Shown here: positions 1 through 64,000 of the stretch, one piece after another
How the letters are laid out: every line of letters begins with the position of its first letter
Numbering within the stretch: position 1 is the first letter of the stretch
Assembly (NCBI RefSeq): GCF_964204645.1
Contig: NC_134035.1
Span: 3,348,001-3,412,000, forward strand
Source: Tubulanus polymorphus
Lineage: Eukaryota > Animalia > Nemertea
Length of the DNA: 64,000 nt
Reading direction: 5' to 3'
Translations under genes and position numbers: made by a program
The notes under the pieces: generated by a model
Database searches by the model: none
Seen by the model: only the letters and a program-made list of their open reading frames with translations
What the model was told of the DNA's origin: nothing

Positions 1-339
1 ACGATTTGAGAACAATTTCTATATATGATAATAAAGAAGTTTCCAGTTTCTAGGCGCCATTTTATGGCGGACCCTTGAGGTCCCCGTTGTTGCGATAATT
101 TTCCTTTCTTTTTTACACAAAAAAAGCAAACTGGATACTTCTTTTATTAAAGATGGCGTCTGGATATGCTTTCCTGCCTTTCAAACAAAAGAACGACCCG
201 TTTCCAACAATTCGTTCATTAATTTCTAGAAGATTCCCGCCAGCTCAGAGTTCTAAATCGTTATTCCCAAATATGGGGGCGTTTGATATTGTTTAAAATC
301 ATTTCAATTTAATCGTCGAACTAAGATTTGTTTCGATTT

Positions 340-460
340 GATAATGATAAATGATAAATGTATAAGTTTTATAAAGCGCAGGTATCTTACTAAAACAGTT
401 CTGATGCGCTCCTCTAAGTAACCGTCGTCTGAATAGGAGTGTCTTTAGATGAGTTTTGAA
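340..460 (-). mobile_element. 3' tail remnant of an L2/CR1-type LINE
   Basis: The minus strand reads FKTHLKTLLF, which resembles the end of an L2/CR1 ORF2. It is followed by GCGC...GCGCTTTATAAAA and a short (ATTATC/ATTTATC)n tail. Confidence 0.5.
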
Positions 461-3159
461 CAACTGCAGAGAAAATGAATTAAAATCTTTGAAACTTTAC
501 GAGATCCATAAGCGTGAGGAACACATCGAAAGAAGGTCGAAGATGCTTAAATTGATCAGAGGTTCATCAGTTAATGTTGATGAGCTGATTGATCCGCGCA
601 GGTTTCGATTTCATGTCTAGCAATTTTTCATTATCGGCCATTTTATCGACCTCTTCGGCTGATCGTTTCTAATCATCTTTCCCTCTTCAAATATTCATCG
701 ATCGAATATATTATAATTGAATAATCGGAGGTATTTCCTATATCACACGCGCGCGCGACGGCTGATTTCCGATTTGGTATTTTTATTAACGTCGAGTGCG
801 AGAGAGAGCGCGAGAGGTTCAATATCGCATACGACACTCGTGATACGGTCGGCAAACACTCGGCGAACGACTGACAGGCCGCCGATGTTGCCGCTGCCGT
901 TGCTGCCGCTGCTGCTGAAATTTCAGATGGAGATCTCTCAAAGCGAAGTGACGACGTGAAAAGTCGTATCAGGGTTTTCAATTAGCGATCGGCGCGTTCC
1001 CGGCATTATAGAGCCAATGGAACGCGCCAAATATGCAGACGATAACTTTGTTTGAACTTTTCGACATTTCCTAACGATCTCGAATTTATTCACTTTTAGC
1101 CAGAATTATAATCAACTTCAACAATCTATTAATTATGTATCGTAAGATTGATTCGGAGACGATTTATTAGTCTGTACGTTTCCGCCTTTATAGTCGGAGA
1201 AAGATATATTCGAGCGACGCAGGAATTCAGGTTGATTCGAGCGTGCGCATTCAAATTTGATTTGCTCGTTAAAAGTTTACATAACACGCCTCGGAACAGC
1301 CGCTCCGCAAAACGAAATTTCTCACGCGAATTCGCAGACGACACCGCGCTCAAGTTTTACAAAAATACCAACTCGAAATTCTACTCGGAACGCGGTTTGT
1401 CGACCGGAGAAAAATAAGTTACAAGTTTGAGTGCGCGTATAAATTACGCTACATTATTGACAAAATCTTCAGTAGCTCGGAAGAAATATTCGAGATTTTC
1501 GTGGCCATTAGTCTCTGTCTATCTGGTTTTTTGAGGAGAAATTACCTGAAATAGGTCGTTATCGCTTTTACCGGTTTATGCGTTTCGTTCTGATTTGAAG
1601 GATTGCGAAAAATATGTAACGCATAAAAAAAATATTGATGAAATGGTGACTTTGAAATCTGTTTTTTGCTGATGTTTCGGAAAGATCTCTTCTTGGCGAC
1701 TATACAGAGATTCATTCGTAATGATCTCAAATTCTGAAGATGAAACGAATAAATCATTGATTTCGTAGTTATCATTTTTCATACACTCTGAAGACAGCGA
1801 CAAGATTAGAATTTCGATTAAGGGAAAAAGTCGTGTCTTTTACTCGAGTCGAATCGGAGAAAAGAAGCCTTTACTTTTGAAAAATAAAGATAATTACAGT
1901 TTTTACATCGCGCGCAAACCAAATGATTTCGATTCTTTCAACGAAAATGATTTCAGTATAAAGCGTATCCGAAAAATGATTCGACTATATCGCGCCTCGT
2001 TCGGTCGTATTTTCATTTCTGAAATAGTGATTAATATCTGTAGCTGAATGGATCATGATTGCGGTAATTCGATAGTGTAGGATCCCCTACCCTGGAAATG
2101 ATTAACAGCCACGCCGAGAAGCCGCGAAATCATCGCCAACATTTTGAATTTAATCCCCGTCTATATTTCAATTGATAAATATCCGCGGAATTAATTTCGC
2201 CCGACCGACCGGTTTTAATAAGCGTCGCCGGTTATCTCGTCGTTAATCTGTTCGCGTGAACGAATAGTCGTTTTTGTCTTTTTCATTAACTAAATCTGAA
2301 AATCCATTTCTTTTTTTTCGTTTTATTTTTACGCGAATTGTTCGAGCGGTTTTCTCGGATATCATCGCAAGTGTATGCCAAGCGATGCCACACGACGCTA
2401 AACGTGATCTCATCTGTTGAAAAAAACCGGGCGAATTATTCGAAAAAGCATTTCTCACTCTCTCGCTGGAGACAAGTTATAACTTGATTGAAGAAATCGA
2501 ATTTTTCAGATTCAACTGTTTCTGATTTGTTTACGGAAAAAAGATAAATACTGAATGAAACGAGTTAGTTCCAAAGACGTTCATTTTGTTATTTTCTACA
2601 GAGTTAGTTAAGCATTCCAACTCAAATCACAAATTAGCATAAGCACCTCATGGTGATGCTTTGATAACAGTGACTTACATTTTCAGGAGAAGAACTCCAT
2701 AGTCTCTTGTATTCACCATTTCAATATCTATTGGTATCAACCATTGTCTGGCTTCATATAGGGGGCAAATTTCGGTGTCGATTCTAAAAAGATTCACTCA
2801 CTGGTGACACTTAGATCTCGGTTCAAAATGATAATATGCTTTCAAACTTAACCTAACTCGTTGCCAAATTGCAGGAAAAAGGACCGAAATTCTCTTTCCT
2901 TGTCACCCTTATCTGCCTGAAGCTGCGAAATTGCTTCTATAATGCATCTAATTTTCAAATTTCTGAAGGAATATACGCCCGGGACCTACGACTAAATCTA
3001 CGTTCCTTTGGCATGTGCATCTTACAAGAAGTCTATTTTCGCTTGTCCGTCATCGGGGAGAGATACTGTCTAGTTAAATCATTGATACACCCACGGTAGA
3101 GTAGATCAAACACGAATATCTATACTCGTAGTTTACGATCTTTCGTTTTCTATTCGCAG

Positions 3160-3203
3160 GTGGATACTCACAGATGCTACCAGCGGTGACTACGATTCAT
3201 TGA
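3160..3203 (+). CDS. Possible terminal coding exon of a gene starting upstream of the window
   Basis: Strong acceptor (tttcgttttctattcgcag|G). The phase-1 reading gives (G)GYSQMLPAVTTIH*, followed by UTR-like sequence with AATAAA at 3640. Frame and identity are not established. Confidence 0.3.
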
Positions 3204-6200
3204 TATGAGTTTAAAAGCGCGACACATCGGTACACACACCGCCGACAAACCCGACACGAATAATTATGTGACTTGATGTATATAATATATTATAATTAAA
3301 AAAAAACTAGGCATTTAAACAGGAATCAAAAGAAAGAACGACAACTATAACGACAACAACAGGATCTACAACAGACGACCGAGACGACCGGCGTGGATAA
3401 AAGGCTGGCTCCTAGAATTTCATCATGTTCGGAACCACTGGTCGCTTCATCTGCGTGCTCTCACTATAGGAACCTCTCAAAAACAGCGACGAACTGGAAA
3501 TAGGCGTTCAGTTTAAAACATCGCGGAACCTACCGCAGGAATTGAATTATCATCCTTGAATTTGATTTGATTATGTTCGATTAGATTTGGAGCTATCTGC
3601 CAATTACATGTACTGTATTCGTCCCTGTTCCCTCGTGACAATAAAACAGCCAATCAAAACAATGAACGAAATCAACTACTTAACAACGGATAAAATGAAA
3701 ACTATTGTGAAAATTGATTTGTCCAATATATATAAAAGAACAGCTTGCGTAGTGACGACGTAATATATATATACATATATTTTGTCATAAAAATCTAAAT
3801 TAATGTTGAAATAAATCGTGATTTTATTGTTGTGGTTTTTGAGGCAGCCAATATGTACATATCTGGTATTTTATTTTTGCTACGGATTCTACTCGTTGGA
3901 CGGCGTCGGGCGCCCGGGGCGATCTTCGCCCAGTCCTGGAAGTGGTTGTATCGACGCAGTGCAGTGATCCACGGCGCTCCGCGATCACCCGGGGGTGTTG
4001 TGGTAGCGTCTCAGACACTGAGGTTCTTGGCGAAGGCCGTCGAATCGTTCGAATTGCGACGAGAAATTTCAGTTTCGAAGAAAAAGAATCATATTTCGAC
4101 CAGGGATCTTAAATTTCAGCTTTGATGAACGCAGATACTTCCCACTAATGGGTATAGACGCGTTCTAAGATAATATGTTCCTTATAGAATAATTTCAACG
4201 ATTTAGATGTCGACCAACATAACGTTTACTTCGGAGAATGAAAACGTATTGGGCCCGGGAGAGCCGAGGTTACAAGGGCGGAGCTAGTGAAATTGAAAGG
4301 CCGGGATCCAGAAGAAAGGGCATTACTCTGATCCAGGTCAAAAGCCACTAGCGGGGTTCTACTCTCGGTGTCGATATGATTTCGATCCTGAAATCAATCC
4401 TGATTTAAATTTCGAGAGGTTGAGTTTCAAATTTGTAGGTTTTAACTCTCTCTGTCTTGGCGAACAGGGCAGCCTCAGTGGGACGGCAGGGGTCCAGACC
4501 CCCAAGACACCCCCTAAATCCGCCCCTAGGCGAGCGGAGTCTGCTGGCAAAAAGAACTAAAGCACCGATTTCCTGCTGAAAAAGGGCAGCGCTTCTTTCC
4601 GCGATATAAGAAGAGACACAAGAAGAGTCCGGAGCCGCGGGGGAAAACAACACCACATAACCACGCACCGGCTTCACTACTACTGATGGCTAATCTAAGC
4701 AGCTTTCAAATGAAATTATCGTGTAAAATTATGCGCAAACAGCGCGGCTTATGTCGCCGTGATTACGGCGTCGTTCTCGATCGAATCGTCTCTCCGCGGC
4801 GCGAGGATTTTTGCCGTGGGAATCGGCCGCGCTTAACACGCGGCAATTAAACATATTCTTTCAACGGTTTGAACGTCGTCACGCGGGTTGTCGTCTAATT
4901 ACAACCGCCGAACGACCGAGCGAGGGAACGACCGTCATTTATTTATCTAACGGTTGCCGCGCATTCTGATTTATTCCATTAAATAAAACGCCATCGAGAC
5001 CGCGAGAAAAAAAAACGATTTGCATCTTTGACAATTACGCATCAAATGCGGCGCCGGTTTTGCTAAATTGCGTCTGCTTTAGATTCACCGCCGCTGAAGG
5101 GTAAATAAACTATTTAAATGAACAGTTTTAGAAATGAGAACCGCTATCATGTCTGACGCGCTTCAGTCGTCGGTTATCACTGGCATATATAAATATGTGA
5201 AATATCAGTTTTATATCAGTTATATTATCAGTTCAATAACTTGCACAAAAACGGCGCTTACTTCCAACGATAACGAGTCCATCATCATCATGCCCTATAA
5301 ACTTAAATGACCGCCGCAGTTTTTGAATAACTTGAAAAACAGCACATACTTTTTCTACGCTAAACACGGCTATATGGTTCTATAGTAGAACCTTTTAGGC
5401 TTCAGCTTGGCTCTGACGAGGCTCCCTCTGAGGTACCAGTGGAGCACCCTTTCGAAAGGTTCTTTCCCAAGAACGGTCTTTAATCGTTCTTCATAAGAAC
5501 CGTATAGGGTTCTATGGAAGGACCCTGTAAATGTTACTACATCATAAATTCTTATATTTCTTTTCTAATAACTAAGGCCTATTTATTACACAGGGTTGTG
5601 ATCCTTATTGGTTCCATGTCTCGGAATTCAACCCATAAAGACTGATATGCATTTTTGCTGAGTATGCCTAACACAGGGTTCTAACGAAGAACGCCCATGC
5701 CTATACGAATGACCCTTTTAGACGTCGAAGCACAGCGAGGATGCTTGCATAACATCAAAGAACGCTTAGAGGATCCTGGCGGGGCTCCCCTATGAGTCCA
5801 ACACCATACATGTGCCGGATAAACGCTGAAATCTATCTCCTCAAATCTACGACATACGGAAGAAAACTGCATATTTTGAATACATTTTCAAAACAACACT
5901 AATTTCCAGCGATAAACAGTGAAAAGATCATATGATTTATTGGATGAGAAATGTTTCGTGGGAACTCTGCTTATTCGGAAGAAAACATCATTCTTTTTTA
6001 AACTTAAAAGCATCAATTCTGAATAACTTGGACAACGACAACACCATCTTTCAACGATAAATGCTGCATTTATTCGTACGAATCAAAAAATATTTCATCA
6101 AAATCTCATCGAACGATACGATATTTAGTTAAGGACAACCACGGACGTATGAACGTCCATGGGACAAAGTATCACCGTCAACAAAGGCAGAAGTGTGACA

Positions 6201-9200
6201 GTCGTTTCGCCGGCACCGCGCTACATAAATCAAAACCTAATATAAATACTACGGCGTCCATTTAAAGCAAGTGCCTGCTCAACCCCAACTTGGGAATCAA
6301 ATATCTTCACAAATGTTTGAAATGTTGAATGGATTTGGTATTTGTTACATTTGTTTAATCCTGAATTCGCATTGTAAAAGCTACTATAGTCGAGTAGTGA
6401 ACTGTGATCGAACAATACACGGCGCATGCATTACAAAAGCAAGAATTCTACTTACCGTATTGTACTCATGGTCCATATCAGTCAAGGTCCGTGGTTTATC
6501 ATTATCCGTTTCAGTCCACATACTTGTTTGGCGTGTTTGAATTAAGTATATCCAGTTCATAAGTGATAAAGCCCAATAAAGTTGTTCAAAGCGAGCATGA
6601 TCCTATATGTGTCCTCGTTTGGGCCAGGGAACATTCCGTACTGAGCGCCAGCATCCTTCCTCCAAAGTCTATTCCTAACCGACGGCATATTTGCCTTCTC
6701 TTTCTACGTCGTCCTCGAAGCTCTCCGAGAGAGGCTGCGTGAATTGAGCACCGCGGTTTGTAATGGAATGGAGGAGATGTGTATTGTGATTTCTAAAAAT
6801 TGTATATGAATGATCAATGACCCGCATCTTGAATACGTATATAATAGTAACAGACCATTCAATAGCTTGGTGCCATCATGAAAACGCCGGATGGTCATGC
6901 TTGATGGAGCATCTAGTGCGGCTTATGAAGAGACTCATCGGTATCCGTGACAGCGAGGGCAAGTCTAGATGGACGCTCCCGTCATTGTCATGTGCCCTTT
7001 TGAAAATACGATGGCAACTTTCTCAGGGCACTTTTCTCACCGACGACTAATAGAACAGCAGTCCACTGCACAAGATTGTGCTTTTTCTTTCATTTTAATA
7101 AGATGTTTTCTTTAATGTCCTCAAGTGGAATTTCTAAAATGTCCAGGCCCTGTTTTGGTTCCGCTCTGCGTGGATACTTGCCCCTTTTTTTATTAATTTG
7201 TGTTCCTGTCAAATTCTGCCCCTGGACCCGCCCTTTGATAGACCCCACGGCCACTACTTCATCTCGACTGCAAGATTCAAGATACCAAAGTTCTGTAAAC
7301 CCTATCGCTAAACCCTATCTTTGCTAGGTCACTGTGCACGTACATGAATTCACTTCCCGTACGTTTGTAGTGAGGCTTCTTTATCGAAAGCTTTTTTAGG
7401 TCTTAAAGATTTCATCCATCATTTTTTTTTCAAATTTTCAATCATATTTCTACAATAACTATATGACACAAATTATACACGTATTCCTAATGATATTTCG
7501 GGCAGTAATTAACAACGCACTAAATTCAAGTGTTTACGACAGGAATTCTAATCATATACAGCAGCGGGAATCCATATTTCTATCAATTCCCTACTGCGCG
7601 GGCTGATACCGAATTAAAAACATAATTGGGTCGCATAATGATCCACTAATTCATAATATTTATCACTAATACTTGTATCAAGGACTCCTATAATTGCGCG
7701 CACAAAGTATAAGTGGCATTTGATAACATGCTTCGATGGGCTTTTATGTGACTTATAAATGCCGAACAAATCTAATTCATTTTTCGAAATTGTTTTTACG
7801 GATTTGTAGATACTTAATAATGTCGTGTTTAATTGGAATCGAGAGGTTTGCCCGTAAAAACCCGCGTCAGACAAGACGATAATTAAGTTCTCTGTATGGG
7901 GTGGTGTTGCAATGAAATCGACAAAACCGAAATGCATTAAGTTGAAGTATTTTCAAACATTTCGAGAAAAACAGCTGAACATGTTCCGACATAGTGTTAA
8001 CAATATTATTAACAGTTTTCTAATACATTAGAATAGGGATTGGGTTTAAATTTTTTGAATCATAGACAATTAATATTATATACACAACTAATATTCTGTT
8101 GTTTTTTAAATTGCAAGCGCACTGCAAAAGTAATCAAAATTTTTTGTCTTTTGAAAAACCTGACCCCCATGTTCCCTGATACTGAATATGAACTACCGGT
8201 AAGTTAGTTTTTACTGAAGATATATCTAACTTGTTATGGAACTGGAAATAATTGCCTGTAATTACCTTGGGCTAAAATAAAAAGATACCTTGTTTTTCCT
8301 AATCGGGTCACTTGTAAACAAACTGCAATAAAATTTGTATAATCAGTTCATTTTCTAACTCCCGGGTCTGTTCGTGCTAGCTTGGTCGCGATTTTTAAAG
8401 AATGTACATGAGTAGATAGGCGGCCGGTCGGGTCAACTTCTAAGCTCAGCTGAAATGCGAAACGAGGTATAAATTTTGTTTAGCCTTAACACTAAAAACC
8501 GCTTTTATATCCATTTCGGACGAAGAAAAAACCGTCGAAAAAATCGGTAGAAATTTCTCCCGTACGCTATGGCATTTCTCAGAATGGATAAAGATCAGCA
8601 ACAAGAAAATACAGAACGCCGTAATTCAAAATAAGCCCGTTTATTTTGTTATATATATATAATATATCTTTCTTCATACAGAACTCAACCTCGTGTATAT
8701 TATGTACATACTAAATAGCCCAAAAAACCGCGTGGTGTGTTCTTATTTTTCAATACGTGATTCATTCAACACACGAAGATTCAAAAACGTTTATATCTAT
8801 CTACACAAACATCGTGATAATATATACTCATCTAACAGTATAGATAACTAAACGTGAGAAGCCGATAATCGGTCGGCATCTAAAAGTGTTCACAAAAATA
8901 TCATTTCAAAATTCGAAAATCATTATCCTGAAAATAGCACATCGCACGCATAAACACACACCTAAATAAATAAAACTATAAAATTGGTTAAGAAATGCTG
9001 ACGGATCTGGTTCCACAGTTCGGAGTTAACTCATTGAAAATGAACTAACTTTAACTCCTGGAGCTGAATTCTGAATTACACATACTGTACCCAGCTCCAC
9101 GACTGAAAACTGAATTCGGCACGGACCTGGTTGGACGTTTTCGTTTTTGGTCGGGTCAAATTTGGCCCGCGTCAAACGAGGCACCGGTATGAACGGTTGA

Positions 9201-9525
9201 CCCGGGTCGAAACGCCTCGCGCGCTCGTGGCTATGACGATATGGATCGCATCTCTAAGTGCGAACAATTTCATTCTCGGATCACAGTGAAACCGTAAACA
9301 GCATTTCTTAATAAGCCACTCGTTAACAGGGAATCTTGCATTTCATACAATACTCTAGCAAATAAATAGTTTTCGCAATTTTGGTCTTAATACATTTTCA
9401 TGAGATCATAACAGCTCATAAAACAAGATATAATAAGATGTACATTTTCGATTAATAAATGGCACACGCGCACGAGGGCTCGAATGAACTTTCTTGGAAA
9501 GTTCCGATACAAAGGCCCTTTCATC

Positions 9526-9864
9526 CATCTTCCCTCAGCAGGGATTCAAATTCTGATGGCATCGCTCGACTCAGCCATGGTACGAAACCCTGCCACACTA
9601 GACCGCGCGCGCGCTGGTACATGCGCAAAAAAACTCGCGGTACCAATCAGATCGCTGTTGTATAATCGCCGAGACAAATTTCACTGATAAACTATTTCCC
9701 TAATAACCCGGGCTAAAATAAAACAGGATTTCTGAATGGCTAATAATGATATCATCTTAGCTGTGCATATAGCGGTTCACTTGGGCTAATCGGGCAGAGC
9801 TTCGTACCGTGGCTGAGTCTAGCGATGTCAGTAGTTTCAAATCACTGCCCGGGGGAGGATGCTC
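9526..9864. mobile_element. Foldback/MITE with ~70-bp inverted arms carrying tRNA-like A/B-box motifs
   Basis: Left arm catcttccc...gggattcaaa...gatggcatcgct...ctcagccatggtacgaa pairs with right arm ttcgtaccgtggctgagtctagcgatg...gggaggatg. The same arms recur at 35547-35667 and ~38957-39072. Confidence 0.7.
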
Positions 9865-10205
9865 TTATCCAGGAAAAAAAAAATCACCTTCATTTCATAA
9901 CTTCAACGCTGATTGATGATAATGTGATAACTTGAAAGAACGACAAGAGAAAAGCGACGATTCAAAAGTTTCACAAACCGACAACATAAACCAAAGTCAC
10001 TATAATACAGTAGACATAAACTAAATACAAATTCTACTAGCGGGCTTGGCTTATGATATGCCTGTTTGTACGTGCGTAGTTAGTTATACCATGAACTCTT
10101 AAACTTTCTTTTTAAGTCCATGGTTCGTCATCGCTTATGAGGCTCAATTGAACGTAGTCATTATTGATTTCATTTCATTTTCATCCTCATTAATCAACCG
10201 TTATA

Positions 10206-10436
10206 GCCGCGATCACACGAGCATTTTTGGCCCGGGCCAAATGAGGCCCAGAACAAACTGACCATACGGCTGCCGAATGGGCCCGTACCCATTTGGCCCA
10301 ACCAAAAACTTCGGACCAGGCCGGAGCAGAATTATCGCGCGTGAATTACAACTGGTTCCGGAATTAAACACGCGCTAAAATAAGGCACAGGCCAAATTCG
10401 ACTCGGGCCTGATCCGTGCCTCCACGTGATCGCGGC
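10206..10436. mobile_element. MITE, TIR GCCGCGATCAC
   Basis: gccgcgatcacacga ... ccacgtgatcgcggc, with an internal palindrome. A related copy starts near 18405. Confidence 0.6.
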
Positions 10437-11095
10437 TTACGAAGTTTTGAATCATCGCCGATCTATTGCGGTTCTAAAAAAATCATCAGACTCGCCGCGG
10501 AAAGTCGGATATCGATAACTTACAAGTTTGAGAGCGGCCGCAATAATATATAACATACTTTCAGTGCATCAAATCTTAACAACAACGAAATGGTCAGTTA
10601 TTTCATAATCACCGCAACGAAAACAACACCAAAACTTAAAAAAAGGTTAAATCGATTAAATCAAAAGAAAAAACGGAAAAAACGTTAGACGTGACACGAA
10701 AATAGATAACGATATATCGACAATGTTCGAATGTATTTTACACAAATTGACGAAAGAAGCACCAAGATCATAATTATCATAACTGGGAATACAATACTGT
10801 AAAAGGAATCGTAAATCTCGCCTAACTGGGATTAACTGGGAATATTGAGAGAAATCCGAGGATCGGAAAGAAAATGATACAGTAATGAATCAGAAAATAA
10901 CTTTGTTTTCATACAATTTGTTGAAATTGCGACACGGCCGTGTCCCGAGCACGGCTGTGTCCCGAGCGTGGCCGTGTCCCGAGCACGGCGAGGTTTACTG
11001 TAGTTACAGTAGATATGCTGTATATATCAACAGGAACCAGTTTTACACGTACTAGATTTTTAAACATTTGACCGCATTAGTCAAATTTGAACGCA

Positions 11096-11201
11096 GGACC
11101 CAGTTCCACAGTGCTGTGTTAACATTTGACTCATTGAAGAAAATGCACCAACTTAATTAAACTCAGAGTTAACTCCAACTCAGAACTGTGGAACTGGATC
11201 C
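11096..11201. mobile_element. Short MITE family, TIR GGAYCCAGTTCCACAG (other copies ~9003, ~14947, ~26312-26404, 42701-42793)
   Basis: ggacccagttccacagt ... actgtggaactggatcc inverted termini, with a shared internal aactcattgaaaatgaactaact-type core in several copies. Confidence 0.7.
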
Positions 11202-13570
11202 AAAACTGCGAGAACTGCGCAACTTCCGTTCATTACTTTCAGTCATAAAAGTAAAATTTATTGAAGGCTTTAAACAAACGGTCAAAATTCGACCATTCTC
11301 TCATTAGACTGACAATGGTAACCACTTGATTCAGCAGTAAATTTGAGTCAACAGTCCGTTCATATTTCAACAACCCCCCCACTGATTTGGTTTGCCGCAA
11401 AATTTACAACATTTCGACGCAGCATGTTTTCAACGCGTGTTAAAATGTCTAAAGACGCCGTCGAACCTGAATTCGACGTCGTAATTCTACGAATGAATGC
11501 TTTATACGACAATCAAACGGACGAAGGCTTCAAACTTAAAGACATTATCATCGAAATACCATATCTACTCGAAATATATGACGGCGAAGTAACCTGTAAG
11601 GAATTAACTCCACAAGCTTCACGTCGATCAAGCTGCCTTGAACATTTCAATGATTTCTATCATATACCTTTCAATGCAGACACTTGATATAAAACAATAC
11701 ACAAGAGGGCTGAGATTCATTCATTGAATCACTCAGACGTATTTTACTCGCCTAGGGCTAGTTTTATAGACAGGTATTACCTTAATTCGCGGGGCTAACT
11801 CAATTCATTTTCAATTGAGTTAGCCCGCGGGTTAAAGGTAATACCCGTCTATAAAACCGGGCCCTGAAATTTTCACACGTACACTTAAAACACATACGCT
11901 TGTGTATACCACTGTAAGATCTATCATTTGTATTGCACAAAATGTACCTTTTATAAATTTGCATAATCTGCTGCGTTTACCTGCTTCAGTGATACATAAA
12001 AATTGAATTGAATTCCTGGAAAACATGATTGGAAATAATGACATTACACCAAATACCGAAAAATTCAGGGATAAGTATCTACACATTGACAAACAGGGGC
12101 GGATCGAAGAGTAGGGTGCTGGGGGTGCGTTCCCGCTACAAATGTCAAAGTTACACTAAAAATGAAAAATATTAGATTGATACCTAAAAAGCTTCGATTC
12201 ATAAGCTTGTTCGGTGTATTTCCAGAAATGAGTTAACGTTTTCTGATGAGCTTTCTTTTGGGGTTCCACGTTTAAATCACGTGATATGCCCTATTTTGGG
12301 GGGCACCCCTCCCTGAGTCAGACCCTAGATCCACCACTGGATAATAATAGACTTAGAATTGGTTCCAATCTAACTTGGCGTAATTACATTAACAATTTCC
12401 TCCAAGGCTCTTTAACAACACTGGAATATCATTCTAGTGCACTCATTTTGACCGGAATGCTCTACCTATTCCGGAATAGCATAATCTATAAACCTGAGTT
12501 ATAGAAGGCCGGCGTAAACTATCATATTCCAGGAATTCTAATTCTTTTACTGGAATACTTTTATCAGGGTTCTTACGGGTTTCCAAATCTTATTCTCCGT
12601 AACCGTTCCACACCCTTTTCAAACCCGTATCATAAATTTTCCATACCCCTCAGTTACACATTGCCAACCTAGAACAGGCAATGTAGACCCACTCAAGGTG
12701 CCAATTCTAAATACCATTCACAAATAAAGTGTGTTAACAAAATGTGTAGTAAGATGTCTAGGCACATAAAATTCTGACGGCATTTTTGCATTTAACCATA
12801 CCTTAGAGAAAAGAAAAAAAAATAACCAGTTTCCAAAACTTTCCAAAATCCATAAGAATCCTGTTTAATAAACCCGCCTTATGTTATTACAGTAGACTTC
12901 TCTTGCCACGGAGTCGACTGCCTCTTTCATTTAAAGTTCTAATTTACAATTTCCCTACTCCAAATGTGATGATGATCCATCCTCGCTCCAACTGCATTAG
13001 AATTCGCTTATCTTGGAGTAGATTCATCGCTCCAGCAACAACCGAGGCAAGCGGAGTCTACTGATGTTTAATCTACCATGCAGGGATATTTTCCTGCGTG
13101 AAAAGAGTTCAAAAGATTAAATCAAAAAAAAAAAAATCTCTACAACATAGCCTACACACAATTTACAAATAGGAAGAATAATTTTGGCACATAATACAGC
13201 CATTTAGCATTAATCAGGTTGAATATCCTTTTAAGCGGAAAAATGCGCGATATATTTTTGATAATTGACGGAATAAAGCTAGATTTTCAAGCGAGAATTA
13301 CGAAGACTTTCAGAAATCGAACGCCGTACATGATAAATCATCGCGAATATATAAAAGTTCGGAATGAAAAAAAGCTAGTTGTAAAAATTTCGAAAATTTC
13401 AAATCAAGTTTTTTTCATGTCTAAAAGATTGTGAAGCAATTGTTGCTGGAAGATTCGTTAATGATTCGACCCAAACATTCGATTACCCCACAATGCGGTG
13501 TACAATGGACCTATCATATACATCTACCCCACAGTGTGATGTATACATATACATTGTAATTATTAGTTAA

Positions 13571-13905
13571 CCTTTTCGCTGCGTGTCATTATAACTCTAT
13601 GTATGTATACCAAACATTTAAGTTCTAATTTTTTTCTGAAAGATGGCAAAACTTTTGCCCATTGGTTTCGGGCAGTTGGCCAGCTGGTGGCCCCAGGTCA
13701 TGTCTATGCATGTGCTATGCTGTCGCATTCTGATGGTGGTCAGAATTTACGAATAATATTTCTAGCTATCTTTATTTCAAGGAAACATCTTAATAAATAA
13801 GTCCCAATGAAAAATATATGGTTTTTTTAAAATCTAAATTGCTTTAATCTTTTTGACCTGGGGACCCCGGCGCACTTCAATTCAACCATGCTAGCAGCGA
13901 AAGGG
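13571..13905. mobile_element. piggyBac-like non-autonomous element (TTAA flanks)
   Basis: ttaa|ccttttcgctgc ... gcagcgaaaggg|ttaa. Confidence 0.7.
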
Positions 13906-14309
13906 TTAAAATCTATATTTAAAAATAGCATTGTGAAATGATACATCGCACGCAGGGTAGACGTAATATGTGACGTTCCCAGCATTATACTATAGGCTGG
14001 GAACATGTCAGCTCTGAACGCAAACCTGGGTTCATCATATCTGTGTATTTAGAAACATTACTTTCATTATATTCGATATAAGTCAGATAAGTGTAACGTA
14101 CGCAGTTCGTCGTACTGTTTTGGAAAGATGTGCGAATTGTTTTTAGGTTTTTTAGCACACGAGAGAATAATTAATCGATATCGTGATGGATCGACGGACA
14201 AAAAAAAAAACGCGTAAAAATTTTCGTAATGAATGATAGTGATCATGATAGTGATATAGCGTATTACGATGGAGGAAGTGATCGGTTGTTTTGTTGTTGT
14301 TGTTGTTGT

Positions 14310-14378
14310 TTACGTTTCGATTTCACTCATCAAATACTCACCGCCGTTACTTTTATCATTTTTAAAAATCTGATCATC
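14310..14378 (-). CDS. Alternative terminal exon of the SLC1 transporter (DDQIFKNDKSNGGEYLMSEIET*)
   Basis: Acceptor gacatttcag|GAT is phase 0 and matches a phase-0 internal donor AGC|gtaagt at 16146/16145. The spliced product is ~586 aa. Confidence 0.65.
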   Translation of the reverse strand, partial: DDQIFKNDKSNGGEYLMSEIET

Positions 14379-14463
14379 CTGAAATGTCAAGCGAAACGTT
14401 GAAATATACGACGAAGACTACTAGGCGAGAAATTACAGTTTCAACGAATTACAGTGGACTCCC

Positions 14464-14740
14464 GGGGGCTGCAGTAGCTGAAAAGTTGGTTAACAATAAC
14501 CGGTGGATAAATACGATAGTAACAATGAAGTTTTAATCGTCATAATGTCAACTATCCACAGGTTAACTCTAACCAACCTTTGAGCAACTGGCCCCTGTTC
14601 AACAGTTCTGGGGCCAGTTGCTCAATAGTTAGTTAAAGGTAATCGGCGGATGGATATTGTAGTAACAAGGAAATTTCAAATGCCACTACGTCAACTATCC
14701 ACTGGTTCACTCTAACCAACTTTTCAGCAACTGCAGCCCC
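14464..14740. mobile_element. Tandem dimer of a GGGGCCAGTTGC-TIR MITE nested in a CAGTRGACTC-type MITE
   Basis: Two ~130-bp copies in direct orientation, each with inverted termini. Related monomers lie at ~17734-17845, ~22940-23066 and ~45326-45414. Confidence 0.65.
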
Positions 14741-16004
14741 TGCTTACTCGGCGCCGGTCGAGTTAGTGAATTTACCGATATCTATTCGGAATAACATTCT
14801 ATTTCGACGATTTTCAACTCAATCCAGTAAACTCTGCGAAATATCTACAGTCCAAACATTAACGAGTAAGGCGCAGTTAACTGCGTGAATTTTGGCCCGA
14901 GAGATGATGAACTATCGGTTGTAACAAACAAGTTTTCTGGTCGTTAGGATCCAGTTCCACAGTGTTGTGAGTTTGAGTTGAAATAAGTTCATTTTCAATG
15001 AATATCTTGAGTTAATAACTCAGGAACCGAAGCTACGCATAGCTACGTAGGTCCTGAAGTTTGTTTTTAACGAGCTTCGACTGTAATAGCGATTCAAGCG
15101 ATTTCAACGGCCGCGCCTACTGAATCATCAGCACCGCGATCATTCACACGAAACAAAAGCAATATTTCGCATTTTGTAGATAACGTAAAATCAATCATTC
15201 AGATTAATCAACGATTCCATTAGTGGTCGTTATATCATTTTGATAAACTCAATGTGCAAAACTATCACCATAATGATGTATATATATGCAACTGTTAACC
15301 ATTTGAAGCTTTATGGTCCCCGCGCCTAAAGATATTTAGGACTAGGTGCGATACCGTTAGGCGTACCGTATACCCTGTCCAAGGATTGATATCGGAATAC
15401 TGAATTTGGCGCAGTATTAGACCTAGTTTTACAGTTGTAAGATGAACAGTTAAAACTAGTTCATTTTCGGCCAGGTTTAAACGTGACAAACTCAGCCCTA
15501 AAATTCAGTCAGATCGGAAAACGCGCTAATTCTATGACTTTTTACATATCTATAACATAAAAGACAAAAAAAAACCAAAAATGCCTACGAGTTCAACAAC
15601 TGAAAGTAATGGGGGACCTACAAAACTAGAGATCCCGCCAGATGGCGTCACTAACAGTACGTCTTAGTGGGAAAAGTTCCTTCGGTTTCGATCATCTTAA
15701 ACATACGAATCAAATATCGAATGATCGTCAGAAAGATACAACGCAATCGATTGATTTTAAGGAGAAAAGTTCGATTCAACCTCGATCGAAACGTCGAAGA
15801 AATAGAAACGCGGAAGAGTTACGAGATACTAGCGACACCTGGCGGATCCCTACGGAATCCTCGCCCACGGTAGCAGCGTCGAAGCTTCCCCATGCGCACT
15901 CGAGGGAAAAAAATATGCGCAGCACAAAACCCGATTGAAAGATTGCGAACATCGAAGACTACGGTATAATTTGGGCATCACCTACGCTAGATTCGGGACG
16001 TCAT

Positions 16005-19000
16005 CTACGCTATATTCGGGACGTCGCCGTTTCGTTTAAGGTTCGATTTATCTAACTGTAGCAGTTCGACTGCCGCTTCGTCGTGACTCTGATTATCGCT
16101 GTGATGATACGGATGCACGAACGAATGATGCGACTGATGACTTACGCTCGACATTTCCGACAGCGTGCGCTTGCGTCTGTGGTGTTGGTGGTCGCCGGCG
16201 CCGCCCGCGACGAAGTCGTGGTGGTTGTCGAGACTCTTGACCGAGCTGCCCAGTCGCAGGTGCGACGTACACTGCTCCACCTGCTCGGACACGTGAAGAT
16301 CTTTCTGACAGAAGAAATAGACGAACGACGCGCAGTAAGCCGTCGACATCGCGTTACCCGTCGACCGCACCCGATCCCTGAAAATACAACGATATCATTC
16401 GTTTTTTGAAACACATTTTCCATTTCTTCGCAGTCGGGAGATGTTTGTGTTGGATTTTCCATCTCTTCCCAGTTGTGAGGGCTGATTACTTACAGGAACC
16501 ATTCAACCGTGAACAACATGGCGACATCGGCCACCGGTAAACCGATCGACTGACAAATAATCATCACTATCACGACGCTACCGCTCGGAATGTCAGGAAG
16601 GGCGCACATCAATATCGTAATCATCAACCTAAAATATACAAAAATATTATATAATGATAATATAATAATTGAGTTTCATTTGAATAACATTAACCCTTTC
16701 AGTGCGTCTACACTGCAGCGCGGTGTATGAATCGGTGATGGATTTTGCTAGTACACCGCGCTGCGGTGTATTGATGTAATCAGTAATTAGTTTTTATCTC
16801 TCTTGAAAAATGGCAGCTCCTGTCAAACATAGTTAAATATTAGTAACTACTGATACACCGCACTGTGGTGTAGACACACTATAGTGGTATTCCCGTTATT
16901 CAACACACTAGGGGTGGAATTTTTAAAAATTTTCAAATTATCTCCAGCATTAAAGGGTATTAATTAGTCAGCACTGAAAGGGTTAACATGAATATTGACA
17001 GCAAAGAAAAATGAAGTACAGCGAGAGCCTTAGGGGCTGTACCGGTCATCTCTTGACTTACGAACTGAATTCCGATCAGCGCGTCTTATTACCTACCATA
17101 GTATAAACATACCACCGGCGTCGGGCTGCATGTCGTTTCGCTGAGCTATCAACAGCACGCTACACGTCACGAAGATGGCGCTGCCCGCTTTATTCGTCGC
17201 CGAACAGAACGGCAACACGAACCGGATCACTCGTATGTCGATGCTGTATTTTTCGCAGCCCTTGTACAGATCGGGGATCGTGACGGCTCTGAAACAATGT
17301 AAAATGATAACGTATAATAAATCGAGCCTATGACAAGCCCGCCGCATACTAGGCCATTTCTAGCCGCGGGTTGTAATATTCTTAATCACCGGCAACTTTT
17401 GTTTTTATCGCAGGACCCCAAGTTACAAGGTGACGCTGCTAGTTGTTGGCACCACTTTTCGGCCTACAATTTTGATAGACAAAAGATGCCAGTGGCCGCA
17501 CACTAGGCGATATCACAGCAGATTTATCGCAGTGCCGGGGTGTATTATTTAACCTGTTCAATTGAGTAGCAGTAACCCTTCCGTTAAAAATCAGGGGCCA
17601 GTTGCACAGTCGTAACTTAAGTCCAAAAGTGGTCTTAAATCGTAAGACAGGTCTTAAATTGATAGATTGGCTATAGAACTAAGTTGGTCTTAGACTGGTC
17701 TTAAGTCTAAGCCATGACTATGCAACCGGCCCCTGGGGCCGAAGGTTGGTTACAGTTAACCAGTGGTTAGTTGACATAGCGACAATTGAAAGTTTATTTT
17801 TACTATGGTATTTATCCGCCGGTTATCTTAAACCAACTGACCCCAGTCTATTAAACCAAAACCTATCATTTCTATACGGTTAACAACCTAAACTTAAGTT
17901 TTATTAGGTCTCAGAACAACTGATACGGAAATAGGTTTCGATCAAAGCAATACTAGCGGTAGCAAAGTACCAGTAGCAAATGCGCACTAATTTCTAAAAC
18001 CAATTACTTTATATTTCAGTCAAAAAGTATAATATATAAAAGTTAACTGCCATAATTTAACGTTATATTAAAGCCGAAATAGGTCCTGCACGTGATAGTA
18101 AAAACGACATTTGCCATTATTTACATCTCCCATTATGAACAGCTCGTGACCAACTAATGAAGGGCACTTAATCATTAATGGGTACCATTTATCATTCAGT
18201 ACTAATAGTCAGGTAGTTATACATAGACACTATACAAACTGTATGATTCAAGCCATCTAATTAAGGGACTCATCTTTTATTTATATCATCAGGTATAAGA
18301 TATTTCCCTTAGGACAATATAATGACATTACTTTAACAAAACAATTGATGGGAAAATAGTTGGAGATTAATCGTAGAGAAATCGATAAGATTTTTCCTCC
18401 ATTAGCCGCGATTGCACGGAGACAATTTTGGCCCGGGTCAAATTGGCCTGGATCGGACCTGAGTCAAAATTAGCCCGTGCCTAATTTGAGACCACGTTCG
18501 CACTTAAACCACTCACGCGATATTAAAATGTTACGTATAAATAAGATGCTGTAGCAAGTGAGGTAAGTCACTTCCAAAACCACTGAAATTTGGCACAGGC
18601 CTGGTCCGACATTTATGACCAGGCCAAATTTGGCGCCATTTGGCACAAGTGTAAATAGTTGGACCGCATCAAAATTGCGACTATATCGTTGATATTCATC
18701 CCAGCCCCTGTCCAGCCACGATTCAAAACATGTACTCGATAAACTTCAGGTTTTATCGTCGCACCTTTTTTCGAAAAGCGGAATCAACGTCTAAACAAAT
18801 AACGGCAACCTGTCGGGATGAGAAGTAAAATGTAAGGCAGGTTTTAACGACGCGACAGCTGTGCGTTGTCGGTATACTTATATATATATATATATATATA
18901 TATAGTGTGGGTGTCACAGATGTTTTGGGTAAGGTGGAATTTAGATTTGGTCGCGATCTATTATCACGACTGTATGAGAGAACGAGCGATTAGTTGGTGA

Positions 19001-22000
19001 GCTAACGATTCTAAACCCGAATTCAATCGATATCTGGTGATATCTCTCCGCGAGCTCATTGTATATCGATTAGACGTACATACTCAACACGCACTTATTA
19101 AAATTCATTGCAAGCATCTGTTCAATGAAACTGATATGCTAGGATTCAATCAAACAAATCACTATGAGCTACTACAGGATGTGCAAGTCCCGTCTCACAA
19201 AGCCTGTTAACACTAAATACCTTTTAGTTTCACTAATTTTAGCTGAGAATGTCTCCGGTAAATGGATTACATTTTTTGTTCAAACTATTCAAATATCAAT
19301 AATTTCATTAATTGGCACTATATACCAATCCGATAAGCTGAAAAACCAGTGTAAGCTCATTTTAGTTCTATAGCCAATCCAACAACTTAAGACCTGTCTA
19401 AGTTCATTTTAGTTCTATAACCAATCTAACAACTTCATTCTAAGTTCATTTTAGTTCTATAACCAATCTAACAACTTCATTCTAAGCTCATTTTAGTTCT
19501 ATAACCAATCTAACAACTTAAGACCAGTCTAAGTTCATTTTAGTTCTATAACCAATCCAACAACTTCATTCTAAGCTCATTTTAGTTCTATAACCAATCT
19601 AACAACTTCAGACCAGTTTAAGCTCATTTTAGTTTTATAACCAATCTAACAACTTAAGACCAGTCTAAGCTCATTTTAGTTCCATAATCAATCTAACACC
19701 CTAAGACCAGTCTCATGATTTAAGTGTCACTAGTAGTGACTCAGTGTTCCAAGTTCCAGGCAAGGGACACAAATAAGAATGGAGTAACTAGTGATAGCGC
19801 GGGCAACAAAAACTTAGAACCACTCTCGAGAGAAGTATTCGCTGAAGACACACTTACACGCTCGTAGTCGCGAAACTCGTCAACCAACTCTTCAAGTTGT
19901 AAACGTACAACGTGAACGGATTGCGACGCCGCGTGATGAACTCGACGGCCGGAACGAGAATCAGCTGCTGGAACGTGACGCCGACGACGACGGCAAGAAT
20001 GAACAGACCGAGTTGACGGAACGTCGCTTCGATGTTGCCGATCCCGGCGATCGCGGCCGCCGTCAGACTGGCGATACCGATCGGCGAATACCTGCGTGTG
20101 AACAAAAAAAAATAAAGAAACCTATTTTAAAGAATTCCGATTCATTTACGGCCGCCATCTTTCTCACAGTTACATGCATTAAAAATTCCCAGGCTTTTTC
20201 CAAGTTTTGATGAGTGATTTTTCAATTTTCCCATATAGAAATGAACAGATACCATCATGCTACAGTAAACATTTTAGTGGTGACTGGTTGATAAAGCTGA
20301 TTCTAAAGGAAATTGCTGAAAGTTCCCCTTGGTAGATGCAATATTCAAAATGTAAACGAATTTGCCAAATATTTCCCTGATTTGAGGACAATTTCTCAAA
20401 TTCCCAAATATTTCCTTACTGGGAATCGTTATTTCAAAATTCCCAAGTTTTTCCCGATTTCCCTGTTCTGTGGGAACCATGAGCTTCGCGTATGTTCGGA
20501 TGGAGGACTATTCAGTTCTGTAGCATCTTACCACAGGAACCAGCCGAGAATTTTGATAATCAGTTCGCTAGCCGCGTTGAAAAACATGAAGAACGGCTGC
20601 CCGACCTCGCCGCTGTTACTGGTCGCGATACCGAACACCAACGAACAAAATATTATTCCTGCAATGAAATTAAAAAAAAAATATCAAAAACTGTTACAAA
20701 ATGTTTTTTTTTTTCATGTTCAAAGTTTTTTTCTTTTAAGCGATGCCCGACTTTCTGGACGACCCAATAAATTAGGTGAACCAGACACAACCTAGATCAT
20801 ATAGTCAATGGTTCATACTTCGTGATAAGGTCTAGGTTGAACCAATGTAATCTGCGTTATGATTTATCACTTTTTATCGGTTGTCATATTGAATAAATAT
20901 TTTTCGAGTCAAGTAAAGGTCGAAAATCAAGTTTTCATTTCCTGATAATTCTTTTTTTTCAAATACCCTGTGCTGATATTTCCGAAGCTGCGCATATTAG
21001 AGTTATACCTGCATTCAAATTATTCTTTATCCTTGACCGGTATTCAAAATGGTGTCACCAGGTAGTTCAATGGAGTTGAATTGATTAATTTTAAGAAGTT
21101 TAATTAATACATTTTTAATTGTTTAACTCCAAAAGTCAAATCTAAATAACTAATTGTGGAACTGATCGTTTAAACACTATTTCCTATTCAGCATCAGGTA
21201 AATGCTTTTTAAACTATTTTAATCTATTCATTTACTGTTGATTATAATCTTGCACATCTTTTTCTAAATTCTTCATCTTTCCCCTCAAAACAGACCTCCT
21301 AAGGATACTCATAAATGTATGAACTCGAAATACTGTTCAAACATTGTTCTCTACTACTAGACGGGGATGATTACTATCTACTACCAGTGCTCGGAAACCT
21401 GAGTCAAATCTGCTGCTGCTGCTGCTGCTGCCAGACTGACTGACTTGAGTAGAAATTATATATTCTTAGATATTTGAGTTCATGAACGTTATTTCTTATA
21501 TTAGCTTTAGGTTAAACTAGTTCATTTTCACTACTACATGTTCTACCTAGATATCAGTACAAATATCCCTATAACTACATCCCTCTATAAGCTGAAAACT
21601 AATTTGTGGCTTAACCTCCCCCTATAGAGAAGTCCCTTCACATATTCATATACTCACATATTCGCTATAGATGTCCTGCTATAGAAACTATGTTTTACCG
21701 TACAACAAAACCTCAAAACACACTAAATATAGCTGCAAAGCAGCGATAACGGGTTTTCCCGAAACATTGACCACGCTTTCCACAATGCATTATATCATAC
21801 TTTATAAGTCTTACCCAACATATTAGATCCATCTGTGAACCCGATTTGACGTATATACTCGATCAGCGTTTCGTTTGTGAAGAGCGACGATACGTTCGCC
21901 GCGGCGGTGGCCGCCGTGCCGTTACTCAGAAAGTACGACGTCACGTTTTCGGCGCTGACATTGACGGCCGGCATTAGAATCGCTTTAGATTCAGAGTTGT

Positions 22001-25000
22001 ACGACGTTTGAGTCTGAAATGAGTACAGGATAGTTTTACTTGAATTCTCTATCGGTTTCTGTTTTCTTATTCAGTTTTTAATAATTCAGGGAAAATATAC
22101 CGGTACATTTTAGTCCCATGATTTCAAAAGGATATCAAGTAAACTGCGCTTCACTCTGTGAGTGTTGGGACAGCTGTAAATATTTCACCGAGTTGCGAAA
22201 AGAAATTTTTTTCTAAATGGATTTTTGTAAAATTCATTGAGGTGACCAGTATTGAATTGACCAGTACTGAGTTGACTGAGCACTGAGTAAGGAAGAGTCT
22301 ACTTCAGTAAACTATGCCTCACTCGGTAAATGTTCAGTGGGAAAATCTGGGAAATAGATCATCCAAATAATTTTCTAGTAAAATACACCGACCGGTACCA
22401 AGTAAGGAGCAGTCTACTGTTATTCCTTCAACGCATGAAATACTAAGATTCTTTTCGTGTAAATCTAAACCGATTCGATAACCGCACAGTCTAAGGGCAG
22501 ACGGCACTTGGCTATATTCATACAAATATATACAATATCTTATCAATGGTTTATTTGATTTGAAAAAAGGTGCCGGTTGTTATTAACTTACCTGTCTAAA
22601 ACAAGCAGCGATAATATTATCCGGAAAAAGATTCCTAGAAATAGAAATATAAGTCGATGTGATAACAACACGCAGAATAAGTCGTCAAGGTCACAAACCA
22701 TGTGATAATATTTATAGATTTAGAGCGAATGTGTTGGTAAATATTCAAGTGAAACCTATCAGTAGAGGGCCGGCCACTTTCTGGCCATTTACAAATTCCC
22801 CGAGTTTTCTGAGTAAATCTGCTGCAGGTGAATCGGGGAAATTTCTAGGTTTAAAATGTAACAATTCATTTCTCTTTTATTGAATCACGTTCTGATAAAG
22901 AAATGCGTGGCATTATACGAATTCCCTGAGTTTTCCAGAAGCCAGTTGCACAAAAGTTTGTTTGAGTTAACCAGTGGATCATTGACATAGTGATAATTGA
23001 AATTGCATTGTTACTATGGTATTTATCCGCCGGTTTGCTTTAACCAACTTTTGAGCAACTGGCCCCAGGTGTTTACCAAAATTCATCCAATCGCCTGTAT
23101 TTTCCCTGATATTTTCTAGATTTCTCTGAATCTGAGTTTTCCAGGTTTCCAAGGTTGTCAGTGGCCACCATAACAATTTAGACAGGGATCTATATTATCA
23201 AATCCGGTCCTACAAATGGGGTACCCGCGATACGCAGCGCACAAGGTGTCGCTAGTGTAAAGTACAACTGCACGCCGGATATTCTCTAAAAATCCAATCA
23301 AAATCGAACAATAATTTCAAGTCGAAGGAACCATATTTGTGTATACACGTTTCAGATATGACCGGTATCAATTAATCTACCTAATCGGAATGGACGGAAA
23401 AACCAGCATACATTCAACAATTACACACATACTTGTACATAATTAACTCTCAATACGGCGCACGAGCAGATGTTGCTATACACATCGCGGACAAATATTT
23501 CACGTCAATAGACAGAAAATACCGCCGAAAACAATATACGAAATTTCACTCATGAAATAAGAGCAGATGTTTCCGCGAAATCTATATCAGCGTATACATA
23601 GGTAACGAACGTATTTCATTTCGGTTTTAAATGCGAAATCTATGCAAATCTATGAGACTGTTGTTTTCCCTTATTTGACATATTTATATAGAAAGTTCAG
23701 TTTTTTATATAATATCGGGGTCTGTAATGTTTGATAGCGTTCGGGTCAGTAAACCCTGACAAGCCATCTACCTTCACTGGGACTCGAACTTAATGGCATC
23801 ATGAGAATACAAGCCTCTTAAGGACACAGGGACTCAAAGCTGATAGCGTCATGAGATTCATGGCCGCACAAAGACATAAGGATTCGAACCTATGGCATCA
23901 TGAGACTGCCTGCCTCATAAGGACACAAGGATCAAAACTGGTGGCATCATGAGATCTCATGCCGTAGCAGTCTGGGTGTGCAGTTATTCACAATGGGTGG
24001 TCTAAAAGGCCGGACATTTTTGTGAAAAACCAAATGAAGTACTCCAGATATGTATCTGATGTCGGGGGACACCCCACTCTTGACACTCTTGAGATTTTCT
24101 GAGTTTCTTTCTGGTACAATCAAGGTCCTTGTATGTATAAGCATTCTCTTTTGCTTCTTCAAGACATTTCCCTTTTATGACAACACGATCATCATCATGG
24201 CACGAATAGATTTTGAGTTAAAGTAGTCTAAGATCATACCTATATTTGATAGTATTCTTTTGTTTATAAAATCTTATTGCAATTCATGGGAAATAAAGTT
24301 ATTACTATCATTATCAAGTCTACCTGAGCATGTCGGCGAATATATCTTGCGTTTGCATCAGTTGTTTTTCTTCGCCGTTTTTCTCGATCCCAGCCGCTTC
24401 GCCATATCCTCCTACAACGCGTATAAAATATATATATAAAAATATCGACGATTCAATTGATATCTACTGATAATGGCTAAAAACTAAGCCAGGGTCCCTA
24501 CAGATTGGTTATTCCTGGAGATACAAGGAGTTTCAATGAGTTTAAAAGGAGAAAATTTCAAATTTTATGTGAATTTAACTGTCGACTCCTCCTAAATCGG
24601 TATTGTTGATCTTGGTAAACCATTAATTCGGTGGTCTTGTAAGTTAGTGAACTTTTAAGGACTCAAAAGAGTCGCAGGGATCCTGCAAGCCCTGCAAGCC
24701 GCGCAAAAAAGATACTCGCCAGTGTTTTAAAAGTTGAAACTATGAAATATGTATAGGTTTTAATTATCACCACTAAACGCAATGAAAAAAAGTGAGTTAA
24801 CACAATCGACATCGGTTAATCCATCCATCCGTCCAGGGTTAAGCAATTAATCAGTACATAGATTAGCCCAGTTTTAACGTAATGTTAATTACCTAAAATC
24901 CATATTTTCAATTATTCCGTAGAAAAATATGTCACCCTGTTGTCTCGAATTTATATGCAATACCTTATCCATCAGCTGTCGGGGGCGGGCGGGGGGTGGG

Positions 25001-28000
25001 GGGTATATTTTTCAGTTAAAAGAATTCAGGCCCCAATCATCAATCTACTAAATCTGTACATTTCATGTATTCTTTTTGTAATTTTGTATTCCTTTCAATT
25101 AATGATGAAACAAATCTTATACCATAGTACATTCAAACAACTCAACATTTAGATTGTTCGGTTAGTAGTTTATGGATTTGAATCATAAAGGTGTTTTAAA
25201 GATAATAGCCCAGCCAAAAAGCGTAGCACTGGGCCTCCCGTGCTACACAATGGATATACATCCCCGATGGCTTATATTTTGAGGTATATCAATGCTTTAC
25301 AATGAGTACATTATTTATTTAGCTGAACCAATCATAGATCGGTATGGTATACTCCATGTTTATTTATTCTTGAACAGCCGAGTCCACGCTTTAGGGAAAT
25401 TTAGTGAAATAAGCAATAACTGTTTGATTTTATGCGCGATATAAATCTCAACAAATTTCCCCGATTTTCCCCTGATTTTTAGCCTCTTTCTTTTTAAACA
25501 AAATTCCCTGACTTATCCCGGATTTCCCGTAATTCCCGGTAAGAGCGAACCTCGTTGATATATATGTAAATACTTGAATTAAAATATGCAAAGCAGTGTC
25601 TGAATTTAAGGGACTATCCGGTATATATTAAAAATCTAGCCGTTATAATATCAAAGCTTCGGGAAAAGCTGAACACATTGCAAAGCGCGACACATTTTCT
25701 AAGTGTAGCGTTCATAAATTGTAGTCGCTTTTGATAAATGAGATTGTCGCCGCGTACCTTGTCTAATCGTCAACGACAGTATGATTCCGATCAGCGTACT
25801 GGTAGCGTTAGTTACCATCACGTAAGCCAGGGTCATTACGCTTACTTTACCGTTCGAACGGGAATCCAACGATGCTGCCCCTAAAAAAAAAAAAAAAAAT
25901 TAAGGCGTGTTTTTAGGAAATATCTCAAACGAATCAAATCGGATAGACGTAGAGTTTCATATCGAAATTCGCACTCGCAACTCAAGTCTAGACTCAGACC
26001 ATTCGGATTTCAGAGTTTATCACGAATCAATACTGTTCTACCCATAGGAACGTTGACCGAAGCTTGTTTTAAGTCATAAGGGGCCGGTTGCATAGTCGAA
26101 GCTCAGATTCAAGACCGGTCTAAGACCAACTATAGTTCTATAGCCAATCCAACAACTTAAGACCGCTCTTAGGATTTAGGACCATTTTTGGACTTCAGTC
26201 ACGACTGCGCAACCAGCCCCGGTTTATTGTAATTTGAAGTAGACTGGTCTGGAGTTGTTAGATTTTCTAAAGAGCCGTCTTTAGACTAAGACCGTTTTTT
26301 TTAAGACATCATGATCCAGTTCCACAGTTCTGAGTTAAGATTTGACTCTCGAGTTAACTCATTGAAAATGAACTAACTCTAACTCACAACTGTGGAACTG
26401 GGTCATCATAGTTACATCTTTCTAACATTTGACCAGTCTCAAGGCTAAGGCCGGGTTTTTTAGTTGTTATCAAATCAAAATTGGACTAACGTTGAACTAA
26501 AATTGATATCAACGCTACAGGCTCAAGACCAGCATTCAGTCGTGCGACTACAGAACCAAATCGAGCTTAAGACTGGTCAAAAAATCTTCAGTACTGTAAC
26601 AGTTGTAACAGCGCGAAATACTGGGCTTGGGTCGATGAATACTATATTGCTGCATGTATGTGACAAGCTGTATAACCACTGGCCAACTGGATTAGTTATA
26701 TTGGCCTACTGGTTAGCAGGCTTGTTTTGTCGGTACCTGGGTTCAATCTCCGGTGAGGGCGTGCAATCTAACTGCATCACTCCCTCATATTGTTACAACT
26801 ACATAATACTTACCTGATATTATACAAGACACGACAAGTGGAATGATCATCATTTTCAGCAAACGAAGAAATATGTCTCCGGGAATACCTAGAAATAGTA
26901 AACAACATTGAGCGGTTAACGAGTGATTTGCTAGAGATGTATTTTAGTCTTGGCCATGACTTCGCAACTGGTTCACGAGTCTGAAGCTAAGAGCCTCGAA
27001 TCACGTTGAACAAAGGTTATCTGCAGGACAAAACCAACAACCATGTTATATAGTTCATCAGACATGAGCGGTTAATTATATAATCGCATCTGATGATGAA
27101 TTCGTGAACGTTAATCCTGTGAAATGGGAGCATTTCGAATCGGAATAATTATACGCATAATAATCATCACGCGCAAAAACTGGGGGGGGCGGGTCTAGAA
27201 AATTTGAAACGGCGAGTCGCGCTTCAAATTTCGAAAAACATTTATGCTTTTAGATGGCGTTTCCTGCATTTAAAATCGTCATTTTAAAAAGGAAAGGAAT
27301 TCCGGTTTTATTCGTTACAATTTCGTGATGTTTATTTCATCAACGCTCAATTGAAAAATTTGGTGCCTCTGAATCATCCCCAAACCCAGAATCGGACTGA
27401 TAAAACAGCCTGAATCAGAGGTACAAGCACCTGGTCAGTCGGTATTCACTACAGAACGCCATTCTACAGTCCAGACAGTCCAGACTGAACAGAATTCCTT
27501 CCACAGTCCAGACTGAACAGAACTCCTTCCACAGTCCAGACTGAACAGAATTCCTTCCACAGTCCAGACTGGAACAGAATTCCTTCCACAGACCAGACTG
27601 GAACAGAATTCCTTCCACAGTCAAGACTGGACAGAATTCCTTCCACAGTACAGACTGAACAGAATTCCTTCCACAGTCCAGACTGAACAGAATTCCTTCC
27701 ACAGTCCAGACTGGACAGAATTCCTTCCACAGTCCAGACTGGACAGAATTCCTTCCACAGTCCAGACTGGACAGAATTCCTTCCACAGTCCAGACTGAAC
27801 AGAATTCCTCAAACCACCAGGTCTATTACAGACTTTATTTTGTTGACTTAGATCTTGAAGTTTGATATACAAACACAAAGGTCGAAATTGCTCGAAACGA
27901 CCACTTGAAATACCACTTGTTAAAGGTGGTTGAAATTTGAACTTCGGTTTTTCTTGTTTCACACATTAAACTACTGACCGATATTCTCGATGCCGAAGAC

Positions 28001-31000
28001 GATCAATTCTTAATCGAGCATCTCTGAAAATATTCATTATATCTCCTTTTCTTTTTGATAATTTCTTAGCGAAATCCATTCGGCGTGGCCACTTTTATTT
28101 GATTCGCTTTTAACCCAACTTTTCAATCAATTAATGCTGTCAAATATATAAAACATAGACAGAAACTGTTTGATTTTACATGTGATCTAGCGACATTATT
28201 CCCGGATATGAAACTTTTTTTCAAAATTCTACATGTCCCTGGCTATTCCCTGACTTTTCAATAGACAAGAAAATTCCCAAACTTTTCCCACTGATTTCCA
28301 GGTCAATGGCCATCCTGCTGTTTACACCTGAAGGACCTAGCGCACTGATCTAAAGGGATCCACTCACATTTTAAGCGTTCAAAATGGCGGAATATTTGCT
28401 AGTTTAGTAGACACAAGGTTGCTTCCAATTTCGCAAAAACCATGGAATCTAAATTCCGGGGCAGTCAGAATAGGAAAATCTGAAAACATTTTTCACCAGG
28501 GGGTAACGATAATGCGAGGCAATGGGGACTTGTGGCGAGATCTGTCTATTGTAATTACACCGAGCTAATCAGCTTAGAATATGTTACTAATACAGGCCTA
28601 TAGAATATGTTTTATTATCATTACAATGAAATTCGCAATCTGGAACCATTTCTGAAGTTCATTTAAGGTTTAAATTCTAAGTAATCGATTGAAAACCTTC
28701 GACATCTGTTCACGAGGATGGGAGTTATTAAAAAAAAATTAAAGGCTTAGATATTGTTGATATTTGTTTACAAGAATGTTTGGAGTTAATAAAAAAATAA
28801 AAACATGCATTTAAGGCTAAATAAATTGATACCTTGTTTCTCACATCTGCTGAGCTTTTAAGTTGACCGGCCGGTCGCCTATCTACCCTGTACATTACTT
28901 TTCTTTAAAAATCATGATCAATTTTATCATAACAGACAGCTATATCTAGAAATGAACCGATTACAAAATGACCCGGCCGCTGCGGAGAAACACGGTGTAT
29001 CATTTTTGTTTAACCTTAGTTTACATAGGTTTGAATTCAATTCATGTACAGGTTTAAATTCTTGATTCTCTGATATCTGTTTACAAGAACGATGGGAGTG
29101 GGAGTTAGTAACAAATCTTGCATTCTAGTTGACGCATACTTTTAGGTAGGCCTACATATATCCCTATTCAGAAATTTTCTCCACGAAAAAACCATCCCAA
29201 CATCTGTTTACAAGCAGCATAGCGTCTATAAATAACCGTGTATTCTTGTTGACACCTATAAATCTTATTAAACTCTGTGTATCGAAACGGGTTCAGAAAA
29301 AGTTTTCCCAACACTAGTAAACAAACGTAAAACCAGATGATAATATATCTCGTATAAGTCCGTTACAAAATATCCCACTTCAATGGGACAATTTTGACCC
29401 GATTTCGATTTCAAAGGGCCTAGGTCTATTCCCCGGCCGTTTCTTTTTTTTAAATACAGGTTTGATTGTCGTAAATGACATGTAGTACACGAAGATGCAT
29501 CGATTTTAGATATAGCGACTGTGGCTGATGCAATACACCTTCAACGAGTAACGGCTGAATGGGAGATCTAACCATGTGCTTCCATGTACTACACGTATAC
29601 ACCCTATGTATATAGCATTACGACTGAAATCATTAAAAAAATTTCAGCGAGCGCGGCGCAAAACGCTACAACTTTTATAGATTCTGGGATAGACTACCCC
29701 GTGTTCAGTAGCGTTTAGGACTGGACTTTCAAAGGGGCGTAACCAGAATTTCGACAGAAAAAAATAGAGAGAGAGAGATGAGTTTTTCGAAGGGTTTACG
29801 AGGTAAAAACTCCGTATATATCCTGACCAATATTTTAGGAATATTTCGGGAGCCCAAATACATCGGAACCGCTAGATTTGTTTGGGTGATTTCAATGAGA
29901 AACCTGTAAATCCACTGGTTACACCACTGCTGTTGACCAGATACCCCAACTGATGACGAAGAACAAAATTTTCAAATGATAAAACCAGTACTTAGTAAAG
30001 GAGTTAGGCTTTAGATGGTAATTAGGGTACAAGTAAATCGAAATTTCCCAAATTTTTGTTTTCCAATGCCTCAGAGAATTAAGTGTCTATTTTCGTGAAA
30101 ATATTTCATTCCTTGTACGGCCATTTCATGAACAACTTGTATCTGAATCTGGCTATCATTCCCAAATTTGTTCTGCTGATCAAAGAACTAACCAAACAGG
30201 CAACTCAAGATCTAAAACTATATCCGAATTCAAATGATCGACCATAAAAAACAGGCCCGGACAAGGCCAGCAATTCCAGACACATGTACTAGTAATTTAC
30301 ATTCATTTCATTTCAATTGAACGCAGGCTAGACCAGTGAGTAATGGGAATTACTTTGTAGAGTGGTCAAACGAGATTATAACCAGACTGCGAACTGCACT
30401 GACACATTGACTATCGCGGCCACAATGCCAGAATACGCGCAGAAAAAAAAACAGATGGTTTTCCCATCAATGTCTATTTAAAAGAATTAACTGTTAACTG
30501 AATAGGCCCCTATCAGCACACAATCCCCTGGCCCCCGGTAATGAGCTATTTCTCGAATAATGGCTGGACTTTTATTCACTTGCAGGTCCTATATCTAATG
30601 CATATTGCAAAGTTAGGAAATAGGTTTCAGAACCATGATGAGTAGGCACGAAAAAGGTATGGAGGATAGATTACTGACTGGGTAACTTGTCCGGTTACTG
30701 ACTTAACCTGCTTTCCAGTTACTGACTAAATCGCAGTGAGGTTACTGTCTGGTTAGGCCCACTGAATATAAAAAACTGGCCTAGTCCAGTTAGTGACTAT
30801 GCTGACTAAATCGTAGTCCAGTTACTGACGAAACTGTAGTCCAGTCACTGACTAGACCAGTCTGATTACCGACTAAACCATAGTCCATTTGCTGTCTGGT
30901 TGCTGAATTATCGTTGGCCTAGTCGGGTTACTGACCCCAAACCACAGACCAACTGATAAGGCATTAGGAAAATCAAATAATTGAAATTGACGACATGCTC

Positions 31001-31378
31001 TTCTTCGCCTGAAGTCATCGACCTGATTACACCGAACCTAGTCTGAACCTGTGAACCTCCTCATTAAAAATAATCACATGATATCTAATTAGGTCTCTCG
31101 AAAAAACAAAGCCCACACTTCAGATCCGACTTACCGATCCACATCAAAGCATCAGGTGACGGTTTGTAGGGTCGCACGACGAAACCGATGATAAATCCGA
31201 AAACTATTCCCACAGCAGTTAGAATCAGTAACAAATTCTCTTTGAGATTTTTAATGATGTTGTCTTTGGAACAATCACACGTGCAGCAAGAAGGTTTCTT
31301 TTTGTCGTCGTGATGAGGCGGGTCGCCGTCCATCATAACAACTCCTATTTTGCTGTCTTCGAATTCATCGGTAGCCAT
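16005..31378 (-). CDS. SLC1 / dicarboxylate-amino acid:cation symporter family (EAAT-like) transporter, divergent; ~610 aa (long-exon isoform)
   Basis: Exons, all GT-AG and phase-consistent: 31135-31378, 26814-26888, 25758-25880, 24324-24411, 22592-22634, 21815-22013, 20532-20658, 19858-20091, 17097-17288, 16494-16628, 16005-16377. Family motifs: GIPGDIFLRLLKMMIIPLVVS, SLDSRSNGK, RNLFPDNIIAACFRQ, DGSNMLG, WYSPIGIASL, IDIRVIRFVLP, EWFLDRVRS. Five N-glycosylation sequons lie in the large extracellular loop. Confidence 0.93.
16694..16982. mobile_element. piggyBac-like MITE (TTAA TSD, TIR CCCTTTCAGTGC)
   Basis: ttaa|ccctttcagtgc ... gcactgaaaggg|ttaa. An inverted copy of the same family is at 42289-42551. 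Confidence 0.8.
17594..17733. mobile_element. MITE, TIR GGGGCCRGTTGCA (second copy ~26080-26220, opposite orientation)
   Basis: ggggccagttgcacagtc ... gactatgcaaccggcccc. The internal sequence is shared with the 26080 copy. Confidence 0.7.
19348..19712. repeat. Minisatellite, ~41-47 bp unit (aagctcattttagttctataaccaatctaacaacttaagaccagtct), ~8 copies
   Basis: Direct tandem repeats in an SLC1 intron. Confidence 0.9.
23779..23962. repeat. Degenerate ~50-bp tandem repeat (~4 copies) with a B-box-like core
   Basis: Unit ggattcgaacctatggcatcatgaga...aggacaca. The minus strand reads gatgccataGGTTCGAATCC. Confidence 0.65.
27465..27808. repeat. Minisatellite, ~28-bp unit (cagactgaacagaattccttccacagtc), ~12 copies
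   Basis: Contiguous near-perfect tandem units with no spacers. They account for the repetitive ORFs at 27415-27962. Confidence 0.95.
30670..30960. repeat. Degenerate ~24-bp tandem repeat (gactaaactgcagtccagttact-like); a related array lies at ~48110-48310
   Basis: Recurrent ttactgactaaa...agtcca units at both sites. Confidence 0.6.
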
Positions 31379-32378
31379 CGCGTTATTTTTGCTAGCGCTG
31401 AGAGTGAGAGTAGTAAAAAATCCAAGACCCTCAATCTAAGAAAAGCTGAATTGTTGAAAGCGTCTTTTACTAATTTGATCGAAGAAGAACCTCCAGATTG
31501 ACTTTCTTCAAACTCGGTGACAATCTAACACTGATGTTTTATTCCGTCGGAATCTAGTGAGAGAGTGTGTATTAGAAAAGGAATGCCTCGTGCCGTATGT
31601 GCGTCCAACGACTACAACGTCGCCATGATAAACACGCGACGACGTAAACCTCAGCGCCTACTACCGACCGAGCGACGAGCGGTCGGTACGTACTACGCGT
31701 TGTTTCGTTGTTTCCAGGAATTTTTTTCCAAGAATTCAAAATGGCGGCGCCCAGCGCTGTTACTTAACGTTAGTCGCGAAAACCCTTTTACAAATTCAAT
31801 TCAAATAACGCAATTTTGTTTTACCAAAAACACACTCTTTCTAATTATTAGATCTGCGTGCATGCCTTTTTTCCTTCTGTTCATTCCTTTCCCCTTTTCT
31901 TGCTTTTTGTGTGGTTGCATGGTGTGTGTTTGTGTGTATGCGCGTGTTCGTACTCGCTACACTCAGCCGCGGCACGAGTACCGTGGCAATCTCGATGCCA
32001 TCAGGTTCGAATCCCTGGCGGGGAAGATGTGCTGTGCTGGGAGAAACTAGATAATAGGATGGTTATATCAAAGCTGTGGGCACTGTGATCTGTGTGCATT
32101 TGTGGCCAGCACACAGATCCACAACGATCATAGTTAGTGAAGTAATACTACATCCAGGGAGAGGCAACATGTGAAATTCAGTTTATTTCCACACCACATT
32201 TTCCAATGCATTTCTTTGAAAGAATCGAATGATTTAGATTTCATATTTTATTTTCGATCACTCATCATCGTACGAGATAATAATTATGCATTTCAAGCAC
32301 GAGCGTCTAGAGGGATAAGGACCCGTATAAGCTTTAGCTTCTCCTTACTCCTCGCACTTTATATTGTTAAATCTTTTA

Positions 32379-32597
32379 GGCTAAACAAAAATGATACCTT
32401 GTTTCTCCGCAGCGGCCGGGTCATTTTTGTTAAATATGATAAAATTTATAAACAGTTCATTTCTATAGCGGCCGGGTCTGTTATGGTGAAATTGATCACG
32501 ATTTAAAAAAAAGTAATGTATAGGGTAGATAGGCGGCCGGCCGGGTCAACATTTAAGCTCAGCAGAGCGGAGAAACAAGGTATCAATTTTTTTAGCC
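32379..32597. mobile_element. PIF/Harbinger-type MITE, 219 bp, TTA TSD
   Basis: tta|GGCTAAAcaaaaatgataccttgtttctcc ... ggagaaacaaggtatcaatttttTTAGCC|tta. The equivalent site in unit 2 (~36010) is empty, with a single TTA. Other copies lie at ~8270-8485, ~28815-29015 and ~58496-58706 (TAA TSD). Confidence 0.85.
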
Positions 32598-32951
32598 TTA
32601 TGTATAATATTTATATGTATGTATGTTTGTATGTGTATGTATGGTATGTGCGAATTATAATTCCATTCTGTGATCCTGTAATTATGTAACGATTTATTTT
32701 GCAAAATAAAATATATTCATTCAAGTACCTCATCTGGTAGGATGGACAGTTTGAGGATCATAGTGGTTCCAATTCGCCCTCGTCAACCTCGTTCAATTCA
32801 CTTACGAATCTGCGTTTAGGATTCCGCTATAAAGGCTGGGAATTTTGATAGTATTACTGACAAATACTGGTGTCGAATAGCGAGTTGTTTAGTGGTCAGT
32901 CGTATATTTCAATCCGGGTTTGATACGAGTCAAGCAATCATAGCCACGCCT

Positions 32952-34028
32952 TCATTCCGCCTTTCGTCGGCAAAAGCGACATTTCAGAATCAGCTCTTTA
33001 GCGGTAGCTCTAAAATGATCGTTGGCCACGTAATAGATAAAGAAATTTACCGACGAGTTCAAAGTTGGTAAAAGGTTGTCGAACATCATTTGAGTGATGT
33101 ATACCGCGTCGCCGTAGGGCTGAATTTTTGGAAGGTTTATAAAACGGGCTAGGAATTCATAGATAGATCGATAAGATGGCGGTATTTCGCAGACGACAAA
33201 TAGAACGACTATAGCTATAGCAATTTTGATAGCTTTCACGTCGAGACGCGATATATTTCTTTCGCCAGTCATTTCTTTTCTTTTCGCCGTCAGTTTACGA
33301 AGAATCCATATCAGGTAGCAATTGAAAATCATTAGTAAAATTGCCGGCAATAATTCCTTAATTAATGTAGCGATGGATCGGTTAATCCATATGAAAGCAC
33401 GGAAGAAGCCCGATCGTTTCCCTTTAGCTGGACCGATGCCCGTTATGTGAACATTGTTACAAGCGTCAAAGAACGAAATGTTTATGCTTGTGCCGATAAC
33501 GAAAGGCGAGTATAATAAACCAAAGCCAGCAAGCATACAACAAACAATGATTTGTATTCTGTATTTTGTAATGTGAGATCTGGCGAAAAATGGAAAAGTT
33601 AAAGATACACATCGTTCTAAAACTAACAGCACGGTTATCCAGTTGCGCGTCACCTGCGCCGAATATCGCGGAATCCAAGCCGTTTTATAGATCCACGGTC
33701 GCACGCCCCAGCTCAGGTACGGAATCCAAAACATGTGAGTTCCTTGCGTGAACCAGGACACGACGAAACGCAACGGTTCCTGAATCGTGTTGAAAATAAG
33801 GAAGAGTATATCGGCCAGCGCGAGACAGCGTAACAGGTACAACGAGATGTGATCAGACGACTGGCGACGTATGATGAAAATACTGAACGTATTCAGAATG
33901 ATACCGACGATGCTGATCGGTAGAGTGCCTGCTAGCTTTACGCTGACGAGAAGCACGTTTTTAAAAACGTACGGTCGATTACAGTCTGGCGTAGTTTCAG
34001 CTACTGTGGTCGTCGCACTATAATTCAT
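32952..34028 (-). CDS. Intronless class A GPCR, FMRFamide-receptor-like orphan (copy 1), 358 aa from ATG
   Basis: Seven hydrophobic segments, with GIILN (TM1), LALAD (TM2), ERCVS (TM3), FVVCEIP (TM6) and NSSVNFFIY (TM7). The first ATG (MNYS, an N-glycosylation sequon) is at 34028; the ORF track starts at an upstream GTG. Confidence 0.9.
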   Translation of the reverse strand: MNYSATTTVAETTPDCNRPYVFKNVLLVSVKLAGTLPISIVGIILNTFSIFIIRRQSSDHISLYLLRCLALADILFLIFNTIQEPLRFVVSWFTQGTHMFWIPYLSWGVRPWIYKTAWIPRYSAQVTRNWITVLLVLERCVSLTFPFFARSHITKYRIQIIVCCMLAGFGLLYSPFVIGTSINISFFDACNNVHITGIGPAKGKRSGFFRAFIWINRSIATLIKELLPAILLMIFNCYLIWILRKLTAKRKEMTGERNISRLDVKAIKIAIAIVVLFVVCEIPPSYRSIYEFLARFINLPKIQPYGDAVYITQMMFDNLLPTLNSSVNFFIYYVANDHFRATAKELILKCRFCRRKAE

Positions 34029-34479
34029 GCCGATAGACACTACATGTCACATACCACGAATACTGGCGGTTCTGACATCGATAGTTACAAGTTAAAGTTA
34101 CCTACGAGCAATCCCGTGATTACTCGTAGTAAGTACGAACGCTTCGTTGCTTCATAGAACTATTCCGAGTTCTATGGTTGCTTGCATTGCGTTCTCAACG
34201 AGACTGAATAGTAGAATTGTTTCAGTCCCTCTGAAAACCCTGGTGTGTATTCCAGCATGCAGGAATATGCGGCTTGATGATATTAGTGTCGAGGTCGATG
34301 ATCTGATACTAAAAAAAGCTCAGAAAAAGAAAAGCTCGAGGACTAAACCTATTCCAAACATGATTGGAACCACCCACTATCTATTCATCATTGATCCCTG
34401 AATGTGGATATTATCGGAACCATCCGTCATGAAATGAATAATCTATGATTTGCAAAAATCTGACAACCCGATTTGAATC

Positions 34480-34565
34480 ATGGTTAGAAGTCATTTAGGA
34501 TTCTTTGCTCGAACCGTTCTGGTGAAGAATAACGATATTGAACTGGCGTATCGAGCTTTGGACAA
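34480..34565 (+). pseudogene. MRPS21: MRPS21 exon-1 duplicate (fragment)
   Basis: MVRSHLGFFARTVLVKNNDIELAYRALD. The donor gacag|gtaat has become gacaacatt, exon 2 is absent, and an upstream promoter segment is missing. Confidence 0.88.
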
Positions 34566-35029
34566 CATTGATGGATGGATTGTCCTCCTGACCTGTCGTC
34601 GTCGGTCAGGCCAGACAGTCAGTCTCCTCTGTCCGGTGTGTGTAGGCCTATCAGTACAGCTGCATTAAATAATAGTGTTATAGTCAAGTTAGAGATTAGG
34701 GATACCTTAGTCTGAACACCAGTCGTTACGGGTCGTCGTTTGGGGAATGACGGCTGTACCTGACTACATGGATACGCAATTTTGTTTTACCAAAAAAAAA
34801 AACTGGCGCGCCACGGATAGAACACAGTAGTTTTGCACGCCGTGAACACATCAAAATGACGGATTTAATGAGTGGCCAAGAAAAAAATCTAGCTGCTTCA
34901 TTTCAGAGGCTTCTCAAAATGTCAGCCTGAAAAATTCCTGAGATTGTTTTCAAATGAAACGGATGCCGAATTTGCCGCCCCTCAAAATGATCTATGAGCC
35001 AAAAAGATTTATCTGAGTTTATCTAAACG

Positions 35030-36135
35030 CGGATTGTATTATGTTCAAACGTGGATGGCAAATGAGATTATGCCATACTAGTGTTATGTGTAACGGGCTG
35101 GCACACACTTCACCGAATTTCAAAAAGTATTGAATTCTAAAATTAATTTCCATTTGCTAAACTTCGCTTTTTTCACAACTTAATGATCTCGTTCCCCCAG
35201 ATTTCAGCTATTTCTTCACAAATTCCGAAACGATTATCTAAGACATTCTGCACGTTGGCCAAATAAAAGATCTGCCAGTTAAATTTGAAATTTGCTATAA
35301 TTTCTAAATCAAGATGCACACCAATAAAAGCCCAAAAGGGGCGAAACTTTGGAACGAATTGCCGAATAAAATCAAACCTTTAAGAACAGCTAAGTCATTC
35401 TCAAATGGTATCAAAACTCACATTCTTTCTAATTATTAGATCTGCGTGCACGCCTTTTTTCCTTTTGTTCATTCCTTTCCCCTTTTCTTGCTTTTTTTGT
35501 GTGGTTGCACGGTGTGTGTTTGTGTGTATGCGCGTGTTGGTACTGGGAGCATCCTCCCACTGCAGGGATTCGAACCTGATGACATCGCTACATTCAGCCA
35601 CGGCACGAGTACCGTGGCTGAATGTAGCGATGCCATCAGGTTCGAATCTCTGCCGGGGAGGATGTGCTGTGCTGGGAGAAACTAGATAATAGGATGGTTA
35701 TATCAAAGCTGTGGGTACTGTGATCTGTGTGCATTTGTGGTCAGCACACAGATCCACAACGATCATGGTTAGTGAAGTAATACTACGTCCAGGGAGAGGC
35801 AACATGTGAAATTCAGTTTATTTCCACACCACATTTTCCAATGCATTTCTTTGAAAGAATCGAATGATTTAGATTTCATATTTTATTTTCGATCACTCAT
35901 AATCGTACGAGATAATGATTATGCATTTCAAGCACGAGCGTCTAGAGGGATAAGGACCCGTATAAGCTTTAGCTTCTCCTAACTCCTCGCACTTTATATT
36001 GTTAAATCTTTTATGTATATATTTATATGTATGTATGTTTGTATGTGTATGTACGGTATGTGCGAATTGTAATTTCATTCTGTGATCCTGTAATTATGTA
36101 ACGATTTATTTCGCAAAATAAAATATATTCATTCA
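35030..36135 (+). mobile_element. 5'-truncated CR1/L2/Crack-like LINE 3' end (also ~38440-39765, and partial at 31830-32725)
   Basis: KGAKLWNELPNKIKPLRTAKSFSNGIKTHILSNY* (stop 35437-35439) resembles the CR1-group ORF2 C-terminus. The element ends in aataaaatatattcattcaa. The left boundary is approximate. Confidence 0.7.
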
Positions 36136-36363
36136 AGTACCTCATCTGGTAGGATGGACAGTTTGAGGATCATTTTCGTTGTAATTCGCCCTCGTCAAAC
36201 TCGTTCAATTAACTTACGAATCTGCGTTTAGGATTCTGCTATAAAGGCTGGGAATTTTCATAGTATTACCGACAAATACTGGTGTCGAATAGTGAGTTGT
36301 TTAGTGGTCAGTCGTATATTTCAATCCGGGTTTGATACGAGTCAAGCAATCATAGCCACGCCT

Positions 36364-37440
36364 TCATTTCGCCTTTCGTCGGCAAAAGCGACATTTCAGA
36401 ATCAGCACTTTAGCGGTAGCTCTAAAATGATCGTTGGCCACGTAGTAGATAAAGAAATTTACCGACGAGTTCAAAGTTGGTAAAAGGTTGTCGAACATCA
36501 TTTGAGTGATGTATACCGCGTCGCCGGAGTGCCAAATTTCTGGAAGATTTATAAAACGGGCTAGGAATTCATAGATAGATCGATAAGATGGCGGTATTTC
36601 GCAGACGACAAATAGAACGACTATAGCTATAGCAATTTTGATAGCTTTCACGTCGAGACGCGATATATTTCTTTCGCCAGTCATTTCTTTTCTTTTCGCC
36701 GTCAGTTTACGAAGAATCCATATCAGGTAGCAATTGAAAATCATTAGTAAAATTGCCGGCAACATTTCTCTGATTAATACACTGAAGAACTGGTCAATCC
36801 ATTGGAAAGCACGGTAGAAGCCCGATCTTTTCCCTTTAGCTGAACCGATACCCATTACGCGAACATTGTTACAAGCGTCAAAGAACCAAGTGTTTACGTT
36901 TGTGCCGATAACGAAAGGCAAGTATAATATACCAAAGCCAGCAAGCATACAACAAACAATGATTTTTATTCTGTGTTTTGTAATGTGAGATCTGGCGAAA
37001 AATGGAAAAGTTAAAGATACACATCGTTCTAAAACTAACAGCACGGTTATCCAGTTGCGCGTCACCTGCGCCGAATATCGCGGAACCCAAGCCGTTTTAT
37101 AGATCCACGGTCGCACGCCCCAACTCAGGTACGGAATCCAAAACATGTGAGTTCCTTGCGTGAACCAGGACACGACGAAACGCAACGGTTCCTGAATCGT
37201 GTTGAACACAAGGAATAGTATATCGGCCAGCGCGAGACAGCGTAACAGGTACAACGAGATGTGATCAGACGACTGGCGACGTATGATGAAAATGCTGAAC
37301 GTATTCAGAATGATGCCGACGATGCTGATTGGTAGAGTGCCTGCTAGCTTTACACTGACGAGAAGCACGTTTTTAAAAACGTACGGTCGATTACAGTCTG
37401 GCGTAGTTTCAGCTACTGTGGTCGTCGCACTATAATTCAT
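36364..37440 (-). CDS. Intronless class A GPCR, FMRFamide-receptor-like orphan (copy 2, divergent), 358 aa
   Basis: Same 7TM motifs as copy 1, with about 30 amino-acid differences from it. Confidence 0.9.
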   Translation of the reverse strand: MNYSATTTVAETTPDCNRPYVFKNVLLVSVKLAGTLPISIVGIILNTFSIFIIRRQSSDHISLYLLRCLALADILFLVFNTIQEPLRFVVSWFTQGTHMFWIPYLSWGVRPWIYKTAWVPRYSAQVTRNWITVLLVLERCVSLTFPFFARSHITKHRIKIIVCCMLAGFGILYLPFVIGTNVNTWFFDACNNVRVMGIGSAKGKRSGFYRAFQWIDQFFSVLIREMLPAILLMIFNCYLIWILRKLTAKRKEMTGERNISRLDVKAIKIAIAIVVLFVVCEIPPSYRSIYEFLARFINLPEIWHSGDAVYITQMMFDNLLPTLNSSVNFFIYYVANDHFRATAKVLILKCRFCRRKAK

Positions 37441-37897
37441 GCTGATAAACACTACACGTCACATACCACGAATACTGGCGGTTCTGACATCGATAGTTAC
37501 AAGTTGAAATTATCTACGAGCAAACCCGTGATTACTCGTAGTAAGTACGAACGCTTCGTTGCTTCATAGTAATATTCCGAGTTCTATGGTTGCTTGCATC
37601 GCGTTCTCTTTTCAACGAGACTGAATAGTAGAATTGTTTCAGTCTCTCTGAAAACCCTGGTGTGTATTCCAGCATGCAGGAATATGCGGCTTGATGATAT
37701 TAGTGTCGAGGTCGATGATCTGGTACTAAACAAAAGCTCAGAAAAAGAAAAGCTCGAGGACTAAACCTATTCCGAATATGATCGGAGCCACCCACTATCT
37801 ATTCATCGTTGATACCTGAATGTGGATATTATCGGAGCCATCCGTCATGAAATGAATAATCTATGATTTGCAAAAATCTGACTACCCGATTTGAATC

Positions 37898-37983
37898 ATG
37901 GTTTGAAGTCATTTAGGATTCTTTGCTCGAACCGTTCTGGTGAAGAATAACGATATTGAACTGGCGTATCGAGCTTTGGACAA
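37898..37983 (+). pseudogene. MRPS21: MRPS21 exon-1 duplicate with a stop at codon 3
   Basis: ATG GTT TGA. It shares the donor loss and the promoter deletion of the 34480 copy. Confidence 0.88.
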
Positions 37984-39419
37984 CATTGATGGATGGATTG
38001 TCCTCCTGACCTGTCGTCGTCGGTCAGGCCTACAGACAGTCAGTCTCCTCTATCCGGTGTCTGTAGGCCTATCAGTACAGCTGTATTAAATAATAGTGTT
38101 ATAGTCAAGTTAGAGATTAGGGATACCTTATTCTGAACACCAGTCGTTACGGGTCGTCGTTTGGGGAATGACGGCTGTACCTGACTACAGGGTTACGCAA
38201 TTTTGTTTTACCAAAAAAAACTGGCGCGCCACGGATAGAACACAGTAGTTTTGCACGCCGTGAATGACGGATTTAATGAGTGGCCAAGAAAAAAATCTAG
38301 CTGCTTCATTTCAAAGGCTTCTCAAAATTTCAGCCTGAAAAATTCCTGAGATTGTTTTCAAATGAAACGGATGCCGAATTTGCCGCCCCTCAAAATGATC
38401 TATGAGCCAAAAAGATTTATCTGAGTTTATCTAAACGCGGATTGTATTATGTTCAAACGTGGATGGCAAATGAGATTATGCCATACTAGTGTTAAGTGTA
38501 ACGGGCTGGCACACACTTCACCGAATTTCAAAAAGTATGGAATTCTAAAATTAACTTCCAATTGCTAAACTTCGTTTTTTTTCCACAACTTAATGATCCC
38601 CTTCCCCCAGATTTCAGCTATTTCTCCACAAATTCCGAAACGATTATCTAAGACATTCTGCACGTCGGCCAAATAAAAGATCTGCCAGTTAAATTTGAAA
38701 TTTGCTATAATTTCTAAATCAAGATGCACACCAATAAAAGTCCAAAAAGGGGCGAAACTTTGGAACGAATTGCCGAATAAAATTAAGTCTTTAAAGACAG
38801 CTAAGTCATTATCAAATGGTATTAAAACTCACATTCTTTCTAATTATTAGATCTGCGATCACGCCTTTTTTCCTTCTGTTCATTCCTTTCCCCTTTTCTT
38901 GCTTTTTGTGTGATTGCACGGTGTGTGTTTGTGTGCATGCGCGTGTTGGTACTGGGAGCATCCTCCCACGGCAGGGATTCGAACCTGATGACATCGCTAC
39001 ACTCAGCCACGACACGAGTACCGTGGCAATCTCGATGCCATCAGGTTCGAATCCCTGCCGGGGAGGATGTGCTGTGCTGGGAGAAACTAGATAATAGGAT
39101 GGTTATATCAAAGCTGTGGGTACTGTGATCTGTGTGCATTTGTGGCCAGCACACAGATCCACTACGATCATAGTTAGTGAAGTAATACTACATCCAGGGA
39201 GAGGCAACATGTGAAATTCAGTTTATTTCCACACCACATTTTCCAATGCATTTCTTTGAAAGAATCGAATGATTTAGATTTTCATATTTTATTTTCGATC
39301 ACTCATCATCGTACGAGATAATAATTATGCATTTCAAGCACGAGCGTCTAGAGGGATAAGGACCCGTATAAGCTTTAGCTTCTCCTTACTCCTCGCACTT
39401 TATATTGTTAAATCTTTTA

Positions 39420-39638
39420 GGCTAAACAAATATGATACCTTGTTTCTCCGCAGCGGCCGGGTCATTTTTGTTAAATATGATAAAATTTATAAACAGTTCA
39501 TTTCTATAGCGGCCGGGTCTGTTATGGTGAAATTGATCACGATTTAAAAAAAAGTAATGTATAGGGTAGATAGGCGGCCGGCCGGGTCAACATTTAAGCT
39601 CAGCAGAGCGGAGAAACAAGGTATCAATTTTTTTAGCC
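39420..39638. mobile_element. PIF/Harbinger-type MITE, same insertion as 32379-32597
   Basis: Near-identical 219-bp element with TTA TSD at the same position in unit 3. Confidence 0.85.
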
Positions 39639-39992
39639 TTATGTATAATATTTATATGTATGTATGTTTGTATGTGTATGTATGGTATGTGCGAATTATA
39701 ATTCCATTCTGTGATCCTGTAATTATGTAACGATTTATTTTGCAAAATAAAATATATTCATTCAAGTACCTCATCTGGTAGGATGGACAGTTTGAGGATC
39801 ATAGTGGTTCCAATTCGCCCTCGTCAACCTCGTTCAATTCACTTACGAATCTGCGTTTAGGATTCCGCTATAAAGGCTGGGAATTTTGATAGTATTACTG
39901 ACAAATACTGGTGTCGAATAGCGAGTTGTTTAGTGGTCAGTCGTATATTTCAATCCGGGTTTGATACGAGTCAAGCAATCATAGCCACGCCT

Positions 39993-41069
39993 TCATTCCG
40001 CCTTTCGTCGGCAAAAGCGACATTTCAGAATCAGCTCTTTAGCGGTAGCTCTAAAATGATCGTTGGCCACGTAGTAGATAAAGAAATTTACCGACGAGTT
40101 CAAAGTTGGTAAAAGGTTGTCGAACATCATTTGAGTGATGTATACCGCGTCGCCGTAGGGCTGAATTTTTGGAAGGTTTATAAAACGGGCTAGGAATTCA
40201 TAGATAGATCGATAAGATGGCGGTATTTCGCAGACGACAAATAGAACGACTATAGCTATAGCAATTTTGATAGCTTTCACGTCGAGACGCGATATATTTC
40301 TTTCGCCAGTCATTTCTTTTCTTTTCGCCTTCAGTTTACGAAGAATCCATATCAGGTAGCAATTGAAAATCATTAGTAAAATTGCCGGCAATAATTCCTT
40401 AATTAATGTAGCGATGGATCGGTTAATCCATATGAAAGCACGGAAGAAGCCCGATCGTTTCCCTTTAGCTATACCGATGCCCGTTATGTGAACATTGTTA
40501 CAAGCGTCAAAGAACGAAATGTTTATGCTTGTGCCGATAACGAAAGGCGAGTATAATAAACCAAAGCCAGCAAGCATGCAACAAACAATGATTTGTATTC
40601 TGTATTTTGTAATGTGAGATCTTGCGAAAAATGGAAAAGTTAAAGATACGCATCGTTCTAAAACTAACAGCACGGTTATCCAGTTGCGCTTCACCTGCGC
40701 CGAATATCGCGGAATCCAAGCCGTTTTATAGATCCACGGTCGCACGCCCCAGCTCAGGTACGGAATCCAAAACATGTGAGTTCCTTGCGTGAACCAGGAC
40801 ACGACGAAACGCAACGGTTCCTGAATCGTGTTGAAAATAAGGAAGAGTATATCGGCCAGCGCGAGACAGCGTAACAGGTACAACGAGATGTGATCAGACG
40901 ACTGGCGACGTATGATGAAAATACTGAACGTATTCAAAATGATACCGACGATGCTGATCGGTAGAGCGCCCGCTAGTTTTACGCTGACGAGAAGCACGTT
41001 TTTAAAAACGTACGGTCGATTACAGTCTGGCGTAGTTTCAGCTACTGTGGTCGTCGCACTATAATTCAT
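39993..41069 (-). CDS. Intronless class A GPCR, FMRFamide-receptor-like orphan (copy 3), 358 aa
   Basis: Four amino-acid differences from copy 1: T>A in TM1, T>K in TM3, P>I in ECL2, T>K in ICL3. Confidence 0.9.
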   Translation of the reverse strand: MNYSATTTVAETTPDCNRPYVFKNVLLVSVKLAGALPISIVGIILNTFSIFIIRRQSSDHISLYLLRCLALADILFLIFNTIQEPLRFVVSWFTQGTHMFWIPYLSWGVRPWIYKTAWIPRYSAQVKRNWITVLLVLERCVSLTFPFFARSHITKYRIQIIVCCMLAGFGLLYSPFVIGTSINISFFDACNNVHITGIGIAKGKRSGFFRAFIWINRSIATLIKELLPAILLMIFNCYLIWILRKLKAKRKEMTGERNISRLDVKAIKIAIAIVVLFVVCEIPPSYRSIYEFLARFINLPKIQPYGDAVYITQMMFDNLLPTLNSSVNFFIYYVANDHFRATAKELILKCRFCRRKAE

Positions 41070-41443
41070 GCCGATAGACACTGCATGTCACATACCACGA
41101 TACCCGTGATTACTCGTAGTAAGTACGAACGCTTCGTTGCTTCATAGAACTATTCCGAGTTCTATGGTTGCTTGCATTGCGTTCTCTTTTCAACGAGACT
41201 GAATAGTAGAATTGTTTCAGTCTCTCTGAAAACCCTGGTGTGTATTCCAGCATGCAGGAATATGCGGCTTGATAATATTAGTGTCGAGGTCGATGATCTG
41301 GTACTAAACAAAGCACAGCAGAAAAAGAAAAGCTCGAGGACTAAACCTATTCCGAATATGATCGGAGCCACCCGCTATCTATTCATCATTAATACCTGAA
41401 TGTGGATATTATCGGAGCCATCCGTCATGAAATGAATAATCTA

Positions 41444-41480
41444 CGACTTCCGGGTTCTAAAAAATCGCTAGCGGAATCTA
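41444..41480 (+). promoter_or_regulatory. Putative MRPS21 core-promoter segment with ETS-like ACTTCCGG
   Basis: ACTTCCGG at 41446-41453, about 80 bp before the ATG. The segment is present only beside the intact gene. Confidence 0.45.
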
Positions 41481-41527
41481 TGAAGTTTTAAAATAATTTG
41501 CAAAAATCTGACAACCCGATTTGAATC

Positions 41528-42266
41528 ATGGTTAGAAGTCATTTAGGATTCTTTGCTCGAACCGTTCTGGTGAAGAATAACGATATTGAAGTGGCGTATC
41601 GAGCTTTGGACAGGTAATACATGGATGGATTGACTGTTTTACTCCCGCCGTGTCGTCGTCGGTCAGGCCTACAGACAGTCAGTCTCCTCTGTCCGGTGTC
41701 GGTAGGCCTATCAGTACAGCTGCATTAGATGACTAGAGATTAGGGATACCTTAGTCTGAATACCAGTCGTTACGGGTCGTCGTTTGGGGAATGACGGCTG
41801 TACCAGACTACAGGGATACAACTTCAGTTGCATTGATGGTGCTGACACCTACTATCTCTACCATTTTGTAGTGATGACGGTATTTTGTATTAAGCGAGAC
41901 AATTGTTCGCGTCATCTCATTTATGTCTTTTTATAGATAGTACTTAGGATACTGGGGTTAAAAACTTTTTGCATCAGGCTCCTGTGGGGTTGAGTAGTAT
42001 TATAGATTTTGGTAAGACGTTCGTATGTCTAGTAAAAGTCCTAACCGATATGATGTTAAAGAGACGTTTGTTTTTTTCGTCGTTTCAGAGTGTTGCGCAA
42101 TGACGGTATTATCGAGGCGGCGCGCCGGAATATGTACTACGAGAAGCCGTGTCAGATGAGGCGACGCGTGATGTACGAACGTCAAAAACGGATTTACAAC
42201 CAACACATGGACGATAAAATACAATTCCTGATGCGTAAAAATCGCACTAATCCGTGGCTGCGGTGA
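41528..42266 (+). CDS. MRPS21: Mitochondrial ribosomal protein S21 (bS21m), 87 aa
   Basis: Exons 41528-41613 and 42089-42266 give MVRSHLGFFARTVLVKNNDIEVAYRALDRVLRNDGIIEAARRNMYYEKPCQMRRRVMYERQKRIYNQHMDDKIQFLMRKNRTNPWLR. The ARTV, YYEKP and FLMRKNR.P-W motifs are typical of the family. Confidence 0.95.
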
Positions 42267-42288
42267 CCGCGCTTTCTTTAACTATTAA

Positions 42289-42551
42289 CCCTTTCAATGC
42301 TGGCTAATTAATACCCTATAGTGCTGAAGATAATTTGAAAATTCTGAAAAAAGTGTGATGAATAACGGGAATAGCACTATAGTGCGTCTACACCCTGGTG
42401 CGGTGTATCGTTAGTTACTAATATTTCACTATGTTTGACAGGTGCTGCCATCTTTCAACAGAGATAATTAGTAATTACTAATTAAATCAATATACCGCAG
42501 TGCGCTGTACTAGCAAAATCCATCACTGATTCGTACACCGCACTGAAAGGG
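42289..42551. mobile_element. piggyBac-like MITE in the MRPS21 3' UTR
   Basis: ttaa|ccctttcaatgc ... gcactgaaaggg|ttaa, about 22 bp after the stop codon. Confidence 0.8.
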
Positions 42552-43402
42552 TTAAACGTAGATCGAGTGTAGATTATTGTGTTTTGCGAATTGTGTATAT
42601 TTTGTAGTCATTTCATTAAATTTTCGAACGTTTTGAATTTCGTCTCTATTTGTTGTTTTTCTCGTACTTGTTTTCCTATCTTCTACAATAGACTCCTGCA
42701 GGACCCAGTTCCACAGCTCTGAGTTGAAGTTAGTTCATTTTCAATGTTTTAACCCAGAGTCAAATCTTAACTCCGAACTGTGGAACTGGACCCTGCTGCT
42801 TACTCGGTACTCGCTTACTAATTGGCCCGATACGGATTGTCGAACGCAAGAACAAAGAAATTTAGAAATGAACACATTTTAGAATTCTCTTCTAATCAAA
42901 AATACATATATATACATGTATATAATTCGTATAAATAGATTTTAATTATCTTTAAAAAAAAACGTATTAAAAATCAATTCTAAAATTGACAGTTATTCTC
43001 TGAAGAGAGAAGTAGGACGGTTTAACTGATTGACCGCAGTTGCATTAGACACTCTTCGTACACGTAACCTTCAGAACTGAAATTCTAATCAGATCGGTAC
43101 TTTCATAACGGGGAACCTTCCACAGCCGAGGATTCCTCCACTTGTGGCAAGTGAGAATCTTCATAGATCTCAAATCAAATCTAATCTCTTAGGATCTTCT
43201 CACTTCGATAAAAAATCTAATCAACTTTTTAAATATCAAACCAATTATCAATGAAAATATCTTTTTCGGCAACACGTATGATAATATTTTGAGGCGGGGA
43301 ATGGAAATCCAATTCAAAATTGAAAATGAACGAAGTAAGACCCACTGTTCGTCACGCCACCTGGTAACCGATTTCCGAGTTTCCAGATGAAACTAAATAG
43401 TT

Positions 43403-46400
43403 TCAATCTAAACTTTCGAATTCGTCGTCGATAATTAGCTCTTTCTTTAAATCGACGGCGGCGTCTACGTCGGTTTTAACGACTGTATCGCCGTTAATTA
43501 GTTCGCTTAACGCCGCTGCGTTTCCTAACGAACTGACGACATCGTCATTGCGGCGGCCATCTTTAACTTCTTCGATCAACTGCTTCGATACTTTGATTCC
43601 TTCTTTTTTCGAACCCGCGTTCGCGACTTTCTGCTTCGCGCTCGACGTGTCCTCCCGGATTTCGGGTTTCGGACTCGAAACGTCCTCGACGAGGATCTTC
43701 GACGATTTGTCGCTGGCGTCCTCGTCGTCTTCCTCGCTCGAGTCATCATCGTCGTCTAACACTTCGATTACCGGTCTGTACGATTCCTGCGACGAAAACA
43801 ATAAACACCGTTTAGTCTATTTTTTGTCTCGGATCGTTTCTTTTTCAGCGGGGAAGAATGAACTTTTATAATTTAATGATCAACTAATTATGAGTACTTG
43901 TCGCGCTGTATGGTGGGATAACAGCTATCCCCGTCCCCCATTCGAATTTGAAATTGACATTTTGATATTCCATTGCGCAACGGAGCAAGATCTGGGTTTG
44001 AGTTAAAGCAATAATTTGAGCTCTTAATGTAGCGATTACGTTTCACGAATTCAGTTAAATCCCACTTCAACAGAATCCGGTTCCATTTATATACGGGAGA
44101 TGAGAGTTGACTTGAGTCGGGGATTACAAGGCTTTTTAGATTAATTTTACTAACCAAGATTCTCCAAGGACTTGAGTGGTTTACCGAGTAAAGCGCAGTC
44201 TACTGTATATTTCATAAATACATTTACTCTCAACTGTGCACCACCACTACTGAGTTAAAACTATGTTTATAGGAGAAATGACAGTTGACTTGAGTCGGGA
44301 ATTACAAGGTTTTTTTTAGATTAATTTTACTAAGATTCTCCAAGGACTTGAGTGGTTTACCGAGTAAGCGCAGTCTACTGTATATTTCATAAATACATTC
44401 ATTCTCAACTGTGAACTACCAGCACCGAGTTAAAACTATGCGTCTACCTTTTGTTTGGTCGGAGTGATGATCATTTCGGCTTTATATTCACTTTCCACAT
44501 CGACATCTTCTAAATCCGGCAGATCCTGAAATACACCGTCATTTACTGATCAAATATCTTAGATTGACCATTTCAGTTTGTGAAGCACGTACAGGCAAGA
44601 TTTCAATATCATGTAAGTATAACGGCCAATTCCTTGTACTTGATTTATTCATATTCGACGTATCTACTTACGTCTAACATATTTTTGCTACGTGATTTCG
44701 CCGCAACATTTTCAATACGTAAACTCTCCACGCTGTTCTTATCTGCAAATAAATCGAAAATTATGAATTCGTATTTTTCCCAAATGGAAGCCATATCCAG
44801 TTGTACGGTTAACTGCAACGTGCCGGCAGTGTTGTGACTGTAAACATTCCACTGAGTTGAAAGTCAGCGAAATAGGTGATTATCCAAATATGTTTTAGTA
44901 AAATTCACTGATTTGAGAGCGGTGGAGACTGGTGCGCAGTAAGGCAAAAGTCTTCAGTAATATATATTCTTTAGGGCCTACCCAGAGTTTGATTTAGATA
45001 ACAGTAGTTCGTTTTTAATGTTTTACCGCATAAACTTAAGACTCGAAGTTTAACCTAGCACATTGGAACTGTGTAACGAATACATACCCACTGATCCACA
45101 TGTTTTTCCGGAAAAAATCCCAGCATCATCTTCTTTTGACTTTGGTTTGATAAACGGAATGTCTACGTCCGGAATGCTTTCTTTTATTTCTTCAATAACT
45201 AACTTAGTACTAGATTCGTCGCTCTCCTAAAATATTTTAATTTTCTAAGATTAGTGATGTAATGTCAGCAGTGCAAGGTAAAGAATCAATTCATTTTCAG
45301 ATAGAAATGTCTCAAGTCCGAGGCTGGGGCCGGTTGCTCAAAGGTTGTTTAATTTTAACCAGTCGTTAAGACTAACGACTGGTTAAAATTAAACAACCTT
45401 TGAGCAACCGGCCCCTGGTGTTGTTTTGACAATCAATTTTATGTCAATGGCAAAAGTCTGTTGACCGTCAGAGAGGGTGCAGAATACAGAGAGAGCAAAT
45501 TGTCTGAGAGCAAATAGAGTGCAGGGTACAGACAGCAGATTGTCTGAGAGGGTACAGACAGCAGATTGTCTGAGAGGGTGCATGGTACAGACAGCAGATT
45601 GTCTGAGAGGGTGCAGGGTGGACAGCAGATTGTCTGAAAGGGTGCATGGTACAGACAGCAGATTGTCTGAGAGGGTGCATGGTACAGACAGCAGATTGTC
45701 TGAGAGGGTGCAGGGTGGACAGCAGATTATCTGAAGGGGTGCAGGGTACAGACAGCAGATTGTCTGAGAGGGTGCATGGTACAGACAGCAGATTGTCTGA
45801 GAGGGTGCATGGTACAGACAGCAGATTGTCTGAGAGGGTGCATGGTACAGACAGCAGATTGTCTGAGAGGGTGCATGGTACAGACAGCAGATTGTCTAAG
45901 AGGGTGCATGGTACAGACAGCAGATTGTCTGAGAGGGTGCAGGGTGGACAGCAGATTGTCTGAGAGGGTGCAGGGTGGACAGCAGATTGTCTGAGAGGGT
46001 GCAGGGTGGACAGCAGATTGTCTGAGAGGGTGCTCTGGACACTAACCTGTTCAAGTTGTGCTTGATCTGCTGCCTCTTTCGTTCCGTACAACCAATCGAC
46101 GGTCTCCGGATCAACTTTAATATCGTCCGGATTTCGACCTTCTTTTATCGCCTCCTCTCTCAGTTTTTGTTCTTGTCGACGCGCTTCGGCATTTTTTCTG
46201 ACCTTCGACAACGCTGTAAACGAGGAAGACACTATAGTCAATGATGAATTCTTCACCGCCACAAATTAAAGGTCTCGAGGCATTACTGTACTGTACATTT
46301 CCCTATAAATCTATAACACTCTCACATACCGTCGACGCTGTCTTGAATGCGTTTGCGTTCTCTATTAACCCACAATTCACGTTCGGCTTTCTCCGCTTCG

Positions 46401-49210
46401 CGTCCGCCGGTCGACCAGGCTTCCGCGCACGCGCGATCTTTCGGAAACACCGGACGATCGTCGAGATACGTCAAATTTTTCTGTCAAGAAAATCGAAACA
46501 AGTCAATAATTAGGAGAAGTTCAATACAGTGCTTTATGACTGACAGACTGATCTCAGTATTCAGTAATTTATGAACAAAACCACAGTTGATGATGAAAAC
46601 ATTTGTTGTCCAAGTTTCGAAATTTTTTGATTTTGCTCAAATCGACAGTGTATTATTATGTTCACGATTTTCTAATCTAAATTTTGACTAAACTTCATCG
46701 TCAGAGAAATGAAAATCAAAAAGTTCCTAAGAATATGGACGAGTTTCTAAGCAAATGAATGAAGGATATGTATAAAAAAAATCTAGTTCAGTCCAAACTT
46801 CAGTCGAAACTGTCAAATTGTTAAATCATCAAATGCGAGGTGTTGCTCAATTTGACAGTGTATTATGTTCATGATTTTCTATTCAACGTTAAACGTACTC
46901 ACCAGGCGTACGGTCAATATCTTTCTGTAGTTCGAAATGCTCTTGATTACGCTGTTACCCATCAAATTCAAAACTCTCTGGAAAAAATAATTATCGCAGA
47001 TTATGAATGAAACATGTTTCTTCAAATGAACATAACGATAGCGACAACTGGCAAATACAGCAGACTCCATTATTCAACGTCAGAGAGATGGTCCAAAGAG
47101 AATTTAGAACAGAGTCTACTGTTGATATAAATTAGAAATTACCAGATTTGTCATTTTCTCTAAAACGTCGACGATCGCCGGATCGGAGAGTTTGTTGTGC
47201 GATAGATCAATCACGCTGATACTGTGACAATCGGCGAGATGTTCGATATCTTCGACGGTCTCCAATTTATTGTGCGCGATTTGTAGATTCTCCAGTTGCG
47301 GTAAACACGCTGTAACGAGAAATAAAACTTCACCGATCTGATGACAAATACGCTAGATTCAGGGTCTTACTAGGTAGCATTGGTTTAACCAGGGCCCAGT
47401 TTTGCAAAAAAATTTAACTCAAATGTTTGATGTAATCGCTATTGGTAACTTCATATCTTCGACGAATGCAGCAATTCAAACTTAACCGATTAGGCTTATA
47501 ACTTTTTGTGAAACTGGGCCCTGATACCGAAATGAAAATCAGAGAAATTGAAAATCTTTCAGAGAAAGTGTTTCTTATATTCATTTACTTGAGGGGATTT
47601 TTACCAAGCCGACTGGTAGTGAGTAAGGAGGAGTCTACTACGGCACATTACTCTGAAAGTGATGAAAAAACTGCTAACGCTACTGATCAATGCAAGCTAC
47701 TCACATAGATTTTCGATCTTTTTTATCGCGTTGTTGCTCAGATTCAGCTGATTCAACAGCGGCAGAGGCTCGAGATTTTCGATTTTCGTCAGCAGGTTTT
47801 TCTGTATGTATAAACACCGCAAGTTCGGCTGATTGTCGAGGTTTTCGATCTTTTTGATTCCGTTGCATTCGAGCCACAGACACTTCAAACCAGTGTATTC
47901 TTCGAGATTTTCAATGTAGTAGATTCCTGTATGAATGAATGAATGAAATGAGAATAATGGATGATAGAAGTGAGTACGCCTACCTGGAGTATCTGATAGA
48001 AGTGCGTACCAGTTGGAGTATTATCTGAAGAGTAACTGGACTAGGCCGTTAGTTTTTAAGCCCTATGTCTCAAACAAATAATGCTGAATAGTGAATTTAA
48101 ACCGCAATCTAGTTAGTGACTTAATCGCAGTCCAGTTACTGACTAGACAATCCAGTTACGGACTAAATCAAAGACCAGTGACTGACTAAACTGCAGTCGG
48201 TCCCATAACTGACTTAATTGCAGTCCGAGGGATCTATGACTAAATTGCAGTCCAATTTCTGACTAAACTGCAGTCCAATTTCTGACTAAACTGCAGTCCG
48301 GTCTGACAACTAACTAGCTATTGAAAATCCAAAATTCAAAAAGGTCTTAAAACCAATTCTTCGAAAGGTCTTTAAACTGGTTAAACCCAGAACAAACATA
48401 AACAAACCTTTATAATGTAAATAGAGTACATCGTTTAATTCGGGGGTTATATACAATTTGTTGTCTTTACAGTGTTGCTTCAGAAACGCTTTCGTCAATC
48501 GCGGCCAGTTGTTTTTCTCTTTCGTCGCGTCTTTCTTCTCATCGGCGCTGGGATCGCTATTTTCGTCATTACCGTCTGAATAAAAATGATTAATTATAGC
48601 AACTCTTTGAGAATAGCTTGTTCTAGTTCTAATTCTAGTTCTAGTTCTACCTATTACTGGCCAACTTCAACATGCTGAAGATTTTTGTCAGGTACAGACT
48701 TTAGTTGTTAAATCAGTGAGTCGACCGGCACTGATATGTGTCCTGCCTGAATGCATGGTTTCACTAGGATTCGAACCCTCAACCATTCAGATGTGAGTCA
48801 AACACCTAATCCACCATGCCACAGGGCAGGACTTTAGTGTACTAGGCCTACATCAACGCAGCTTTTTACCCAATTCTGCAGTTTTGAGCGACCCTTAGTA
48901 AACTCATGAAATAATTCAACTTGTAATTAAAGGAACCAGGTTAACGTGATTCAATTAAAACATGCTTACCACCGCTGCCAGCAGGGGTCACTATTTTATC
49001 GTTGTCGTTGACATTTTCTTTGTTTAAATTTTGCTCTTTCAAAATCGACGCGGAATCATCGGTAGATTTGATCGGTTCATCATGGTCGTCGTCGGTCGGT
49101 GAAGATTTCTTCGCTAGATTCGCGGACGTATCGTTATTCTGGTCGTCAACATTACCGTTTTTAGGGGTCTTAATTTCCGGCGTATCAATGATTTCTTCGA
49201 TTAGAGGCAT
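43403..49210 (-). CDS. DNAAF1: Dynein axonemal assembly factor 1 (LRRC50/ODA7), ~620 aa
   Basis: Exons 48970-49210, 48408-48575, 47705-47926, 47143-47309, 46903-46977, 46330-46480, 46047-46213, 45088-45226, 44672-44742, 44448-44525, 43403-43786. Motifs: [55 protein letters not shown]22-type LRRs and [20 protein letters not shown]. The C-terminal exons are less certain. Confidence 0.93.
44094..44441. repeat. Local tandem duplication, 2 x ~175 bp, intronic
   Basis: 44094-44265 is repeated at ~44271-44441. Confidence 0.85.
45468..46033. repeat. Minisatellite, 31/33-bp unit (gacagcagattgtctgagagggtgcatggtaca), ~17 copies, in a DNAAF1 intron
   Basis: Contiguous tandem units, which account for the repetitive ORFs at 45389-46262. 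Confidence 0.95.
48756..48827 (-). mobile_element. tRNA-derived SINE head or tRNA pseudogene
   Basis: The minus strand reads gccctgTGGCATGGTGGattagg...gaGGGTTCGAATCCtagtgaaacca. A and B boxes are at tRNA-like spacing, but the acceptor stem does not pair. Confidence 0.6.
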
Positions 49211-49703
49211 TCTGTAAATTAAGAAAATAGAAAATAATGAAATTGCTTTTCAAAACTAACTTGCACATAGAGGTATTAGTAGACTGGTAGAGGTCTCTTA
49301 CGCATAAGGAACCTGGGAAAGTGGTTTCCTACCAAAATATGGAGATTTCTGCCCAGACTGGGAAGGTGGTCTCCTATAACTTACTCAGTCTGCTCAGACT
49401 TGTAAGTAGGCTGGGTTCTTGCCCCAGGCCCAGAGACTGTCTAGACTGGTAAAAATAATCCCATCCATATTTGCAGGGGAACAGCCATAGGCATAGGGAG
49501 AACGGGATAGTGCCAGCGCCAGCGGTCCTCTAATTTGACGGCATCCAGACCAGAAGACTAAGACTGCTGAGAAACTGATAATATTCTTAAAATTCTACTT
49601 TACGCGTATTACTTACTTGCATCTGGGTGTACGTGGACGTTTAGAACAGGCGGCTAGTCGTGATAATAACAGAATTCTCGAATATTCCACGAAAAATTCC
49701 CCA

Positions 49704-49723
49704 GGTTGTTTATCTTGACAACC
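49704..49723. promoter_or_regulatory. Candidate RFX X-box / forkhead (FOXJ1-type) composite site at the DNAAF1 5' end
   Basis: ggttgtttatcttgacaacc. The minus strand GTTGTCAAGATAAACAAC is X-box-like and contains TAAACAA. It lies ~90 bp upstream of a likely 5'-UTR exon donor (49617|gtaagt). Confidence 0.45.
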
Positions 49724-50630
49724 GAGCTATGAAAGTATGTCCGGAACGTGCTGCCGCGGTGCGGTACTCACTCTCCAGGGTCGCATTGCAGACTGCTCCG
49801 AATAGACGCCGCCATTCGTGGCATGGCACTCGCTATCCGGGGACGCTTTGCAAGCTTGTCTATCAGTAGGTGCTGCCATCGCACGGCGTTGACTTACTGT
49901 GCTGCCACAGTGAACTTCTACTACATCTTGGAGCAAAAGATTACATGATACAGAATTCTATGATGATACGAACTAACCTGGACCGCTAATAAGTGCTGAT
50001 GAAAAAAACAGCCAATAAAAACATTTAGCTTGCCCCGGAAAACACTGATAACTTAGTAGTGTTAACTGTACCAGAATTTTCTTCAACTTCAACTGTTTCC
50101 AGTTTCTTTCGATATTGTGCGAAATACTTATCGTCGTGATCCCCCACATTGGAAATGCTGAAACAAAAGAATGCTTCAAGCGGAAAATCGGCGTTAATGA
50201 AAATTTCAACGTAATAAATCCCAATGTTCTAGCAGCAGAACACCCGGCGTTTGTCGTACTAACGAGCAATTATCTGTTGAGACTTGTAGGTCGTACAAAC
50301 GTTTTTAAATCTCGATCACATTACGGGTCAGATACAGTTCTTCGGACCTAATCTCGACGTATTCTCATAAGTGGAAATTCGTCGTAACTCACAAACAGAA
50401 TTCCATCGTCGTAAATCTCAAGTAACCCCGATATTTAAAACCACTTCAGCGCCGTGGCGGAATTAGATAATGTACAGAGTCGATATAGGCTTATCTTCCG
50501 AGGTACTCGGAAGATATATTTCCGCAATCTTCAGTCTCGAGGTCGGTGCCGCGGGATCAGGTAGGCTAACACTATGTACACGTGTTCAAAAATTCGGTGC
50601 AAACCGGATCAGCCGGGGACTTTTTCCAGA

Positions 50631-50902
50631 CAATCTGCGATGTTTATATATACAGACTGAAAATCTGCTGACGAAAATTGAAAATCTCGAGCCTCGGTCG
50701 ATGCTTGGAGTAATCAGAATCCAAAAGGTCGATGTTAATTAACTAAATCTTAGGAATAACGCCATAAAAAAGGATCGAAAATCTATGCGGGTAGCTTGGA
50801 GTAATCAGAATCCAAGGTCGATGTTAATTAACTAAATTTTAGGAATAACGCCATAAAAAAGGATCGAAAATCTATGCGGGTAGCCTACATTGATCAGTAG
50901 CA
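50631..50902 (+). pseudogene. DNAAF1: Degenerate inverted copy of part of the DNAAF1 LRR exon (47705-47926) plus flanking intron
   Basis: [21 protein letters not shown], then aataacgccataaaaaaggatcgaaaatctatgcgggtagc and cattgatcagtagc, matching the exon end and the intron start. It is frameshifted, the GT donor is now GC, and it has an internal ~90-bp tandem duplication. Confidence 0.85.
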
Positions 50903-51329
50903 TCGGGAGTTAGTTCATCCTCTTACCCGTCACCGGTACCTACTAACCGCGCCACTTCGTGCTGAAACCCATTGACTGTGGATTTCTAGGAGACCCGGTG
51001 ACTAATCGGCCCGGCACGACCTCTCTCTCTCTAAACTAAACCAGACGAGAGAACTTTTTATCACATTGTTGCTCCAGTTAAATTCGCCGCAACTCACGTG
51101 AGAGCGATCAGAGGGAAACCCCAGACAGTAATTATTATCACGTACGCCACTCTCTAAACGGTCGGTTATCACCCGGGTTTTTGGTGTCATTAGAAAGCGA
51201 GCAACCAACCGCAGTGGAACAGTAGCTACGCTGCCACTATGTTTCGAAGATTTTTACCCCGTCGTTCGACTATAAACAACGTGTCAATTATAAACAGCGA
51301 AAAATACGCGTAACACACAATTAGCTACA

Positions 51330-59758
<8,429 letters not shown>

Positions 59759-61311
59759 ATTCCCAGACTATTCGAGTAACATGTCGTCATTTTTTTTTTG
59801 AAACAAAAAATCACTTGCGCGCGATCGTTGTATTTTTACGTACGGAGTTAATTAATTCAGACAGAAGGTTAGGTGCACTCCAGTACTGAAGTTATACCAA
59901 TTCTATAATTCAATGTAGTGGTCTCATAAGTCCCCCTCAATCTACCCCTGCTCGTCGATCTACGTTTGAAGTGCACAGTTAGATTGCTCCTAAAAGTACT
60001 GGGCCCCGGTCAACTCGATGAATTTTACACAGCCACCGCTTTCAATTTCCCAGATTCTCATTTCGGAGAATTAACAAATTTACAGATTGCTTAGATGTCT
60101 CCGCATGAGGATTGTTCAGATTGTTCAGATGTATGTACGGTATTTTTAAAAAAGTCAAAACATTACAATTGCTTTGATATATTTGGCTGAGCTTGAATGA
60201 TAGTCAGTAACCGAACTGCGGTTTAGTGAGCTTCACGATCAGTTGGTTTTAAAGCTTTAATATAAATACGCAAAGCACACCGACACTGTTGGTAAACAAG
60301 TCGTCGTGCCAGTCTTCCCTTGTTTTCAATGTTTGTTAACCGATAAAATCCTAATTAAGATAATAAGTGATCTATCGATGTTAATACATCCTGTTGTAAT
60401 GATGTGTGTGTGTGTGTGTTAAAAATAACATCAACATGTCATCTCTTCCTATCAGATATAAATCATATCCTACTAACTGCAACGCAAACGCTTCCCCGCT
60501 GGTCTGAAGAGTATTTGCGAGGTCAGCGTTCATACGAACTGTATTTTTCTTGTAAATATTTGATCGCCTGTCTGGAAGTTTATCGTGTAACTGCTTTAAA
60601 TGGTTGTAAATAATAATCAATATTTTGTCAATATCAATTAAATGTAAATAAATAAACAGATAATTGTGACATTGGTAGATAATGTATAATCGTTCGTCAA
60701 ACAAGTTTCTACGTAGTTTGTTTAGTTTGTTTTAGTTTGACCTGTACAGTCACATCGACATCCTGCGGTTCCCGTGTCTACTGCATTCCTCAGATAAACC
60801 TCTGTTTATCAATTCATTTCATCGGAAATTCGATTTCATTCTCCATAACTTTTCCATACCCCGGTTATAAATTTTCCACAAACCTAGAACATAGGCAACG
60901 TGTAGGCCCATTCAAAGTATATTTGGGCCAATTATCGGATACCATTGACAGCGTTTTCATAAATATTATCTTCGAATGTCTCCTGTTATCTGGCACGTGA
61001 CATGTAAAACAATTAGGTTTAAAGCGTGAAGTTCAAAATGGAAGGAAAACTTTTTTCAGAACTGATTTTCCTTACCTTTTCCATTGCGTATAAAACAAAC
61101 GTTCCACAGCTTTTCCAGAAGTTGGAAGAAAAAAACTCCCATTTTCCGAATCTTTGTAAGAACCCTGCTTTTCGACTCTGGACACAAACGCAGTCGACTA
61201 TTAACGTTTTACCTTATTTATTCCTTCATTAAATCCGACACACTCAAAAATCTACAAACGAGTACTTTTTTCGCTCTCGGTTCTTAGAAACTCGGTCGCA
61301 GCGAGTTCGCG

Positions 61312-63658
61312 CTAACGGAACTTCCCTTTCCACTCGAAATCGTAGCGACTCGCCCAAAAGTGACAACCGTGGGAGTTCGTCTTCAACAGATGCTCGAACG
61401 TGAACGGGTTCAGATTCTGGCGTTCGATACGCTCGAGTTCGCCGTCGCGTTCATCCAGAATCTCCTGACTGACGACCTCGGCGTTGAACGGCAACTTCAA
61501 CGCGACCATCGACATCCAGTCCTCGACCTCCTCGAACTCCGCGTGACCTCCGACCTCGATGATCACGCGACCGGCCTTCACCGGCGTGACGTAGTGGTCG
61601 ATCGAACCCTTTCCGCCGCCCATGCGGTGGCCTTGGCCTTTTTTCGTGATTGGTTTCCACGGCGCGTCGACGCGCCACACGGCGAACATGCGTTTCTCGT
61701 CGAGGTTGCGATTGATCGTCAGTCGTATCAGTTCTAAATGTCCGTGTCGCAGCTTGCCACCGGTGAGAGCCTTGGAAAAACAAACGAAAAAGAAGCACGC
61801 GTTGAAATTTCCGGTTAATACCCCGGTAAATGAAAATACAAGCTCCCTACGGATCAGTCATTCCCGGATACAAGGAGTTTTCAAGGAGAAAATTTCAAGG
61901 AAGGTCTGCATCACTTTCGTATCCCAAATACTGTAGACTCCTACTAAATTGGTAATGTTGTTTCTCGGTAAACCATTCATTGGTTTCATTCAACGGTTTT
62001 ATAAGCAAATTGTACCTTTAACTCAAATCATAGAGTCACTAACCCCTTCCAATGCAGACATTTTTTGCAATCATTCGATACAGTTTAAAATGGATTAAAA
62101 ATCAATGTTTTAGGTCAACTGCCAGTCCTTTCTCATCCTAATAAGACTTATCAGGTATTTACCACCATAAACGGACTGAGCTAGGCCACCTGGTATGCTC
62201 TCAAGTCAAGTTGAAATAGACATAAGTATTTCGTCATAGGCCAGAAAACCTACCCGTTATACACTACATTCAAGGGACAATAACAAAACCTTCGAAACTG
62301 CGCGATACTTACGATGATAGCATATTGTTTATGTATGAGTTTGTTGTGTACGAGTTCGGGGCCGCGCATGTCGATCAAACGCTTCGACATTTTCGGCACG
62401 CGCATCGTCGCCGGATACTGAGGAACTTTCTCCAATATCTTCAAACGCCGTCGTTCCGGAAATTCCACGTCTACGTTCGGGAAAACGAGAGAAAACTAAA
62501 TTCAGTACCAGGGTCCTTATGGAACAGTCATTCCTGGATATACAGGGTCCCTACAGATCAGTCATTCCTGGATATACAGGGTCCCTACAGACAGTCATTA
62601 CAGAATTTAAGGACTTTTAAAGGAGAAACTTTCAAATTTTGGGAAGCGTCTGCATTGCGTTCGTGTTCTGTTACAGTAGACTCCTCCTAAATCAGTATGA
62701 TTACTGTTTTTCTCAGTAAACCATTAATTCAGTGGAATCTGTGTGCAAGGCATAAGACGTCAATAAACTAGGCCTAAAACCTAAAAAGTTTCTAATTGTC
62801 GATTTATCTAAATTCAAGGAGTTTCTGAAGGATTTTAAGACCTTACGATCAAATTCAAAGATATTCACGGACTTTGAAAAACGTTTGGTTTGGAAAAGAG
62901 AATCAAGTTTCAAGGAATCGAGGTGTTGTAGGGACCCTGTGTACGGGTATCAAAAAAGGGACGCACTGAATTCACTTTATTTCTATTATTGTATGTTCGA
63001 TAGTACTTACGATCAAATTTGACGGGCGGTTTTAGATTCATCAGCGTCGCGCATGACACAGTCGTAGCACATCGGGGAATCTCTGTAAATAAATAATGGG
63101 AAATTAGAAATTTAGGCTGAAACAAAAACGGTCGCACGTAAAAACAGTCAAAGCAAATGGCATTCACGGCAAAACATAAAGAATAAGTTATATAAACATG
63201 ACCACAAATTTTGGCTAATTTATGTTTTTGACCGCAGTAGAAACTAGCCAACCACATTCTGGATCCTTTAGAAAAAGACGATATAAAATTCTCTGTGAGA
63301 GACGCAATTTTCAGAATTTGAGGGGATTTTGGGGGGCCAAGGGCTAAAACCCAGAATTTGAGGGATTTTGTACAGTCAAAAATGGATTATGGAATTTGAG
63401 GGGCTGTAGGAACCCCGCAGAAGCAGCCATTGGCAAAATAGCGAGTTAACAGGAATAATACTGCATTGGCAAAAAAATATCACCTGCCCTCCTAGTCCTA
63501 CTATCAAAAACCCAGAAACAAATAAAATCCAACAAGAAGACAGTTTACGAGCCCCTCCTGTGTTTTTACAACTGACCCAGCAACTTTCGCTGTATTGAAT
63601 CTATGTTTCTCCGCGAGCAGACGGCTAGTGGTCGCCTGATTATTGAGGACATCATCAT
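61312..63658 (-). CDS. MRPL16: Mitochondrial ribosomal protein L16 (uL16m), 256 aa
   Basis: Exons 63577-63658, 63011-63082, 62313-62470, 61312-61770. Arg-rich presequence MMMSSIIRRPLAVCSRR. Motifs KRLIDMRGPE and FAVWRVDAPWKPITKKGQGHRMGGGKGSIDHYVTPVKAGRVIIEVGG. Confidence 0.95.
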
Positions 63659-64000
63659 TCTGTCGGATTTTATTAGTTAAATCTCCTGAGAAATGAATTT
63701 TTTTACTACAGCTAAATAAAATGACAAAATTGTTTCGCTGCGGCTGTATTGTTTTATGGTAGTCCTAAATAGCGACGAAAACCGACTCAATAAAATTAAA
63801 TAATAATTTTTGGCTGGCCGAGTCTAGAGACACATAAGGCGAAAACCGAGGTAAACTGGTACCATGTAATTTTTTAGGGGGAGGACTGCCAGAAATATGT
63901 GTAAGCAGTGACCCTAGGTGCCCCCTTGTTCAAACTGAACCTGGCGATCGATCCGCCCCTGTCTCAGTCTTGTCGAATCCAGTGAAGCCGATTAATATAG

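What the first reader, a model, noticed from the sequence alone, without database searches (positions are those of the whole stretch)
16005..20091. SLC1 transporter with the Na+-coupling residues replaced: NMDGT becomes NKAGS and the TM8 Asp becomes Thr, while substrate residues are kept
Seen: the spliced protein reads TM7 VLPFCSATNKAGSAIFVT, HP1 SFATTSVAVTIP, HP2 MCALPDIPSGS and TM8 EWFLDRVRSTGNAMSTAY. Established (GltPh numbering): D312 binds Na3, D405 binds Na1, M311 lines Na2, the EAAT Glu at position 318 couples H+/K+, and D394/R397/N401 bind the acidic amino acid. By my manual alignment the changes are D312A, D405T, M311K, 318V, S278V and G354D, while D394, R397 and N401 are retained. 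The reading frame and all splice sites are intact, which argues against decay. Inference: a Na+-independent (facilitative or exchange) Asp/Glu carrier in which the Lys ammonium replaces the Na2 ion. It could instead be a non-transporting sensor or anion channel. Divergent invertebrate SLC1 clades exist, so this may be a shared but uncharacterised subfamily.
Basis: partly seen in the sequence, partly recalled or inferred. Interest (0 to 1): 0.8.

Follow-up and report, generated by a model that had tools for sequence, protein, structure and literature searches.

The report
Divergent ribbon-worm SLC1 transporter lacking sodium ligands
This is a real, expressed glutamate-transporter-family gene of the ribbon worm Tubulanus polymorphus that has lost both acidic sodium-binding residues but kept the substrate-binding ones, and it is the most altered sampled member of a large, apparently unstudied group of such transporters found in molluscs, annelids, nemerteans, rotifers and flatworms.

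Summary
The finding covers the last four of 11 exons of a minus-strand gene (window 31378-16005). The gene encodes the public 610-aa protein P0023, annotated 'excitatory amino acid transporter-like' in Tubulanus polymorphus.

- **Motifs.** HMMER alignment to human EAAT2, EAAT3 and ASCT1 places NKAGS on NMDGT, FV on YE, and S-T on the TM8 G-D. D394, R397 and N401 (GltPh numbering) are kept.
- **Gene integrity.** All introns are GT-AG. A spliced contig in one public run joins exons 8, 9 and 10 exactly as read, and the genome holds no second copy of the last exon.
- **Fold.** AlphaFold gives a confident SLC1 fold, with TM7 unwound at N410-K411.
- **Not an isolated oddity.** 111 spiralian SLC1 proteins share a remodelled cation nexus: position 311 is A or K/R, 405 is His, 318 is Ile, and 93 is Asn. 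The exact K/A/T triple is unique to this gene among them.
- **Relatives.** The closest relative (Lineus, 52% identity) has S-R-N-G-S with His. The scan had already flagged a Tubulanus paralog with NRNGS (s1-496708); I found it also ends TM8 in S-T.

Na+-independent or weakly coupled acidic-amino-acid carriage is plausible but untested. Lys standing in for Na2 is geometrically reasonable speculation.

The parts
31135..31378 (-). Exon 1 with start codon (ATG at 31378); N-terminal tail and TM1
   Evidence: the translation equals P0023 residues 1-81; donor gtaagt.
26814..26888 (-). Exon 2 (TM2, IPGD...LKMM motif)
   Evidence: Pfam SDF positions 28-51.
25758..25880 (-). Exon 3 (TM3). T130 (codon 25812-25810) corresponds to GltPh T92; N131 (25809-25807) corresponds to S93.
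24324..24411 (-). Exon 4
22592..22634 (-). 43-nt micro-exon (NLFPDNIIAACFRQ)
21815..22013 (-). Exon 5: extracellular loop rich in N-x-S/T sites
   Evidence: The AF2 model shows low pLDDT at residues 217-234.
20532..20658 (-). Exon 6 (TM4c/TM5 start)
   Evidence: SDF positions 138-177.
19858..20091 (-). Exon 7 (TM5, TM6, first arm of HP1)
   Evidence: 33.3 bits; EAAT2, E=8e-12.
17097..17288 (-). Exon 8: HP1 tip and TM7. Codons: N410 at 17194-17192, K411 at 17191-17189, A412 at 17188-17186, G413-S414 at 17185-17180, V418 at 17170-17168.
   Evidence: A spliced contig in run X4 covers the exon. The NKAGS codons show no variant in runs X1, X3 or X4.
16494..16628 (-). Exon 9: HP2, with D454 (codon 16594-16592) at the GltPh G354 position
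16005..16377 (-). Exon 10: TM8, a His-rich C-terminal tail and the stop codon. Codons: D488 at 16376-16374, R491 at 16367-16365, N495 at 16355-16353, S498-T499 at 16346-16341.
16665..17021 (.). High-copy repeat inside intron 8. It is not part of the protein.
   Evidence: word depth of 10^3 to 10^5, against about 25 in the flanks.

Best explanation
Shown: an intact, spliced, expressed 11-exon gene of the nemertean Tubulanus polymorphus encodes a 610-aa SLC1-fold protein, P0023. It belongs to a strongly supported spiralian-only SLC1 clade that sits apart from canonical EAAT/ASCT. In that clade the cation nexus is rebuilt: GltPh M311 becomes A or K/R, D405 becomes His, the EAAT proton/K+ Glu becomes Ile or Val, S93 becomes Asn, and T314 becomes Ser. 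The substrate ligands D394, R397, T398 and N401 stay nearly invariant. This gene is the extreme case, because both acidic cation ligands are gone (D312A, D405T) and a Lys sits at position 311.

Inferred: the protein still binds an acidic amino acid such as Asp or Glu and moves it by the elevator mechanism. It cannot run the canonical 3 Na+/1 H+/1 K+ cycle. It most likely works as a Na+-independent or weakly coupled carrier or exchanger. In this reading the fixed positive charge of K411 does the electrostatic and HP2-gate-closing work that bound Na+ (chiefly Na2) does in EAATs. K411 may pair with D454 at the HP2 tip or with the substrate carboxylate.
For: - Identity and splicing. Every exon is a substring of P0023 and all introns are GT-AG.
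- Expression: run X4 holds a 594-nt contig joining 16172-16376, 16493-16626 and 17095-17288 with CT..AC ends. The genome has only one copy of exon 10, so this is not a retrocopy.
- Constraint: 1 variant in 700 exonic nt against 9 in 339 unique intronic nt (Fisher p=3e-4). The end branch is 0.72, equal to the tree median.
- Fold: AF2 gives pLDDT above 90 over the transport domain and a TM7 helix break at 410-411. Foldseek TM-score reaches 0.91 (normalised to the target) against EAAT/ASCT structures.
- Clade: SH-aLRT 100 for 54 rows. The state table for 111 proteins is.
- Three other Tubulanus paralogs also deviate in TM7: NRNGS with TM8 S-T, NADGS with TM8 S-H, and NIAGT with TM8 T-D.
- Site chemistry from the literature: Na1 uses the D405 side chain, and Na2 uses backbone carbonyls plus the Met sulfur (PMC8431971). 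E374 and the YE motif are required for K+/H+ coupling (PMC10160106). Bacterial H+-coupled relatives carry M311L and D405N, and a reconstructed Na+-independent intermediate exists (PMC12668577).
- Geometry (my inference): the Lys N-zeta lies about 2.5 A beyond the position of the Met S-delta, which is roughly the sulfur-to-Na2 distance.
Against: - There are no functional data for any member of the clade.
- The Na2 site is built mostly from backbone carbonyls, and T92 and N310 are kept, so some Na+ binding cannot be excluded.
- Reddy et al. (PMC12668577) show that site residues alone do not predict coupling. M314A in GltTk keeps its stoichiometry (PMC8431971).
- The animal is marine, so a large Na+ gradient is available.
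- The K/A/T triple is not conserved in the nearest relative.
- The association between a basic residue at 311 and loss of His405 is only suggestive. There are 5 loss events among 26 rows against 4 among 81 (nominal Fisher p=0.04), and the phylogenetically independent-pairs test is underpowered (p=1).
- The K411-D454 pairing was not measurable.
Confidence: 0.55

Rival explanations
1. The protein is still a Na+-coupled transporter with reduced or rearranged stoichiometry. It would bind one or two Na+ through backbone carbonyls, T130, N131, N410 and the S498/T499 hydroxyls. In this reading K411 tunes affinity or substrate selectivity and does not replace an ion.
For: Na2 is formed by four backbone carbonyls, and M314A keeps its stoichiometry (PMC8431971). 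T92 and N310 are retained. Site residues are poor predictors of coupling (PMC12668577). The habitat is marine.
Against: Both acidic ligands of Na1 and Na3 are absent. A cationic Lys next to Na2 would repel a bound Na+. The E374 equivalent is Val, so the K+/H+ steps of the canonical cycle are lost.
Confidence: 0.2
2. The protein is a non-transporting SLC1 derivative. It would be a substrate-gated anion channel, in the manner of EAAT4/5 taken to the extreme, or an amino-acid sensor, with the elevator cycle uncoupled or stalled.
For: EAATs have an intrinsic anion conductance (established knowledge). Substrate ligands are kept while the coupling ligands are lost. A long His-rich cytoplasmic tail, residues about 537-590, could be a signalling or metal-binding module.
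Against: The whole transport and scaffold architecture, and the hairpins, are conserved across 111 clade members. Nothing specific points to channel-only function.
Confidence: 0.12
3. The main effect of the substitutions is a changed substrate. K411 lies where the Met contacts the substrate and would bind an extra negative group, for example on a di- or tricarboxylate or on a sulfo- or phospho-amino acid. Ion coupling would be a secondary matter.
For: The M311 side chain makes van der Waals contact with L-aspartate (PMC12668577). HP1 S278V/S279A and HP2 G354D alter the pocket. An insect SLC1 homolog has dicarboxylate selectivity (PMC3737229, title and abstract only).
Against: D394, which binds the amino group, and R397 are retained, as in Asp/Glu carriers. 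There is no direct evidence for another substrate.
Confidence: 0.08
4. The gene is a decaying or functionless paralog drifting after duplication.
For: The K/A/T state is unique. Pfam scores are the lowest among the roughly 8 SLC1 loci of this genome. One non-synonymous variant, S393C, was seen.
Against: The 610-codon frame is intact and all ten introns are canonical. The mRNA is correctly spliced. Exons carry far fewer variants than introns. The branch length is at the median. The fold is confident. The substrate ligands are invariant.
Confidence: 0.04

Closest known systems
Human EAAT1-3 (SLC1A3/2/1), e.g. PDB 7XR4, 6S3Q
   Same: Same fold, with Foldseek TM-score of 0.85-0.91 normalised to the target. 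Identity is about 30% over residues 44-522. The HP1/TM7/HP2/TM8 architecture matches, TM7 is unwound at the same place, and the TM8 D/R/N substrate ligands are the same.
   Different: NMD(366-368) is NKA here. YE(373-374) is FV. D455 is Thr and G454 is Ser. The HP1 serines are partly replaced, and the HP2 tip Gly is Asp. The canonical Na1 and Na3 carboxylates and the H+/K+ Glu are therefore all missing.
ASCT1/2 (SLC1A4/5) neutral amino-acid exchangers
   Same: They also lack the coupling Glu (it is Gln) and work as exchangers without K+ counter-transport. The best exon-8 hit is ASCT1.
   Different: ASCTs keep NMDG and the TM8 Asp, and they are Na+-dependent. They replace R447 by Thr or Cys. 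Here R491 is kept, which points to an acidic substrate.
Bacterial H+-coupled glutamate/dicarboxylate transporters (GltP/GltT type) and the reconstructed Na+-independent ancestor AncInt (PDB 9BGY/9BGZ/9BH0)
   Same: These are precedents within the family for transport without Na+. The signature M311L and D405N also removes the Met and the Na1 Asp (PMC12668577).
   Different: Their T92 becomes hydrophobic, and S279E is the proposed protonation site. Here T92 is kept, residue 279 is Ala, residue 312 is Ala, residue 311 is a cationic Lys, and residue 405 is Thr.
Spiralian divergent SLC1 clade (e.g. Tubulanus P0001, Lineus P0002/P0121, Owenia P0003/P0218, many molluscs), all annotated only as 'EAAT-like'
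   Same: Shares S93N, T314S, 318 as Ile/Val, G404S, the HP1 T-S-x-A pattern and the HP2 P-x-[VI]-P-S pattern. P0023 is sister to Lineus P0121 with 100% support.
   Different: 89 of 111 members have His at 405 and 61 of 111 keep D312. This gene has Thr and Ala respectively, and an Asp at the HP2 tip that is shared only with Lineus P0121.
Tethered-cation transporters of the LeuT fold (ApcT Lys158, CaiT Arg262) - from my own knowledge, not tested here
   Same: They illustrate the concept of a basic side chain occupying a former Na+ site in Na+-independent relatives.
   Different: The fold is unrelated. No such case has been described for SLC1 in the papers I could search.

Membership tests
SLC1 / Pfam PF00375 (sodium:dicarboxylate symporter family) | Significant match to the SDF profile | tested here: met
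   exons 7, 8 and 9 score 33.3, 32.6 and 28.3 bits on their own (cut-off 27.9). P0023 carries PF00375.
SLC1 / Pfam PF00375 | Eight TM helices plus two re-entrant hairpins, with TM7 unwound in the middle | tested here: met
   One search shows a helix break at 410-411, the HP1 loop at 376-378 and the HP2 loop at 452-457. One search gives TM-scores of 0.83-0.91 (normalised to the target) against inward-facing EAAT2, EAAT3 and ASCT2 structures.
SLC1 / Pfam PF00375 | Conserved NMDGT motif in TM7 | tested here: not met
   the motif is N-K-A-G-S. Only N and G are kept.
EAAT subfamily (Na+/H+/K+-coupled glutamate transporters) | Acidic Na+ ligands D368 and D455 (hEAAT3 numbering; GltPh D312 and D405) | tested here: not met
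   the residues are A412 and T499.
EAAT subfamily | YE(373-374) motif with the proton/K+-coupling Glu | tested here: not met
   the residues are F417-V418.
EAAT subfamily | TM8 substrate ligands D444, R447 and N451 | tested here: met
   the residues are D488, R491 and N495.
EAAT subfamily | Na+-dependent, K+-stimulated uptake of Glu/Asp | not testable with these tools
   This needs flux or electrophysiology assays.
Spiralian divergent SLC1 clade (defined here) | Falls inside the clade on a maximum-likelihood tree | tested here: met
   the clade has SH-aLRT 100, and P0023 pairs with P0121 at SH-aLRT 100. This was a quick search only, with no bootstrap.
Spiralian divergent SLC1 clade (defined here) | Signature states S93N, T314S, 318 Ile/Val, G404S | tested here: met
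   the residues are N131, S414, V418 and S498.
Spiralian divergent SLC1 clade (defined here) | His at the D405 position (89 of 111 members) | tested here: not met
   the residue is T499. This state occurs in only one of the 111 proteins. The unannotated Tubulanus paralog also has Thr.

The most novel reading that the evidence does not exclude
Spiralian animals carry a whole clade of SLC1 carriers in which bound Na+ ions have been replaced by protein-borne positive charges, either His at the Na1 Asp position or Lys/Arg at the Na2 Met position. These would be the first tethered-cation, Na+-independent SLC1 transporters in animals. This Tubulanus gene would be the end-point of the series, with both acidic ligands gone and a Lys-Asp pair (K411-D454) closing the HP2 gate in place of Na2.
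Probability: 0.25. Interest if true: 0.8.

Novelty: new variant of a known kind. Interest (0 to 1): 0.6.

Why it matters
To my knowledge, every animal SLC1 transporter characterised so far (EAATs, ASCTs, insect and nematode homologs) depends on Na+ bound at sites built around the NMD motif and the TM8 Asp. This gene is a natural, expressed, conserved-fold protein that keeps the substrate site but has neither acidic ligand, and it carries a cationic residue in the motif.

It sits in a clade of more than 100 proteins that sample many intermediate states (A/D/H, R/D/H, A/N/H, K/S/Q and others). That clade is a ready-made evolutionary series for asking how ion coupling is set in elevator transporters. 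It complements the ancestral-reconstruction work done on bacterial homologs.

There is also a practical warning. 'EAAT-like' annotations in molluscs, annelids, nemerteans, rotifers and flatworms should not be read as Na+-coupled glutamate clearance.

Tried and rejected
- **Exon 10 against PDB sequences.** Exon 10 alone gave no hit, because the TM8 segment is too short within 123 aa. The full-length public protein settled the TM8 register instead.
- **Joining exons.** Exons were searched one by one by reference. After that I used the public protein P0023, which the word search returned, by its id. Each exon translation was checked as a substring of it.
- **Retrocopy as the source of the spliced contig.** Rejected. 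Exon 10 has a single genomic place.
- **Alternative exon boundaries that would restore NMDG or GD.** Rejected for exons 8-10. The junctions of exons 1-7, including the 7/8 junction, rest on the GT-AG sites and on the RefSeq model only.
- **Co-evolution of basic-311 with loss of His405.** The raw association is 15 of 19 non-His rows carrying K/R at 311, and 5 of 9 loss events falling in the K/R background. The independent-pairs test has only 4-5 contrasts and gives p=1. I therefore treat the association as suggestive only.
- **dN/dS.** Not attempted. The nearest relative is 52% identical, so synonymous sites are saturated.
- **Position of the Lys side chain.** Not measurable, because the structure tool returns no coordinates.
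- **Literature.** Six full-text searches found no description of this clade or of its ion-site changes. They covered NMDGT with invertebrates, SLC1 with Lophotrochozoa or spiralian, Aplysia or mollusc with sodium-independent, and the motif strings themselves. The oyster CgEAAT paper (PMC11545548) does not discuss ion sites.
- **Large representative search.** Not run, because relatives were already found and that library carries no names.


Full report
**What is at the locus.** The finding's coordinates (16005-20091) hold the last four exons of a minus-strand gene that spans window 31378-16005. Six-frame reading and inspection of the boundaries gave 11 coding exons totalling 1833 nt, which is 610 codons plus a stop. 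All ten introns have GT..AG ends.

I searched the exons one at a time, by reference. Pfam PF00375 (SDF) matches exons 2, 6, 7, 8 and 9, and exons 7-9 exceed the gathering score on their own. Instead, a word search seeded with an intronless paralog from the same genome returned a public protein, P0023. It is 610 aa and NCBI names it 'excitatory amino acid transporter-like [Tubulanus polymorphus]'. Every exon translation is a contiguous substring of P0023. The organism is therefore the palaeonemertean Tubulanus polymorphus. The window is G000:C11:3348001-3412000 of a 268-Mb assembly.

- phmmer of exon 8 against all PDB sequences aligns N-K-A-G-S with N-M-D-G-T/A of human EAAT3 and ASCT1.
- P0023 aligns with human EAAT2 over residues 44-522 at E=5e-87. 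In that alignment F417-V418 sit under Y-E. In TM8, D488, R491 and N495 sit under the conserved D, R and N, while S498-T499 sit under G-D.
- In the TM3 Y-Y-x-x-T-T stretch (Y-Y-M-S-T-T in EAAT2) the Thr equivalent to GltPh T92 is kept (T130), and the next residue is Asn (N131).
- The HP1 serines read T-S-V-A, and the HP2 tip Gly is Asp (D454).
- The numbering equivalences come from papers read here: NMD 366-368 and YE 373-374 in hEAAT3 (PMC10160106), N310-M311-D312 and the D405N/M311L signature in GltPh numbering (PMC12668577), and the ligands of Na1 and Na2 (PMC8431971).

**The gene is alive.**
- Four public runs from one study hold the stretch. I laid them on 15900-17400, staying within the 6,000-letter limit.
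- One run (X4) contains a 594-nt contig at depth 25 that joins 16172-16376, 16493-16626 and 17095-17288. The skipped parts have CT..AC ends on the plus strand, which is GT..AG on the gene strand. After the stated 1- and 2-base ambiguities, the cuts are exactly the exon 10/9 and 9/8 boundaries.
- The contig runs on for 61 nt beyond 17288, as expected if it continues into exon 7.
- Exon 10 occurs once in the assembly, so the spliced form is mRNA and not a retrocopy.
- The NKAGS and S-T codons show no variant in either sample.
- Across the laid stretch there is one exonic variant in 700 nt (17245 T>A, Ser393Cys, in the loop before TM7). Unique intron sequence carries nine SNPs and one indel in 339 nt (Fisher p=3e-4). 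These numbers are small and come from contigs.
- AlphaFold2 with a 56-sequence alignment gives mean pLDDT 78, above 90 across most of the transport domain. TM7 breaks at residues 410-411, and both hairpins are formed.
- Foldseek finds EAAT2, EAAT3 and ASCT2, with TM-scores up to 0.91 normalised to the target. The best matches are inward-facing states.

**The gene is one member of a large divergent clade.**
- A PF00375 scan of the animal's own genome shows about eight SLC1 loci. Four have canonical NMDGT...YEA in TM7.
- The other four deviate:
  - this gene;
  - an intronless gene on C5 (P0001) with N-A-D-G-S and TM8 ...S-H;
  - a gene at C11:11.48 Mb with N-R-N-G-S and TM8 ...S-T;
  - a gene at C2:4.29 Mb with N-I-A-G-T that keeps YEA and the TM8 Asp.
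- Word searches with P0001, P0023 and the Lineus relative returned more than 100 proteins with the same remodelled pattern. They come from molluscs, the annelid Owenia, nemerteans, rotifers (Brachionus, Seison) and tapeworms.
- In a 66-protein maximum-likelihood tree (quick search, SH-aLRT only), 54 of them form one clade with support 100, separate from canonical EAAT/ASCT. P0023 is sister to Lineus longissimus P0121 (52% identity, support 100). Its end branch of 0.72 equals the tree median.

State counts over 111 non-canonical proteins:

| GltPh position | States |
|---|---|
| 311 | A 63, R 22, C 10, K 6 |
| 312 | D 61, N 35 |
| 405 | H 89, Q 8 |
| 318 | I 97 |
| 93 | N 90 |
| 314 | S 105 |
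| 394 | D 108 |
| 397 | R 107 |
| 401 | N 84, S 22 |

The substrate ligands are held while the cation ligands have been rewritten. The K/A/T triple of this gene occurs once among the 111. Its sister has R/N/H and shares only the HP2-tip Asp.

**A weak pattern worth testing.** His405 has been lost in nine separate groups on the tree. Five of these lie in the K/R-311 background (26 rows) and four lie among the other 81 rows (nominal Fisher p=0.04). The phylogenetically independent-pairs test has too few contrasts and gives p=1. This would fit a rule that at least one potentially cationic side chain, His405 or K/R311, stays in the former ion nexus. It is not demonstrated.

**Mechanism.**
- Established from the papers read: Na1 needs the D405 carboxylate. 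Na2 is four backbone carbonyls plus the Met sulfur (PMC8431971). The Glu of the YE motif is required for K+/H+ coupling (PMC10160106).
- From established knowledge of the family, not from these papers: the D312 carboxylate is a ligand of Na3.
- With A412, T499 and V418 the canonical 3 Na+/1 H+/1 K+ cycle cannot operate as known.
- Transport without Na+ has precedent within the family. Bacterial H+-coupled members carry M311L and D405N, and a reconstructed intermediate is Na+-independent (PMC12668577).
- My inference is an acidic-amino-acid carrier or exchanger that is Na+-independent or weakly coupled, with K411 supplying a fixed charge near the Na2 position. The Lys N-zeta reaches about 2.5 A beyond the Met sulfur position, which is close to the sulfur-to-Na2 distance. 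K411 could pair with D454 at the HP2 tip.
- Cautions: M-to-A mutants keep their stoichiometry (PMC8431971), site residues alone do not predict coupling (PMC12668577), and no member of the clade has been assayed.

**Prior knowledge.** Six full-text searches found no paper describing this clade or its ion-site changes. A 2026 metazoan survey of EAATs and an oyster CgEAAT study, searched by keyword, do not discuss them. That is absence in the library searched, not proof of absence. The scan itself had already flagged the NRNGS paralog on other DNA of this genome (s1-496708).

**Verdict.** Ion independence and the role of the Lys remain to be tested.

Noticed in passing
L001 (G000:C5:19176047-19177342), ORF L001:1288-2970:-: An intronless 561-aa SLC1 gene (P0001) of the same divergent clade, with TM7 N-A-D-G-S and TM8 ending S-H. 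Its Lineus relative P0002 is 66% identical. An intronless gene among multi-exon paralogs suggests an old retrogene that became the main-type member.
   Followed up: partly
L015/L031 (G000:C11:11483850-11485390 and downstream): A third divergent paralog with TM7 N-R-N-G-S, HP2 tip Gly, and TM8 D-R-L-R-S-T-S-N-V-L-S-T, i.e. the same Thr at the D405 position as this gene. It is about 45% identical to all four annotated nemertean clade members, and no matching protein turned up in the protein searches. The scan flagged it earlier as s1-496708.
   Followed up: partly
L032 (G000:C2:4292088-4294281): An SLC1 paralog of the canonical branch (YEA and the TM8 Asp are kept) whose NMDGT reads N-I-A-G-T. 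This is an independent loss of the Na3 Asp in the same genome.
   Followed up: partly
window 16665-17021 (intron 8): A very high-copy repeat. Logan contig word depth is 10^3 to 10^5, against about 25 in the flanks, with many partial joints and loose ends. It is probably a SINE- or MITE-like element.
   Followed up: no
window 19340-19700 (intron 7), and 17600-17720: A tandem array of an approximately 40-45-nt unit (…cattttagttctataaccaatctaacaactt…). An inverted, related stretch lies about 2 kb away in the same intron.
   Followed up: no
window 27418-27965 (intron 1, minus-strand reading): A tandem repeat that stays open in all three minus-strand frames and reads as repeated …GRNSVQSGLWKEFCSVWTVEGILFSLDC… units. 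It looks like a satellite inside the 4-kb first intron and not like coding sequence.
   Followed up: no
window 16005-16270 (P0023 residues about 525-610) and 31270-31300 (residues 29-37): The C-terminal tail is disordered (pLDDT below 50) and His-rich, with about 13 His in 55 residues. The N-terminus carries a C-C-T-C-D-C cluster. Neither has a counterpart in EAATs; they may be metal-binding, lipidation or regulatory modules.
   Followed up: no
window 17245: T>A on the plus strand (Ser393Cys in the loop between HP1 and TM7) at full depth in runs X1, X3 and X4, i.e. in both samples. The assembly base may be the minor allele.
   Followed up: partly
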